NCBI GenBank assembly: GCA_041862375.1
Contig: JBGVTE010000065.1
Location: 2,540 to 66,539 of the forward strand
Length of the DNA stretch: 64,000 bases
Direction: 5' to 3'
Source of the DNA: Candidatus Aminicenantaceae bacterium
GTDB lineage: Bacteria; Acidobacteriota; Aminicenantia; Aminicenantales; Aminicenantaceae
A program made the position numbers and the translations under genes. Positions within the stretch are counted from its first letter, which is position 1; every line of letters starts with the position of its first letter. Below, piece by piece: positions 1 to 64,000 of this stretch. Under the pieces are notes generated by a model. The model had not been told where the DNA came from. It was given only the letters and a program-made list of their open reading frames with translations, and made no database searches.

Positions 1-9
1 GAGTCTAGC

Positions 10-222
10 ATGAGAGAGTGTAATAGCAAACAAAACATGGAGAGATGCAACTGTTCCTGGGAGCCCTGCAGCCGCAAAGGAAACTGTTGTGAATGCCTCG
101 AGTATCACTGGAGAATGGAAGAAGTTCCTGCCTGCTTTTTCCCTGATGATGTAGAAAAGACCTATGATCGTTCAATCAGAAGGTTCATCCAGACCTATAA
201 TGAAATAGGCCGTTGGTGGTAG
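10..222 (+). CDS. Small Cys-rich protein (DUF6485-like, probable metal-binding)
   Basis: 70 aa with [27 protein letters not shown], a pattern I recognise as DUF6485-like; lies 35 bp upstream of the radical SAM gene. Confidence 0.7.
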
Positions 223-257
223 AGCTTTAGACTATTTGCCAGGTAGCAGAAAGTACC

Positions 258-1175
258 ATGTATATTTACGGTCCGGTTCCGTCCAGGAGGCTGGGATTTT
301 CCCTAGGAATTGATATCATTCCTTTCAAAACCTGTACATTCGATTGCATATACTGCCAGTTGGGACCGACAACAAAAAAGGCTATCCGGAGAAAGGGGTA
401 TTTGCCTTCTAAAGAAATAATATCCCAGGTTAAGAAAATTCTCGCCTCAGGCAGGCGGATTGACTACATAACATTTTCAGGTTCAGGAGAACCAACTTTA
501 AACTCAGCCATAGGGAAACTCATCCGAGAAATTAAGAAGATAACACCAATCCCTGTAGCCGTTTTAACCAATAGTTCTCTCCTCTCCCGAAGAAGCGTGA
601 GAGAAGCTCTGCTTGCCTCAGATTTGGTTGTCCCCTCGCTAGACGCAGCAATCCCGGAAGTCTTTCACAGAATAAACCGGCCTTATAACTCCCTTAAGAT
701 TGAGGACATCATAGAGGGCTTGAAAGAGTTCCGACAGGAATTCAGCGGCTCGATTTGGTTAGAGATTATGTTGGTTAAAGGAGTAAATGATTCGATTCCG
801 CACCTAAGGAAGCTGAAAAAAATCATTACAGATATAAAGCCAGATAAAGTGCAGCTTAACACTGTTATCCGTCCTCCCGCAGAAAAGTATGCTCATGCCT
901 TAAGCTTAAGGGAGCTGGAGAAAATAAAGAATATTTTTGGCAATAATTGTGAAATCATTGTTGAGTTCGACAAAGAAGGGCAGATATTACCTTCAGAAAA
1001 CCTTGAAGAATCTATTCTTTCCATGATTCAGAGAAGACCTGTGACCCTTTCTGATATTTCCTCATCGTTAGGAAAAAATCAGAGTGAAATCCTAAAATAT
1101 CTCAATTTCCTCCTTGAAAAAGGAAAAATTCAGTCCGTCATCCACAAAGACATAGAATATTACGAGCCAGCATGA
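258..1175 (+). CDS. Radical SAM protein (COG0731/Tyw1-like Fe-S oxidoreductase) with probable C-terminal winged helix
   Basis: YGPVPSRRLG N-terminus, CTFDCIYC (CxxxCxxC), SGSGEPTL motif; C-terminal ~60 aa look wHTH-like. Confidence 0.85.
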   Translation: MYIYGPVPSRRLGFSLGIDIIPFKTCTFDCIYCQLGPTTKKAIRRKGYLPSKEIISQVKKILASGRRIDYITFSGSGEPTLNSAIGKLIREIKKITPIPVAVLTNSSLLSRRSVREALLASDLVVPSLDAAIPEVFHRINRPYNSLKIEDIIEGLKEFRQEFSGSIWLEIMLVKGVNDSIPHLRKLKKIITDIKPDKVQLNTVIRPPAEKYAHALSLRELEKIKNIFGNNCEIIVEFDKEGQILPSENLEESILSMIQRRPVTLSDISSSLGKNQSEILKYLNFLLEKGKIQSVIHKDIEYYEPA

Positions 1176-1305
1176 TTAATAAGTCATGAAGAAGTAATAT
1201 ATCCCGTTAGATAGAGTGAAAATAAATGCCTGAAATGCTATTTTAAGCTTAAAAGAAAAGGATGAATAAATAAGAAGAAAAATTAAAAATGAATGAGGAC
1301 GGAAA

Positions 1306-1818
1306 ATGAAAGAAGTCGATGATTTTTCAAAGGAAGACCTCATTGATCTTTTGCAGGATGCATCAAAAAACTGGCTCTCTAATGATGGTCTCTGGTTTCG
1401 AGTTGTAGAGAATAAATTTGGCCTAGAAGCGGCAGTAGAGCTTGACAGAAAAGCCTGGGAACAGTTTACAGTAATCGAAGCAAAAAGAATAATGAAGAGA
1501 CTCAATATGGAACCTGGGGGAGGAATACCTGCACTCGCTCAAGCCCTCAAATTCAGGCTCTATGCTTACATCAATGTTCAGGAGATTAAAGAACTCAGTG
1601 ATACTCGCTGCGTTTTCCGCATGAATTCCTGCCGTGTGCAGGAAGCAAGAAAAAGGCAGGGGCTTACTGATTTTCCCTGCAAATCAGTAGGAATCGTGGA
1701 ATACAGCGGCTTTGCCAAGACTATTGATCCCCGGATTAAAACAACTTGTTTAGCCTGCCCCCCTGACCCCCATCCTCCTGATGTTTGGTGTGAGTGGGAG
1801 TTTAGGCTCGAAACTTAA
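1306..1818 (+). CDS. DUF6125-like protein (V4R/ligand-binding fold)
   Basis: W...DGLWF..VE..FG...A..LD, CRVQ.AR, PC, and C..CPPD.HP..WCEW motifs. Confidence 0.7.
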   Translation: MKEVDDFSKEDLIDLLQDASKNWLSNDGLWFRVVENKFGLEAAVELDRKAWEQFTVIEAKRIMKRLNMEPGGGIPALAQALKFRLYAYINVQEIKELSDTRCVFRMNSCRVQEARKRQGLTDFPCKSVGIVEYSGFAKTIDPRIKTTCLACPPDPHPPDVWCEWEFRLET

Positions 1819-2096
1819 CCTAAAAAAAATGAGAATTGTTCTATTTTTTCTCCTTCTCATAAATAGAACGTATACTTCTGTCTTTCAGTAATTCTCATGA
1901 TGATAGAAAAAATAGAATCTTCCCCATTTTTTCTTTAAATTTTTTTGAAATTGTGATAACTATATGATTCATCAATTTTCCCCTTTATTCTTTGATCGAG
2001 TAAGAAAATATCAGGGAAAAAGGATTAATCTAATAATAATTTCAGCAGTGAGGGCGATTCATATTTTCTAATATCTAATTAATAAAGGAGCAAAAT

Positions 2097-3077
2097 ATGT
2101 TTAATAATGCCCGGTTTAATAATACTCACTTTCCCAAAGCAAAAAAATACTGGTATAACGGGAAACTACATGATTGGTCGCAGGCCTATATTCATCCGAT
2201 GAGTCATGCCCTTCATTATGGCTGCTCTGTATTCGAAGGGATTAGGGCTTATAAAACCTTAAGGGGACCTGCAATTTTTCGCCTCCCTGAGCATATAGAC
2301 AGGTTCTTAAATTCTGCCTCTGTTATCCACATGAAAGTACCTTACAGCAAGGAGGAAATAAATAGGGCCCTTATCCTGACTTTGAGAGAGAACGAGCTTG
2401 AATCTGCCTATATTCGTCCGCTTTTGTTTTATTCTTACGGAAACCTGGGGCTTGTTCCAAAATTTTCTCCTGTTGAATTAACTATTGGTGCTTGGGAATG
2501 GGGAGCTTATCTCGGAGATAAAACTGAAAAAGGAGTTCATGTTTGCATCGTGCCCTGGAGGCGAATTCATCATTCCCAGTTGGAAATGACTGCGAAACTG
2601 GGAGGTGTATACGTCCAGTCAGCCATCTGTGGAACTGAAGCTCGTTCTCAAGGTTTTGATGAAGCAGTTTTTCTGAATCTTGAGGGAAATGTAGCTGAGG
2701 GTCCGGGAGAAAACATTTTTATTGTGAAGAAGAGCGTCCTGCACACTAATGATAAATCAGAGTCAATCCTGGAAGGAATTACTCGAGACAGCATATTAAA
2801 AATAGCCAAATACCTGGGCTATGAAACAAACATCGCACCCATAACAAAAGAAGACTTTTTCCAGGCCGATGAGGCTTTTTTTTCGGGCACAGCAGTTGAG
2901 ATCGCCCCCATCATTCGTGTTGCTGATGATTCAAACCCCCAAATGAAAAAAACTGAATACGTCATTGGCCAGGGGAAAACAGGGGAGATTACTTTACACC
3001 TGACAAGAACATACAAAGACATAGTAGCGGGGAAAGTTAAAGAATACGAACACTGGCTTACCTATGTCCTGGAGTGA
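2097..3077 (+). CDS. ilvE: Branched-chain amino acid aminotransferase (PLP class IV)
   Basis: ALHYG..VFEGIRAY, YIRP, AKLGG.Y, EGPGENIF, ILEGITR, ADEAF..GTA.EI.PI; AAGGAG RBS. Confidence 0.92.
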   Translation: MFNNARFNNTHFPKAKKYWYNGKLHDWSQAYIHPMSHALHYGCSVFEGIRAYKTLRGPAIFRLPEHIDRFLNSASVIHMKVPYSKEEINRALILTLRENELESAYIRPLLFYSYGNLGLVPKFSPVELTIGAWEWGAYLGDKTEKGVHVCIVPWRRIHHSQLEMTAKLGGVYVQSAICGTEARSQGFDEAVFLNLEGNVAEGPGENIFIVKKSVLHTNDKSESILEGITRDSILKIAKYLGYETNIAPITKEDFFQADEAFFSGTAVEIAPIIRVADDSNPQMKKTEYVIGQGKTGEITLHLTRTYKDIVAGKVKEYEHWLTYVLE

Positions 3078-3277
3078 GCTCTATTTTTCCTGTTTTCTTA
3101 CAAAATATTACGTCTCTTCTCTTATAGTTAAAAAAATTATTGAGAGGATCTTACTTTCCTTTGAAAAAATTCGGCGCTTCGGATTGCAATTGTACCAGTC
3201 ATCTAATCTATTATCCTGGAATGAAGGTTTTATTAAAATCTTTAAGAAAAAAATTGCTTTTGAAAGGATGGACACAC

Positions 3278-3736
3278 GTGGAATTCAAGTTTAAGCCAAT
3301 TGGAATAGTCCATTCACCTTTCAAGAAAAAAGAAGATATTAAAACCGAGAGATTTGCCGATCCTCGGGGATTTGAATCAGTCGAAGGAGAGCTCGAAATT
3401 TTTAAAGAATACGAAGCTGGCCTAAAGGATGTAGAGGGATTCTCTCATATCATCGTTTTGTTTGTATTCCATCAATCTGAGGGATATAAACTTCACACTA
3501 AACCTTTTCTCGACGATAAACTGAGAGGTGTTTTCTCGACACGTTCCCCAAACCGTCCGAATCCTGTTGGTTTAACAGTAGTCAGTATTAAAGAAATAAA
3601 AGGAAATATTCTCCGTGTAAAAGGAATTGACATGATTGAAGGCACTCCTGTCCTGGATATTAAGCCCTTCACTCCAAGGGATCAAAAATCTTCCGTTAAG
3701 TATGGCTGGCTGGAAGATAAAATGGAAAAAAGCTAG
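3278..3736 (+). CDS. trmO: tRNA t6A37 N6-methyltransferase TrmO/TsaA family
   Basis: F.PIG.VHSPF, GL..VEGFSHI, GVFSTRSPNRPNPVGL, D...GTPVLDIKP; start moved from the track's 3140 to GTG 3278, where family similarity begins. Confidence 0.85.
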   Translation: MEFKFKPIGIVHSPFKKKEDIKTERFADPRGFESVEGELEIFKEYEAGLKDVEGFSHIIVLFVFHQSEGYKLHTKPFLDDKLRGVFSTRSPNRPNPVGLTVVSIKEIKGNILRVKGIDMIEGTPVLDIKPFTPRDQKSSVKYGWLEDKMEKS

Positions 3737-3829
3737 CCTAGCTTTTAATCTTTGTTCTTGATATATATTTTTTTAGGTATAAAATTGGCAATCATATCAA
3801 TTCTCAAATTCAAAAAGGAGGTTTAATAA

Positions 3830-5173
3830 ATGGCAAAATTCACTTCTCTCTGCCTCAGCCTCTTCCTTCTCCTTTCTGCTCCTTTACTCTTCCCGAGTTC
3901 TAAAATCTTTCCATATGATTATAAAATTGAGGAGTTGGAGAATGGGCTGAAAATCGTATCCATTCCTCTCGATAATCCCAACATCATCTCCCATTACATC
4001 ATCATCCGCTCCGGCTCCAGAAACGAAGTAGAGCCTGGAAAATCTGGATTCGCCCATTTCTTCGAGCACATGATGTTTAAGGGCACAAAAGATCTTCCCC
4101 GTGAGAAATACGATGAATTTTTAACCTTACTGGGAGCTGGAACAAACGGCTATACAACTGATGATTATACCTGCTATTTTGTAGTCTTCGCGGGAAAAGA
4201 GAACCTCGAGGAAGTAGTAAAGGTCGAAGCTGACAGATTCATTAATCTTTATTATACCGAGGAAATGCTCAAAACCGAGGCTCCTGTAATCGAGGGAGAG
4301 TACTATGCCAGTGTTTCCAGTCCTGGGAGGCGTATTTATGAGCTCTTGAGGGACACTGCTTTTGAAAAGCACTCCTACAAACACACAACACTCGGTTATC
4401 TCAGAGACATACAAGACATGCCCAACCAGTTTGAGTATAGCCAGCTCTTTAAAAAACGCTTCTATGCTCCTGACAACACAATTCTTCTTGTAGCAGGAGA
4501 TTTTGACCATGATCAACTGATGGAATATGTCAGAAAGCACTACAGCGGCTGGGAACCATCCAATTACATACTAAAAACTCCCGAAGACCCCATTCAGACA
4601 CAAGCTAAAAGAGCACATTATGACTGGCCTACCAAGACACTTCCCAGACTTGCAATCGGTTTTCATGGGCCAGCATACTCAGATGAAAAGATTGACAAGG
4701 CTGCTCTCGACCTTCTGGCTGAAATCGCCTTTTCGAGGTCTTCTCCGCTCTACCAGAAACTTGTTATAGAAGAGCAAAAGTGTCTTACGCTCTCTGCCAG
4801 CTTTTCTGACCGCCGCGATCCCCACCTCTTGGTCTTTAGTTCTATTGTAAAAAAAGACGAGGATCTCACCTATGTAGAGAATGAAATATTTAAAGAATTA
4901 GAGAGACTCAAGGAAGAATCTGTTTCAGAAGAACACCTAGCAGATGTTAAATCCAACCTGAAATACTCCTATTCCAATACTATGGGAACGACAGATGGTG
5001 TGGCGAGTATTCTTGCACGTTATATCAACCTAGCGACAGATCCAGGAACAATGAACAAGCTTTTTAATCTCTATGAAAAAGTGACAACTGAGGATATCCG
5101 AGAGATGGCCAAGAAATATTTTAAGAAAACAAACAGCACAGTAGTCACTTTATCAGGAGGAAAAGCCCAATGA
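3830..5173 (+). CDS. M16B zinc peptidase, catalytic subunit, with signal peptide
   Basis: HFFEH (inverted HxxEH) in GFAHFFEHMMFKGT, NGYT..D.T.Y; AAGGAGG RBS. Confidence 0.92.
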   Translation: MAKFTSLCLSLFLLLSAPLLFPSSKIFPYDYKIEELENGLKIVSIPLDNPNIISHYIIIRSGSRNEVEPGKSGFAHFFEHMMFKGTKDLPREKYDEFLTLLGAGTNGYTTDDYTCYFVVFAGKENLEEVVKVEADRFINLYYTEEMLKTEAPVIEGEYYASVSSPGRRIYELLRDTAFEKHSYKHTTLGYLRDIQDMPNQFEYSQLFKKRFYAPDNTILLVAGDFDHDQLMEYVRKHYSGWEPSNYILKTPEDPIQTQAKRAHYDWPTKTLPRLAIGFHGPAYSDEKIDKAALDLLAEIAFSRSSPLYQKLVIEEQKCLTLSASFSDRRDPHLLVFSSIVKKDEDLTYVENEIFKELERLKEESVSEEHLADVKSNLKYSYSNTMGTTDGVASILARYINLATDPGTMNKLFNLYEKVTTEDIREMAKKYFKKTNSTVVTLSGGKAQ

Positions 5174-6708
5174 AAAAATTACACTATTACTCTCTTAGCA
5201 TTTTGTTATTAAGCTTGCCTTTCATTACCATGTCCTGTGGCACCAAAGCTGATCCCAATAAGCTCTCTTCGGAACTACTTCCTCTAGAGGGAAATCCTCT
5301 GGTTGGATTTAGAATCCTTCTCAAAATAGGCTCAGCAAATGATCCTGCAGGGAAAGAGGGGCTTTGCCAGCTTACTCTCAGCATGCTCGCAAATGGAGGA
5401 AGCAAGAGCCTGACATTCAAAGAAATACAAAAAAAATTCTATCCTTTGGCAGCTTCAGTTGGACTTCGAGTTGACAAAGAGATGTCTGTTTTTACGGGCC
5501 AAGTTCACTTAGATAACATCGAAAAATACTATGCGATCTTAAAAGATATGCTCCTCGATCCCGGCTTTCGCTTGGATGACTTCAACAGGATAAAAACAAA
5601 TCAAATTAACTTTTTGGAAAAAACTCTGGTCGGGAACATGGATGAACAGTTCGGAAAAGAAATCCTGAACCTGTTAATGTATGAAGGACATCCATATGGT
5701 CACCATGAGGCAGGTAATATCGAGGCTCTTGAAAAAATAACATTAGATGATGTAAAAGCCTTTTACAATGAATATTTCCTTCAGGGGAATATAACGGTAG
5801 GCCTTGTTGGCGGCTATCCAACTGAATTTCCTGATAAAGTTATGGAAGATTTCTCCTCTTTGCCAGAAGGCTTTACGCCTAAACTCGACCTGCCAGAGCA
5901 AAGACAACCTAATGGACTAGAGGTTGTTATTGCTGAGAAAAAAACACCGGCAACTGCTATATCCATGGGTTTTCCTGTTCTTCTCAGCAGGGCCAGTGAT
6001 GATTATTTCCCTCTGTGGATAGCAGGCTCACACTTTGGAGAACACAGACAACACGTTTCTCTCCTTTTCCAAAAGATTCGTGAAGAAAGAGGACAGAATT
6101 ACGGTGACTATGCCTACATAGATCACTTTATCCAGGGGAGACGCAAATATCCAGCGACAAATTATTGCCGTCAGCAACAGTACTTTTCCATCTGGATTCG
6201 TCCTCTTGTTAATTCCAATCGCCACTTTGTACTCCGTCAGGCACTTAAAGAGCTGAAAAAGCTAGTGGAAGAGGGCATTCCCAGAGAAAGATTCCAAGAA
6301 GTGCAGAAATATCTCCTCAATTATACTAAGCTCTACGCCCAGACGCTTGGTGAAAGGCTCGGCTGGCAGATTGATTCTCACTATTACGGCTACGGCGACT
6401 TTCTCGAAGAGGTCCAAAAAAAACTGCCCACTCTATCTCAAGAAGATGTGAACCGCTCTATTAAAACATATTTTAACTCTAACACAATTTACATAGCTAT
6501 CATCACCGATGATGCAGAAGCGCTGAAGAATGCACTTGTTGCAAACACTCCCTCACCAATAACCTATGCCAATCCCAATATGCCCAAGGAAATTCTGGAA
6601 GAGGATCTTGTAATCCAGACATTTCCTCTTGATGTAAGACCAGAAAATGTAAGAATAGCTCCTGCTTCAGAGTTTTTTCTGAAAGCTGGCCTGCCGAAAA
6701 CAGAATAG
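5170..6708 (+). CDS. M16B peptidase non-catalytic partner subunit (probable lipoprotein)
   Basis: GS..DP.GKEGL start without HxxEH; IREERG.NYG R/Y motif; MSCG lipobox-like; ATGA overlap with the upstream gene. Confidence 0.85.
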   Translation: MKKLHYYSLSILLLSLPFITMSCGTKADPNKLSSELLPLEGNPLVGFRILLKIGSANDPAGKEGLCQLTLSMLANGGSKSLTFKEIQKKFYPLAASVGLRVDKEMSVFTGQVHLDNIEKYYAILKDMLLDPGFRLDDFNRIKTNQINFLEKTLVGNMDEQFGKEILNLLMYEGHPYGHHEAGNIEALEKITLDDVKAFYNEYFLQGNITVGLVGGYPTEFPDKVMEDFSSLPEGFTPKLDLPEQRQPNGLEVVIAEKKTPATAISMGFPVLLSRASDDYFPLWIAGSHFGEHRQHVSLLFQKIREERGQNYGDYAYIDHFIQGRRKYPATNYCRQQQYFSIWIRPLVNSNRHFVLRQALKELKKLVEEGIPRERFQEVQKYLLNYTKLYAQTLGERLGWQIDSHYYGYGDFLEEVQKKLPTLSQEDVNRSIKTYFNSNTIYIAIITDDAEALKNALVANTPSPITYANPNMPKEILEEDLVIQTFPLDVRPENVRIAPASEFFLKAGLPKTE

Positions 6709-6850
6709 ACTAGCTTCACAAAAGACTTTGCCTAACGCTGCTTAAAGAGCTGGTTTAAATATTGACGACAGGATTAAATATAATCAGGACCTGGATAGCA
6801 AATAATCATAAAATTTAAGTTATAAAAGTTATGAAAGCCTGACCCCAAGG

Positions 6851-6879
6851 TTGACATTAGGAGAATGAATATATATTAT
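6851..6879 (+). promoter_or_regulatory. Sigma70-type promoter of the small Zn-ribbon gene
   Basis: TTGACA (6851-6856), 17-bp spacer, TATTAT (6874-6879). Confidence 0.6.
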
Positions 6880-6901
6880 TTCAAAAAAAGAGGCAAAAAG
6901 A

Positions 6902-7138
6902 GTGGAAAAACGCAAATCGTTTTCTTGTGAGGTTTGTGGGAATGAAACTGAACCTACCCGCCATGTAGAAGTGATTGCCTATTACGACAAGGTATACCAT
7001 ATATCAGAGTGGCGCGTATGCCCAAATCGTGAAGGTGAGAAAGGCTGTGGTCACTGGCAGTTGTTTTATTATGATATTAATGAGAAGTCCTTGCAGGATA
7101 AGATGCCTGAAAAAAAGACAGAAGATTCTGAAAAATAA
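6902..7138 (+). CDS. Small hypothetical Zn-ribbon-like protein
   Basis: CEVC...CPN...GCGH; GAGG RBS before GTG; own consensus promoter. Confidence 0.6.
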   Translation: MEKRKSFSCEVCGNETEPTRHVEVIAYYDKVYHISEWRVCPNREGEKGCGHWQLFYYDINEKSLQDKMPEKKTEDSEK

Positions 7139-7200
7139 CTCCTATCTCTTCCCTGACTATATAGGCTATATAACAGAAGGTTAATATCAGAGCTTAATTC

Positions 7201-8670
7201 CTAAAACTGGACAAAGATTGGGTTCGAAATTAATTTTCTGTTCTTTCTATCTCTCACATCTAAACGGTAATATATTTTTTTCCCTGGTTCAAAAATATAA
7301 TCCTGAAAATTTATACTTATGGGAGTCTTGCCGGAGAAACTTCTTAAAAGCTCTCCGTATCGAATAAGCCTGACTGTCAAATTATTTTCCCTTTCTATTC
7401 CAGAGGAAGAGATTGAAATGTTTATTGTTGGATGACCTTTAGAAACTATCTCTTCTCCCATTACCGCCTTGCGTGATGTTTCAGAAACATAAATTGAGAA
7501 TTCTTCAAGTACAAGTTGTGGTAAATCAACATTTCCCCGATAAGCATACATCCTGCCTTTTTTTAAGGCATTTAAAATGGCATTTTTTGTTTTGTTTTTT
7601 ACCAGAAATACAGTAGGAAAATTTCCTAATCTCTCCCCGGCAGAACCATCTTCATGAAAATCGGCTGAAGATATTCCCCAGACCGGACTTTTTCTCAACC
7701 CGGAGCAGTATTCTTTTAAAATCCTGTCCCATATATTGCCTGGTTCTGTAACAGTTATGGTATCTCCATACAGAGCGGCAAAGCCAGTATAACTTTTAGA
7801 CTCTACCAAGGTATGAGGGTAAGGATGAGTTTCTCTGAACACAGATCCTAATCTTCCTCGGCCTGACCTCGCTTCAGGATGATTCCAAAAAACCATTCCC
7901 CCTCGAGAGTTTACATAATCTATCAACAACTGGTAAGGCAAAATTCCTTGTGGTCCATGATACTGATCAAAGGGGGAGCTTTTAAAAAGGTGGTTATTAA
8001 AAATAAGAAGAAGAAAAAATATGAAAATGATGATTCCAGAGTATCTGATAGCTTTCCGAGCTCTTAACATAAAAAGGCCGATTATCAGGGGAATAAATAA
8101 TAGAAAAAAGCCGACAGAGATCAATGAAGTGACATACTTTGTGGAACAACCGTTGTGGAGAATTGGCAATTCTCTGTAATCCCTGGGATTTTCGAGACCC
8201 ACTATTAACAGATGCTTTTCCCAATCACAAACGGTCAGATTTTTTTTGAAATAGTTTCCTTTCCAGTAATAAAAAGGCGAAGATTCTGCACCTGGAATTA
8301 AAATCATTTCCGGATATTTCTTTGAAACTGAAGAAATCGTATTCAGGTAATTCTCAGGTTTTCCTTTATTGATTGAAGGCTTTTCCACCTTTTTTTTCAG
8401 AATATTCTGAAAGGGACGTACTCCGTATTCCAATGTCATCCTGTCATGGTCATTTATAAAAAGCACATTAAATCCTCTTTTTTTAGCCAGTTTTACAAGA
8501 TGTTCAAGCGAGTGAGCTCCGTCGCCGAAATCAGTGTGGATATCAATAAGGCCAGCGACCTGAATATATTCGTCATCAAATCCAAAACTATTTATAAGTC
8601 CCCCTACAGTAACTACAATCATAATAAGAATAAATTTTTTAATATGATTGTTCATTATACTAAGTAACAA
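7201..8670 (-). CDS. Membrane-anchored PHP-family metallophosphoesterase
   Basis: DIHTDFGDG, INDHD, GAE, NHPE and SADFH PHP metal motifs; N-terminal hydrophobic segment plus two internal TM helices. Confidence 0.75.
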   Translation of the reverse strand: MLLSIMNNHIKKFILIMIVVTVGGLINSFGFDDEYIQVAGLIDIHTDFGDGAHSLEHLVKLAKKRGFNVLFINDHDRMTLEYGVRPFQNILKKKVEKPSINKGKPENYLNTISSVSKKYPEMILIPGAESSPFYYWKGNYFKKNLTVCDWEKHLLIVGLENPRDYRELPILHNGCSTKYVTSLISVGFFLLFIPLIIGLFMLRARKAIRYSGIIIFIFFLLLIFNNHLFKSSPFDQYHGPQGILPYQLLIDYVNSRGGMVFWNHPEARSGRGRLGSVFRETHPYPHTLVESKSYTGFAALYGDTITVTEPGNIWDRILKEYCSGLRKSPVWGISSADFHEDGSAGERLGNFPTVFLVKNKTKNAILNALKKGRMYAYRGNVDLPQLVLEEFSIYVSETSRKAVMGEEIVSKGHPTINISISSSGIERENNLTVRLIRYGELLRSFSGKTPISINFQDYIFEPGKKIYYRLDVRDRKNRKLISNPIFVQF

Positions 8671-8712
8671 TTATCCTAGTATTAAAAGTTAATATTGAAA
8701 AGTTAAAATAGT

Positions 8713-9024
8713 AAGCATCTTTTTTTCCGTGATAAGGAAAGACAAGCGTGGGTATACGGTGAAGAAGGTCGTATGAAGTAAAGCTCAGGCAGTGGGTTCA
8801 AAAACACGCAACTTTTCCCCCAGCGAAGTAAAAGTTGCTCGGTTTCAGGCTTCGCTCTCCTCTCCACAGAGAGGAACCATGCCCGCTCAGCCTTCAAACG
8901 GCTTTTTACACCCACATGCCTTCGCCAAACATCTTTAGCGCTGGGGCAAAGCGAGCGTGCCTTCAAGCCGAATGCCCATCGCTTAATGACTATTTTAATT
9001 TTCATCACGGAAAAAAAGATGCTT
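8713..9024. mobile_element. MITE-like element A, 312 bp, perfect 21-bp terminal inverted repeats
   Basis: AAGCATCTTTTTTTCCGTGAT (8713-8733) is the exact reverse complement of 9004-9024; interior is visibly GC-richer than the flanks with several hairpins; partial copies elsewhere in the window. Confidence 0.75.
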
Positions 9025-9111
9025 CAGTTAAAGTATAAAATTTCAGTTGCATTAATACCATTTCTATTATATGTAAATAGCTGTAATACAAAAAGGCATG
9101 AATTTATAAAT

Positions 9112-9141
9112 TTGACTTGTTTAATATTTTTTTTATATACT
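9112..9141 (+). promoter_or_regulatory. Sigma70-type promoter for the ATPase/HD-GYP genes
   Basis: TTGACT (9112-9117), 18-bp spacer, TATACT (9136-9141). Confidence 0.55.
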
Positions 9142-9196
9142 TCTTAGTAAATCAGCTCATTGAAAGAAAATAACTAGAAGTTTTTTAAATAAAGCT

Positions 9197-10000
9197 ATGT
9201 ATGAAAGCCACTGGGGTCTGAGGGAAAAGCCATTCGAGAACACGCCTGATCCCCGATTCATGTATTATTCACATGAACACCTGGAAGCTGCAACAAGATT
9301 GACCTACGCAATCAAGGAACGCAAGGGAGCAGCTTTACTGACCGGCGATTATGGCTGTGGAAAAACAATTATAAGCAGACTGATTTTTGAAATATTACCT
9401 CAGGATAAATATGAAATAGGCCTCGTTACCAATCCTATGCTGAGCTCAATTGACCTTCTTAGAGAAATTTGCTTTGAATTGGATATAAGGCTTTCTCCAG
9501 ATTCAACAAAACCTCAAATATTAAAAGACCTCAATAACAATTTTTACGAAAATATGAATAATGACAAAGAAAGTGTTATTATGATAGACGAAGCCCATAC
9601 TATCAAGGACACGGACACATTTGAGGAATTGAGGCTTCTCTTGAATTTTCAGCTCAACGAAAGGTTTCTCATGACGCTTGTACTCATCGGGCAGCCCGAA
9701 CTGAGGAATAAAATAGATAATCTTCAATCATTCAAACAGAGAATATCGATAATGTATCATATAAATCCCTTGAGTAAGAGCGACACTGAAAAGTACATAG
9801 CTCACAGATTAAGTAAGGCCGGTGTTGTAAGAGAAATCTTTTTACCAGCTTCCCTAAAATTAATTTGGGAAAGATCCGAAGGAATTCCTCGAGTGATAAA
9901 TACTATCTGTGACATGTGCTTACTCACAGGATTTACTAGAAAACTTAATGTTATAAACGAAGAAGTAGCAAAACAAATTATCAATGATTTAGGTAGTTAA
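9197..10000 (+). CDS. ExeA/GspA-like AAA ATPase (type seen with PEP-CTERM/EPS loci)
   Basis: MY..HWGL.EKPF..TPDP.F, Walker A GDYGCGKT, Walker B IMIDEAH, LIGQPEL, GIPR.IN..CD. Confidence 0.88.
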   Translation: MYESHWGLREKPFENTPDPRFMYYSHEHLEAATRLTYAIKERKGAALLTGDYGCGKTIISRLIFEILPQDKYEIGLVTNPMLSSIDLLREICFELDIRLSPDSTKPQILKDLNNNFYENMNNDKESVIMIDEAHTIKDTDTFEELRLLLNFQLNERFLMTLVLIGQPELRNKIDNLQSFKQRISIMYHINPLSKSDTEKYIAHRLSKAGVVREIFLPASLKLIWERSEGIPRVINTICDMCLLTGFTRKLNVINEEVAKQIINDLGS

Positions 10001-10006
10001 GTCATT

Positions 10007-11011
10007 ATGGTCAGAATATCTGAACTTCTAAAAAAGCGCGCTGGAGAGAAACCTCAAACCGGTGAATTTTTAGTCTCTGAAGCAATCAAAGAAAAGGGAG
10101 ATATAGACAGCCCGCTTGGAGTCAGAAGAATTTATGAGGATACAATTCTTCGTTTAAAGCATATATTTCAAGATATTATAGATGGTAAATCCGTAGAGAT
10201 AAAAGAAATTGAAAACCTTGCTGTAAAAATAGAAGAAACACTTCAGGTTAAGATTGATACATTCCTGTCTTTAGTAAACAATTTCTCTCTATATGAAAAG
10301 GAAGATGATTTTCTCTATGCTCATTCAGTAAATGTGGCAATTTTAGTAACTAACATCGGAATATCATTTGGATTTGATAAAAGAGAACTTATTGATTTAT
10401 GCATAGCTAGCCTTATACATGATATCGGTATGCTTAAAGTCCCCCAAGAAATAGTGAGCAAGCCCGAAAAATTAACAAAAGGGGAGTTTGAGCTGGTTAA
10501 AAAGCATCCGATTTATGGCTTACAATTATTGAGTAACGTCAAAGGTTTGCCGAAAGCTACTCTTGAAGTTGTTTATCATCACCATGATAAAATAGATGGA
10601 ACAGGGTACCCTGAGCCAAAGAGAGGTGAGAGAACCTCCAAATATGCTCAAATCGTGGGAATAGCTGAAATTTATGAAGCTTTAACACATCCTCGACCCT
10701 ATCGCAGTTATAAAATTATTCCTTCCGAGGCTGTAAAAATTATTGTCAAAGAGGAATCGAGTTCCTATGAAAATGAAATACTAAGAGCTTTTCTCAACTA
10801 TGTTACTTTTTATCCCGTCGGAAGCCATGTATTATTGAATACCAATGAAATTGGCAAGGTCCTTAAAGTAAACGAGAATCTTCCCCTGCGTCCAGTTGTA
10901 GAAATCATGTACGATTCAGAAAGAAAGAAACTTGAGAAAACCAAAACAATTGATTTGACAAAATCTCCCGTTGTATACATAGAGAAAGCTATAGATGAGG
11001 ATACTATTTAA
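10007..11011 (+). CDS. HD-GYP domain protein (c-di-GMP phosphodiesterase family)
   Basis: HSVNVA, HDIG, KKHP, HHDKIDGTGYP, RPY, C-terminal YPVGS.V.L.T.E. Confidence 0.85.
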   Translation: MVRISELLKKRAGEKPQTGEFLVSEAIKEKGDIDSPLGVRRIYEDTILRLKHIFQDIIDGKSVEIKEIENLAVKIEETLQVKIDTFLSLVNNFSLYEKEDDFLYAHSVNVAILVTNIGISFGFDKRELIDLCIASLIHDIGMLKVPQEIVSKPEKLTKGEFELVKKHPIYGLQLLSNVKGLPKATLEVVYHHHDKIDGTGYPEPKRGERTSKYAQIVGIAEIYEALTHPRPYRSYKIIPSEAVKIIVKEESSSYENEILRAFLNYVTFYPVGSHVLLNTNEIGKVLKVNENLPLRPVVEIMYDSERKKLEKTKTIDLTKSPVVYIEKAIDEDTI

Positions 11012-11146
11012 GTGGATTTTGGAGCTGATACCATTTATTATTTCTATACAGGCCAACAGAAATCCTAAAACATATATTCAAGCTATACCATCATGATAAC
11101 TTTTTCAGTTCGAACCTCGGAAAAAAGCTAATCTAAGACCTCGCTT

Positions 11147-11830
11147 ATGATTGTCTCAATTCATCAACCTCAGTACCTGCCCTGGTTGGGATACTTCGAT
11201 AAAATTGAAAAAAGCGATATTTTTATCTTCTTGGATAATGTGCAATTTAAAAAAAATGAATGGCAGAATCGGAATAAAATCAAGACTGCTCAGGATTGGC
11301 AGTGGCTCACTGTTCCCGTGATTCACAAATATCCTCAAAAAATTTTGGAAGTCAAAATTAACAACAGAGTCCCTTGGAGCAGAAAACATTTAAGTGCGCT
11401 TATTACTAATTATTCCAAGGCTCCCTTTTATAAAGAGTATATTGATTTTTTTGAACAAACATATGCCCGGAACTGGGGCTATTTAGCCGACATTAATATT
11501 CAAATGATTAAATATTTAACAACTGCTTTGGGTATTTCGGAGAAAAAGTTTATAAAGGCATCAAAATACGAAGTGAGAGAAGACGGCACTGAGCGATTAA
11601 TTGATCTATGCAAGCACGTAGGAGGAGACATTTACCTCTCTGGAAAAGACGGAGCAAAGTATTTAAACCTGGACAAATTTAAGGAAGAAGGAATCAAGGT
11701 GATCTTCCAAGATTATAACCACCCGCAATATCCTCAGCTTTATGGAAGTTTTGAGCCATATCTTTCAGTCATAGATTTACTCTTTAATTGCGGTCAAAAG
11801 AGCCTTTCAATCTTAAAGGGAGGAGAATGA
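11147..11830 (+). CDS. WbqC-family protein
   Basis: IHQP.YLPWLGYF.KI, D.VQF.K..WQNRN, WLTVPV, YLSG..G..YL, LSVIDLLFN. Confidence 0.9.
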   Translation: MIVSIHQPQYLPWLGYFDKIEKSDIFIFLDNVQFKKNEWQNRNKIKTAQDWQWLTVPVIHKYPQKILEVKINNRVPWSRKHLSALITNYSKAPFYKEYIDFFEQTYARNWGYLADINIQMIKYLTTALGISEKKFIKASKYEVREDGTERLIDLCKHVGGDIYLSGKDGAKYLNLDKFKEEGIKVIFQDYNHPQYPQLYGSFEPYLSVIDLLFNCGQKSLSILKGGE

Positions 11831-12447
11831 AATTGAATATTTTAGCTTTAGGAGCACATCCCGACGATATTGAATACGGGTGCGGAGGCAGTTTTCTTAA
11901 ATTTTCCAGAAAAGGAGTGAAAATATATTTTATGGTTTTAACCAAAGGTGAATTCGGTGGAGAGACAGAAGTAAGACAGAAAGAACAAGAAGAAGCAATG
12001 AAAATTTTGGGCATTAAGAAGATATTTTGGGGTGGATACATGGACACTGAGCTTCCCAATGAAAGAATAATAATCACCCATATTGATGAAGTAATTAAAA
12101 AGGTGAATCCAGATGAAATATACGTAAATTACTTTGATGATATTCATCAGGACCACCGGATATTAGCGAAATGTACTTTAGCCGCAACTCGGTATATAAA
12201 AAGGGTGTTGTTCTATGAAGATTACACCTCCAGTAATTTTGAACCGGATATATTTGTTGATATTGAGGATGTATTGGAAGAAAAACAAAAATTGATTCAA
12301 GTATTTTCTTCTCAAGTTGTTAAAACTTACCCTACTAAACTAGATATAGTTGAAAGTGTGCGAGCTACAGCAAATTTCAGGGGATTTCAAGGAAAAGTTA
12401 AGTATGCTGAAGGATTCAAGGCGTTCAGATTTTTACGCGAAATATAA
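11827..12447 (+). CDS. PIG-L/LmbE-family N-deacetylase
   Basis: AHPDD.E.G.GG and D.HQDH motifs; start placed at ATG 11827 (ATGA overlap, AGGAG RBS). Confidence 0.9.
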   Translation: MKLNILALGAHPDDIEYGCGGSFLKFSRKGVKIYFMVLTKGEFGGETEVRQKEQEEAMKILGIKKIFWGGYMDTELPNERIIITHIDEVIKKVNPDEIYVNYFDDIHQDHRILAKCTLAATRYIKRVLFYEDYTSSNFEPDIFVDIEDVLEEKQKLIQVFSSQVVKTYPTKLDIVESVRATANFRGFQGKVKYAEGFKAFRFLREI

Positions 12448-12451
12448 TATA

Positions 12452-13501
12452 ATGTATTGTGAGCCTATTCCTCACTCTAGACCTTATATAACTGATTCAG
12501 ATATAAAGGCTGTTACTTCAGCGCTGGAATCTGGCCAGCTATCTCAGGGTTCTTCAGTCAATAAATTTGAGAGGAATTTAGCTGATTTTATTGGGAAAAA
12601 AGAGGCTGTTGCAACCAGCTCTGGAACTGCTGCTCTTCATCTGTCATTATCAGCCTTAGGTGTCAAGGAAAAGGATGAAATAATAATCCCATCCTTTGTT
12701 TGTACTGCAGTTCTGAATGCCGTAAATTACACAGGAGCAACTCCGAGGATAGTAGATATTGAGTCATCTACCTTCAATATCTCAGTTGAAGCTGTCAAAA
12801 AAGCAGTAAATAAAAAAACAAGAGCAGTCATTGTGCCTCACATGTTTGGATGCCCCGCTGAAATCGATGCTCTGTCTGATCTAGGAATTCCCATAATAGA
12901 AGATTGTGCTCAGGCCATTGGCGTAACTTTTAAGGGACAGAACGTGGGAAGCTTTGGCCTTCTATCTGTATTTTCTTTCTATGCCACCAAGGTTATCACC
13001 AGTGGAGAGGGAGGAATGGTTTTGAGTGACTCGAGAGAGTTAATTTCTAAAATCAGAGACCTCAGAGGATATGACAACAGAGATGACTACGTTTTACGGT
13101 ACAACTACAAGATGACTGACTTACAGGCATCTCTGGGTTTTAACCAGCTATCTTTTTTAGAGGAATTTATAACCAAGCGAAGAGAGATTGCTGTAAGGTA
13201 TTTCCGGGAATTTAAAGATTGTGACTTCACTCTCCCTCCCTGGAAAGAAGGAAACGAACATATATACTATAGGTTTGTTGTAAAAACCAGAGGCAATGCT
13301 TCTGATTATCTTGAAAAAACAGAAGAGAAGAAAGTGATGTGCAGGCGTCCCGTATATATTCCTCTTCATGTCTATCTAAATCTATCAGGATTTCCTCACT
13401 CATCAGAAGCTTGGAAAAGGACAATCTCAATCCCCCTTTACCCTTCTCTAAAAGAAAACGAAGTAGAAAGGATTATTCGTGTAATCAAGGAAGTTTTTTA
13501 A
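12452..13501 (+). CDS. DegT/DnrJ/EryC1/StrS sugar aminotransferase
   Basis: SSGTAALHL, IEDCAQA.G, SFYATK.ITSGEGG (PLP Lys), YNYKM.D; start placed at ATG 12452. Confidence 0.92.
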   Translation: MYCEPIPHSRPYITDSDIKAVTSALESGQLSQGSSVNKFERNLADFIGKKEAVATSSGTAALHLSLSALGVKEKDEIIIPSFVCTAVLNAVNYTGATPRIVDIESSTFNISVEAVKKAVNKKTRAVIVPHMFGCPAEIDALSDLGIPIIEDCAQAIGVTFKGQNVGSFGLLSVFSFYATKVITSGEGGMVLSDSRELISKIRDLRGYDNRDDYVLRYNYKMTDLQASLGFNQLSFLEEFITKRREIAVRYFREFKDCDFTLPPWKEGNEHIYYRFVVKTRGNASDYLEKTEEKKVMCRRPVYIPLHVYLNLSGFPHSSEAWKRTISIPLYPSLKENEVERIIRVIKEVF

Positions 13502-13517
13502 TATCAGGCGTAATCCT

Positions 13518-14714
13518 ATGAATTTGGAAAAAACCATGAGAATTATCAGTGTAGTTGGTGCACGCCCTCAATTCATTAAACTGGCTCCCTTCATTAGTGC
13601 CATAAAAAAACACAATGAGTCACACTCAAATCAGAAAATTGAACATTCGATTGTTCACACAGGACAGCATTACGACTATGAAATGAATAAGATTTTCTTT
13701 GATGAACTAGGTATTCCTGAGCCTGATGTTAACTTGGAGGTGGGTTCTGGCACTCATGGCATTCAGACAGGCGAAATGATGAAAAGAGCTGAGCAGGCCC
13801 TGATAGAGAAGATGCCGAACTGGATTCTTGTTTACGGCGATACTAATTCAACCCTTGCTGGTGCGCTCGCTGCGGTGAAGCTTCATATCCTTGTTGGCCA
13901 TGTAGAATCTGGCTTAAGAAGTTATAACAGAAAAATGCCTGAGGAAATAAACAGAATTCTTACAGATCATTGTTCCGCTGTTCTCTTTTGCCCGACTGAA
14001 AATGCTGTAAAAAACTTAATGAAAGAAGGCTTTCCAAACATTATCAACAAGGGCATACTATCAGACTCTTCTTCGATTGAATTGTTAATCAGCGACACCG
14101 AGCTACCAGTGGTAATAAATATCGGAGACATTATGTATGATACCCTTCTGATGGGCATGGAAATTGCCGAGAAGAAATCAACAATTTTAGAAAAACTCGA
14201 TATCAAGCCAAATGAATATTACCTAGCAACAATACACAGGGCAGAAAATACAGACAATAAAGATAGACTAAGGACAATAATTGATTCATTCGTCGAGATA
14301 AGCGAAAAATATCCGCTTATATTTCCTGTTCATCCGAGAACAAGAAAAATCCTTGAGGAATATAATATCCCTCATTCAGGTTTAAACCAGGTGCTTTTGT
14401 TAGATCCTATCAGCTACTTCGATATGTTAATCCTTGAGAAAAACGCATATAAAATATTGACAGATTCAGGAGGAGTTCAGAAGGAGGCATACTTGATGAA
14501 AATTCCGTGTATTACTTTGAGAGACGAGACAGAGTGGATAGAAACAGTGGAGAGCGGTTTTAATATTTTATCCGGGATAACTAAAGAGGCGATTGTTACA
14601 TCAACACTCTCATCTCAATTCAGTCAACAAGCTAAAAAAGCTATTTTTGGAAATGGCCAGACAAGTCAGGAAATGGTGAAGGTATTGATTAAACTGAAGG
14701 ATTTGTCCTTTTAG
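13518..14714 (+). CDS. wecB: Non-hydrolysing UDP-GlcNAc 2-epimerase
   Basis: VGARPQFIK, HTGQHYD, GDTNST, HVESGLRS, MPEEINR, TDSGGVQKEA, R.ETEW. Confidence 0.93.
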   Translation: MNLEKTMRIISVVGARPQFIKLAPFISAIKKHNESHSNQKIEHSIVHTGQHYDYEMNKIFFDELGIPEPDVNLEVGSGTHGIQTGEMMKRAEQALIEKMPNWILVYGDTNSTLAGALAAVKLHILVGHVESGLRSYNRKMPEEINRILTDHCSAVLFCPTENAVKNLMKEGFPNIINKGILSDSSSIELLISDTELPVVINIGDIMYDTLLMGMEIAEKKSTILEKLDIKPNEYYLATIHRAENTDNKDRLRTIIDSFVEISEKYPLIFPVHPRTRKILEEYNIPHSGLNQVLLLDPISYFDMLILEKNAYKILTDSGGVQKEAYLMKIPCITLRDETEWIETVESGFNILSGITKEAIVTSTLSSQFSQQAKKAIFGNGQTSQEMVKVLIKLKDLSF

Positions 14715-15891
14715 AGGATAGAGGGTAAATATTTTTCTGGATCAATAATTTCTTGTAGAGTTCGGCTATAATCTCAACCATTTTTTCACTGCTAAAATTC
14801 AAGGCCATTTCTCTTCCTGCCAGCCCCATTTCTTCTCTTTTTTGTTTATCCTCCAGAAGAATCTGAATATGTTGTGCTAATTTTTCTGGATTTTTTGGAG
14901 GGACTAGAAAGCCATTTCTACCCTGGGTCACTAAATCAGGTATTCCCCCGATATTGCTGGCTACAATTGGCTTATTAAGAGCCATCGCTTCAACTAACAC
15001 TCTTCCCATTCCTTCATTGAGGGAAGGCAGTACAAAAACATCAAAAATTGAGATGATTTTGACTACATCATCCCTCCAGCCCAAGAAAACTACATTACTT
15101 TCAACGCCTGATTCACGAGCCTGTCTTTCCAAACTTAGCCTAAGATTTCCATCTCCTGCAAATATAAAAAAAGTATTTGGATATGCGGGAATTATCTGTT
15201 GAGCAGCTTGAATCAAAAATTCCGGCCCTTTTACAGTCTCAAGTCTGCCAACTGTCCCAGCTACCATGGAATTTTCAGGTATTCCAAGCTCCTTTTTGAA
15301 ATTCTGAGTTTCATAAAAAGGCAGTTCTTTGAATTTATCCAGCTCTACACCGCTAAAGATAACAACAAATTTGTCCCCATCAGCTATTCCTGCCTTTATA
15401 GTGTCATCTTTTTCTTTTTCTGTGAGAGCAATTATTTTATCAGTTATTCGGGCAGCAATTTTTTCGAGCAAAATAAAGAGCTTTGTTTTTGCAGGGCCAA
15501 AGTAGCCAAAAAAGACATGTCCATGAGGTGTGTGTACTATGATTGGGACTCCTGCAAACTTCGCGGCAAACCTGCCCAGAAAGCCTCCCTTTGAAGTGTG
15601 AGTATGAACAATGTCAAATTTTCCTTTTCTTATAATTCTGTATAGTTTACAGAACGTCTTTAAGTCATTAAAGGGACTTATTCTGCGCACTAATTCAGGA
15701 ATAAAAATATATTCTATTCCAAAATCTTCTATTTGTTTTCTCCTGTTATGTTCAGGCGCGTCTACAGGACCTCCTACTAGAGTTACATCAAATATGGTTT
15801 TATCCAATCCTCTGACTGTGAGAAACGTGTTTTCAGCTGATCCCCCTTTATCAAGGCGAGTAATGATGTGCAGAACTTTAGTCTTTTGCAT
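14689..15891 (-). CDS. GT4 glycosyltransferase
   Basis: VHTHTSK.G, HTPHG, GRL..VKG, PS.NEG.GRVLVEAMA (EX7E). Confidence 0.92.
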   Translation of the reverse strand: MQKTKVLHIITRLDKGGSAENTFLTVRGLDKTIFDVTLVGGPVDAPEHNRRKQIEDFGIEYIFIPELVRRISPFNDLKTFCKLYRIIRKGKFDIVHTHTSKGGFLGRFAAKFAGVPIIVHTPHGHVFFGYFGPAKTKLFILLEKIAARITDKIIALTEKEKDDTIKAGIADGDKFVVIFSGVELDKFKELPFYETQNFKKELGIPENSMVAGTVGRLETVKGPEFLIQAAQQIIPAYPNTFFIFAGDGNLRLSLERQARESGVESNVVFLGWRDDVVKIISIFDVFVLPSLNEGMGRVLVEAMALNKPIVASNIGGIPDLVTQGRNGFLVPPKNPEKLAQHIQILLEDKQKREEMGLAGREMALNFSSEKMVEIIAELYKKLLIQKNIYPLSSKRTNPSV

Positions 15892-16042
15892 ATTCAGCGG
15901 AAACTTCGATTAATACAGCGCCAGTGCTTTGATTCATATTAAAACAACTGAAAATAGCTTCACAAGAGAAACGAGAAACATTTTTTTCTGCCTCCATTTT
16001 ATTAAGCCCGTCTTTTAAAATCAAATTTATTCTTGCTTGCGT

Positions 16043-16065
16043 AAGCATCTTTTTTTTCCGTTGAT
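16043..16065. repeat. Isolated terminal-repeat copy of element A
   Basis: AAGCATCTTTTTTTTCCGTTGAT differs from the 21-bp TIR by two single-base insertions. Confidence 0.55.
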
Positions 16066-16291
16066 TATGAATAATTCCTATATGTTAAACATGATGAGCT
16101 GAACGGGGTCCCCTCGCAACTCTCTTTTTTTTATTCATCTAGCTTACCTTTAAAACCTCTCTAATTCAACGAAAGAAACAATACTATTTACTTGCTTTTT
16201 TACCTGTGCTATAAGCTTTCTAGTGAGTAACTTGATTCCTCTCATGTATAAGCAAAGGAATAAATAACGCAAACATAGAATTGAAAACTCT

Positions 16292-17392
16292 ATGAAAGCT
16301 CGCCAATTTAAAGTACTAATCGATGCCAGAGAGTTTATTCATGGAAGAGCAACAGGTATTGGAAGATATCTGGAAGGCCTGACCGACGCACTAGCTGAAG
16401 CTGACATAATAAACGAAATCAGTCTGGCAGTATCTTCCAGTGAGGCAGTTCCTCTTAAATTAAAAAACAGAAGGAAAATAAAGAAAAATTATATTAAATC
16501 CTCTTTTTTTAAATCAGAGAAAAAATTATCCAATCTCAGCAAACAGGAATACAACTTATTCATCAGCCCCTACCCAAAATTTCCTCTCTTTGGTGTTCAA
16601 TGCAAGGCTGTACACATAATACATGATGTACTCGACCTTACCCATCCTGCTTACAGAAAACGCTTCAGAAAATTATTTGACCGTTTCAGGTTGAATTCGG
16701 CACTAAAAAAGGCATCCTTGACCTGGTATGACTCTTCATGGAGTTTGGAAGAGACTAAAAAACACTTCGGGTATGCGGGTAAAAATCCAAGAGTGAGATA
16801 TCCAGGACTGGACGAAAATTTAAAAAGTGACATGAAAGAAAATGAAGATTTAATTTTAAGCCAGCACAAATTAGAACCAGGATATATTTTAGTTCTGGGA
16901 AACGGATTACCGCATAAAAATTTAGGGATTTTACTAGAAATCGAAGATATGCTATCCAGAAAGATTGTATTTATCGGAGTACCTAAGAAAAACCAAAAGT
17001 TCTGGAAATCAAAACATCCATCATCTAGCTCGAAATGGATGCAGTTTGCTAGTGAGGAAGCTCTTCCAGTAATAATAAAAAGAGCTTTTTGTATTGCCCA
17101 GCCATCAACAGCAGAAGGATACGGTTATCCTCCACTAGAGGCTATGGCATGTGGTGTGCCCGCTGTAGTAAGCAAAATACCTGTTTTAATCGAGACAACT
17201 GGAGGAAATGCCTCGTTTTGTGATCCGGGAAATTCCAATGAATGGATAGAGGCTTTCCGGTCATTAGAAAATAAAAGCATCTACCAGAATCAAATAGCAA
17301 AGGGATTGAGATGGATAAAGCCACACATAGGAAAAAAAGGCTGGGGTCGACATATTTCGGATTTAGAAGAACTTCTGAGTAAAGCAAATTGA
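16292..17392 (+). CDS. GT4 glycosyltransferase (MtfB/WbaZ-like)
   Basis: TGIGRY, IHD, PHKN, PS.AEGYGYPPLEAMACG. Confidence 0.9.
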   Translation: MKARQFKVLIDAREFIHGRATGIGRYLEGLTDALAEADIINEISLAVSSSEAVPLKLKNRRKIKKNYIKSSFFKSEKKLSNLSKQEYNLFISPYPKFPLFGVQCKAVHIIHDVLDLTHPAYRKRFRKLFDRFRLNSALKKASLTWYDSSWSLEETKKHFGYAGKNPRVRYPGLDENLKSDMKENEDLILSQHKLEPGYILVLGNGLPHKNLGILLEIEDMLSRKIVFIGVPKKNQKFWKSKHPSSSSKWMQFASEEALPVIIKRAFCIAQPSTAEGYGYPPLEAMACGVPAVVSKIPVLIETTGGNASFCDPGNSNEWIEAFRSLENKSIYQNQIAKGLRWIKPHIGKKGWGRHISDLEELLSKAN

Positions 17393-17448
17393 AAGATGAG
17401 CTGGATTGTATCCCCCTGATTTAAACTATTAACCTCACCGTCGTATTT

Positions 17449-18582
17449 TTGATGAGAAAAAATAAGAGCTTAAAAACGAAACCAATTCAACATAATGAAA
17501 GATTGTGGTCTATCGTGATGATAGAGCTAACCAATTTCTGTAACTTCAGTTGCTCATTTTGTACCAGCGACTCCATGAAAAGAAAAAAGACTAATATGCC
17601 CCAAGATCTCTGGAAAAAAATCCTCAGAGAGCTTGGAGAAAAGAAGATGACTCAGGTTGTTTTTTTTCATTTACTGGGGGAACCCCTCCTTCATAAAGAC
17701 ATCTACGAAGCCATACGTTTTGCCAACAGTTACGGGCTATCAGTAAGCCTGTATACGAATGGAGCCTTGCTGGACACAACCAGGACAGAGATGTTGCTGG
17801 ATGCACTGAAGATTGGCAGAGTGGTTCTCAGCCTCCAGATCGCTGATCCTGAATCTTTTTATATTCGGTCTCGTGGAGTGCTTTCTTGGCAAACTTATAT
17901 TGAGCGGCTGCAGGATTTCATTGTGAATGCGACGTCCCTTGAAACTCCTATTCCCGTTCAGATACATTATTTGGCTAACGTTCGTGGCAGAGGCTGGAAT
18001 ATTGTAAAAATAATCCAAGAACAAAAAATCATTCAAAAAATTTATGACGAGTGGCAGGAAACAGAAGGAGGCAGAAAACGATATAAAATAAATATTTTTA
18101 ATCCTGCCGCATCGTATCCCCTCGGCAGTAATGCTTCTTTCTTTGTAAAGCACATGGGGACCTGGGATAATAAGCATATCCCTGATAACATGGATGTTAT
18201 CCTTAGAGATCGGGGACATTGTGATTTAATGACTGACACGTTCGCCATCCTCGCAGATGGAACGTGCACGTATTGTTGCTGCGACTATGAAGGTGAGTTA
18301 AACCTGGGGAATGTTCACCAAAGCACGCTTGAGGATATCTATTACGGAAAAAAGGCAACTGCTATACGTGAAGCCGAGAAAAAAGGCAGATTAATCGAAG
18401 AGCAGTGCATGGTTTGTCGTGGTTCCCTCGTCTATAAAAAGAGCAGGAAGCAAGTACCCTCCAGTAACATACTTACAGAATATTACTATTTTCGAGACCA
18501 TTTTAGACGCTATGGTCTCAAAAGTGCATGTCGGAAAGCAGTGGAAAATTTCGAACGCCGGATAAGTATACTTTTCAAATGA
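17449..18582 (+). CDS. Radical SAM protein with C-terminal SPASM/twitch domain
   Basis: IELTN.CNFSCSFC, GEPLLH, TNG; C-terminal C...DGTCTYCCCD...LGN...CMVC. Confidence 0.88.
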   Translation: MMRKNKSLKTKPIQHNERLWSIVMIELTNFCNFSCSFCTSDSMKRKKTNMPQDLWKKILRELGEKKMTQVVFFHLLGEPLLHKDIYEAIRFANSYGLSVSLYTNGALLDTTRTEMLLDALKIGRVVLSLQIADPESFYIRSRGVLSWQTYIERLQDFIVNATSLETPIPVQIHYLANVRGRGWNIVKIIQEQKIIQKIYDEWQETEGGRKRYKINIFNPAASYPLGSNASFFVKHMGTWDNKHIPDNMDVILRDRGHCDLMTDTFAILADGTCTYCCCDYEGELNLGNVHQSTLEDIYYGKKATAIREAEKKGRLIEEQCMVCRGSLVYKKSRKQVPSSNILTEYYYFRDHFRRYGLKSACRKAVENFERRISILFK

Positions 18583-19790
18583 AGGTTTTATTCGTAAGCG
18601 ATGTTCCTTTAGAAAATCCAACGAGTGGAGCTGAACAGGTCCTTTTCCAGCAGGCACAGGGACTTGTCAGGGAAGGCATGGAAGTCTATGCCATTACCCG
18701 CCAAGACAGAGCTTACCCTATAGTTTTTAGGAATGTGGCAGGAGCTGAGGAGGCCTGCTATAGTGCTCAGCCCAAAAATATTGTGCGTTTTTCATCTTCC
18801 CTTCTTAAAAAACCACCAATTTTATACAAACGTTTCACTGAAGGAGGCACTTTCGATGCCTGGATATGCCATCAGCCATTCACCAGCTTTTCCCTGTTGA
18901 TGAGGGGAAAATTAAAAGACACTCCCTTTCTTTACGTTTTTCACTCACCGAGCCATGAGGAATATATACTATCCCACGAGAACAAAAGCAGGTTGATAAA
19001 TTTTCTCCATGTTAGCGCTCGCCGGATGATAGAGAGATATTGTCTAAAAAGAGCTCTGATAATCTTGGTTCTCAGCGAATACATGAAGCAGAGAGTGCAG
19101 GAGATCCATAAAATACTTCCAGATAAAATCATAGTAAACCCAGGCGGTGTTGACCTTGATCGTTTCAAGCCGCATTCGAGCCGCGATTCCTTAAAAAAGA
19201 AACTTGGTTTTCCTGAAAGAAAGATCCATCTCCTGACAGTCCGCAACCTTGATCCAAGGATGGGAATTGATAATCTGCTAAAATGCATTTTCCTTCTTAA
19301 GAAAAAAAAGTTCCCCATTTATTTGATTCTCGGTGGGGAGGGAACAGAGAGAAAAAACCTTGAGCGTATCATTGAAGAAAATGGTTTGAACGAAAATGTG
19401 ACCATGAAAGGATTTATCCCTCCGGGCATATTGCCTGATTACTACGGAGCTGCTGATTTCTTCGTTCTCCCCACTCGCCGTCTGGAAGGTTTTGGACTCG
19501 TTACTCCTGAATCCATGGCCTGTGGCACCCCTGTTCTGGGCACACCTGTAGGTGGAACAGTAGAAATCCTGTCTGGTCTGGACAAGCAATTTCTTTTTAA
19601 AGACTGCTCCCCCGAAGCTATGGCAGAGGGTATTCAAGCGGTAATTAATAAATATTTCACCAATAGGAACAAATATGATCAACTGAGGATTCGCTGCAGA
19701 GAGTATACGGAGAAAAAATATCCCTGGCAGCGCCATATAAATCAATTAAAGTTATCTTTAGAAAAGGCAACCAGATCTAAAAAATTTTGA
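18579..19790 (+). CDS. GT4 glycosyltransferase
   Basis: SGAE, PGGVDL.RF, VRNL.PRMG, EGFGLVTPESMACGTPV; start placed at ATG 18579 (ATGA overlap). Confidence 0.9.
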   Translation: MKVLFVSDVPLENPTSGAEQVLFQQAQGLVREGMEVYAITRQDRAYPIVFRNVAGAEEACYSAQPKNIVRFSSSLLKKPPILYKRFTEGGTFDAWICHQPFTSFSLLMRGKLKDTPFLYVFHSPSHEEYILSHENKSRLINFLHVSARRMIERYCLKRALIILVLSEYMKQRVQEIHKILPDKIIVNPGGVDLDRFKPHSSRDSLKKKLGFPERKIHLLTVRNLDPRMGIDNLLKCIFLLKKKKFPIYLILGGEGTERKNLERIIEENGLNENVTMKGFIPPGILPDYYGAADFFVLPTRRLEGFGLVTPESMACGTPVLGTPVGGTVEILSGLDKQFLFKDCSPEAMAEGIQAVINKYFTNRNKYDQLRIRCREYTEKKYPWQRHINQLKLSLEKATRSKKF

Positions 19791-19822
19791 GGATTCATTC
19801 GGACAAATCTTGAGGTAGACAT

Positions 19823-20428
19823 ATGAAACACATAAAACTTTTAATAAAGAAATTAGGGTATAACCAATTGAGAAATAAACTATATAATGAGTTTATTGAA
19901 ACAGTACTACATCCTTTTGCAGTCTACGGCAAAATTTCTATTTCTGAAGGTTCTTTTTTAATGAAATTAGTTAGAGAAACTCAAGCTTTTCCAGGCCCGA
20001 TTATTGAAGTAGGAACTCTATTTGGATATTCAACAATAACATTAATCTACGCCAAGGATCCTAGAAAGAAGTTGATAACCGTGGATGATTACAGCTGGAA
20101 TCCATGCGGACTTGGTAGTAGTATTCACTTTGATCTTACCAAAGAAATCTTGAAAGAAGCTGTAGAAAAATATTCTGTTCATTCGTTAAAAATGAATAAA
20201 CAAGAATTTTATAAGACTTATGATGAGACCTCTCCTTCGCTCGTTTTTTTGGATGCTGACCATTCTTACGAATCTACTTTAGAGGATTTAAAATGGGCAA
20301 AGCGTGTTGGTGCTAAAGTTATTTGTGGGCATGACTATAAGGAACAGACTCCTGGAGTGATTCAAGCTGTGAATGAAGTATGTGGTGGAGCACCTTCGCG
20401 AGTCCATGAATCCATATTTGTACTCTAA
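19823..20428 (+). CDS. Class I SAM-dependent methyltransferase (Methyltransf_24-like)
   Basis: IIEVGTLFGYST, VFLDADHSYE, ICGHDY. Confidence 0.85.
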   Translation: MKHIKLLIKKLGYNQLRNKLYNEFIETVLHPFAVYGKISISEGSFLMKLVRETQAFPGPIIEVGTLFGYSTITLIYAKDPRKKLITVDDYSWNPCGLGSSIHFDLTKEILKEAVEKYSVHSLKMNKQEFYKTYDETSPSLVFLDADHSYESTLEDLKWAKRVGAKVICGHDYKEQTPGVIQAVNEVCGGAPSRVHESIFVL

Positions 20429-20452
20429 AAAGCTATTACTTTTGGATTCAAA

Positions 20453-21676
20453 ATGAAGATTATTATTGTAAATGAATACTTCTCCCCTGTCGGTGGTACA
20501 GAGCAATACCTTATTCCAGTATGCCAGGAACTTGAGAAAAATGGGCATGAAATTGCTGTGGTGTATGGAGAACAAACTGGGCGGGAGGAATTCTTAAAGG
20601 ATAGGAGATACTATTTAATTCCAGATATTTTAGGTCATCACTCCAGAAAAAACAAAAAGGGTCTTGAACGTCTTGAAGCTGTTGTTAAAGAAGAAGACCC
20701 AGATATCATATACATCCATCAGGTTCACAATCCATTTGCCATAAGGGTGTTGATCCGTAATAAACCCTGTATACGATACTTTCACGGATTTAAAATATTA
20801 TGTCCAGCAGGTCATCACACCCTCATTAAATCCGATAAAATATGCGAAATATCAACAAGCTACCGCTGCCTTGTGCGCGCTTATTCTGAGCGTTGCATGC
20901 CCAGGAATATCTTTAAATCCGGCAGCCTCATTCGCCTCGGATTTGCTAATCTCAGAATCAACATGCACATAAGAAAATTCATTGTTGCCAGTAGTTACAT
21001 GAAGGAAATGCTGATAGATGCAGGGCTTCCCGAAGATAGGATTGAGATTATTTCATATTATACAAGGCTTCCCCACGCTATAAGCGAAGAAGAAAATACA
21101 TCACCTGTATTTGATATTCTGTTTCTCGGCCGCTTGGTGAAACCCAAGGGATTACATTTTCTGATAGAGGCACTGAAGTACATTGACGGTCAATGGCAGT
21201 GCACTGTTATTGGCGAAGGTCCGGAATTTGAATCTATTCGAAATATTGCCAAAAAATATCAAATTTCCGAAAGACTCCATTTTACTGGCTGGCTTCCTAA
21301 TGAGGCCTTGGGAAAATATTACAGAAAGGCTCGAGTAGTAGTGGTTCCTTCTGTATGGCCAGAGCCATTTGGTATTGTCGGGATTGAAGCTATGTCTTAT
21401 GCAAAACCGGTAGTAGCCTTTGATGTGGGGGGAATTTCCGAATGGCTTGAGGACGGCAGAAATGGATTCCTAGTACCAAGGAAGGATGTGAAAGGGCTGG
21501 CTCAAAAAATTGAAGTGCTACTACGAGATAAAGACCTTGCGAGAAAATTTGGGGAAAAGGGCAGAGAAACTGTAGAGAATTATTTCACAAAAGATATTCA
21601 CATAAAGAGGCTGATGCAAGTCTTTGAGAAGGTTCAAAAAGATGATTTTTCTACTGCCAAATATGCTGTGAAGTAA
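20453..21676 (+). CDS. GT4 glycosyltransferase
   Basis: GGTE.Y, Cys-containing insert, GRL..PKG, PSVWPEPFGIVGIEAM. Confidence 0.9.
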   Translation: MKIIIVNEYFSPVGGTEQYLIPVCQELEKNGHEIAVVYGEQTGREEFLKDRRYYLIPDILGHHSRKNKKGLERLEAVVKEEDPDIIYIHQVHNPFAIRVLIRNKPCIRYFHGFKILCPAGHHTLIKSDKICEISTSYRCLVRAYSERCMPRNIFKSGSLIRLGFANLRINMHIRKFIVASSYMKEMLIDAGLPEDRIEIISYYTRLPHAISEEENTSPVFDILFLGRLVKPKGLHFLIEALKYIDGQWQCTVIGEGPEFESIRNIAKKYQISERLHFTGWLPNEALGKYYRKARVVVVPSVWPEPFGIVGIEAMSYAKPVVAFDVGGISEWLEDGRNGFLVPRKDVKGLAQKIEVLLRDKDLARKFGEKGRETVENYFTKDIHIKRLMQVFEKVQKDDFSTAKYAVK

Positions 21677-21684
21677 GGAATATA

Positions 21685-22494
21685 ATGGCAAGGGATAAAA
21701 ATGTTCTTGAAGATTATGAAAAAATATGGAAAAGATGGGCTAAAAAAGAGGATCGCCTTGAAGTAATAGCCCAGCATAGGCTTACCCGCAGCCGTTTTTT
21801 AACTCTTTTGAGACACGTTATTAAAGAGTTGGGAACGGGCGCTTGTGTTGTTGAACTGGGATGCGGAACAGCTATTGACGTAGGAATTTTATCTAAAAAT
21901 TTTCCCAATTGTCTTTTTTTTGCGACCGACCTTTCCAAGAACGCTGTTAAACTCGCCAAGGAAATCAGTCTTGAGCTTGGCAGCGTATTTTACATCTTTT
22001 TAAGTGACATGAGAAACTTGCCTTTTACTCATAACTCAATGGATCTTATCTTCAGTCAGGGCGTTATGGAGCACTTTGAAGATCCAACTCCATTTTTTCG
22101 AGAGCAAATAAGAGCTTTAAAACACAGCGGGTATCTTGTAGTTAATGTCCCTCAAAAATATACGGGTTATACTCTTTATAAACACAGACAAATGAAAAAA
22201 GGATTGTGGAAGCTTGGTTGGGAAACCGAATACAGCTATTTTGCTTTAAAGAAAATTGTCTGCGGTTTGGGCCTCACTGAGGCCAGTCATCTTGGCGATG
22301 ACTACTGGAAAAGTTGGGGGGAACCAATCTTTATAGTCCGTGATTTAGGTAATAAAATTCTCAGGAATTTTCACTTTAAGCCTCTGAATTTGTTCCTTCT
22401 GCCAGCAAAATTATATAACATAATGTGGCAATTTGTTGAAAATCATTGGGGGCATCTATTCATGAAGAATCTGATCGTCGTATTTAAAAAATAA
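21685..22494 (+). CDS. Class I SAM-dependent methyltransferase (Methyltransf_11-like)
   Basis: VELGCGT, DLS, LPF...MDLIFSQGVMEH, L.HSG.LVVNVP. Confidence 0.87.
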   Translation: MARDKNVLEDYEKIWKRWAKKEDRLEVIAQHRLTRSRFLTLLRHVIKELGTGACVVELGCGTAIDVGILSKNFPNCLFFATDLSKNAVKLAKEISLELGSVFYIFLSDMRNLPFTHNSMDLIFSQGVMEHFEDPTPFFREQIRALKHSGYLVVNVPQKYTGYTLYKHRQMKKGLWKLGWETEYSYFALKKIVCGLGLTEASHLGDDYWKSWGEPIFIVRDLGNKILRNFHFKPLNLFLLPAKLYNIMWQFVENHWGHLFMKNLIVVFKK

Positions 22495-22507
22495 ATCCTG
22501 GAGTGAA

Positions 22508-24040
22508 TTGAGATTGAAAAAGATCTATAGAAATATCATATTCAATTACCTCGGGTTGATATGGAGCAAATTGTTAAACTTGATTTTATTACCCGTAATA
22601 GTCATCGGGTTAGGAAATGATGCATATGGATTATTCAGCATTATTTTTGTCATCATAGGATACTATAGTATTCTGGATTTAGGGATTGGATCAGCTGTTA
22701 TAAAATACGTCGCTCAATACAATGCTGAATCTAAAAAAGAAGATATAAACACACTTATCTCCGTATCATTTCAAGCCTTTACATTCTTAGGATTAGGAGC
22801 AAGTGTAAGCGTATTCCTTTTTGCAGGAAAATTTGTGAGTATTATACAAATTCCCTCCAACCTGGTTCATACAGCAAAGATTGTACTTTATATCACTATA
22901 ATTCAATTCTCGTTAAATTTAATATTCAGTGTTTTTTCCAGTGTCCTCGTTGGAATGCAAAGGCTGGATACCTTAAACAAAATAGGTATTTTTACTAACA
23001 CTCTTGGGATTTCAACAATGGCCATACTTGCCAAACTCGGATATGGCCTTATCCCTATAGTGTCTCTAAATTTATGCTATAGTATTTTGAACATCTTTTT
23101 AACTGTCTATTACGCCACGAAATACTTGACGAGCTTCAAGCTCAATCTCATAAGTTTTTATCCAATACAATTGAGGAAAATTATCTCTTTTAGCCTTTTT
23201 GCCTTTATTATTCAGGCAGGTTATCTAATTCATACTACCACTGACCGACTGTTGATTGGCGTATTCTGTCCGGTTGCCTTTGTAACTTTTTATATGGTAG
23301 GTATGAAGCTATCCGAGATATTAAGATTTCTGCCTTCGCCGCTTGCCCGCGTCCTATTACCGATAGTTTCAGAATTAGGAGCTAAAAAGAATTTTGTCAG
23401 AATTGAGGAACTTTATATTCGTGGGACAAAATATATTTTAATTCTTATTCTGCCCATTTCAATTATTCTATTTGTGTTCTCATTCGATTTGTTAAAATTA
23501 TGGATGGGAGAATCATATGCATTGCATTCATCCTTTGTCTTAAAATTACTGACAGTTGGAGTTGCAGCAAATATGTATGGATTCATCAGTTATATTGTAC
23601 TCATGGGTCTGGCAAGACATAGAATCATAGCCATTTATTCCTTAGCAGCTGCTCTTATTAACATCGCCCTTGATTTATTTTTAATTCCTAAATATGGAAT
23701 TAACGGCGCAGCTTTTGCGTCCGCCCTGGCATTTGGAGTAACCTATATTCCAATGGTTTCTCATTCAATGTGGATTTTGAAAATCAGGATTGAGAGTTTT
23801 TTAAAAGAAATAGGACAACCGCTATTTTGGGGGATAATTTTTACAGGCGTAGTGCTAGCTGTAAAGTTTTTCGTCAAACCCAAGGGTTGGTTTCAGTTAA
23901 TAACAGTCGGCATCGCAGGTCTAGCTGTATACTATTGGTTTAATTGGATCGGAGGCGGGATTAAAGCGCGTGATCGAGAGCTGCTGGGTGATTTATACAA
24001 GGAAGCGATAAGTGGATTTTCAAGGAGAATTAGTCAATGA
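22508..24040 (+). CDS. wzx: Wzx-type polysaccharide flippase (MOP superfamily)
   Basis: Polytopic membrane protein; LG...YG, DLG...A..KY, D..LIG, LIP.YGI.GAA.A. Confidence 0.88.
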   Translation: MRLKKIYRNIIFNYLGLIWSKLLNLILLPVIVIGLGNDAYGLFSIIFVIIGYYSILDLGIGSAVIKYVAQYNAESKKEDINTLISVSFQAFTFLGLGASVSVFLFAGKFVSIIQIPSNLVHTAKIVLYITIIQFSLNLIFSVFSSVLVGMQRLDTLNKIGIFTNTLGISTMAILAKLGYGLIPIVSLNLCYSILNIFLTVYYATKYLTSFKLNLISFYPIQLRKIISFSLFAFIIQAGYLIHTTTDRLLIGVFCPVAFVTFYMVGMKLSEILRFLPSPLARVLLPIVSELGAKKNFVRIEELYIRGTKYILILILPISIILFVFSFDLLKLWMGESYALHSSFVLKLLTVGVAANMYGFISYIVLMGLARHRIIAIYSLAAALINIALDLFLIPKYGINGAAFASALAFGVTYIPMVSHSMWILKIRIESFLKEIGQPLFWGIIFTGVVLAVKFFVKPKGWFQLITVGIAGLAVYYWFNWIGGGIKARDRELLGDLYKEAISGFSRRISQ

Positions 24041-24759
24041 ATCCCAGTGAGAAAATAAGAGAGTTTTATGAAAAAAAGGCTGGAGAGGATGCACAGGGAT
24101 CTCCGAGTTTTATCCAGCGTGTACTAAACGAGTTCCTTGCAGGTCTTCCTCTGCGCCATAATGATAAAGTACTGGATTTAGGAAGCGGTATAGGGAATAA
24201 TCTTAATGTGCTGACTAGGCATTTCTATGAGATTGTTGCTCTTGATATATCGGAAAAGGCACTTAAGAAATCTGCCCGGCTACACAAAAATTCAAGAACA
24301 AAATTTGTTAAAGGAGATATTTTAAATTTGCCTTTTACTTCCCAATCATATGATGTAGTAGTCTGTACTGGAACCCTTGAACACATAACCGATTTAAGGA
24401 AGGGAATAAGAGAGATTGCCCGGGTATTGAAAAGGAAAGGATACGGTGTTTTCACAGTTCCAAACTACACTAACCTTGCCGGCTATTATAAATGGTTTAG
24501 AGATAGAGCTTCGGGAAGAAGGGATTGGTGTCCTTGGCACACCCATGAAGGAGGGTTCGAACGATTTATGACACCGGGCCTTTTAAAACGCTCATTAAAG
24601 GATAGCTTTACTGTTAGAGAAACACGCGGAGTGGATTACTCCTTATCCTGGCTTTTTTTTACTCCTGTAAGGAGATTCGTTGGCTTTAAGACAATCGGCA
24701 AGATTCCTTTTATAAAAAGGTTAGGCATGCACTATTGTGTGCTTGCCCAAACGAAATAA
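24037..24759 (+). CDS. Class I SAM-dependent methyltransferase
   Basis: VLDLGSG.G, LDIS, GD..NLPF, TLEH, RVLK..G. Confidence 0.87.
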   Translation: MNPSEKIREFYEKKAGEDAQGSPSFIQRVLNEFLAGLPLRHNDKVLDLGSGIGNNLNVLTRHFYEIVALDISEKALKKSARLHKNSRTKFVKGDILNLPFTSQSYDVVVCTGTLEHITDLRKGIREIARVLKRKGYGVFTVPNYTNLAGYYKWFRDRASGRRDWCPWHTHEGGFERFMTPGLLKRSLKDSFTVRETRGVDYSLSWLFFTPVRRFVGFKTIGKIPFIKRLGMHYCVLAQTK

Positions 24760-24809
24760 GCATATTTTTAGAAACAATATGGTATTCTAATCTTTAATCA
24801 AGGCAGTGT

Positions 24810-25676
24810 TTGATAAGGTTGCCGATGAACCTGAGTGATTTTAGCTTTAATATATTTTTGGACACTGTATATCTCCTCCGCAGCAGCGAGAGACTGTCTG
24901 CCAAGATCAGAATTCTAGGGACCTATGCTAGGTTGAATATTAAATCTATTCTTCTGTGCAAGGCTTTCCGAGTTCGATTGAGGAAAGAAAAGTTTTTGAA
25001 TTTCAGGGTATCCTTCTTCAATTATGATACCTTCTACTTGATGTTTAGAGAGATATTCCTCCGTCACGAATATTCATTTAAATCAGAGAAGAAGAATCCC
25101 GTTATTCTTGATTGTGGAAGCAATATCGGTATGGCAACGCTTTTCTTTAAGTTTTGCTATCCAAAATCAGAGATATTTTGCTTTGAACCGGACAAAAATG
25201 CCTTTAGTTTGCTTAAAAAAAATATTGAGCATAACAGATTACTGAATGTCCATACGGACAACGTTGCCCTATCAAATAGAGAAGGCTTTATTGATTTATA
25301 TATAGACGATGAGAGCTCTGGTTCTTTGTTAATGTCCACAGAGCCAGCTAGATTGCATAATAATAAAATTGCTGTGCGCTCCGCCCTGCTCTCTAGTTAT
25401 ATCAAGGAGCCTGTTGATTTTATGAAGATGGATATTGAGGGATCGGAAGAGGTGGTAATTGAGGAGCTCCATAATAAAGGGAAGCTGAGATTAATAAAGG
25501 AGATGGTGATCGAATATCACCATTTTAATTACACTGGAAAGAAGCGTTCTAAATTATCCAACCTTTTAAAAATTCTTGAAGATAATGGTTTTAATTACCA
25601 AATCAGCTCGCTTTTAATTCGAATTTCCAGAAGACATAAATTTCAAGATATCTTGATCTACGCATATCAAGAATAA
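24810..25676 (+). CDS. FkbM-family methyltransferase
   Basis: ILDCGSNIG, FEP, NVALS, MKMDIEGSE, IEYH. Confidence 0.9.
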   Translation: MIRLPMNLSDFSFNIFLDTVYLLRSSERLSAKIRILGTYARLNIKSILLCKAFRVRLRKEKFLNFRVSFFNYDTFYLMFREIFLRHEYSFKSEKKNPVILDCGSNIGMATLFFKFCYPKSEIFCFEPDKNAFSLLKKNIEHNRLLNVHTDNVALSNREGFIDLYIDDESSGSLLMSTEPARLHNNKIAVRSALLSSYIKEPVDFMKMDIEGSEEVVIEELHNKGKLRLIKEMVIEYHHFNYTGKKRSKLSNLLKILEDNGFNYQISSLLIRISRRHKFQDILIYAYQE

Positions 25677-25716
25677 AGAGTATTTTCCATAAATTCAATG
25701 AATTGGAGGAGTTGTT

Positions 25717-26643
25717 TTGCTGGAAATAAGTGCAGTAATTCCTACTTATAACCGCAAGAAGATTTTAAAGAGGGTGCTATTCTCTTTATTCAAACAGGAT
25801 TTTTTAAAGAACAGATATGAAATTATTGTCGTTGATGATGGCTCAAGTGACCGAACTGAAGAAATGATTAAGGATGTTATGTCTGTCGTACCTCAGGGAC
25901 TGAGCTTGCGATATTATTATCAGGAGAACAGGGGACCTGCCGCAACAAGGAACCTAGGTATAAAGATGGCCCGCGGTGAAGTAATTTTGTTACTCGGAGA
26001 TGACATTATTGCTGAAGAAAACCTGCTCGAAGAACATATGAAAATACATAAATCTACTGATGAGGATATAGCAGTTCTGGGATATGTTACCTGGGCACCA
26101 GAAATTAAACGCACTCCCTTCTTAAGATATCTGATGAAAAGGGGCCTTGATTTTCAGTACCAACTCATAAACGATCCTGAAAGTGTTTCATATAAACATT
26201 TTTATACCTGTAATATTTCGGTGCGAAAAAATTTTTTGATAGATAACGGCTTTTTTGATGAAAATTTCCGTAAAGCAATCTGGGAGGATATTGATCTTGG
26301 CTACAGGCTGACCAAAAGAGGTCTGAAGATCAAATACAACTCCGAAGCAATCGGTTATCATTATCATTCAACTACAGTTTTAAGTCGTTGTCGTTTGATC
26401 TATCAGTCAGGCTTTTACAGCACTATAATTGAACAAAAACATCCTGGTATACTCCAGATTCCAACTTTACCCAAAATGTCATTAAAAGAGCATATAAAGG
26501 ATTGCTATTATTCTGTGATGGTTCATCCAATTTCCATATTGGATTATCATTTCGGCCTCAACTTACCCTGGTTTTATGCAAGATTACTGGATTATTATAA
26601 ATTTAAAGGAATGAGGAAAGGTTTGGATTCAAGGATCACATGA
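25717..26643 (+). CDS. GT2 glycosyltransferase
   Basis: VIPTYNR, VVDDGS.D, N.GPA..RN.G, GDD, FDE.F...WED.DLGYRL. Confidence 0.92.
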   Translation: MLEISAVIPTYNRKKILKRVLFSLFKQDFLKNRYEIIVVDDGSSDRTEEMIKDVMSVVPQGLSLRYYYQENRGPAATRNLGIKMARGEVILLLGDDIIAEENLLEEHMKIHKSTDEDIAVLGYVTWAPEIKRTPFLRYLMKRGLDFQYQLINDPESVSYKHFYTCNISVRKNFLIDNGFFDENFRKAIWEDIDLGYRLTKRGLKIKYNSEAIGYHYHSTTVLSRCRLIYQSGFYSTIIEQKHPGILQIPTLPKMSLKEHIKDCYYSVMVHPISILDYHFGLNLPWFYARLLDYYKFKGMRKGLDSRIT

Positions 26644-27782
26644 AGGCCCTCAATATTTGTATCATTTCTCCAAATTATCCCCCATCTGATTTCACCTGTG
26701 GAGTCGGGGACTATACTAATAAAACAGCCGTAGAATTTGAAAAAATGGGCCACAGGATTACAATCCTGGCTTCGGAGAGATACAAGGGACCTCTCGATTC
26801 CGGCAATATAAGAGTTATCAGGTTCTCTAAAAACTGGAGTTTTTCTGCCATTTTCCGTCTTATTTCATTGATTAAAAAGAATCGCTTTGATCTGATCAAT
26901 GTGCAATACACTCCTGTTTTATATAAATCTGCGTTTAAACTTTTACTCGGCTTTATTAATATAATCAAGCCGATTGTTATTTCCTTCCATACATTACATC
27001 GTTCTACAATCTCCAGCAAGATTGAATCACTGCTATTGGTATTCACTTGCAGAGGAATTATCAGCACAAATGAGGAAATTACATATATTCTCAAAAGGTT
27101 ACCTTTTACGAAAAAAAGATTTTCCGAAATACCAATCGGCTCCAATATCATGCCAGCAAATGGAGAAAATATAAGCAAGTTAGAAGCAAAAAATGAATTA
27201 GGACTGAGTGAAACTTATTTTATCATGACTAATTTTGGACTTTTTTACCCTGGCAAGGGGATAGAAACACTGCTTAATGCCTGCTCGCTCCTGAAAGAGA
27301 AAATAACTGATTTTCAGTTAATCTTTCTCGGCTCACTCAGGCAAGAAGATACGGATTACATCCGAAAATTAAAAAATCTTATCAATAAATTGAATGTACA
27401 GGATAAGGTTGTGTTTACCGGTTTTCTTGAATCTAAAAAAGTTACTCAGTATTTAATGGCAACAGACCTGTTTGTTGTTCCTTTTGACAGAGGTGTATCA
27501 ATTAGACGGGGAAGTCTCATAGCTGGAATTATCCATGGACTGCCAATCCTGACTACTCTTCCGGAAATTCCATCGAAATACATCAATGAACAAAATATGG
27601 CTCTTGTTCCTCCGAAGGACCCTCTCTCCCTAATGAATAAGATTATTGAATTGAAAAACAATACAGCTAAAATGATAGAGCTTGAAGAGAACGTTTCAAA
27701 ATTAAGGCAAAATTTCATGTGGCCTGATATAAGCAAAAAGATTATAAAAGAATTCTACCGCTTGCTGGAGATAAACTCTTGA
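26640..27782 (+). CDS. GT-B (GT4-like) glycosyltransferase with RRGS-type C-terminal motif
   Basis: CGVGDYT, IPIGSNI, FG..YPGKG.E, PF..GVS.RRGSL. Confidence 0.82.
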   Translation: MKALNICIISPNYPPSDFTCGVGDYTNKTAVEFEKMGHRITILASERYKGPLDSGNIRVIRFSKNWSFSAIFRLISLIKKNRFDLINVQYTPVLYKSAFKLLLGFINIIKPIVISFHTLHRSTISSKIESLLLVFTCRGIISTNEEITYILKRLPFTKKRFSEIPIGSNIMPANGENISKLEAKNELGLSETYFIMTNFGLFYPGKGIETLLNACSLLKEKITDFQLIFLGSLRQEDTDYIRKLKNLINKLNVQDKVVFTGFLESKKVTQYLMATDLFVVPFDRGVSIRRGSLIAGIIHGLPILTTLPEIPSKYINEQNMALVPPKDPLSLMNKIIELKNNTAKMIELEENVSKLRQNFMWPDISKKIIKEFYRLLEINS

Positions 27783-28957
27783 GGATTCTAGTATTGACTC
27801 CAACTTTTTTGCCTGTCATAGGTGGAGCAGAGTTGGTTCTGTGGGAAGTATACAGACGTCTATCAATAAAACATGAAGTTGTCTTGCTTACCCCAAAATT
27901 AAAAGAGAGCCTTATAAAGCACTATTCAAAAAATGAAGCAGATTATCCGGTCAACTTCCAGGTTATTCGGTACAAAGATACATGGACCCTCATGTCTGTG
28001 AGAGGCCATAAAATAACAGGTGGTATGATACCTCCTTTTTCACTATCTGCAGTTTTTGCTGTAAAGAAAGCATTAAAAGATTTCAATGCACAGGTTTTAA
28101 ACGTTCACTATACCATGCCTACAGGTCTTGCAGGGGCAATTGTAAATACTTTTTGGAAAGTCCCCACGGTTTTATCCTTTAATGGACGTGATGTTCCGGG
28201 GCCCGGTGTACCTCCTCTCTGGAAATATTGGCATCGCCTCATTGCCAGGTATTGTACTGATGTCACCTATGTCTCAGAGTACTGCAGGGAAGTTATTTTT
28301 AGGACCAGAGGTCCAGGTCTTGTCACCTGGAACGGAGTTGATTTTGACAAGATAAGAATATCACCCTCAGATCATCTAAGAGAGAGGCTGGGCATTGAAA
28401 AAAAAGCAAATGTTTTATTTGCCCTACAGCGACTGAGCAAAGAAAAAAAAGTAGAGCTGCTTATAGAGAGCATGAGATATATCGTTGACAGCATTCCGGA
28501 TACTGTCATGATTATCGGAGGGACGGGTCCTGAAAAGGACAGATTGCTTGAACTGAGTAATCAATTGAATCTTTCGGATAAGATCAAATTTGCTGGATTT
28601 ATTCCAGATACAAATGTCGGAGATTATTTTAATCTGTGCGATGTTTTTGTTTTTAACTCAACATATGAGACTTTTGGAATTGTTCTTGCCCAGGCAATGG
28701 CCCATGGAAAGCCTATAGTATCTGTATTTTCTACAGCTATCCCGAGTGTGGTAAAGAACAATGAATGCGGCATACTCGTACCTCAGGATAAACCCAAGCT
28801 TCTGGCAAATGCAGTAATCAGGTTATTGCAAGATGAATCGCTGAGAGTAAAATTTGGAAACAGTGGGATGGAACGGGCAAAAGCCCTTTTCGATTGGAAT
28901 ACAGTTACTAAAAAATATGAGGAAGTCTTCGAAAAGGCAACACAGGCTGCATTGTGA
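27779..28957 (+). CDS. GT4 glycosyltransferase
   Basis: GGAE, NGVD, QRL..EK, YETFGIVLAQAMA.GKP. Confidence 0.9.
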   Translation: MRILVLTPTFLPVIGGAELVLWEVYRRLSIKHEVVLLTPKLKESLIKHYSKNEADYPVNFQVIRYKDTWTLMSVRGHKITGGMIPPFSLSAVFAVKKALKDFNAQVLNVHYTMPTGLAGAIVNTFWKVPTVLSFNGRDVPGPGVPPLWKYWHRLIARYCTDVTYVSEYCREVIFRTRGPGLVTWNGVDFDKIRISPSDHLRERLGIEKKANVLFALQRLSKEKKVELLIESMRYIVDSIPDTVMIIGGTGPEKDRLLELSNQLNLSDKIKFAGFIPDTNVGDYFNLCDVFVFNSTYETFGIVLAQAMAHGKPIVSVFSTAIPSVVKNNECGILVPQDKPKLLANAVIRLLQDESLRVKFGNSGMERAKALFDWNTVTKKYEEVFEKATQAAL

Positions 28958-30087
28958 TAAAAATACTTTTTGTTGCCAACAAAACAGACATTTTCAGCGG
29001 CGGCGAAATAAGCCTATTAGAACTTCTATCGCGTCTTGATACATCCCGGTTCTATCCCATAGTCCTCTGTCCAGGAGAAGGGGAGTTAGCTGAAAAAGCA
29101 AGGAGCATGGATCTTTCTGTACACATAGTGAATATAACAACTGCAAGGACAGCTGACATTAAAAGGCTGATCAGAACAGCCCAGCAGATCAGATCCATTA
29201 TCCGGAAATATGATGTGGATATTGTCCATACAAACGGTAACAGGGCCCAGTTTTATGCATCGCTGGCAGCAAGGAGAACCCAAGCCAGGCTCTTATGGCA
29301 TGTTCGGGAGTCAGCGAGAGACTTGCTTTTATATGACTGGTTTCTTGCCAGGTCAGCGCATAAAATAGTCTGTGTTTCTATGTCTGTCAAGAAAATACGT
29401 TTCAGCCGTTTTCCGTGGTTTCGTCCTAAAATAGATGTTATTTTTAACGGAGTGGATACCCGTAAATTTGCCCGAGACCTGCGAGCAAGAAAAGCAATCA
29501 GAGAAGAGTTGAGGATTGGAGAAACTGATATTTTTTTAGGGATTATCGGATTACTCGTCCCTCTAAAAGGACATCTGCTTTTATTCGAAGCTGTGAGACT
29601 CGTCAAGGAAACTCATCCTGATATAAAGCTTCTCGTTTTGGGAAAGACTGTCGATGAACTCTATGCCACCAGACTCAAGGATATGGTGGAGAAACTAGGT
29701 ATCAGAGAAAATGTTATATTTAGTAATCCCCGTGATGATATAAACGCAATTCTTTCTGCTCTTGATATCTTTATCCTTCCTTCTCAGAGAGAAGGATTTA
29801 GCCGAATTCTGCTTGAAGCCATGGCCTGTTCCTTACCTATAATCGCCACAGATGTGAGCGGTAACAGCGAGGCTATTGTGGAAAGAGAATCTGGTCTTCT
29901 TGTTCCCTTTGGTGAAGCGAAGCAGCTGGCTAAGGCGATTGAGCATTTTATAACGAATACTGAAAATTCCAGGCTCATGGGCGAGTACGCTAGAAAAAGA
30001 GTTGAGGAGCTATTTAGCATAGAAAGCCATGTTTCCAGGATCGAGGAATTGTATTGCGAAATGAAAAGATCTATGCCTCATACATAG
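28954..30087 (+). CDS. GT4 glycosyltransferase
   Basis: GGE.S, WHVRE, NGVD, KGH, PS.REGFSRILLEAMA. Confidence 0.92.
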   Translation: MIKILFVANKTDIFSGGEISLLELLSRLDTSRFYPIVLCPGEGELAEKARSMDLSVHIVNITTARTADIKRLIRTAQQIRSIIRKYDVDIVHTNGNRAQFYASLAARRTQARLLWHVRESARDLLLYDWFLARSAHKIVCVSMSVKKIRFSRFPWFRPKIDVIFNGVDTRKFARDLRARKAIREELRIGETDIFLGIIGLLVPLKGHLLLFEAVRLVKETHPDIKLLVLGKTVDELYATRLKDMVEKLGIRENVIFSNPRDDINAILSALDIFILPSQREGFSRILLEAMACSLPIIATDVSGNSEAIVERESGLLVPFGEAKQLAKAIEHFITNTENSRLMGEYARKRVEELFSIESHVSRIEELYCEMKRSMPHT

Positions 30088-30156
30088 GGATAGAACAAGA
30101 CATGAGACCGATTGTTTCATAACTGGTAACAGAGCTTAGGATGGATTATTTCAAAT

Positions 30157-31515
30157 TTAAGTTTCTATTTTATCCTCGTTCAGAGCCGGCAACATCATGA
30201 CTATTCCCGTGATAAACCAGAAAGGTTCCATGATACGAATTATGATAAAGGTATTGGATGCCAGAGCATGGACAACTAAACCAACAAAGCCGGCTATATA
30301 ACCCATGGTTAACCCTTTGTACAATTCATCTTCCATTTTTTTATGGATATTGAGAGAGTGTTTAAAAATTGACCACAGAAGCCATAGTAAGACTGCAAAA
30401 CCGATAGCTCCCAGTTCAGGAAGGGTGCGAATATACTGTCCATCTATGAAAATAAATCCTGTCACGCCTCGCCCCAATACGGGGTGCTTTTTCCAAGCAT
30501 TGAGGCTATCTTTCCAGCTAAATATCCTTGCAGAAGCAGACTCGTCAAGATAGACAGTTCCAAACCTGGCTAACCTCTCCTGTTGTTGCGTGAATGTATA
30601 TTGAACTCTTGAAAAGATCGCCTCAGGCTTAAGCACTGCTCCTGTGAGAATTACTGCAGCCAATACTGCAACCAATACTGCTTTTTTCTTGCTCAGAATA
30701 ATAAGTGCAATATAGGAGAAGACAACAGCCAGGTATGAGGCGCGGGACAAGGTATACAGAAATGGAAGAAAAATAAGAATGCAAAGCCCTGCTAGAGTCA
30801 GCCTCATCTTTCGAGAAACCTTCTGCAAACTAATACCTATAGCTACACAAAACACAAAAAGTAGATACCCGCCGAACGTATTGGGCTCACCAACTTCGCC
30901 TTCAAAAGGAGCAGTGACTCTTGCACCTGAAGGGATTTGTAACATCCCGTAGACAGAGACAATAGCACATGTTATGAAAAAAGCATTAAGAAAAAATTTT
31001 ACTTGCTTTCTGCTGTGGATATGGTTTGCTACCAGTATGTAAAGAAGGAAATATTCAGTATATCTTGCGACATAGAAAAATCCTTTAGCTAGATCCACGT
31101 ATCCTAAAACAGTGCCTCTCAAGGTGGCAATGACACATATCAATATATAGACAACAATAGGTTTATTAATGGGTGTTTTTATGAATAAAGTTAATCCTTT
31201 ATTGACAGCTGTTTTTGCCAGCCAGGTAAAAATAATGAGGGCCAGCAGGAAGTCGTCTAGCCGGATTACTATTTCTCTTCCCGGAACTTGACCAGCTCCG
31301 ATTTCAGGAGATAGAAGCATCGAAAAAATTAATATAATAAGTGCTGCATCTGTATTCACTAATGTTACTACAATGATCAAAGAGCCAAGAATTAATGCTA
31401 TGACAACTTTATAGGAATACCCGGTTATAATCTGACCGGTGAAGATACTAATAATAAAGACTGCTAAAATAACTAACGCAGTCAAAAATTTTGGGTCCTG
31501 CAGGTCTAAACGCAT
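30157..31515 (-). CDS. Wzy polymerase / O-antigen ligase family membrane protein
   Basis: Polytopic; EPN.FGG, T.SRAS, S..AR...W, HP.LG.G Wzy_C-like motifs; cotranscribed with wza-wzc. Confidence 0.82.
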   Translation of the reverse strand: MRLDLQDPKFLTALVILAVFIISIFTGQIITGYSYKVVIALILGSLIIVVTLVNTDAALIILIFSMLLSPEIGAGQVPGREIVIRLDDFLLALIIFTWLAKTAVNKGLTLFIKTPINKPIVVYILICVIATLRGTVLGYVDLAKGFFYVARYTEYFLLYILVANHIHSRKQVKFFLNAFFITCAIVSVYGMLQIPSGARVTAPFEGEVGEPNTFGGYLLFVFCVAIGISLQKVSRKMRLTLAGLCILIFLPFLYTLSRASYLAVVFSYIALIILSKKKAVLVAVLAAVILTGAVLKPEAIFSRVQYTFTQQQERLARFGTVYLDESASARIFSWKDSLNAWKKHPVLGRGVTGFIFIDGQYIRTLPELGAIGFAVLLWLLWSIFKHSLNIHKKMEDELYKGLTMGYIAGFVGLVVHALASNTFIIIRIMEPFWFITGIVMMLPALNEDKIET

Positions 31516-31570
31516 AATAATTCTTTATTACCGCAAATTGTATGAAACGTGAAAATGTATGGATTTTGAA

Positions 31571-33547
31571 TCAGTCTGGGCTTTGTGATTTCTTTTCTTC
31601 TCCGTAATAACGGTAATACCGGTATCTTTGATAATATGTATCATCCTCCATAAAGTCAGCTTTAACGTTATTAATAACAACTCCCCAAATTTTAGCGTCA
31701 ACGTTTTCCAGTTGGGTTTTAGCACGGATGAGCGCCTGTCTGGGTGTCCTGCCAGCTTGATAGACCAAAATTACTCCGTCAGTTTTCGTGCCCAGAACAG
31801 CAGAGTCAGTCACAGGGAGAGTTGGCGGGCTATCAAATAGAATTACGTCATATTCCTGTTTCAACTCTTTAACCAAATCGCTAAATTGAGGGAAATTGAG
31901 CAGCTCAGCAGGATTAGGTGGATTTTCACCGCAGGTAATAATATTCAAATTCTCTATGCCAGTAGATTTTAAGATTCGTTCATATTCGAAGCCACCTAGT
32001 AAGATATCAGTAACATTATTAACAACTTTTTCCCAGGATAATTTTCCTATTAAAACTTCGCTTAATCCAGGGCTTTTCTTAAGACCGAATAATCGATAAA
32101 TCATCGGCTTTCTAAAATCAGCGCCAACAACGAGCACTTTCTGTCCACTCTGAGCGAGAACAATACCTAAATTAGCTACAGTCTGGGTTTTTCCTTCCTC
32201 TGGAGTAGCGCTGGTGATAACGATACTCATTCCTTCTTTTTTATCACCAATATAATCAAGGTGAGTGCGTAAAGACTTATAAGCCTCAGCTACCGGAGAA
32301 GTTGGCGTGAACAAGGCAATCAGTTTTTTCTGTACCGCATCTTTTTCTGATATTTTCTTTCTTTTAATGAATTTATTCTTAAGACCCCTCTTTCCTTTTT
32401 CAAGTGAAGTATTGGGAATAACTCCTAAAACAGGCACTTGTATCAATTCTTCTATGTCATCCAACCGGCCTATAGTTGTATCAAAGCTTTCAACCACGAA
32501 TGCCATGATTAATCCAATGAGCAGTCCACTGAAAAGACCTATCATGATGTTAAAATTAATGTCAGGTTTGATTGGACTAGAAGGAAGTGAAGCTGGTTCA
32601 ACGATAGTAACATCTTGGGCTTTTTCTGCCTCAAGTATGCTTGCTTCTTCATATTTTTGCTTAAACATTAAATAAATATCTTCAGCTATGGTAACATTCC
32701 GCTTCAACTGAAGAAGCTCAATCTCTTTTGCAGAAAGCGCTTTTTGTTGAGCCGTTATTTGATTCACGGCAACAGCAAAATCATTGTTAGTCTTTTCCAT
32801 TCTCCGTTTGAGAGCTTTTATTTCTGGATGTTCCTCAGTGTATTTACTTTTTAATGCAGCCAGCTCTAGCTCCAAATTCACGATTTCTTCTTTTAGTCTA
32901 GATAGTCGAGAATCGGTTTCCATAGGAGGCAAGCTCTTAGTATCTCTCTCTACTACTAATGGATTATCTTGGCGAAACTTCTGAAGTGCAGCTTCTCCTT
33001 TTTGCAATTCTGAAAGATAGTAATCAAGCTGAGTTTTAACAAAACTTTTCACGTTGGAGGCTTCCTGCTTCTTATTTTCAAAATGAGTCTCAACATAGAC
33101 GAGGGCTACTGTGTTGGCTAACTCCATTGCTTGTCGGGGATTACTTGAAACTGCACTGATTGAGATCATATTAGTGTTCCCTACTTGTGCTGCAGATATT
33201 TGTCCCTGAAGTCCTTTAGCTCTTGCCATGCGGTCTATAGGATTCATGTCTTGGCTGATCAAGTTTAATTTTTCCGCCACTTTCTCCATAATTTGATAGC
33301 TGGAAATAAGATTCGCCTGGGAAGCCATCTCATCTCCTGGAGACCAGGTAATTAATTCAGTTAGTATCTCCGCTACTGATTTTCTCTGCTCGATTTTCAC
33401 TGTAGAGGATGTTTGATAAATGCGAGTTTGTTTAAAGGTATAATAAAGTGTAGAAAGAAGCACTAATACGAAAGATAAAATGATAATTCGCTTTCTTTTA
33501 CGAATCACCCGCAAATAGTCAGATAAATTCATCTCAATTTTTGGCAT
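31571..33547 (-). CDS. wzc: Wzc-type polysaccharide copolymerase / BY-kinase
   Basis: Wzz N-terminus, coiled coil, second TM, AEAYKSLRT, Walker A SATPEEGKT, ADFRKP, FDSPP, Tyr-rich tail YYQRYRYYRYY. Confidence 0.92.
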   Translation of the reverse strand: MPKIEMNLSDYLRVIRKRKRIIILSFVLVLLSTLYYTFKQTRIYQTSSTVKIEQRKSVAEILTELITWSPGDEMASQANLISSYQIMEKVAEKLNLISQDMNPIDRMARAKGLQGQISAAQVGNTNMISISAVSSNPRQAMELANTVALVYVETHFENKKQEASNVKSFVKTQLDYYLSELQKGEAALQKFRQDNPLVVERDTKSLPPMETDSRLSRLKEEIVNLELELAALKSKYTEEHPEIKALKRRMEKTNNDFAVAVNQITAQQKALSAKEIELLQLKRNVTIAEDIYLMFKQKYEEASILEAEKAQDVTIVEPASLPSSPIKPDINFNIMIGLFSGLLIGLIMAFVVESFDTTIGRLDDIEELIQVPVLGVIPNTSLEKGKRGLKNKFIKRKKISEKDAVQKKLIALFTPTSPVAEAYKSLRTHLDYIGDKKEGMSIVITSATPEEGKTQTVANLGIVLAQSGQKVLVVGADFRKPMIYRLFGLKKSPGLSEVLIGKLSWEKVVNNVTDILLGGFEYERILKSTGIENLNIITCGENPPNPAELLNFPQFSDLVKELKQEYDVILFDSPPTLPVTDSAVLGTKTDGVILVYQAGRTPRQALIRAKTQLENVDAKIWGVVINNVKADFMEDDTYYQRYRYYRYYGEEKKSQSPD

Positions 33548-33563
33548 TTAGTTCCCTCTTTTT

Positions 33564-34859
33564 TTATTTTGCAAACCAGAAATACCAGGTCAAAGGAAGT
33601 GCAATGTCTCTTAGAACTCGCTCTATATCAACAATAAAGCTCTTGGGTACATAGACAATATCCCCCGGCATTAACTCGATATTCTGGCCAAGGTCGCCTT
33701 TCTTTAGAATTCGGCTTAGATTCACTCGAATTCCCTTTTGGGAACCTAATTCGCCCCGAATTACTATTATACTTTTGGTGACAGCATCACGAGTGTATCC
33801 TCCTGCCTCTGCGATGGCATCTATCAAGGTTAGTGTTCCTTTGACATATACAAACTTAGGATCTTTAACTTCTCCCAGAACATACACTTTTTTCATTTCC
33901 AGGGGGGGGACATATACTGTATCTCCTCCAGAAACAAGAGCTTGATTCCCTTTTTGAGGATCTTTAATGAGTTCATTGAAATTATAAGTAATAACTCTTC
34001 CATCTTTTTTTATCAATTTTATGTGGTACATATCAGCATTCTCTGTGGGCCCGCCAATTTGACCCAGAAACTCTACAAGGGTTGTCCTTCTGTTTAGGGT
34101 GTACATTCCAGTCTTTGTTTCCCCTAAAGCGATCACTCTCTGGCTGTTGTATTCTTTAACGGTCACAAACACAATAGGGTCAATCAAATATTTGGAAAGC
34201 TCTTCCATTAATTTCTCCTCTGCTTGAGGAACAGTTAATCCTAATACACTTATTTTTCTTATCGGGGGGAGCCTAATTTCGCCCTTATAGTCTACTACGA
34301 CTTCTCTGGTAACATCGGGCTGCTTCCATACTTCTATGTTTAAAACATCTCCAGGGCCAACAAGATATCCTGATTCTGAGAGGAGGTCTTCGCCGGATAT
34401 TTGAGATTGAATATCTGCCATTTGTTTCTCTGGAATAGTTGAGGTTAAATTTTTTTGAGGATTTTTGACTCGTACTATTATTGAACTGCCGCTGTCGAAA
34501 ATTTCATAGGGTAAATCCTGAGTAAGTTCAATTCTTACAAGATGTAATTGGTGTTGGTCATTATCTCCTTGACTGGAAAATTCATTTATTATTTTTTTTA
34601 TGGGTCCCTTATTTACATTAACTATATCATCTGAGCTGCTGTAAATTTTATCTTTTGGAAACTTGATTATGAGAGTAGGAGGTTCTTCCAGCTTGGTAAA
34701 GCTGTATTGAACCGGTTTTGTGGTAGTCAAGACTACCTCTGTCTCAGAGAACAACTCCTTTGCAGTTAGATTGACGAGATGGATACCTCTGTGAGAAATA
34801 CAGGAAATACAGACCAGAATTATTATTGTCCCTGTTATGCCTTTAATTACCCTTTTCAT
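33564..34859 (-). CDS. wza: Wza-like polysaccharide export protein (Poly_export + SLBB repeats, AMIN-like N-terminus)
   Basis: Y.VGPGDVL.I.VW, G.I.LP, GD.VYVP repeats, VYVLGEV..P, AIAEAGG. Confidence 0.88.
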   Translation of the reverse strand: MKRVIKGITGTIIILVCISCISHRGIHLVNLTAKELFSETEVVLTTTKPVQYSFTKLEEPPTLIIKFPKDKIYSSSDDIVNVNKGPIKKIINEFSSQGDNDQHQLHLVRIELTQDLPYEIFDSGSSIIVRVKNPQKNLTSTIPEKQMADIQSQISGEDLLSESGYLVGPGDVLNIEVWKQPDVTREVVVDYKGEIRLPPIRKISVLGLTVPQAEEKLMEELSKYLIDPIVFVTVKEYNSQRVIALGETKTGMYTLNRRTTLVEFLGQIGGPTENADMYHIKLIKKDGRVITYNFNELIKDPQKGNQALVSGGDTVYVPPLEMKKVYVLGEVKDPKFVYVKGTLTLIDAIAEAGGYTRDAVTKSIIVIRGELGSQKGIRVNLSRILKKGDLGQNIELMPGDIVYVPKSFIVDIERVLRDIALPLTWYFWFAK

Positions 34860-34884
34860 ACAGAATTCTCTACAGGTTTATGTA

Positions 34885-34914
34885 ATTATAGTTAAATAAA
34901 AATGATTTAGTCAA
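34885..34914 (-). promoter_or_regulatory. Sigma70-type promoter of wza-wzc-wzy
   Basis: Minus strand TTGACT (34914-34909), 18-bp spacer, TATAAT (34890-34885). Confidence 0.6.
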
Positions 34915-34966
34915 CCCTTTTTGAGTAAATAATACCAGATATTGTACAAATTTATCAAATTATTAT

Positions 34967-36388
34967 CTATATGGTATGATTTAATATCCTTTCGGCAGTT
35001 GAAGCTATTAAATCCCATGCTTCCTTCACATGCTTTTCTTCAGTAGTTCTCGAGCCGATAGCCATTCGCAGGACATATCTTCCTTTTAAAGTGGTATGAG
35101 TTAAGAATACCTTGCCAGTCCGGTTGAGGCTATCCAGTAATTTACGGTTCAGTTTATCTAGCTCATCCTCTTTTCTGCCGTCATTCAAGCGGAAACAGAC
35201 CAAGCTCAGATTAACCGGCGCCATGAGCTCGAAGTGCCCGTGCTCCTCTATCCATCTTTTAAAAATCTGTGCTAATCGAATATGTTCTCTTACCATATTT
35301 TGGAGTCCTTCGACACCATAGGATCGAATTACAAACCACAATTTCAGTGCTCTGAATCTTCTTCCCAGCTGAATACCCCAGTCCCTGAAATTTTTCACTT
35401 GATCATCAAGGCCAGTTTTTAAATACTCTGGATGGATTTCGAAAGTTCTGATAAGCGCTCCGGGATCTTTTACAAAATAGACTGAACAGTCAAAGTTAGT
35501 AAACATCCACTTGTGAGGATTAAAAACAAATGAATCTATGTACTCGGCTCCATCGAGCATCGCTTCCTTCTCAGGAAGCATTGCTGCTGTGCCTGCAAAA
35601 GCAGCATCAACATGGAGCCACAGGCCATGACTGCGACAGATCCTGCCCACGGCTTGCAGTGGGTCTATTGCAGTCGACGATGTTGTTCCCAGAGTAGCTA
35701 CCACACAGGCAGGATGCAATCCTCTTTTTTTATCCTGAATCACTGCTTCTTCAAGTTTCTGAGGAAGCATGACATATGTATCGTCTGTAGGAATGTAGCG
35801 TAGGTTTTCTTTTCCGAAGCCTGCAATTTTCACTCCTTTTTCTATGCTTGAATGGGCCTCCTCTGAGGCATACACTATGAGGGAATTTTTCAGACCCTTT
35901 AGGTTTGATTCAAACTTTGTTGCATTTTCTCTTGCTGTAAGGAGGGCACAGAGTGTTGCAGTAGAGGCTGTATCCTGGATTACGCCAACCATTCTTTCAG
36001 GAAGTCCGAGCATTTTACGTAGCCATTCAAGAACCACTTCTTCCAATTCAGCCGCGGCTGGAGATGTCTGCCAGACCATACACTGAGCGCCTAGAGTCGC
36101 TGTTAATAATTCTGCCAGAATAGAAGGCGGACTGTTATTGGCTGGGAAATAAGCAAACCATGATGGGTGCTGCCAGTGAGTGATTCCAGGCATTATGATC
36201 TCTTTGAAATCTTCGAATATCTTTCCCATGGGCTCCCCCTTTTGTGGTGGATCATCAGGTAAACTTTTTTTAATATCTCCAGGTTCTACCTGCGACATTA
36301 CAGGAAACTCCGCTACTTCAGTCATGTACTCTGCAGCCCAATCAATAAGTTTATAGCCATATTGCCTGAAAAGTTCTTTATCCATCAT
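34967..36388 (-). CDS. Group II PLP-dependent aromatic L-amino acid decarboxylase-like
   Basis: PGITHWQHP..FAYFP, SPAA.ELE, HSS.EK, GTTS, HVDAA, FNPHKW, LGRRFRALKLW. Confidence 0.92.
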   Translation of the reverse strand: MMDKELFRQYGYKLIDWAAEYMTEVAEFPVMSQVEPGDIKKSLPDDPPQKGEPMGKIFEDFKEIIMPGITHWQHPSWFAYFPANNSPPSILAELLTATLGAQCMVWQTSPAAAELEEVVLEWLRKMLGLPERMVGVIQDTASTATLCALLTARENATKFESNLKGLKNSLIVYASEEAHSSIEKGVKIAGFGKENLRYIPTDDTYVMLPQKLEEAVIQDKKRGLHPACVVATLGTTSSTAIDPLQAVGRICRSHGLWLHVDAAFAGTAAMLPEKEAMLDGAEYIDSFVFNPHKWMFTNFDCSVYFVKDPGALIRTFEIHPEYLKTGLDDQVKNFRDWGIQLGRRFRALKLWFVIRSYGVEGLQNMVREHIRLAQIFKRWIEEHGHFELMAPVNLSLVCFRLNDGRKEDELDKLNRKLLDSLNRTGKVFLTHTTLKGRYVLRMAIGSRTTEEKHVKEAWDLIASTAERILNHTI

Positions 36389-36443
36389 GTGGCTCCTTTA
36401 AGCAGAAGGAATTAATTGTCATTATTGCTTTATTTAGTTAATA

Positions 36444-36473
36444 ATTCTATAAGAATCTTTTTCTAATAGTCAA
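36444..36473 (-). promoter_or_regulatory. Sigma70-type promoter of the decarboxylase
   Basis: Minus strand TTGACT, 18-bp spacer, TAGAAT. Confidence 0.55.
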
Positions 36474-36601
36474 AGCACCAGGGGAAAAACAGTGATTTTT
36501 TTCATTAATCGGAAAAAAGCGTCAAAATTGGTGAAATTAATGTATAAAATGTGTAAAAAGCAGTTAAAAACATTGAATTTTCTGAAATTGAAAAAAATTT
36601 G

Positions 36602-36631
36602 TTGATATTATTAAAATAATTATGGTATAAT
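36602..36631 (+). promoter_or_regulatory. Extended -10 promoter with no large downstream ORF
   Basis: TTGATA (36602-36607), 18-bp spacer, TGnTATAAT (36623-36631). Confidence 0.6.
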
Positions 36632-36637
36632 ATAGAT

Positions 36638-36851
36638 TAATTAATCAATTCCTCTTCTAAAATAATTTTAAAAACATATCCTTCTGGGTAACTTTTCTAT
36701 CATTTTTATCGTATATACAAATGGAGAGACAAAATGAAAAAACCTCCTTTTTTTCAGGAGTTCATCATAGATTCAATTCTTCTATTTACCCATTCCCTTT
36801 CCTAGGCTGTCCTCCTTTTTTTCATATGAAAAAAGCAAGGGCAGCCTTTTT
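36638..36851 (+). ncRNA. Candidate sRNA (or small-peptide mRNA), about 210 nt
   Basis: Bounded by a consensus promoter and an intrinsic terminator; two CCTCCTTT anti-SD motifs; 5' end estimated. Confidence 0.4.
36804..36851 (+). terminator. Rho-independent terminator
   Basis: AGGCTGTCCT (36804-36813) pairs with AGGGCAGCCT (36838-36847) with one G-U; inner T7/A6 stem; followed by a T run. Confidence 0.7.
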
Positions 36852-37044
36852 ATATAATGGAGATTTTTATATTTTCTTTATTTTCCGCTAATTCTATTTC
36901 CAATGTAACAATCATACTCCTAATGCTGTATCACTTCCATATGATACCACATAAAAATTTTACTCATTCTTGTTCCTGCCTTCTTAGGATAACATAAGGA
37001 CAAAATCGACCAGCCTCATTTTCTCATGAAGATGCTTACCTCTT

Positions 37045-37088
37045 CGCTGATGACTACTTCAGCTCTCATCACGGAAAAGAATATACTT
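37045..37088. repeat. Degenerate right-end copy of element A
   Basis: CGCTGATGACTACTTCAGCTCTCATCACGGAAAAGAATATACTT aligns by eye with 8980-9024. Confidence 0.55.
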
Positions 37089-37105
37089 ACGATAGGAGTT
37101 TGAAC

Positions 37106-37134
37106 TTGACTGAACAGAAACTTTTTATTACATT
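37106..37134 (+). promoter_or_regulatory. Promoter for the riboswitch-btuB transcript
   Basis: TTGACT (37106-37111), 17-bp spacer, TACATT (37129-37134). Confidence 0.5.
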
Positions 37135-37171
37135 AGAGGTGCAAATAATCTATCTTTGACAATTTAATTTT

Positions 37172-37322
37172 GGCTCGAAGGAAAGGGAAGTCCGTGAAAA
37201 GCGGACACAGCCCCCGCTACTGTAATCGGGGACAAATTCCAGAATATGCCACTGTTCAATTAAACGTAACAGGAAGGTCTGGAAGGAGGATGATCCGAGA
37301 GTCAGGAAACCCCCTTTAAGCC
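37172..37322 (+). promoter_or_regulatory. Cobalamin riboswitch
   Basis: AAAGGGAA-GTCCGTGAAAAGCGGAC, CCCCGCTACTGTAA, GCCACTG, GGAAGG, GAGTCAGGAAACC (B12 box); P1 GGCTCGAAGG/CCTTTAAGCC; upstream of a BtuB-like receptor. Confidence 0.93.
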
Positions 37323-37329
37323 TTGACAG

Positions 37330-37364
37330 CCCATCTTCGGGTGGAAGATAGGGTATTTTTTTTT
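37330..37364 (+). terminator. Riboswitch expression-platform terminator
   Basis: CCCATCTTC-GGGTG-GAAGATAGGG hairpin followed by a T run. Confidence 0.65.
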
Positions 37365-37458
37365 ACTTATCTTCCCCGGAATGCTGCTTAAATCACAGTG
37401 AATGGTTTTTTCCTTATAAGGTTAAAAGCGGGGGCAAAAGATTCTGGAGGCACAAAGA

Positions 37459-39414
37459 ATGTTTAAAAAAATTTTTTTGATTGTCCTCGCTCTTATTTTA
37501 CTTTTTTTCAACACTTACGCTGAAGAAGCCCAAGAAAGCGGTAAAAAGAAAAAACCTCCTTCTCTCCACTATGATGTGGTTGTAACAGCGACTCGTATAG
37601 AAACCCCTGCCAGGGAAATTGCAAGCTCGATTACTGTCATAACAAGGGAAGACTTGGAGAGAATGAAAAAGTCAACAGTTCTTGAAGTACTTAACGAGGT
37701 TTTAGGTGTTACGATTGTTCAAAATGGAGGCACAGGAGGAGCTGCATCTGTGCTCCTTCGGGGAGCGAATTCAGAACACACCCTGGTGATGATGGATGGA
37801 GTTGAGCTCAATGACCCAATCACTCCTTCTCGCTCTTATGACCTCGCTCATTTTTCATTAGATGACATTGAGCGCATCGAGGTTCTTCGAGGTCCCCAGA
37901 GCACACTCTATGGCTCGGATGCCCTGGGCGGAGTTATTAACATCATTTCAAGAAAAGGAAAGGGAAAGGCAAAGGTACGATTTTCAAGCTATGGTGGCTC
38001 TTTTGGAACTATCACAGGGAATGCTGGAATAAGCGGATCTGTGGATAAATTTGACTACTCTCTGGGAACATCTTATTTCCATAATGCTGGATTCTCCTCA
38101 GCAAGCACTGCCTACAAGGGAAACAAAGAAGAGGATGGTTACCGGAACCTCACACTTTCAGCAAGATTTGGCTATCGTCCTTCAAGCAACCTCGATATCA
38201 ACTTCATTGTACGATCATTGGATACAAAAATTGATATTGATAATTTTGGCGGAGCTTACGGGGATGACCCTAACAACATTCAGGATTACCGCGCCTTGTT
38301 CCTTAAGGGAGAAATCCGGAGACTCTTCCTTCAAAACCGGTGGGAGCAAAAATTAATCCTTTCCTTTGTTAATTACAACCGAAAATATGATAATCCTACA
38401 GATGCGTCTCATCCTTTAGATTCTGATAGATCAAAGTTCAAAAGTAAGCTGTGGAAGCTGGACTGGCAGCATAATATTTTCCTCCATGAAACAAGCACTC
38501 TGACTTTTGGAGCTGAATATCAGCAGGAACAGGGAGAATCAGAATACCATTCAGAAGGAGTATGGGGTCCTTTTTCAAGTACTTTCCCGCTTCGAAAATC
38601 ACACCAAAAAGGATTCTATATCCAGGATCAAATCAGGATAAAAGATCAATTTTTTGCCGCTGTCGGAGCACGCTTCGATCATCACAGTCAGGCTGGCACA
38701 GCAGTAACCTACAGAATCGCTCCTGCATATTTCATCAAGCAGACAGGGACAAAGTTAAAGGCAACTTACGGAAGTGGTTTTAAATCGCCTTCTCTCTACC
38801 AGCTCTATGCACCTGGAACAGCATGGGGTCCTATCGGAAATGAAAATCTAGAGCCTGAAAAATCAACAGGCTGGGATGCCGGCGTTGAACAGTATTTATT
38901 TCAGGATAAGCTGATGTTTGGCGCGACATATTTCAAAAACAGCTTTGAAAACCTCATTGATTTTGATGATGTACAAGGTTTCATAAATATTTCAAAATCC
39001 TCCTCTAAAGGCGCTGAATTCATTTTTCAAGCACAGCCGATCAAAAGTATTCTTATCACCGCTTCCTATACCAGGAATGAGGCAATGGATGAAGATGAAA
39101 ATACACCTCTTTTGAGACGGCCAAAAGATAAATTCACCTCCATGGTGAATTATGGTTTTCTAGAGAAAGGAAACATCGCTCTTTCATTAATATATGTGGG
39201 AGAGAGGGAAGATATGGATTTTAGTATCTGGCCGTCAAAGAGGGTAACTCTGCCATCTTACACTTTGCTAAATGCTACTGCTTCGTTCAACTTCAATGCG
39301 AACATTCAAATTTTCGGGCGCTTGGATAATGTCCTCAATGAAAAGTATGAAATGATTAAAGGGTACGGAACATCCGGTTTTTCTGCTTACGGAGGAGTAA
39401 AACTCGTCTTTTAA
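37459..39414 (+). CDS. btuB: TonB-dependent cobalamin receptor BtuB-like
   Basis: Signal peptide, VVVTATR TonB box region, plug motifs LRG...HTLV..DGV and IERIEVLRGPQSTLYGSDA.GGVINI, C-terminal F; downstream of the B12 riboswitch. Confidence 0.88.
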   Translation: MFKKIFLIVLALILLFFNTYAEEAQESGKKKKPPSLHYDVVVTATRIETPAREIASSITVITREDLERMKKSTVLEVLNEVLGVTIVQNGGTGGAASVLLRGANSEHTLVMMDGVELNDPITPSRSYDLAHFSLDDIERIEVLRGPQSTLYGSDALGGVINIISRKGKGKAKVRFSSYGGSFGTITGNAGISGSVDKFDYSLGTSYFHNAGFSSASTAYKGNKEEDGYRNLTLSARFGYRPSSNLDINFIVRSLDTKIDIDNFGGAYGDDPNNIQDYRALFLKGEIRRLFLQNRWEQKLILSFVNYNRKYDNPTDASHPLDSDRSKFKSKLWKLDWQHNIFLHETSTLTFGAEYQQEQGESEYHSEGVWGPFSSTFPLRKSHQKGFYIQDQIRIKDQFFAAVGARFDHHSQAGTAVTYRIAPAYFIKQTGTKLKATYGSGFKSPSLYQLYAPGTAWGPIGNENLEPEKSTGWDAGVEQYLFQDKLMFGATYFKNSFENLIDFDDVQGFINISKSSSKGAEFIFQAQPIKSILITASYTRNEAMDEDENTPLLRRPKDKFTSMVNYGFLEKGNIALSLIYVGEREDMDFSIWPSKRVTLPSYTLLNATASFNFNANIQIFGRLDNVLNEKYEMIKGYGTSGFSAYGGVKLVF

Positions 39415-39430
39415 CTCAACCTGAGTTAAA
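39410..39430 (+). terminator. Hairpin between the two TonB receptors
   Basis: TTTAACTCA-ACC-TGAGTTAAA perfect 9-bp stem. Confidence 0.4.
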
Positions 39431-39533
39431 CCAAGTGATAAATCTCCTTCCCGTAATAACATTTTATTTATTATAATTGCACTATTGAGAATAGCATGAA
39501 GAATACTATTATCTGTCTTCTAAACACGGAAAA

Positions 39534-41492
39534 ATGAAATTACTGAGAGCAATATTACCCTTATTACTTTTATTATGCTTGCTACAGGCTCAGGAAAAAA
39601 AAGATGATAAAAAAAAGAAAGAAAAAGAGTACGCCTATGACCACCAGGAAGTCGTCGTAACCGCTAAAAAAGAGCCAATCACAGAGATAGCTAATATCAA
39701 AGAAATCAAAAAAGAAGAGTTAGAAGCAGCAGGAGCATATGACCCTGTTCAAGCATTAGCACTTGTTCCAGGTGTTTTTTACACAATCGGTTTGAGGGGG
39801 GAAGCTATCCTCCAGTTAAGGGGATTCAGCCAAAGACAAGTAGTAGTTATGATTGATGGAATCCCGGTATATGTCCCTTTTGATGGCCAGATTGATTTAT
39901 CCCAGCTTCCTGTTGAAGGTCTGGCTAAAATAAAAGTTATTAAGGGTAACTCCTCAACGGTTTACGGTTCCAATTCGATGGGAGGGATTGTTAATCTTAT
40001 CACTCAAGCACCATCACAAAAGACAAGTGGCAGCGTTTCTTTAAATAAAGGGAGGAATTTAAATCAAAGGCTGGCATTTTCATTCGGAAAAAAACTGAAA
40101 AGATTAGGATTCTGGATTTCGGGTGAGTATAAACATTCAGATGGTTTCTACCTTTCCCAAAAATTTAATCCTCAGAAAAATGAAGGAGGAAATTTACGCC
40201 AGAATTCACACCTTAAAAACAAAGCAGTCGGTGGCCGACTTCATTACTCCTGGATAGACGGCTCCCTCTTTCTTGATTTTAGTTTTGTAGACAGCAGAAA
40301 AGGAGTACCTCCCCATTCGTACGAGAGCAGGCCTCGATACTGGCGCTTTACCCAGTGGAGGAAAAATGATGTAAAGCTTTCTCTCAAGCATACATTCTTG
40401 AGCGGCCTGGAACTTCGAGGAAGTGTTTTTTATGATTCGTACTACAATCTCCTTGATTCCTACGATGACTCTACTTATTCCACCCAAGAAGAAAATTATT
40501 CTTTTCACAGCACTTTCGATGATTATTCGCTGGGTGCAACTTTCCTTGGAGACTATGTCAGGGGAATACATCACTTACGAGTTGGAGTTAATCTCAAGAA
40601 AGATGTTCACCGCGCTCAAGCGGATTATCAGCAGGCCTGGGAAAAATACAAAGCTTCTGATTATTCCCTAGGATTAGAAGATGAAATTGAAGTTAAGAGA
40701 AATTTATCTTTCATTATAGGGACAAGCTTTGATTGGCTTAAGCCGCTCTATGCCAACGGTGAAAAGCTGAGACCTTCTATCGTTCACTTAAATCCCTTGA
40801 TAGGTATAGCATACAGAATAGATATCTCCCAGGTCTACCTCTCGATTGCCCGAAAATCTAGGTTTCCAACACTTAAAGAATTTTATTCAGAATTTCTTGG
40901 AAGAAACATTCCAAATCCAGAGCTTAAAGAAGAAAGGGCCTTGAACTATGAATTCGGATTTCGCACCTTTTTATCTCCTAGAAGCACATTTGAATTATCT
41001 TTCTTTTACTCAGACTTGAAGGATTTGATTGTCCGCAAGAGAACAGGAACTCTTTTTCAAATGCAAAATGTAGATCGTGCAAGATATCAAGGTGCTGAAT
41101 TTTCTCTAAATTACCAGATTCAGGAAGGATATAATGTGAACGTAAATTACTCATATCTTCAAGCCATAAATACTTCACCGGGAAGAAAGTCTTCCAAACT
41201 GGAATATAAACCTCCCCACAAATTCTCTCTTTTCTTTGAGTACAAATTACCTTTTTCTCTTAAAGGTATGCTGAAAGTGCTTTATATCGATAAAAGATAT
41301 TTTGAAGAGCCGGAAGGAGAGTTTAAGCACCTTTCTTCCTACGCACTTCTAGATCTAAGAATAGCTAAAACTTTAGGGAAATTCGAGGTTTACCTCCTGC
41401 TTAAGAATCTTTTCGATGAGAATTATGAATTTGAGGCCGGATTCCCTGCGCCAGGAAGGGAATATATCATGGGCATTTCATGGAAATATTGA
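39534..41492 (+). CDS. TonB-dependent receptor, substrate unknown
   Basis: EVVVTA, LRGF...V.VMIDG.P, I.VIKG.SS..YG...MGG.VN, NP.LKEE, KNLFD..Y...PGR, C-terminal aromatic residue. Confidence 0.88.
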   Translation: MKLLRAILPLLLLLCLLQAQEKKDDKKKKEKEYAYDHQEVVVTAKKEPITEIANIKEIKKEELEAAGAYDPVQALALVPGVFYTIGLRGEAILQLRGFSQRQVVVMIDGIPVYVPFDGQIDLSQLPVEGLAKIKVIKGNSSTVYGSNSMGGIVNLITQAPSQKTSGSVSLNKGRNLNQRLAFSFGKKLKRLGFWISGEYKHSDGFYLSQKFNPQKNEGGNLRQNSHLKNKAVGGRLHYSWIDGSLFLDFSFVDSRKGVPPHSYESRPRYWRFTQWRKNDVKLSLKHTFLSGLELRGSVFYDSYYNLLDSYDDSTYSTQEENYSFHSTFDDYSLGATFLGDYVRGIHHLRVGVNLKKDVHRAQADYQQAWEKYKASDYSLGLEDEIEVKRNLSFIIGTSFDWLKPLYANGEKLRPSIVHLNPLIGIAYRIDISQVYLSIARKSRFPTLKEFYSEFLGRNIPNPELKEERALNYEFGFRTFLSPRSTFELSFFYSDLKDLIVRKRTGTLFQMQNVDRARYQGAEFSLNYQIQEGYNVNVNYSYLQAINTSPGRKSSKLEYKPPHKFSLFFEYKLPFSLKGMLKVLYIDKRYFEEPEGEFKHLSSYALLDLRIAKTLGKFEVYLLLKNLFDENYEFEAGFPAPGREYIMGISWKY

Positions 41493-41505
41493 AGAGAGAG
41501 TCTGT

Positions 41506-42066
41506 CTACAGATGCTCGGCAAGAATTACTACTCCAACTATAATAAGTATCAACCCTCCCATCAATTCTCCCCTTTTCTTTATAAGGTATCCTGTCAGAG
41601 ATCCCATCTTCATTCCAACAACAGTCATCACAAAGGCAACAAATCCAATGATTATAGCTGGGTAGATGATTCCCACCCCGAGAAAAGCAAGACTTAATCC
41701 TACTGCCAGCGCATCGATACTGGTTGCGATAGAGAGAAGAAGAAGGGATGAGCCTTTTGTTGGGTCAGAGCCATAATGTTTCGTCTTTTTACTGAGGTCG
41801 AAAGATTCATAAATCATCTTTCCTCCTATAAAAAGAAGCAGGGAAAAGGCTATCCAGTGGTCAAAAGCCTGGATATACTTCTGGATATTCCCACCTACTG
41901 ACCAGCCTATGACAGGCATCATAAACTGAAAGAATCCAAAACAGAAAGCTGGCCTCAAAACCTGCATTTTTGTTATTCTTTTCAGAGATGCACTAATGCC
42001 AACTGAAACTGCAAATGCATCCATAGCCAGAGCAAACGCAATGCCTAAAATGAGGAAAAAATTCAT
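41506..42066 (-). CDS. mntP: Manganese efflux pump MntP
   Basis: LAMDAFAVS, FG.FQ..MP..GW, DHWIAF.LL..IGGKMI, ATSIDALAVG. Confidence 0.92.
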   Translation of the reverse strand: MNFFLILGIAFALAMDAFAVSVGISASLKRITKMQVLRPAFCFGFFQFMMPVIGWSVGGNIQKYIQAFDHWIAFSLLLFIGGKMIYESFDLSKKTKHYGSDPTKGSSLLLLSIATSIDALAVGLSLAFLGVGIIYPAIIIGFVAFVMTVVGMKMGSLTGYLIKKRGELMGGLILIIVGVVILAEHL

Positions 42067-42157
42067 GTTTTTACTTTTTTCTATAAGATTGCGGCGGTCC
42101 TTTCTATCGCACGCAATTAAATATGGTTAAATAATTTCTGGGAAAATTCATCTATTC

Positions 42158-43321
42158 TTAACTCTGCAAATACTCCAGAGCCAGGCTTGTCATAAAAAGT
42201 GCAGCTTGAGGAAGAGCTCGTTCATCCAAATCAAAACCAGGATGGTGATGAGGGAATTCCATTCCATCCCCCATTCCAAAAAATAGAAAAGCACCCGGAA
42301 CCTTTTGAAGGAAATAGGCAAAGTCCTCCCCTCCCATGACCGGGTCAATTTTTTTGATGCTCTCCTCTCCCAATGTTTTGTTTGCTACATCCAGGACCAA
42401 ATCTGCCATTGCATCATCGTTGATGAGAGGAGGATAGCCTCTTTCATACTTGAATTCGCTTGTCGCACCAAATGTATGGCAGGTTCTTTCAACAATCTCT
42501 CTCACTCTTTCTTCCATAAATCCTCTTAGCTCCGGGTCGAACGTTCTGACAGTCCCGCTCAATGTAACTTCGCAGGGGATGATATTATTAATGGTACCTC
42601 CTTCAATTGTCCCCAGAGAAACTACTGCAGACTTTAGAGGATCAACATTTCGACTGACAATACTCTGAAGGTTTACAACCAGATGAGAAGCAACGAGAAT
42701 TGGATCTACTGTTGTCTGAGGCATAGAACCATGGCCTCCTTTTCCTATTACCCTGAGCGAGAATTGATCTGGTGCGGCCATCATCGCTCCCTTCACAATC
42801 CCGATAGTTCCTGAGGGAAGAGGCTGCCAGAGATGGAGGCCAAATATAGCATCAACGCCTTTAAGGGCACCTTCCTCAATCATTTTTTTTGCGCCCCCAG
42901 GAATTCTTTCCTCCGAAGGCTGGAAGAGGAAAACAACTTTTCCTTTGAACTTATCTTTTTTCTTTGTAAGAAGCTGTGCAACTCCCATTAGAATAGCCAT
43001 GTGGCCATCGTGAGCACAGGCGTGGCACGCTTCTGGGTTTTCTGAAATGTATTCCCTCTCTCCTTCTTCTTTCAACGGTAGAGCATCCATGTCAGCTCTC
43101 AAAGCGACAGTTTTTCCTCCGGGTATTCCCTCAAGTATTCCTCGTAATCCTGTCTCTGCGAATGGCTTAACAGGGATGTTAAGAGTTTCTAAAAATTTGC
43201 GAATCACTGAGGATGTCCTGTGTTCCTGATAAGCAATTTCAGGGTGGCGATGAAAGTCACGGCGCCATTCGATTAATTTACCGTTAATTGCTTTCACTTC
43301 TTTTCTCAATTCCTCAATCAT
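42158..43321 (-). CDS. M20D-family amidohydrolase
   Basis: RR.FH.HPE, RADMDALP, HACAHDGH, FQPSEE, GKGGHG, GGEDF, HH..FD. Confidence 0.92.
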   Translation of the reverse strand: MIEELRKEVKAINGKLIEWRRDFHRHPEIAYQEHRTSSVIRKFLETLNIPVKPFAETGLRGILEGIPGGKTVALRADMDALPLKEEGEREYISENPEACHACAHDGHMAILMGVAQLLTKKKDKFKGKVVFLFQPSEERIPGGAKKMIEEGALKGVDAIFGLHLWQPLPSGTIGIVKGAMMAAPDQFSLRVIGKGGHGSMPQTTVDPILVASHLVVNLQSIVSRNVDPLKSAVVSLGTIEGGTINNIIPCEVTLSGTVRTFDPELRGFMEERVREIVERTCHTFGATSEFKYERGYPPLINDDAMADLVLDVANKTLGEESIKKIDPVMGGEDFAYFLQKVPGAFLFFGMGDGMEFPHHHPGFDLDERALPQAALFMTSLALEYLQS

Positions 43322-43501
43322 ATCTATCCTCCTATAGCTTGTTTTTTCTTTTTTCTCATTTATCCCTTCAATCTCTCCATTAGCATCTATACTTAATAAT
43401 TTAAATCTTGCCTTCTCTTCACATGTAACATCTTTCCTTGTCTCAACTGGATTTGAAATATCGAATTCATAAAATATTTTTTTTGTTGTTGAATATAAAT
43501 T

Positions 43502-44926
43502 CTACTCCCAGCTTTTTTGCGGCTTTGTAAGCAGGCTCATTACTACAGTAACAACCGTATTAACTGAAAGGGCAACAAATCCAGCATTTAATCCAAAGAA
43601 AGGATCATGACCCCCAAAAACTAGAAGGATCACAAGGCCAATTCCCGTGAGCAATCCACCTAAGACTCCGGTCCGGGTAACTCTTTTCCAGACCAACCCC
43701 AGAACTACACCTGGAAAGAACTGGGAGATACCATCGTAACCGATAAGAAGAAGGTTAACTAAGGCACTGGGGAAAAAGATGGCAAAAATAAGGGCCATGA
43801 AAGTCATAACAAAGACCAGAAATCGAGAAAGCCTGACAACCTTCTCTTCACTGGCGTTAGGATTGAATCCTGCTTTGTAGACATTTTTTGCTAATACTGT
43901 TGAGGCAAATAGGATGAGAATCGAGGAAGGAACCATGGCTGTCACAGCTCCAGCAGCGCCGATAAAACCCATAAACCAGGAGGGGTACGTTTTATTGACT
44001 AAGGCTAAAAAGGCAAAGTCTCCATCTTTTAATCCAGGTATAACAAGGAGAGCTGTGAACCCGACCATGAACACTAATAAAATCGGAACCTGGTAGAAAG
44101 GCATGATAACAGCGTTCCTTTTTATCGTCTTGGCGCTCTTTGCTGAAAAAACAGAACCGATAATGTGCGGCCACATGTAAAATCCTAATCCTGTCAGGAG
44201 TACTGTTGACATTACCCAAAGAGCATCCATATTAGAGGTTGCTCCAGGGAAGATAAGGTGATGTGGTTTCTGTGCGATTAGAGCCTTAAACATCTTCCCG
44301 AAACCACCAAAATATATATAGGGAACTCCAATACCAACTATCCCCACGGCAAGGATCATCATAATATCTTTGATAATAGATACCCATGCTGTTCCACGGA
44401 TACCACTGGTGTAGACAAAAGCGCAGGTAAGAACAAAGGATATCACCATCGCAAGACGAGGATCGATAGTGCGGTTACTTGCTTCCTCAACAATCATTCC
44501 TAATCCTTTAAGTTGGAGCTGAAGATAAGGTACGATAAAAATTACTCCGATCAGGGCTACGAGAACTCCGAGGGTGCGGCTGTCGTATCTTTTTATGAAA
44601 AAGTCAGGCTGAGTGTGTAGACCATATTTCTTCCCAACTTTCCACAGAAGAGGAAGAATAAAGAAGGAAAAGGTGTAAGCCAAAGTACCGTAAATCAGGA
44701 TATAAAAGGTTGGAGCTCCTTTTGAATAGGCCCAGCCACTGGCCCCTAAGAAAGTAAAAGTTGTATAAATTTCCCCGGCCATAAGAAGCCAGATCAAGAT
44801 AACTCCAAATCGCCTCCCTCCAACCGCCCACTCTTCTAAATTCATCTTTACTCGCCTTCCGGCATAAATGCCAAGAAGAGAAGAAAATATAATAACGGCA
44901 AATATAATTATCAGGGCAGGATTCAT
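43502..44926 (-). CDS. Sodium:solute symporter (YhjB-like)
   Basis: W.VGGR.FG, GEIYTTFTFLG.SGWAY, PYLQLQ, SG.RG.AW; polytopic. Confidence 0.9.
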   Translation of the reverse strand: MNPALIIIFAVIIFSSLLGIYAGRRVKMNLEEWAVGGRRFGVILIWLLMAGEIYTTFTFLGASGWAYSKGAPTFYILIYGTLAYTFSFFILPLLWKVGKKYGLHTQPDFFIKRYDSRTLGVLVALIGVIFIVPYLQLQLKGLGMIVEEASNRTIDPRLAMVISFVLTCAFVYTSGIRGTAWVSIIKDIMMILAVGIVGIGVPYIYFGGFGKMFKALIAQKPHHLIFPGATSNMDALWVMSTVLLTGLGFYMWPHIIGSVFSAKSAKTIKRNAVIMPFYQVPILLVFMVGFTALLVIPGLKDGDFAFLALVNKTYPSWFMGFIGAAGAVTAMVPSSILILFASTVLAKNVYKAGFNPNASEEKVVRLSRFLVFVMTFMALIFAIFFPSALVNLLLIGYDGISQFFPGVVLGLVWKRVTRTGVLGGLLTGIGLVILLVFGGHDPFFGLNAGFVALSVNTVVTVVMSLLTKPQKSWE

Positions 44927-45144
44927 TACTCATCTCCTTCTTCAGGTGTGTTGTATCTTTTTTCCAGAAGATAGGCTGTCAGAAGAATAAAAGGAGTTAA
45001 AACAACCCATGAAATAATCCAGAACAAAATAAAAGGCAGCCCCAGAATAATTGGCTCAATCCGATTGACCAGAGGGAGGGCAAACGCCAGAGTGATAAAA
45101 GGAATAGCTCCAAGCATGAGGGCGTACTTAGTTCCTTTTTGCAT
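44926..45144 (-). CDS. DUF3311-like small membrane partner of the SSS transporter
   Basis: IPF......P..NR.EP.ILGLPF..FW...W; TAATG coupling to the symporter; AGGAGG RBS. Confidence 0.85.
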   Translation of the reverse strand: MQKGTKYALMLGAIPFITLAFALPLVNRIEPIILGLPFILFWIISWVVLTPFILLTAYLLEKRYNTPEEGDE

Positions 45145-45201
45145 CTTGACCTCCTTAGCTTGACCATTATAACAAAAGCATATAAAAAGAAAATGAGAAT
45201 T

Positions 45202-45385
45202 AAAGGGGACAGGCTACTTTTTTTATAAATGACATTTTTTGTCATTATTAAGTGTTACTTATAGCTGTGTCTCTCTTCTAACAAAGTATCCTGCTCCTTT
45301 TTTTAAATAAAAGTGGTAAATCCCTTTTTTCCCTAAAAAAAGTGGCAAAAAGTGGCAAAATTTAAAAAAGTAGCCTGTCCCCTTT
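45202..45385. mobile_element. MITE/REP-like element B, 184 bp, perfect 22-bp inverted repeats
   Basis: AAAGGGGACAGGCTACTTTTTT (45202-45223) is the exact reverse complement of 45364-45385. Confidence 0.65.
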
Positions 45386-45437
45386 TAAAAAACCTCTTTA
45401 ACACTACAATAAGGATTCTTATAATAATAAAGAGGAA

Positions 45438-48146
45438 ATGGAAGATAAAATCATACTCCGGGGAGTTAAGGTTCACAACCTGAAAAACATCAACCTTGAC
45501 ATTCCCTTGAATAAATTGATTATTGTCACAGGAGTGAGCGGCTCGGGAAAATCATCCCTTGCATTCGATACTCTGTATGCTGAGGGGCAGCGGCGCTATA
45601 TCGAATCCCTGTCTGCTTATGCCCGACAATTTTTAGAGAGGATGGATAAACCTGATGCTGATCTCATTGATGGAATAACTCCTGCCATAGCTATCCAGCA
45701 AAAGGCTGCAACTAAAAATCCCCGATCAACTGTAGCCACAGTTACTGAAATCTATGATTTTATGAGAGTTCTCTATGCTCGTATCGGAATTATCCACTGC
45801 CTTCAATGCGGCCAGCCCGTCTCCCGGGATACCATAGACTCAATAGTGGAGAATCTTTACAAGCTTCCCTCCCGGACAAAGGTATGGATTTCTTTTTCCT
45901 GGCCTTCAGATAAAGGCATGGCTACACTCAAAAAAGAAGGCTTTTTCAGAATCATCCAGAATAACACCATTTTAACTCTTGACCAAGTCAAGCTCAAAAA
46001 GAAACAGAGTTTTGATGTTCTTGTCGACAGGATGACTTTAGACAGAGAAGAAAGAGAGCGGCTTGTTGATTCATTGGAAATGGCTTTAAGAAAGGGCGAG
46101 GGAAAATTCAAAGTCCACACGGACAGAGATGAAGAATTTGCATTTTCTGATAAGCTTGAATGCAAGAATTGTCGTGTTACTTATGAAGAGCCTTTTCCCA
46201 ATCTTTTCTCTTTTAACAGCCCTCAGGGAGCATGCCCAACTTGCCATGGTTTCGGAGACCTGGCAGTACTGGACGAGGATAAAATTGTTCCGGATGAGAA
46301 TAAATCCTTGGAACAAGGAGCTATAGAACCTTGGACAAAGCCTTCCTCCCAGGACCTGATGAAAGAATTGATTTTTGAAGCCAAGAAGCGGGGAATTCCA
46401 ACAACGATTCCCTTTAAGGATCTAAAAGAAGAATGGAAAAGATATATTCTAGATGGAGGGGATGGCTATCACGGAGTAAAAGGTTTCTTCGACTGGCTTC
46501 AGACAAAAAAATATAAAGTTCAGGTCAGAGTTTTTCTTAGTAGATACCGTAAGTACGTGCCCTGCCCGGCATGTAAAAAAATGCGTCTCAATCCAAGAGC
46601 CCTGAGCGTAAAGGTCAACGGACTCTCCATCGGTCGGGCAGTACAGAAGACTGTTCAGGAAGCCTATGAATTTTTTTGCCGCCTCACTCTATCATCCTTT
46701 CAAAAAAAAGTAGCAGAAAAGCTTATTAATGAAATCATAAACAGACTCAAATTTTTAGTGGAAGTGGGCCTGGATTACATAACACTGGACCGCATGACTT
46801 TCACCTTAAGCGGAGGCGAGGCTCAGAGAATAAACCTTGCCGCTGCTCTGAGTGCATCACTGGTAGGCACCCTTTTTATCCTTGATGAGCCGAGCATTGG
46901 TCTTCACGCCCGTGATAATCGCCGCCTAATAGACATCCTTAACTCATTGAAAGAAATGGGAAACACGGTTGTAGTTGTCGAGCATGATCCAGAAATCATA
47001 AACGCCGCAGAATATCTGATAGATCTTGGGCCCGGAGCCGGAGAAAAAGGTGGAGAAGTTGTATTTGATGGGACAATGAGTAAATTCATGAATAGTAAAA
47101 ATTCTCTTACTGCTCAATACATCAGGAAAGAAAAAGATATAAAAATTCCAAGAAGAAGAATAGGTGCCAGAGAATTTATTGTAATTAAGGATGCTCACAA
47201 ACATAACTTAAAGCACATTGATGTGAAAATTCCTCTTAATGTTTTTATCTGCATCACAGGAGTTTCAGGCTCAGGGAAAAGCACGTTACTTTACGATGTT
47301 CTCTACCAGGGATGGATTGGTGAGGCTGAGGATGGTTTTTCTGAACTCTACGGGAAGGAAAAAATAGGCAAAATTATCATGGTAGACCAGTCTCCGTTAA
47401 GCACATCACCCCGTTCTATTCCCGCTACTTACACAAAAGCCATGGACAGCATAAGAGACCTTTTCAGTCAGACGAGGGAAGCTAGTGCCTTGAATTATAA
47501 ACCTGGATTTTTCTCCTTCAATACTTCAGGAGGAAGATGTGAGGAGTGTAAAGGAGCCGGACAGCAGATTGTTGAGATGCAATTTCTTTCTGACATTGTC
47601 TTAACCTGTGAAGTTTGCAAGGGAAGAAGGTTTAGGAATGAGATTCTGGAGATTAAATATAGAGGGAAAAATATAGAACAGGTACTCCAGATGAGTATAT
47701 CTGAGGCGCTCGATTTTTTCTCTGATCGACCGGATATCACCAAAAAAATAGCTCCCCTTGAAGCAGTTGGTCTGGGATACTTAAGATTAGGACAGCCGAC
47801 AACTACTCTATCAGGAGGAGAATCCCAGAGAATTAAACTGGCTTATAATCTCATCCATCAAAAAGACAACAGTATGCTCTATCTCTTCGATGAGCCAACA
47901 GTAGGCCTTCATCTCGCTGATGTAGACACACTTCTGGAGTGCTTTCAGAAGCTGGTTGACAAAGGCCACACAGTGATTGTCATCGAACACAACCTAGATG
48001 TTATAAAGTGTGCTGATTATGTCATAGATTTGGGACCAGAAGGTGGAGAGAAAGGAGGAGAAATAGTAGCCCAGGGTATTCCTGAAGAAATAATAAAATT
48101 TAAGAAATCCCACACTGCCAGATTCCTGAAAAAATATCTCCTGTAA
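45438..48146 (+). CDS. uvrA: Excinuclease ABC subunit A
   Basis: HNLKN, two GVSGSGKS Walker A motifs, YAEGQRRY.ES, CxxC zinc fingers, two LSGGE.QR signatures, DEP, EH. Confidence 0.92.
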   Translation: MEDKIILRGVKVHNLKNINLDIPLNKLIIVTGVSGSGKSSLAFDTLYAEGQRRYIESLSAYARQFLERMDKPDADLIDGITPAIAIQQKAATKNPRSTVATVTEIYDFMRVLYARIGIIHCLQCGQPVSRDTIDSIVENLYKLPSRTKVWISFSWPSDKGMATLKKEGFFRIIQNNTILTLDQVKLKKKQSFDVLVDRMTLDREERERLVDSLEMALRKGEGKFKVHTDRDEEFAFSDKLECKNCRVTYEEPFPNLFSFNSPQGACPTCHGFGDLAVLDEDKIVPDENKSLEQGAIEPWTKPSSQDLMKELIFEAKKRGIPTTIPFKDLKEEWKRYILDGGDGYHGVKGFFDWLQTKKYKVQVRVFLSRYRKYVPCPACKKMRLNPRALSVKVNGLSIGRAVQKTVQEAYEFFCRLTLSSFQKKVAEKLINEIINRLKFLVEVGLDYITLDRMTFTLSGGEAQRINLAAALSASLVGTLFILDEPSIGLHARDNRRLIDILNSLKEMGNTVVVVEHDPEIINAAEYLIDLGPGAGEKGGEVVFDGTMSKFMNSKNSLTAQYIRKEKDIKIPRRRIGAREFIVIKDAHKHNLKHIDVKIPLNVFICITGVSGSGKSTLLYDVLYQGWIGEAEDGFSELYGKEKIGKIIMVDQSPLSTSPRSIPATYTKAMDSIRDLFSQTREASALNYKPGFFSFNTSGGRCEECKGAGQQIVEMQFLSDIVLTCEVCKGRRFRNEILEIKYRGKNIEQVLQMSISEALDFFSDRPDITKKIAPLEAVGLGYLRLGQPTTTLSGGESQRIKLAYNLIHQKDNSMLYLFDEPTVGLHLADVDTLLECFQKLVDKGHTVIVIEHNLDVIKCADYVIDLGPEGGEKGGEIVAQGIPEEIIKFKKSHTARFLKKYLL

Positions 48147-48422
48147 ATAAATATGAAATGGTTCATATTCTTTCTTAAATCAAACAATTATTTATCCGTT
48201 GTAAAATGTTTATAAAAAGATTACAGGAACCATAATCCTCTTAGTTGTACAGGATATGCTCGTATTATTGAAGCAGTGAAAGAGTAGAAGAAATAAAAGT
48301 AAATCTAGAACACTTCCCAGCGTTAAGTTAGTATTGACCGGAAAAGATACTGAGAGCTCTGAAAAGCAGGTAAAAAAGGTTTACTTTCTCGGCTGACTAG
48401 AGTTTAATTAAAAGATTCCACG

Positions 48423-49838
48423 ATGGATACTTACGGCTGGCTTTCGGTCCTCCCCCCCTTGCTTGCTATTCTCCTGGCAATTAAAACAAAACATGTTTAC
48501 CTCTCGCTGACCCTCGGAATCTGGCTTGGTTGGACTATTATCAGCTCTTGGAATCCTCTCCAGGGTCTCATCCAGACACTCAATATACTTGTTGCTGTAT
48601 TTAGGGATGCAGACAATACACGTGTGGTTCTCTTCAGCGCCATGATAGGAGCAATCATCACCTTCACCCAGTATTCTGGAGGAATGGAAGGCTTTGTTAA
48701 CTGGGTATTCGGGAAAGGCTTGGTACGCTCAAGAAAAGGGGCTTCGTTCCTTGCCTGGTTTCTCGGCTTTATCATCTTCATTGAATCAAGCATATGTGTC
48801 CTTGTATCGGGTGCTGTGACGAGGCCTCTCTTTGACAGACTGAAAATATCCCGCGAAAAATTAAGCTATATTCTTGACTCTACCTCGGCCCCAAAATGCA
48901 TCCTCATTCCTTTGAATGCCTGGGGTGCATATGTCATCGGGCTCTTGATTTCCCAGGGAGTTGAAAATCCCGTCAGAGTCATGGTTTCTTCCATGCCCTT
49001 TAATTTTTACGCTATCCTGGCTATCCTTCTTGTTCTCGGAGTTGTCATCACCGGTAAAGATTTCGGTCCCATGAAAAAGGCTGAAAGGAGAGTGCTTCAC
49101 GAGAATAAGATTCTTCGAGATGGGGCTGAACCTCTTATCTCCAATGATGTCGTTATGATGGAATACAAGAATGGTGTTCCCCTTCGGGCCGTAAACATGA
49201 TTTTGCCTGTAGCAATCATGGTGGCAATGATGCCAGTAGTCCTTTTCATAACTGGAAAGGGCAATATAATGGAAGGATCAGGCTCGCTTTCTGTTCTCTG
49301 GGCAGTTGTCACAGCTCTTATCGTCGGCGCTGTTGCTTACAGAATTCAAAATATAATGAATATAAAAGAGATTACCGATACGTTTATGAAAGGAGTTGGA
49401 GGATTAATTCCTCTTGCGAGTCTTATGATCTTAGCTTTTGCAATCGGGGATACCTGCGATAAACTCGGCACAGGACCCTTTGTGGCGCAGGTTGCAAAAT
49501 CCACCTTTCATCCTGGAATTATTCCAGCTTTGCTCTTTCTTGTATCCTGTTTTATCGCTTTTTCCACAGGAACTTCATGGGGAACATTCGCCATCATGAT
49601 TCCTATCGCAGTCCCCATGATTAATATAATCGGCCTCCACCCAGGCCTCGTCATTGCCTCTGTTTTAGGAGGAGGAGTTTTCGGAGACCACTGCTCGCCT
49701 ATTTCTGATACGACCATTATTTCATCAATGGCATCTGCCACTGATCACATCGACCATGTAAGAACCCAGCTCCCGTACGCTCTGACAGCTGCCGCTTTTT
49801 CGCTTTTACTCTTTTTACTGTTTGGCTTTATCTTATGA
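48423..49838 (+). CDS. NhaC-family Na+/H+ antiporter / amino acid transporter
   Basis: SVLPPLLAI.LA, SREKL.YI.DST.AP, F.TGTSWGTF.IM.P, GG.FGDHCSPISDTTI.SS, DH..HV.TQLPY. Confidence 0.9.
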   Translation: MDTYGWLSVLPPLLAILLAIKTKHVYLSLTLGIWLGWTIISSWNPLQGLIQTLNILVAVFRDADNTRVVLFSAMIGAIITFTQYSGGMEGFVNWVFGKGLVRSRKGASFLAWFLGFIIFIESSICVLVSGAVTRPLFDRLKISREKLSYILDSTSAPKCILIPLNAWGAYVIGLLISQGVENPVRVMVSSMPFNFYAILAILLVLGVVITGKDFGPMKKAERRVLHENKILRDGAEPLISNDVVMMEYKNGVPLRAVNMILPVAIMVAMMPVVLFITGKGNIMEGSGSLSVLWAVVTALIVGAVAYRIQNIMNIKEITDTFMKGVGGLIPLASLMILAFAIGDTCDKLGTGPFVAQVAKSTFHPGIIPALLFLVSCFIAFSTGTSWGTFAIMIPIAVPMINIIGLHPGLVIASVLGGGVFGDHCSPISDTTIISSMASATDHIDHVRTQLPYALTAAAFSLLLFLLFGFIL

Positions 49839-50002
49839 ATATGAAGTGATACCGGGCTTTAGTAATTCAGCAGCTTAATATTTATAAAAGAGAGGCTCTT
49901 TTGCTGGATTACTCAGTCACTGACAAAATGAGTAATTCAATTTACACGAATAAAAAGTCCTAATACATATCAGCTTTAGAATCAAAGAGGAGGTTTTATA
50001 CC

Positions 50003-52147
50003 ATGAGCAGACGGAGTAAACCAGGAAATATTCTTTTTGTCACAATCGTCTGGATTGCTCTGAGCATTCTTAATCTGGGAGCAATCGAGTCAGTTCAATC
50101 TCCCTATGCTGAAGCAATAAAGGCATTCGAAAAATTTGTAATTGAGAAAATGGAGATCGAAAATGTCCAGGGGCTTTCAATCGGATTTGTTAAGGATGGC
50201 TTTGTCTGGACAAAGGGTTTTGGCTACGCTGACCTCGAAAACATGTCGCCAGCAAAGCCAGAGAGCTCCTACCGTCTGGCCTCTGTGACCAAGACTATAA
50301 CAGCCATAGCTGTCCTCCAGCTGGTTGAAAAAGGGAAGATAAGCCTTGATGCTGAAGTCCAAACTTATGTTCCCTATTTTCCGAAAAAGAAGTGGCCTGT
50401 TACCGTTCGCCAGCTTTTAGGACACCTGGGAGGAATAAGCCACTATAAAAACTACGATGCTGAAAGCCATATAAAAATCCACAAAAACACCAAAGAAGCA
50501 ATTGCTATCTTCAAAGATTTTAAGCTCGTTGCGGAGCCCGGCACGCGCTATAGCTATTCAAGCTACGGTTATAATCTCTTGGGTGCGGTTGTTGAAGGTG
50601 CATCAGGCCAATCATACGGCAAATACATTAAAGAGCACATCTTTGATCCTCTTGGCATGAAAGATTCTCGGCTTGATGATCCTGTGGACTTGATCCCATA
50701 CAGAGTGAGAGGATACAGAATTATTAACGGAGAAATAAAAAATTCAGAATACGTGGATATATCAAGCAGGTTTGCCGGAGGGGGAACTCGCTCGACAGTT
50801 ATCGACCTCCTGAAATATGCTCAGGGCATATTTTCAGGAAAACTCCTGGATGAAGAAACATGGCGCCAGATGTTCACCCCGATGGCACTCCGTGACCAGC
50901 ACTATACTGGCTACGGCATGGGGTGGACCGTGCGGCCCGCAGGTAGCCACTTTGCCGTCAGTCACGGAGGCTCTCAACCAGAGACAAGAACTCACATCCT
51001 GATTTTTCCAAAAGAAAGATTTGCCGCTGCCCTTGCTTCAAACAGAGAGGGACTTGATCTCAGTCCATTCTACAGAAGACTCATCCAGCTCATCCTGGAG
51101 GAAGATATTCAGAGCACAGCCTACGCCCCTGACAGGATTAAACAAACAATATATAATGCATGCGCACAGACTTTTTTCTACGGGATGAGCTATTATGACT
51201 GGCATGGGAATTCTCTTACTTCAGAAAAAGAGGAGCTCGATCAAGCTTTTTCCTTTTTTAACAAATACGTAAACGAAAAAAATCTTGGAAGTAATTTCAA
51301 AGAATACAAAACAAAAATAGACGATGGAATTCATCCCATCTCCGGCCGGGCTCTTACCAAGGTAGGATCGCACATGGCACATGTCCTTCGGGAAATTTAT
51401 GGCAATGACAGGCTTAGAAGCTACCGCACGAAGGGGCCTCTGGCATTTTTCTCTGATTACATTACTATCAGTAAGAATGAATCTAAATATAAAAAATTCC
51501 GCTTCCACAAAAAATTGAATAAACTTATTTCTGGATGGGAAAAAGCTTGGAAAGCAACATATAATGATTTTGTCCGCAGGATGTTTTTCACTGTTAACAC
51601 AAATTTTAATGAAACGGGTCCAATCCTGAAAGACACCTTTTCAGGCGCAGAACTCTATCCAGATTTCAGCGTTGATATAGCCAGTGTTTCACTGAAACTT
51701 CTTGAGAAGAATGATGTTGCGAAAGCCTTTGAATTACTAACATTAAACCAGGAACTCTACCCCAACTCACCACGTCCCCTAAGTGCTCTTGCCTTTGCTA
51801 ATATCTGGACTGGAAAAATGGAGAATGCACGTATACATTTTATAAAGGCCCACAGCCTGGACCCTTATCATCCTGCAGTGAGCGTTAATCAATTTTTCAG
51901 GTATAGAAGCCTATTAGTGCGAGTAAAGAAACTCAAGGAAGCGCTATCTCTCCTTATTATTGCTACTGAACTCCATCCCAAGGAGGCACGCCTCTACGTG
52001 GAAATTGGTGAGGCTTATTTTCGAGCAAAGCAAAAAGAAAAAGCCATTGAATATTTCAAGAAAGCCCTGGAAATTGATCCCGAGCTTGAAAGAGCCAAAA
52101 AAAGATTAGAGGCATTCGAGAAAGAAAAGGAGAAAAAAGAGAAATGA
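50003..52147 (+). CDS. Secreted serine hydrolase (beta-lactamase/AmpC-like) with C-terminal TPR repeats
   Basis: Signal peptide, ASVTK (SxxK), YSYSS.GY, SHGG; C-terminal A..YF.KALE.DP TPR. Confidence 0.88.
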   Translation: MSRRSKPGNILFVTIVWIALSILNLGAIESVQSPYAEAIKAFEKFVIEKMEIENVQGLSIGFVKDGFVWTKGFGYADLENMSPAKPESSYRLASVTKTITAIAVLQLVEKGKISLDAEVQTYVPYFPKKKWPVTVRQLLGHLGGISHYKNYDAESHIKIHKNTKEAIAIFKDFKLVAEPGTRYSYSSYGYNLLGAVVEGASGQSYGKYIKEHIFDPLGMKDSRLDDPVDLIPYRVRGYRIINGEIKNSEYVDISSRFAGGGTRSTVIDLLKYAQGIFSGKLLDEETWRQMFTPMALRDQHYTGYGMGWTVRPAGSHFAVSHGGSQPETRTHILIFPKERFAAALASNREGLDLSPFYRRLIQLILEEDIQSTAYAPDRIKQTIYNACAQTFFYGMSYYDWHGNSLTSEKEELDQAFSFFNKYVNEKNLGSNFKEYKTKIDDGIHPISGRALTKVGSHMAHVLREIYGNDRLRSYRTKGPLAFFSDYITISKNESKYKKFRFHKKLNKLISGWEKAWKATYNDFVRRMFFTVNTNFNETGPILKDTFSGAELYPDFSVDIASVSLKLLEKNDVAKAFELLTLNQELYPNSPRPLSALAFANIWTGKMENARIHFIKAHSLDPYHPAVSVNQFFRYRSLLVRVKKLKEALSLLIIATELHPKEARLYVEIGEAYFRAKQKEKAIEYFKKALEIDPELERAKKRLEAFEKEKEKKEK

Positions 52148-52872
52148 AGAAAAGTATTGGAGATCTTTTCCAGAAAGAAACCAAATACTTTAGAGGTAAA
52201 CTTCCAGGCGGTCCTCTGATTTGGAGTCGGAAGCCTGAAACATACAAAAACTATCCTTCTTCGCCAAAAATTCCACTAGATCCACCTGAAGAGAAGGAGG
52301 GAATGATTGTCTGGGAAGCAATAAAGCTCCGCCGGAACGTCAGAAATTTTGTTGACAGGCCCATGAAAAAAGCCCATCTTTCGCTGCTTCTCTGGGCGAC
52401 ACAGGGAATTACAGCAAAATACATGGGTTATGAACTCAGAGCAGCCCCTTCAGCAGGAGCACTTTATCCGGTGGAGACTTACCTTTCTGTCCACAGCGTG
52501 GAAGAAATTGAGCCTGGAATTTACCACTATGGAGTGAAAAACCACGAGCTTCACCAGCTGCGTCAGGGAGATTTTCGCACTGCTATTACTCAAGCAGTTC
52601 TTGACCAGGATTTTGTTTTTTCAGCAAATGTTGTTTTCATCTGGACAGCCATTTTTGAGAGATCAAAATGGAAGTATAATCAAAGAGCTTACCGCTATGT
52701 ATACCTTGATGCAGGCCATATTGCTCAAAATTGTGCCTTAGCAGCTGTCTCATTAGGGCTTGGAAGCTGCCAGGTTGGGGCTCTCTACGATGATGAGGTG
52801 AACGACATTCTCGGAGTTGATGGTGAAGAGGAGAGTATCCTCTATACGACAGCAGTAGGTCACCCTTCTTAA
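52144..52872 (+). CDS. SagB/ThcOx-like nitroreductase-fold dehydrogenase
   Basis: RR..R.F, LLWATQG, RAAPSAGALYP.E.Y, KY..RAYRY..LDAGHIAQN. Confidence 0.9.
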   Translation: MKKSIGDLFQKETKYFRGKLPGGPLIWSRKPETYKNYPSSPKIPLDPPEEKEGMIVWEAIKLRRNVRNFVDRPMKKAHLSLLLWATQGITAKYMGYELRAAPSAGALYPVETYLSVHSVEEIEPGIYHYGVKNHELHQLRQGDFRTAITQAVLDQDFVFSANVVFIWTAIFERSKWKYNQRAYRYVYLDAGHIAQNCALAAVSLGLGSCQVGALYDDEVNDILGVDGEEESILYTTAVGHPS

Positions 52873-52926
52873 TCAATTAAAATTTTTGTAAACTTTTATA
52901 CAAAAACTCTCGTCTAACAGGAGGAA

Positions 52927-53310
52927 GTGAAAGTGACTGGTATCATATTGTTACACATAGGCTCTATTTTAATTATCATGTGGGGAATAGGTCACATTAT
53001 CCCGACTAAATCTGTTGTTGACGGCTTCGGGCAAATATCAGAGGATAACAGGCGAATAATTACCATGGAATGGATCGCAGAAGGTCTAACACTGTGCTTT
53101 TTGGGGATACTCGTGCTATCTGTTACCCTTTCCGGAGGCTCTCAAAGTGCTGTTTCTAAGATTGTGTACTGGATATCAGCCGCTGTCCTTATCATTATGG
53201 CAGTGTTGAGTTCACTGACAGGTGCCAGAACATCAATTGTACAAATGAAGATTTGCCCATTTGTGAAAACTGCTGTGGCAATCCTGTTTTTCCTTGGGCC
53301 TGTTTTGTAA
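52927..53310 (+). CDS. Hypothetical 4-TM membrane protein
   Basis: GAGGA RBS before GTG; hydrophobic helices; WG..H..PT..VV.GFG..S.DN.RI..MEW.AEG looks conserved. Confidence 0.7.
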   Translation: MKVTGIILLHIGSILIIMWGIGHIIPTKSVVDGFGQISEDNRRIITMEWIAEGLTLCFLGILVLSVTLSGGSQSAVSKIVYWISAAVLIIMAVLSSLTGARTSIVQMKICPFVKTAVAILFFLGPVL

Positions 53311-53462
53311 AGAGCCGACAATTCAATCAAGGATTCCGATAAAAAGGTTGCTCATTTACTTATTAGATTTTGAGTTATAAAATATTCGAGGATCATATCC
53401 CGAAAAGTCAACTATGAAGTTTGACAGCAAATTATCCTATCTGATCTAGGGAGTAAAGAGCG

Positions 53463-54434
53463 ATGAAAAAATATTTTATCTCCGGGTTCTGTTTCATTAT
53501 CTTCATCTTGCTATTTCTTTTTCTTTCCGGAGACACCAAGCCCCAGGAAGAAAAGCCGTGGCACTGGAGTCTGGAAAAAATAAAATCCACTGTCGGAAAA
53601 GTACGCGCAGGAAGGGACCTTACTCCTCAAAGCTGGCCGGACGGGGCAAAAGTAGCAGTTGGCCTCTCTTTTGATTTTGATGCAGAAACAAACGCTTTAA
53701 GAGACAAAGTTATTTCTCCTGGCGTATTTTCTCAGGGAGAATACTCAGCCAGGATTGCTATCCCCAGAATTTTGGCCCTGCTCGATAAATACAGGATTCC
53801 GGCTTCCTTTTTTGTGCCTGCAGTTAGTGCCCTCCTTCACCAAGAGGAAATAAAGGCTGTCGTGGCAAAAGGTGTTCACGAAATTGGGTTGCATGGATGG
53901 ATTCATGAGCGGAACTCACTCTTGTCTGAAGAGGAAGAAAGAGAGCTGATGAAGAAATCTTATGATGTTCTCAAAGAGTTAACAGGCAAAGCACCTGTTG
54001 GGATTCGGACACCATCATGGGACTTTAGCCTCTCAACCATCAAAATTATTAAAGAGCTTGGTCTTCTCTATGACAGCAGCCTTATGGCTGACGATCGTCC
54101 TTATGAGATTCTTGAGGATGGCGAGCCAACAGGAGTAGTCGAGCTCCCTGTAGAATGGCTCCTGGATGACTATCCTTATTTTGGCTTCTCACGCTTCACG
54201 AGTATTCGCCCTCACATTACTCCCATGGACGTTTTTTCTATCTGGGCGGCTGAATTCGACAAAGCTTGCGAGGAAGGAACAATTTTTATCTTAACCATGC
54301 ATCCTAAAATCACGGGCCACCGCAGCCGCATAATAATGTTGGAAAAACTTGTTCAACATATCTTATCTAATAAAAATGTTTGGTTTGCCACCCACGAAAA
54401 TATTGCCCGTTATGTGAAAAGGAATGAGAATTAG
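53463..54434 (+). CDS. Polysaccharide deacetylase (CE4, PuuE/PgdA-like), exported
   Basis: WP.GA..AV.LSFDFD, HEIG.HG..HE, G.RTPSW, YDSS.M.DD.PY, LTMHP. Confidence 0.88.
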   Translation: MKKYFISGFCFIIFILLFLFLSGDTKPQEEKPWHWSLEKIKSTVGKVRAGRDLTPQSWPDGAKVAVGLSFDFDAETNALRDKVISPGVFSQGEYSARIAIPRILALLDKYRIPASFFVPAVSALLHQEEIKAVVAKGVHEIGLHGWIHERNSLLSEEEERELMKKSYDVLKELTGKAPVGIRTPSWDFSLSTIKIIKELGLLYDSSLMADDRPYEILEDGEPTGVVELPVEWLLDDYPYFGFSRFTSIRPHITPMDVFSIWAAEFDKACEEGTIFILTMHPKITGHRSRIIMLEKLVQHILSNKNVWFATHENIARYVKRNEN

Positions 54435-54485
54435 GAGAAAAAGAATATAATAACAAAATTAATGAAGATCAAAGGAGTCGTAACC

Positions 54486-55724
54486 ATGAAAAAAAGAAAT
54501 TATAAACTTGGTGTATTCGTCCTTCTTGCCCTTATTTTATCAGGTGCTTTTGAATTATTTCCTTGCACTGTGGCTGTAGCCTCAGGCAAGGCAACTCCAG
54601 ACGGTCGGCCTCTCATGTGGAAGAACCGTGATACTTCAGTGCTGGATAATAAAGTCCTCTACTTAAAGGGAGTAAAATATGGCTTTATAGGAATAGTTAA
54701 TGCCGATGATAAAAAGGGAGAGCATGTCTGGGCGGGGATAAACACTGAAGGTTTCGCCATCATGAACTCTGCTTCGGCTGATCTTGCTGAAAAAGGGGAA
54801 AAAACGCTAGATAACGGGAGATTTATGAAGATAGCACTCGGAGAATGCGCGAACATTCGAGATTTCGAAAACATACTCAAGAGAACAAAGGGGAAGAGAG
54901 ATGTTGGAGCGAACTTCGGCGTAATCGATGCTGAGGGCAATGCCTGTATTTATGAAACCAGCAGCACAGGTTTTGAAAAGTTCGACGCGAATGATCCAAG
55001 GGTAGCTCCTTCTGGCTACATCATCAGAACAAATTATGCTTTTACTTCTCCTGTTGAAAACGGCGGGGGAGGATACATTAGATTTGAACGAGCCTTACGC
55101 CTGTTCCAGGCTGCTTACTCAGAGGGTAGGCTGGATTACAAGTTTATCATTCAGCAGGTTTCAAGAGATCTTGTCAATGAGAAGCTTCATTCACATCCTC
55201 TTTCAAATCCAGAGGTGTCTGACTCCAGCACTCCTTTTTACGTTAACACAAATGACACAATCAACCGCAATTCTACTGCTTCAGTTGCGGTCTTCCATGG
55301 TGTTTCAAGCCCCGAAAACGCTTACCTTTCCACAATGTGGGTTCTTCTTGGACAGCCGGTTTGTACTGTAGCTGTCCCCTTATGGGCTTCTGCCTCAGAT
55401 ATTCCATCTGCGCTCTCAGGCTCTGGGAATGCTTACCTTAATAATTTTTCAAGGGGACTTGCCTCTTTTCTCTATCCTGATAGAAGAGGCCATATGTATC
55501 AGTACATGAATGTAACCAGGCTCAGGAATTATGGAGGTGATGGAGTTCTCAAAAAGCTCATCAGGATTGAAAGTCAAGTCTTTGCCAAGACAGAAGAAAA
55601 ACTACGGGAATGGCAAGTGAGGAAACCCACTGGAAGCGAAATCAACAATTTTGAGGGAAAGATATCAGAATGGGTTTTTGAGTCATTAAAAAGCTCTTTT
55701 CCCCATATCAAATATGCAGATTAA
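54486..55724 (+). CDS. Ntn-hydrolase (C45/C69-like acyltransferase/peptidase), exported
   Basis: Signal peptide then CT....G.AT.DGRPL.WKNRD, G.N..GF.IMNS, RTN; AAGGAG RBS favours ATG 54486. Confidence 0.8.
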   Translation: MKKRNYKLGVFVLLALILSGAFELFPCTVAVASGKATPDGRPLMWKNRDTSVLDNKVLYLKGVKYGFIGIVNADDKKGEHVWAGINTEGFAIMNSASADLAEKGEKTLDNGRFMKIALGECANIRDFENILKRTKGKRDVGANFGVIDAEGNACIYETSSTGFEKFDANDPRVAPSGYIIRTNYAFTSPVENGGGGYIRFERALRLFQAAYSEGRLDYKFIIQQVSRDLVNEKLHSHPLSNPEVSDSSTPFYVNTNDTINRNSTASVAVFHGVSSPENAYLSTMWVLLGQPVCTVAVPLWASASDIPSALSGSGNAYLNNFSRGLASFLYPDRRGHMYQYMNVTRLRNYGGDGVLKKLIRIESQVFAKTEEKLREWQVRKPTGSEINNFEGKISEWVFESLKSSFPHIKYAD

Positions 55725-55883
55725 ATATAGACTAGCTGTTCACCGTTCACCTTGAGCTCTTCATTTAAATATGTCCGTATAAATGCATAAAAAAAATGAA
55801 ATCGTCAGGCAAAATTGGATTTGATAAATCTAAATCCTGCAACAAAGAAATACTATGCAGGTTTTAAGAAACAGAAGAGAAAA

Positions 55884-56933
55884 TTACGTGTCAGCAACTT
55901 TTTTATCAGGTTTTTCTGGAATAAGCCCTACTTTTTGCCGAATTTCCTGATCCAGTTGAGCTTTAAGTTTTTCATTCTCCTTAAGGAGTTTTTTGACATT
56001 CTCTCTTCCCTGTCCGATACGCTCTCCTTTGTATGAATACCAGGTTCCGCTTTTTTCGATTAATCCGATATCCAATCCACAGTCAATCAAATCGCCTTCT
56101 TTGGAAATTCCTTCTCCATAAATGATGTCAAACTGAGCTACTTTGAAAGGAGGAGCCATTTTATTCTTTACAATTTTCACTTTTACCCTGTTCCCGATTA
56201 CCTTTTCTCCCTCTTTCAAAGTGGCAATTCTTCGGATATCTATTCTCATTGAAGAATAGAACTTCAGAGCTCTTCCTCCTGTGGTCGTTTCAGGGCTTCC
56301 CAGGAAAAAGCCGATTTTTTCTCGGATCTGGTTAACAAAGATAAAACATGTCTTGGAACGGCTGACAATGGCTGCCAGCTTTCTCAATGCCTGGGACATT
56401 AACCGAGCTTGAAGCCCCATGTGGGCATCGCCCATTTCTCCTTCAAGCTCAGCTTTAGGAACAAGAGCAGCCACCGAGTCAATCACGATCACATCCACAG
56501 CCCCGCTCCTCACAAGAACTTCGGCAATCTCCAATGCCTGCTCTCCATAATCAGGCTGAGAAATGAGAAGATTATCCACGTCCACCCCAACACTTGCAGC
56601 ATAGCCGGAATCCAAGGCATGCTCAGCATCTATAAAGGCAGCCTGCCCTCCCTGATTTTGGGCTTCAGCAATTACATGAAGAGCCAGCGTTGTCTTGCCA
56701 GTGGCTTCAGGACCAAAAACTTCAACTACCCTCCCCCGGGGAAAACCACCTATTCCCAAGCTCAAATCAAACGCTATTGAGCCGGTCGGGATAGCAGGTA
56801 TTTTAATTGCAGCTTCTTTTTGCCCCATTTTCATAACAGCGCCTTTGCCAAACTGCTTTTCTATCTGAGAAAGAGCAGCTTCTATGGCTCGTTCCTTTGA
56901 AGAAGCTTTTTGTTCATTTCCTTCTCTTTCCAT
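55884..56933 (-). CDS. recA: Recombinase A
   Basis: [58 protein letters not shown]. Confidence 0.98.
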
Positions 56934-57038
56934 TTTTTTCTCCTCCGATCCAGAGTTTTATATTTTTCCAGATATAGCTTTTTCTTTTTTATTTATATTC
57001 TAGCGTTTTCCTAGATTCACCTTTTCTTTGTCCTAATC

Positions 57039-57893
57039 TCATTTACCGTAATCATAGAATCCTTGTCCTGTTTTTCGGCCAAGATAGCCTGCATCAACCA
57101 TTTTCTTTAGTAACGGACAGGGTCTGTATTTAGTATCCTTGAATCCTTCGTATAGTACTTCCATTATATGAAGACAGACATCCAGTCCTATCAGATCTGC
57201 TAAGGCTAAAGGCCCCATGGGATGGTTCATGCCCAGCTTCATGACTGTGTCAATGGCCTCTGCAGTCCCAACCCCCTCCATCAAGGCATAGACAGCTTCA
57301 TTTATCATGGGAAGCAAGATTCGGTTTGAGATAAAACCTGGAAAGTCATTCGCCTCTACAGGTACCTTTCCTAATTTTTCAGCCAGCTCTTTAACCTGAT
57401 CGAAGGTTTCTTGGGAAGTAGCCATACCCTTTATCAGCTCAACGAGAGTCATCAGAGGAACTGGATTCATAAAATGCATCCCCATAAATTGTGAGGGACG
57501 ATTGGTAAGAGAGGCCAGGCGGGTGATTGATATCGAAGAGGTATTGGAAGCAAGGATAACACCGGGAGGCAGAATTTTATCGACCTCTTCCAGCACTTTC
57601 TTTTTTACTTCGAAATCTTCGAATACTGCCTCGATGACAAAATCTGAATCTCTAATGTCTGCCAGATCAACAGTTGTCTTAATCCGGCTCAATACTGCTT
57701 CTTTGTCTTCTTCAACTTTTCCTTTCTCTATCAACCTGGATAAGCTCTTATCTATTGTTTTTTGCGAACGCTCCAGATATTCCTGAGCAACATCACAGAG
57801 AATAGCTTCAAACCCAGAAGTTGCGGCAACCTGGGCTATTCCAGTTCCCATAGTTCCAGCACCGATAATTCCAATTTTTTTAATACTCATCAT
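57039..57893 (-). CDS. hbd: 3-hydroxybutyryl-CoA dehydrogenase
   Basis: [49 protein letters not shown]. Confidence 0.92.
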
Positions 57894-57903
57894 TTCCCCT
57901 TCC

Positions 57904-59094
57904 CTAAACTATCTCAACAGCCATGGCTACAGCATCTCCGCCGCCCAGGCAGAGAGCTGCAATGCCCTTTTTCATCTTTCTGTGTAACAGCGCATAAGTT
58001 AAAGTAGTCAAAATCCTGGCTCCAGTGGCACCGATTGGATGGCCCAGAGCTACAGCTCCTCCATGGACGTTTACTTTTTCTTTATCCAATCCCAGTTCTT
58101 TGATTAAAACAACAAGCTGGGATGAGAAGGCTTCGTTTATTTCAAAGAGGTCAACATCATCAATTTTCCAGTCAACATTTGCCAGGAGCTTCTCTACAGC
58201 TCCTTTCGGTGCATACATAACCATGGAAGGCTCAACACCATTTGTTGTCGTACCCAGAATCCGAGCCATCGGCTTGAGGCCTTTATCTTCTATAGCATCT
58301 TTAGAGGCTAAAACAACTGCCGCTGCTCCATCATTTAAAGTAGACGCATTTCCAGCCGTAACAGTCCCATCTTTCATAAATACAGGTTTTAATTTAGCCA
58401 GTTTCTCCAGAGTAGTTTCCTTACGCGGTCCTTCATCGACAGCAAAAACGACGGGCTCTCCTTTTCTCTGGGGAATTTCGACAGGAACAATCTCATCCCT
58501 GAGATAGCCTTTCTCGATAGCACGGATCGCTCTCTGGTGGCTGCTGAAAGCGTACTCATCCTGCTCTTCTCTCGTAGCCCCAAATTTTTCAGCCACGATT
58601 TCTCCGGTCATTCCCATGTGAATATCATCAAAGGCACACCAGAGGCCATCTAGAATCATGGAGTCTTTCATCATGAGGTCACCAAATTTTTTTCCTTCTC
58701 TTACTCCCCAGAGGAGATGTGGAGCTTTACTCATACTCTCCATCCCGCCTGCAACAACAATGTTTTTCTCTTCCAGTTGAATAGTTTGAGCACCCAAGGC
58801 CACTGCTTTTAGGGCAGAGCCGCAGACTTTGTTGACCGCAAAGCAGCTTACAGTATAGGGAACTCCTCCTTTGACCGCTGCCTGCTTGGCAGGAGCCTGC
58901 CCAATGCCTCCTGAGACTACATTTCCCATGATTACTTCCTCAACATCTTTCCCGTTTATCCCGGCTCTACTTATGGCTTCTTTGATGGCAAAACCGCCCA
59001 GTTCAGGAGCTGTGAAATTTTTTAGAGCTCCTAAAAAATTACCGATTGCTGTCCGTGCAGCACTGACAATAAAGACATCCCTTAATTCACACAT
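57904..59094 (-). CDS. Acetyl-CoA C-acetyltransferase (thiolase)
   Basis: NKVCGS (active Cys), [36 protein letters not shown]. Confidence 0.95.
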
Positions 59095-59247
59095 GTATTA
59101 ATCCTTCCTTTTTAAAATTTTTATAAAGCTAACTACTTTTTATCACAATTAGAAGTGGTTGTAAATCCGCTGTCAGTTTAAGTTTTTTTCGCGTAAATCT
59201 TTTGTTTGATTAAAGAAAAAACACGTAATAAAATTGGAAAAGAAAAG

Positions 59248-60402
59248 ATGAGCATAGGGAAAAAAACTGCTGAGATTGCTATTATCGGTGGAGGCATTAT
59301 GGGAACCGCCACCGCTTATTACCTGGCAAAGGCAGGTCAGAATGATGTCATTCTTTTTGAAAAAGATCTTCTTGCCCAGGCATCAACCGGATTAAGTGTT
59401 GGAGGCATCCGTCAGCAATTTTCTCATCCTGCAAACATCCTTTTGTCTAAAGAATCACTCAGAGTATTTGAGCATTTTAAAGAGGAGTTCAGTGAAGATA
59501 TTAATTTCCGGCAGGAAGGCTATCTCTTTCTTGCTCAAGAGGAAGAAACCTGGAAGGAATTTTTGGAAAACGTTGAAATTCAACGCCAGTATGATGTTCC
59601 CGTTGAGGTGCTGTCGCCGGAGGAAATTAAGCGCCGCTGGCCGTATCTCGAAGTAAGTGATTTGAAAGGCGGAACCTATGGGCCGAAGGATGGCTATGCT
59701 GATCCCTACCTTGTAGCCATAGGCTTTGCCAAGGGAGCAAGAGAAATGGGAGTTCGTATAGAGGAAAAAACAGAGGTAACAGAGATCAAGATAGAAAGGG
59801 GAAAGGTTAGGAGTGTTAAAACCAACAAAGGAACTATCTCCACCCAAGTAGCCGTCAATGTTGCTGGACCTTGGGGAGGCAAGGTAGCGAAGCTGGCAGG
59901 ATTTGATTTGCCGGTAAAGCCTTACCGCCGCCAGGTATTCATGACAAGGCCCTTTGACAGAATACCAAAACCCGTTCCCATGATCCTCGACCAGGATGCA
60001 GCCTTTTACTTTAGAGGAGAAGGGCCTGGTATTCTTACCGGAATGAGCGACCCTGAAGAGCCATCGAGTTTTAAGACCCACGTGGACCGTCATTTCATGG
60101 AAAAGGTTGTTGAAACAGCAGTTCATCGAGCTCCAGTCCTTGAAAAGGCCGAAATCCTGAGGGGATGGGCAGGCCTCTATGCCGTAACACCCGATAACAA
60201 TCCCTTTATCGGAGAAATGCCTGGAGTTAAAGGATTTTATAGTGCCATTGGCTTTTCTGGACACGGTTTTCAGCAGGGGCCTGCAGTGGGAAGAATCCTG
60301 AGTGAGCTCATCCTCAAAGGCTGCACTGATTTAGATTTAACACCCTTTTCCTTTGACCGGCTTCAAACGATTGAGAAAAAGGGAGAAAAGAGGATTTTAT
60401 AA
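59248..60402 (+). CDS. FAD-dependent amine/amino-acid oxidoreductase (DadA/SoxB-like)
   Basis: IIGGGI.G, STG.S.GGIR.Q, DG..DP, WAGLY..TPD..P.IG, GFSGHGFQ.GP..G; start placed at ATG 59248 (track start 59206). Confidence 0.9.
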   Translation: MSIGKKTAEIAIIGGGIMGTATAYYLAKAGQNDVILFEKDLLAQASTGLSVGGIRQQFSHPANILLSKESLRVFEHFKEEFSEDINFRQEGYLFLAQEEETWKEFLENVEIQRQYDVPVEVLSPEEIKRRWPYLEVSDLKGGTYGPKDGYADPYLVAIGFAKGAREMGVRIEEKTEVTEIKIERGKVRSVKTNKGTISTQVAVNVAGPWGGKVAKLAGFDLPVKPYRRQVFMTRPFDRIPKPVPMILDQDAAFYFRGEGPGILTGMSDPEEPSSFKTHVDRHFMEKVVETAVHRAPVLEKAEILRGWAGLYAVTPDNNPFIGEMPGVKGFYSAIGFSGHGFQQGPAVGRILSELILKGCTDLDLTPFSFDRLQTIEKKGEKRIL

Positions 60403-60404
60403 AA

Positions 60405-61397
60405 ATGAGATTAAAAATTCTTTCTGGCAATGATGTAAAGAAGGCTGTGAGCATGGCTCAGGCCATAAGCGCGGTGAAAGAAGCATACATACAGCTTTCT
60501 TCGGGAAAGGCAGAAATGCCGTTAAGAACTTCTGTCCCAGTTGAAAAACAGAAGGGGATAACTCTTTTCATGCCTTCCTATCTGGCTGAAAGCCAGGCCA
60601 TGGGAGCAAAAGTTGTGTCAGTTTTCCCTCAAAACCTGGATAAAGGCATGCCCACGATTCATGCCGTTGTTGTAGTATTGGATGCAGAGACAGGACGCCC
60701 TGTGGCACTATTGGATGGAACATATCTGACAGCCCTTCGGACCGGAGCTGCCTCAGGTGCAGCAACAGACCTTTTGGCAAGAAATGATGCACGTGTTGCT
60801 GCAATATTTGGAGCAGGCGCCCAGGCACGTACTCAACTCGTAGCAGTTTGTACAGTAAGGACTGTAGAGAAAGTCTGGATTTTTGACACACAGCCCGGAA
60901 TTGCAGAAGCCTGGGCAGCAGAAATGAAATTCAGGGGTAGTCCAATCCCATCGGCAATTTTTGTGGCCGAATCACCAGCTCAGGCTGCACGGGAAGCAGA
61001 CATAATCTGTACTGCAACCACCTCTTATGAGCCAGTATTCGAGGATAAGGACTTAAAGCCTGGTGTTCATATCAATGCCATAGGCGCTTACACCCCTGAT
61101 ATGAAGGAAATTCCTGTTGCAACTGTCATCCGTTCCAAGCTCATCGTCGATTCACGCCAGGCATGTCTTGCAGAAGCTGGTGATATAATCATTCCTCTCA
61201 AGGATGGGCTTATTGCCGAGGAACACATCCACGGCGAGATTGGAGATGTGGCAGCCGGGAGGATTCCAGGAAGAGAATCAGATGAGGAGGTAACTTTATT
61301 CAAGTCAGTTGGATTGGCTGTTCAGGATGTAGCTGTAGCAGAGCTCGTGAGAGCACAAGCTGAAGAGATGAACCTTGGATTCGAAGTCGATATCTGA
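60405..61397 (+). CDS. Ornithine cyclodeaminase / mu-crystallin family protein
   Basis: MP, KVVSV.P.N, LTALRTGAAS, GAG.QA, HINAIG, KSVGLA.QD. Confidence 0.92.
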   Translation: MRLKILSGNDVKKAVSMAQAISAVKEAYIQLSSGKAEMPLRTSVPVEKQKGITLFMPSYLAESQAMGAKVVSVFPQNLDKGMPTIHAVVVVLDAETGRPVALLDGTYLTALRTGAASGAATDLLARNDARVAAIFGAGAQARTQLVAVCTVRTVEKVWIFDTQPGIAEAWAAEMKFRGSPIPSAIFVAESPAQAAREADIICTATTSYEPVFEDKDLKPGVHINAIGAYTPDMKEIPVATVIRSKLIVDSRQACLAEAGDIIIPLKDGLIAEEHIHGEIGDVAAGRIPGRESDEEVTLFKSVGLAVQDVAVAELVRAQAEEMNLGFEVDI

Positions 61398-61471
61398 GCT
61401 TCCTTCATATGACCTCTTCACCGCATACCTCCTCGCTTGTTTATCATTTATCATGGAAAAAAAAGATGCTT
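61395..61471 (-). repeat. Truncated left-end copy of element A (77 bp, inverted)
   Basis: Reverse complement AAGCATC...CCATGATAA...ACAAGCG...GTATGCGGTGAAGAGGTCATATGAAGGAAGCTCA aligns with 8713-8787. Confidence 0.75.
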
Positions 61472-61597
61472 CCAATCATTGTTACTTCACATTTAAAACG
61501 CATAGTGCATAATATTTTAAATTCAGTCATAGCACTTTTCCTTCTGAGTGCTTTATAATAAACGGATAAATAATAAAGTTATAATACAGGAGTTAAT

Positions 61598-62548
61598 ATG
61601 ACAGAAATAATTAATTTAAGCCTGATCAAAGAAGCTCTGAAGGGCTGTGACCTGATCGGGGAGATTGAGGAGGGCTTTGTCGCATATTCCCAGGGGAAAG
61701 TTGTAGTCCCCCCTGTTGGAGAGATGATTTTCGAAGATCCTCCAGGAGATGTCCATATCAAATACGGGCACATAAAGAATGATGATTATTATGTTATAAA
61801 AATTGCATCCGGCTTTTATAAAAATCCAAAAATTGGTTTACCCTGCACTAATGGTCTAATGCTGATGTTCAGCCAAAAAACAGGAGAGCTGTCTTGCATT
61901 TTGCTCGATAAGGGCTACCTGACCAATGTGCGTACAGCCGTTGCAGGAGCGGTGGCAGCTAAGTATCTGGCTCCCACAAAAGTTAACAGGATCGGTATTT
62001 TCGGAGCAGGCACCCAGGGAAGAATGCAGCTCGAATATTTGCAATCTGTCAGGGACTGTAAAGACGTCATTGTCTGGGGAGTGAACCAACAGGAATTAGA
62101 CGCCTATCAAAAAGATATGGAATCTTTGGGATTTAATATCAAAACTACTTTACTTGCGGAGGATATTGCTTCGACCTGCGATCTCATTGTCACCTGCACA
62201 CCTTCAAAATCCCCCCTTCTCAAGGAAGACCAAATCCGAAATGGAATCCATATAACAGCAGTAGGCTCTGATACTCCGGAGAAACAGGAGCTTGATTCAG
62301 CAATCCTTAAAAAATCAGACATTGTAGTTGTAGACAGCATCAGCCAGGCTCTTCTCCGGGGTGAAAGCTTTCACGCCATGAGAGCCGGTTTAATCACGAA
62401 AGAAGATTTAATTGAGCTGGGAACAGTAATCAAAACAAAGAAACTCCAGAGGTCATCAGAAGAACAGATAACCGTGGCAGATCTGACAGGCGTGGCAGTC
62501 CAAGATATTCAGATTTCAAAAGCTGTCTGGAAAGCAATGTCTTCTTGA
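61598..62548 (+). CDS. Second ornithine cyclodeaminase / mu-crystallin family protein
   Basis: HIKYG, KIASGFY.N, LT.VRTA.AG, GAG.QG, HITAVGSD, DLTGVAVQD. Confidence 0.9.
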   Translation: MTEIINLSLIKEALKGCDLIGEIEEGFVAYSQGKVVVPPVGEMIFEDPPGDVHIKYGHIKNDDYYVIKIASGFYKNPKIGLPCTNGLMLMFSQKTGELSCILLDKGYLTNVRTAVAGAVAAKYLAPTKVNRIGIFGAGTQGRMQLEYLQSVRDCKDVIVWGVNQQELDAYQKDMESLGFNIKTTLLAEDIASTCDLIVTCTPSKSPLLKEDQIRNGIHITAVGSDTPEKQELDSAILKKSDIVVVDSISQALLRGESFHAMRAGLITKEDLIELGTVIKTKKLQRSSEEQITVADLTGVAVQDIQISKAVWKAMSS

Positions 62549-62641
62549 AATAAAAGACAATAATACACGAATCCATATAATTAAGGCAGATCTGCCTCAA
62601 CTCAAAAAAATGGAAAAATACTGAAAGGGCCCAATCTTATC

Positions 62642-64000
62642 CTAGGATAGACCGGTTATTTCTCCATCATCAGAGATATCTATTCTTTCAGCAGCAGGAG
62701 TTTTTGGAAGTCCGGGCATGGTCATGATATCTCCACAGTAAACAACCACAAATCCTGCTCCTGAGCTAAGCGAAGCATCGGTAACAATTAAGGTGAAATC
62801 TCTGGGCCTTCCCAGTGCTTCGTCATCGCCAGAGAGTGAATACTGGGTTTTAGCAATGCATACCGGTAAATTGCCAAACCCGTTTTTTTCAATCCTGAGT
62901 ATTCTCCTTTTTATTTTCCCCTCCATGGCTACAGCCGCAGCTCCGTAAATTTTCTTGGCAACAGCTTCTATTTTATCCAGGAGGGATATATCAAGTGGAT
63001 AGATGAACTGGAATTTTTTTTCATCCTCCTCTATGGCCTTCAAGGCTTCCTGAGCTAGCTCGACACCTCCTTTTCCTCCTTCTGCCCAGACCTTGCTCAG
63101 AGCCATTCTTGCTTTCGCTTTTTTGCACAAAGCAGTGAAGGTGTCGACTTCTGCCTTTGTATCTGATGGAAATTTATTTAAAGCCACTACAAAAGGAACG
63201 CCGAATATTTCGAGGTTTTCAATGTGTTTTTGAAGGTTTTCAAATCCCTTTTCCAAAGCTTTAACATTCTCTTCTTTAACTTCATCCAGCTTGACCCCAC
63301 CGTGAAGCTTGAGCGCCCGTACAGTCGCCACAAGAACACAGGCATCAGGAGGTGGGATATGGCCAGTTCTGACCACGATATCAAAAAATTTTTCAGCTCC
63401 CAAATCTGAGGCAAAGCCCGTTTCTGTCACAACAAAATCAGCCAAGCTCAAAGCAATCCGGGTAGCGATAACTGAATTGGTACCATGGGCAATATTGGCA
63501 AAGGGACCGCCGTGGATAAAAGCCGGTGTTCCTTCCAGCGTCTGGACAAGGTTGGGTTTTAGAGCATCTTTAAGCAAAGCTGCCATGGCTCCTTGAGCAT
63601 TTAAATCGCGGGCAAAAACAGGAGTCTTATCAGGAGAATATCCTACAAATATATTTCCCATCCTTTCTTTTAAATCATTTAAATCTTCAGCCAGACAGAG
63701 AATGGCCATGACTTCAGAAGCGGCTGTGATATCAAAACCTGTTTCCCGGGCAATACCCCGAAGAGGCCCTCCAATACCCACGACAATTTCGCGCAGCACC
63801 CGGTCATCCATGTCCATGACCCTCTTCCAGGAAACATTCCGGCAGTCAAGCAGTCCGCAGGCACCGTCAAAGTGGATACGGTTGTCAACCATCGCAGCCA
63901 GGAGATTATGGGCGGCGGTGACAGCATGAATATCTCCAGTGAAATGGAGGTTTATATCCTCTCGAGGAGCAACCTGGGCATATCCTCCTCCTGTGGCTCC
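62642..64000 (-). CDS. fhs: Formate--tetrahydrofolate ligase (5' end outside window)
   Basis: Frame open to the window edge (GATGGGYAQV...INLHFTGD.HA), GFDITAASE, KPNLVQTLE, HGGPFANIAHG, GAEKF, AKTQYS, MTMPGL. Confidence 0.96.
   Translation of the reverse strand, partial: GATGGGYAQVAPREDINLHFTGDIHAVTAAHNLLAAMVDNRIHFDGACGLLDCRNVSWKRVMDMDDRVLREIVVGIGGPLRGIARETGFDITAASEVMAILCLAEDLNDLKERMGNIFVGYSPDKTPVFARDLNAQGAMAALLKDALKPNLVQTLEGTPAFIHGGPFANIAHGTNSVIATRIALSLADFVVTETGFASDLGAEKFFDIVVRTGHIPPPDACVLVATVRALKLHGGVKLDEVKEENVKALEKGFENLQKHIENLEIFGVPFVVALNKFPSDTKAEVDTFTALCKKAKARMALSKVWAEGGKGGVELAQEALKAIEEDEKKFQFIYPLDISLLDKIEAVAKKIYGAAAVAMEGKIKRRILRIEKNGFGNLPVCIAKTQYSLSGDDEALGRPRDFTLIVTDASLSSGAGFVVVYCGDIMTMPGLPKTPAAERIDISDDGEITGLS

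Follow-up and report, generated by a model that had tools for sequence, protein, structure and literature searches.

Element A, a short repeat in the genome of an uncultured bacterium, is very probably a MITE, or non-autonomous transposon, of an ISKra4-type, Mutator-like DDE insertion sequence. Taking the reading as a whole, we consider it likely that this MITE carries a separate folded module, one that propagates and is selected at the DNA level and gains copies mainly by riding in MITEs. Element A lies in the window, by which we mean the entire 64,000-nt stretch of DNA that was analyzed (contig C65:2540-66539 of a draft assembly of 3.32 Mb in 148 contigs, hereafter G000). The coordinates of its parts, of the module and of the neighboring features are collected in Table 1.

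Table 1. Features of element A, its module and its surroundings, in positions of the window.
Feature	Positions	Strand	Basis or remark
CehA/McbA-type hydrolase-like gene	7201-8670	-	resemblance
Left TSD copy, 9 bp, GTTAAAATA	8702-8710	.	8/9 match to 9027-9035
Predicted ORF of 101 aa overlapping element A	8703-9008	-	ORF call
Left end: 2 variable terminal nt (GT) and 21-nt TIR AAGCATCTTTTTTTCCGTGAT	8711-8733	+	arm match, TSD offset; loose ends of other copies start at 8703-8711
Left subterminal arm, the 3' part of an outer, interrupted module copy	8734-8778	-	97% identity to the 217-bp form over 8713-8778
Inner, complete ~150-nt three-way-junction module	8783-8925	+	R1, 151.4 bits, E 2.8e-40
P1 closing stem	8787-8797 with 8910-8921	+	module model
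P2 hairpin, loop 8817-8829 (CCCCAGCGAG)	8808-8816 with 8830-8838	+	module model
Invariant blocks AGCGA, TCGCTC and TGCCCGCTC	8821-8825, 8852-8857 and 8880-8888	+	copy alignments
P4	8847-8851 with 8889-8893	+	cross-phylum alignment
P3	8858-8864 with 8869-8875	+	module model
Junction and right subterminal arm, the 5' part of the outer module copy; holds CGCTGGGG at 8939-8946	8926-9003	-	99% identity to the 217-bp form over 8940-9024
Right end: 21-nt TIR and 2 terminal nt (CA)	9004-9026	-	arm match, TSD offset; loose ends behind 9026
Right TSD copy, 9 bp, GTTAAAGTA	9027-9035	.	8/9 match to 8702-8710
Promoter-like site TTGACT-18-TATACT, 10/12 consensus	9112-9141	+	upstream of the PEP-CTERM ATPase gene, 86 nt past element A
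XrtA/PEP-CTERM system ATPase gene	9197-10000	+	TIGR03015, E 4.8e-68, below its cut-off
Partial copy of an older subfamily: one end, degenerate TIR (3 mismatches)	37037-37088	-	between divergent ORFs
Partial copy: a single ~78-nt end with 87-90% identity to members of the family	61394-61471	-	between an ORF stop and the next ORF

Ends, copies and transposase relatives of element A

The original prediction, made from the letters of the window, described perfect 21-bp TIRs enclosing a GC-richer interior, and both descriptions hold. The two arms (8713-8733 and 9004-9024, 21 nt each) are 100% complementary as inverted copies, and, if up to 3 mismatches are allowed, the window contains the TIR 21-mer 3 times, where 0.00 occurrences are expected from 100 shuffles. 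GC content is 0.52 inside the element compared with 0.22-0.27 in the flanks. Contrary to the description of an interior lacking any credible ORF, a predicted one of 101 aa on the minus strand (8703-9008) overlaps the element. GCCTTC occurs three times, as had been counted (starts 8890, 8918 and 8960), and the setting is indeed divergent, with element A between a gene on the minus strand (7201-8670) and one on the plus strand (9197-10000). The promoter-like site ahead of the latter matches the consensus and no more than that; shuffles contain no fewer sites of this kind.

No clear target-site duplication (TSD) had been recognized, because the duplication is offset from the arms by two variable nucleotides. 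At element A a 9-bp direct repeat, 8/9 identical, lies 2 nt outside each arm (GTTAAAATA on the left and GTTAAAGTA on the right). When the complete copies of G000 were examined at this fixed 2-nt offset, at least 7 of the 9 positions matched in 21 of the 27 copies, 8 of them perfectly, whereas none of 26 copies reached that match in a control shifted by 30 nt. Including the 2 nt outside each arm, the true span of element A is 8711-9026, or 316 bp. These outermost 2 nt are variable among copies (GT/GG/TG at one end, CA/AC/CC/AT at the other), and many ends, not all, finish in a terminal C.

The description of element A as an abundant, non-autonomous element is borne out by its own genome, where 108 sites match the TIR 21-mer with no more than 3 mismatches and where 27 pairs of plus and minus ends make up complete copies of 79-314 bp. 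Nine of these copies are of the 217-bp form, more than of any other, and four measure 312-314 bp. The short forms are internal-deletion derivatives. The repeat leaves its mark in assemblies as well: sample contigs from one DNA run break inside element A at 8739 and 8999, and depth at its ends is 1000-2400 against 17-19 in the unique flanks (60-130x). No contig bridging an empty site was found in two DNA runs, which yielded instead repeat-induced breaks and internal-deletion joints, the latter matching shorter family members. As for the three intergenic partial copies that had been placed in the same window, two are clear and intergenic (37037-37088 and 61394-61471), but the third is a 19-nt match inside an ORF (20186-20204, E 0.009) and is probably due to chance.

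The ends of element A had not been recognized as those of a known IS family. Five loci in four genomes (G292, G015, G213 and G000), however, have remnants of an ISKra4-type transposase beside these ends, some 60 nt inward and all of them decayed. In G000, C91:24817-25218 resembles the C-terminal part of NF033572 (E 1.2e-6) and of NF033529 (E 7e-7), and a solo TIR lies about 60 nt past this match. A search for longer copies enclosing a transposase had been proposed; G292, a genome of the same family, contains a 1.31-kb element (L092:271-1579) with AAGCATC...CCGTGAT-type ends, a repeat of ~8-9 bp and a gene that is split. Its two ORFs have their best profile scores with ISKra4, ISH6 and ISLre2; the matches to NF033572 (ISKra4; E 1.2e-20 and 9.2e-11), best or near-best among the families, are under the curated NCBIfam cut-off of 205 bits because the transposase genes are split or broken. 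The G000 remnant is 65% identical to an L092 ORF (E 4.7e-37), and the same TIR also follows a transposase remnant in G015, G213 and G292:C26.

Transposases of this subfamily are ~340-370 aa, within a 1.3-kb IS, and are seen as broken genes alone. No intact one of the element A subfamily was found in the 151 sampled genomes, all close homologues being fragments, and inward of 14 solo ends in G000 there are host-like ORFs only and no transposase. Full-length ISKra4-family genes are present in 7 of the 151 genomes, with related ends (AAGCGTTTTTTTTCCTGC).

The published account of prokaryotic Mutator-like elements lists IR lengths of 18-39 bp and DR lengths of 8-9 bp. For the ISKra4 group it reports a conserved terminal cytosine and insertion ~16 bp ahead of sigma-A -35 boxes, on either side if both IRs are near-identical or symmetric (PMC3942029). 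The IR of element A, 21(+2) nt, and its DR of 9 bp are within the ranges stated there for the group. The element A family shares with the ISKra4 group (p-MULT 4, PMC3942029) the IR and DR lengths, the near-symmetric ends and the -35 targeting; element A differs in having no transposase and in carrying foreign cargo, and the terminal C stands at some family ends only. A literature search for MITEs of the ISKra4 group found no named one.

Targeting was assessed in 52 usable flanks of the 27 complete G000 copies, counting hexamers with at least 5 of 6 matches to TTGACA. Of the 52 flanks, 11 have such a hexamer beginning at +16 or +17, compared with a total of 23 hexamers at the other 43 offsets (~0.5 each), and several of those at +16/+17 are followed at 17-18 nt by a -10-like hexamer. 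This pattern fits family members sitting 15-16 bp upstream of -35 boxes, as the published account has it for the ISKra4 group (PMC3942029). Element A itself is not a clean case, with 4/6 hexamers only, at +19 and +21 (TTGCAT), and with its best promoter-like site 86 nt away.

We infer that element A is mobilized in trans. A transposase supplied from elsewhere would recognize the 21(+2)-nt ends, duplicate 9 bp of the target and favor positions ~16 bp ahead of -35 boxes of the sigma-70 type, and such a preference for -35-proximal sites would account for the location of element A and its relatives in promoter-bearing spacers. The original prediction had proposed instead a MITE with ends of no known IS family, moved by an undescribed enzyme. 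That no intact autonomous copy turned up in G000 or in the 151 sampled relatives, and that bare modules occur without a known partner, speaks for such an enzyme. The same ends at ISKra4-type remnants refute the proposal for the TIR-bounded element, and the TSD length and promoter targeting match what is described of the ISKra4 group (PMC3942029). With remnants, duplication and targeting all fitting a described group, an undescribed enzyme is not needed for the TIR-bounded element, and we give this reading next to no credence.

The folded module in the interior

The interior of element A is a separate module and not leftover IS sequence. Its fold is a three-way junction, made of the long P1, the P2 hairpin and a P4-P3 arm, and the internal loop of that arm (TCGCTC / ACCNTGCCCGCTC) comprises two invariant blocks. 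The internal stems noticed at 8808-8816/8830-8838 and 8858-8864/8869-8875 are present and are the conserved helices P2 and P3. The RNA fold z-score of the inner module is -3.67.

A structured interior had been proposed together with a check for covariation, and the alignments provide it. RNAalifold found 28 pairs, 18 with double changes, in a first alignment of 21 copies from 10 genomes; a covariance model of the module, R1, was used for copy counts. Among 92 aligned copies, 95.0% of cells are paired, compared with 73.4% in shuffled copies and 44-58% with slid partners, and double changes occur at 28 of 28 pairs, in an alignment that was fitted to the model. The structure-blind MAFFT alignment of 47 cross-phylum copies gives 23 pairs, of which 20 are compensated, and adds helix P4, whose extension pairs are weak (Watson-Crick in 147 of 310 cells). 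The same behavior is seen within a single genome: 15 copies of G274 differ in 21% of the cells of inner P1 and 14% of those of P2, compared with 3.4% elsewhere, and the stems stay complementary. About 25 unpaired module bases are invariant across phyla. A candidate loop-junction pairing, AGCGA with TCGCU, would form a pseudoknot; both of its sides never vary among copies.

Rfam (release 15), the other check proposed for the interior, returned 0 matches at E<=1 over 8400-9400. When 20 diverse module copies were searched at E<=10, the result was 5 chance-level matches (E 5.4-8.8), far under the gathering scores. A literature search for covarying RNA motifs of Aminicenantes, Omnitrophota and Patescibacteria found nothing on this element.

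The inner module of element A is nested backwards inside a second, interrupted module copy, which R1 matches on the minus strand at 8742-8986 (24.1 bits, E 1.6e-4). The two oppositely nested copies give rise to the long-range complement CCCCAGCG/CGCTGGGG, which had been listed among the internal stems: the complementarity is real, but it is a by-product of the nesting and not a conserved helix. Other members of the family differ in their interiors. The 217-bp MITE in G000 consists of the ends and one diverged module, and in the 284-288-bp forms P3 is swapped for a hairpin of 71-79 nt whose ends resemble those of module P1.

Occurrence of the module beyond element A

Evidence that the module leads an existence of its own comes from copies that do not share the ends of element A. 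When element A was compared by BLAST with 40 relatives, 26 matched, only at element positions ~58-238, with the ends unmatched. Bare module copies, in which unique sequence starts directly outside P1, are present in G000 (C67, C126 and C100) and also in G274, and the module lies inside MITEs with other ends in G020 (GGTTCTCTTCC...) and G007 (GGAGTTCCCCC...), so that it is found either bare or inside at least three different, unrelated end types. We regard the module as very probably an entity separate from the MITE. One bare copy lies between rpsN and rpsH in G274, where G302, of the same genus, has an empty spacer of 21 nt; the flanks of this filled and empty pair differ by 14%, and the spacer is not cleanly alignable. 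The copy in G274 is co-oriented with the ribosomal-protein operon. In an Omnitrophota single-cell record, modules in inverted orientation on both sides of a 1.7-kb stretch were considered as a transposon and rejected, the whole region being a perfect inverted duplication of 1843 nt, which we judge to be an amplification or assembly artifact.

The family had been called lineage-specific. This does not hold for the interior module, which is spread across the order and also turns up in other phyla. R1 detects 38 copies in G000, and of the 151 genomes sampled from the order 98 contain the module, as do 48 of 60 genera; in the rest of the phylum sample it found none in 150 other genomes. Copy number reaches at least 89 in G274 and at least 60 in G007, and five closed or nearly closed genomes hold 7-63 copies each. 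Across phyla, a gapped pattern of the three invariant blocks was searched in a species-level genome collection and matched at least 123 stretches, where ~1.5 would be expected by chance by our own arithmetic. Among the matches listed are records titled Parcubacteria, Patescibacteria, Saccharibacteria, Portnoy-, Colwell-, Berkel- and Uhrbacteria, Omnitrophota and Planctomycetia.

The copies in other-phylum records have their own stem sequences. Outside the order, one genome of 0.8 Mb carries 17 copies and one of 0.5 Mb carries 5, while two more carry 6 and 11. R2, the cross-phylum model, finds 1-13 copies in 8 of another 150 genomes sampled from the phylum to which the Parcubacteria-titled genome belongs. 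The distribution beyond the order is patchy and mobile-element-like. Some records labeled Eubacteriales or Actinomycetota carry Aminicenantes-type copies and were not counted as spread.

Mode of action and place among known repeats

Two counts bear on whether the fold is used as DNA or as RNA. In alignments fitted to the model, G·U cells are no commoner than A·C cells (36 versus 36 of 2192; 41 versus 45 in all rows), and orientation relative to flanking ORFs, judged with crude longest-ORF gene calls at 58 loci, is even (15 same/same, 12 opposite/opposite, 14 convergent and 14 divergent). The lack of a G·U excess and of an orientation bias, together with the lack of a RAYT or TnpB partner in the genomes searched, points to a selfish hairpin repeat at the DNA level. 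On the narrower proposition that the module acts at the DNA level rather than as RNA, we find the balance to be even.

We infer a DNA-level mode of action, with hitch-hiking in MITEs as the main route of spread. The module would be propagated and selected as DNA, its folded single strand or cruciform being bound by a putative factor in a REP-like manner. Its helices are maintained by strict Watson-Crick compensation, with ~25 unpaired bases invariant across phyla, and the module comes and goes between related genomes. Copies would be gained mainly by hitch-hiking in MITEs.

The same fold could be selected in the transcript, if the module were a functional structured RNA carried as MITE cargo, one that either acts in cis on processing, stability or termination or processes itself; self-processing could render insertions harmless inside operons and genes. 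The three-way junction with its invariant unpaired bases shared across phyla, the strong covariation and the fold z-score are all arguments for an RNA, as is a plus strand poor in stops in all three frames (each frame stop-free in 42-43 of 75 copies, compared with 30, 10 and 10 of 75 for the minus frames). So are two placements, a module copy of exactly 150 nt lying in frame inside the tgt ORF of a Portnoybacteria record and the co-oriented copy between rpsN and rpsH. Against these stand the G·U and orientation counts, the absence of a significant Rfam match for the 20 diverse copies, and the nesting of copies in each other and their occurrence in either orientation inside MITEs, and we consider an RNA function unlikely.

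A long hairpin repeat kept by compensation, in dozens of copies with quasi-species-like stem variants per genome, also recalls a REPIN-type doublet moved as single-stranded DNA by a domesticated host Y1 (RAYT) transposase, and Y1_Tnp genes are common in the order, being found in 126 of 151 genomes. Yet 16 of the 20 Y1-negative genomes listed carry the module, including the closed G025 and the high-copy G010, G002, G009 and G284, and G444 has 13 copies and no Y1 match. In a set of five multi-copy genomes, Y1_Tnp is present in two. No module lies within several kb of the single RAYT-like genes in G000 (C84:25086-25409) and G274 (C1:154046 and C1:195952), and a branched module of ~150 nt is unlike a REP of 20-40 nt; mobilization of this kind strikes us as highly improbable. 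An IS200/IS605 TnpB partner (omega-RNA or PATE) is not supported, the TnpB zinc-ribbon PF07282 being over its cut-off in none of the five multi-copy genomes. It is rather doubtful, in our view, that the module is a structured nucleic acid of a new, cross-phylum class served by machinery of its own, whether a self-processing or protein-recruiting RNA that would render its carrier MITEs harmless within operons and even genes or a folded single-stranded DNA site for an unrecognized recombinase that would insert the module into hairpin tips, including those of its own copies.

The reading of element A as an ISKra4-type MITE with a module acting as DNA invites comparison with known repeats. Correia elements (CREE) of Neisseria, ERIC, RUP and BOX are small, TIR-bounded, multicopy intergenic elements with long hairpins, and they can alter the expression of neighboring genes. 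In those elements the fold belongs to one family and one lineage, whereas the module recurs in MITEs with unrelated ends, occurs bare as well and crosses phyla. REP, BIME and REPIN sequences are palindromic repeats scattered through genomes and maintained by compensatory change; each genome has many variants, and neither strand nor orientation is preferred. The module is like them in these traits and unlike them in its ~150-nt length, its branching, its invariant junction blocks and the lack of a RAYT association in our searches. The in-frame copy within tgt of the Portnoybacteria record, a single verified case, resembles Rickettsia palindromic elements (RPE), but unlike these, most module copies are intergenic. 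We know of no repeat or RNA family that accounts for this combination of traits, and the cargo is an undescribed cross-phylum structured repeat.

The TIR-bounded element is of an ordinary kind and provides an example, from an uncultured lineage, of a MITE derived from a promoter-targeting Mutator-like IS. Promoter targeting would explain the build-up of such repeats in promoter spacers, for instance ahead of PEP-CTERM/EPS genes. What is unusual is the cargo, one fold of ~150 nt reused in unrelated MITEs, bare and nested in itself, in up to ~90 copies per 3-Mb genome and also in ultra-small Parcubacteria-type genomes. The carriers of the module and its invariant positions are now defined well enough for testing. 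Should it turn out to have a function, or an enzyme dedicated to it, the module would stand for a widespread aspect of bacterial genomes that has gone unstudied.

Open frames and genic surroundings

Nearly all of element A, the 312-bp MITE with ISKra4-type ends, is covered by a 101-aa open reading frame with a GTG start, and stop codons are unusually scarce in all three plus-strand frames of the module, the ~150-nt three-way-junction repeat inside it. An in-frame module copy of exactly 150 nt is held by the ORF of tgt (queuine tRNA-ribosyltransferase-like) in a Portnoybacteria-titled record; this copy lacks a stop codon and is bordered by ...SGGYQVFSLGEK before and VGFVKITDKGVEF... after. A bare module, oriented with the operon and followed by a T-run, lies in the rpsN-rpsH spacer of a ribosomal-protein operon in genome G274, and the same spacer in G302, of the same genus, is only 21 nt. 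Divergent ORFs flank an older-subfamily partial copy in the window, and this is the second divergent-promoter spacer there that the family of element A has entered.

Coordinates of the features described (G, genome; C, contig; L, locus; G000, source genome)
Feature	Location	Strand or orientation
101-aa ORF	window 8703-9008	-
Partial copy	window 37037-37088	
Flanking ORF	window 34967-36388	-
Flanking ORF	window 37459-39414	+
tgt-borne module	L309:5014-5162 = G308:C18:7813-7961; also L229	
rpsN-rpsH module	L108:1501-1654 (G274:C55)	operon-co-oriented
21-nt rpsN-rpsH spacer	L179, G302:C147 around 1483	
MITEs of other end types with module	L042-L045 (G020); L099-L127 odd numbers (G007)	
284-288-bp members	G000 C78:14627-14914; C40:44084-44371; C112:70-355; C98:19850-20133	
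Tandem or close inverted module pairs	G274:C7:111445-111739; G274:C33:3558-3852; G229:C6:785038-785533	
Inverted duplication	L307:1-3964 (G307:C11:15500-19463)	
Full-length ISKra4-family loci	L084-L090 (G004, G231, G192, G305, G266, G232, G205)	

ISKra4-family genes and an inverted duplication

Of the 151 genomes sampled from the order, 7 contain full-length ISKra4-family transposase genes with ends of a related pattern, AAGCGTTTTTTTTCCTGC; many of these genes are on very short contigs. A perfect inverted duplication of 1843 nt in an Omnitrophota single-cell assembly resembles a composite transposon, and is probably the product of amplification or an assembly chimera.

Ends and arrangement of the module

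The module of element A is also enclosed by MITEs of two further end types, GGTTCTCTTCCATTTTGTGTGGG and GGAGTTCCCCCATTTTTTCTAAGC, and modules occur as pairs, both in directly abutting tandem and inverted at close spacing. Family members of 284-288 bp in the source genome carry a 71-79-nt hairpin in place of the P3 hairpin, and the ends of this replacement are similar to those of P1, the long closing stem of the module; the substitution looks like an additional layer of nesting.
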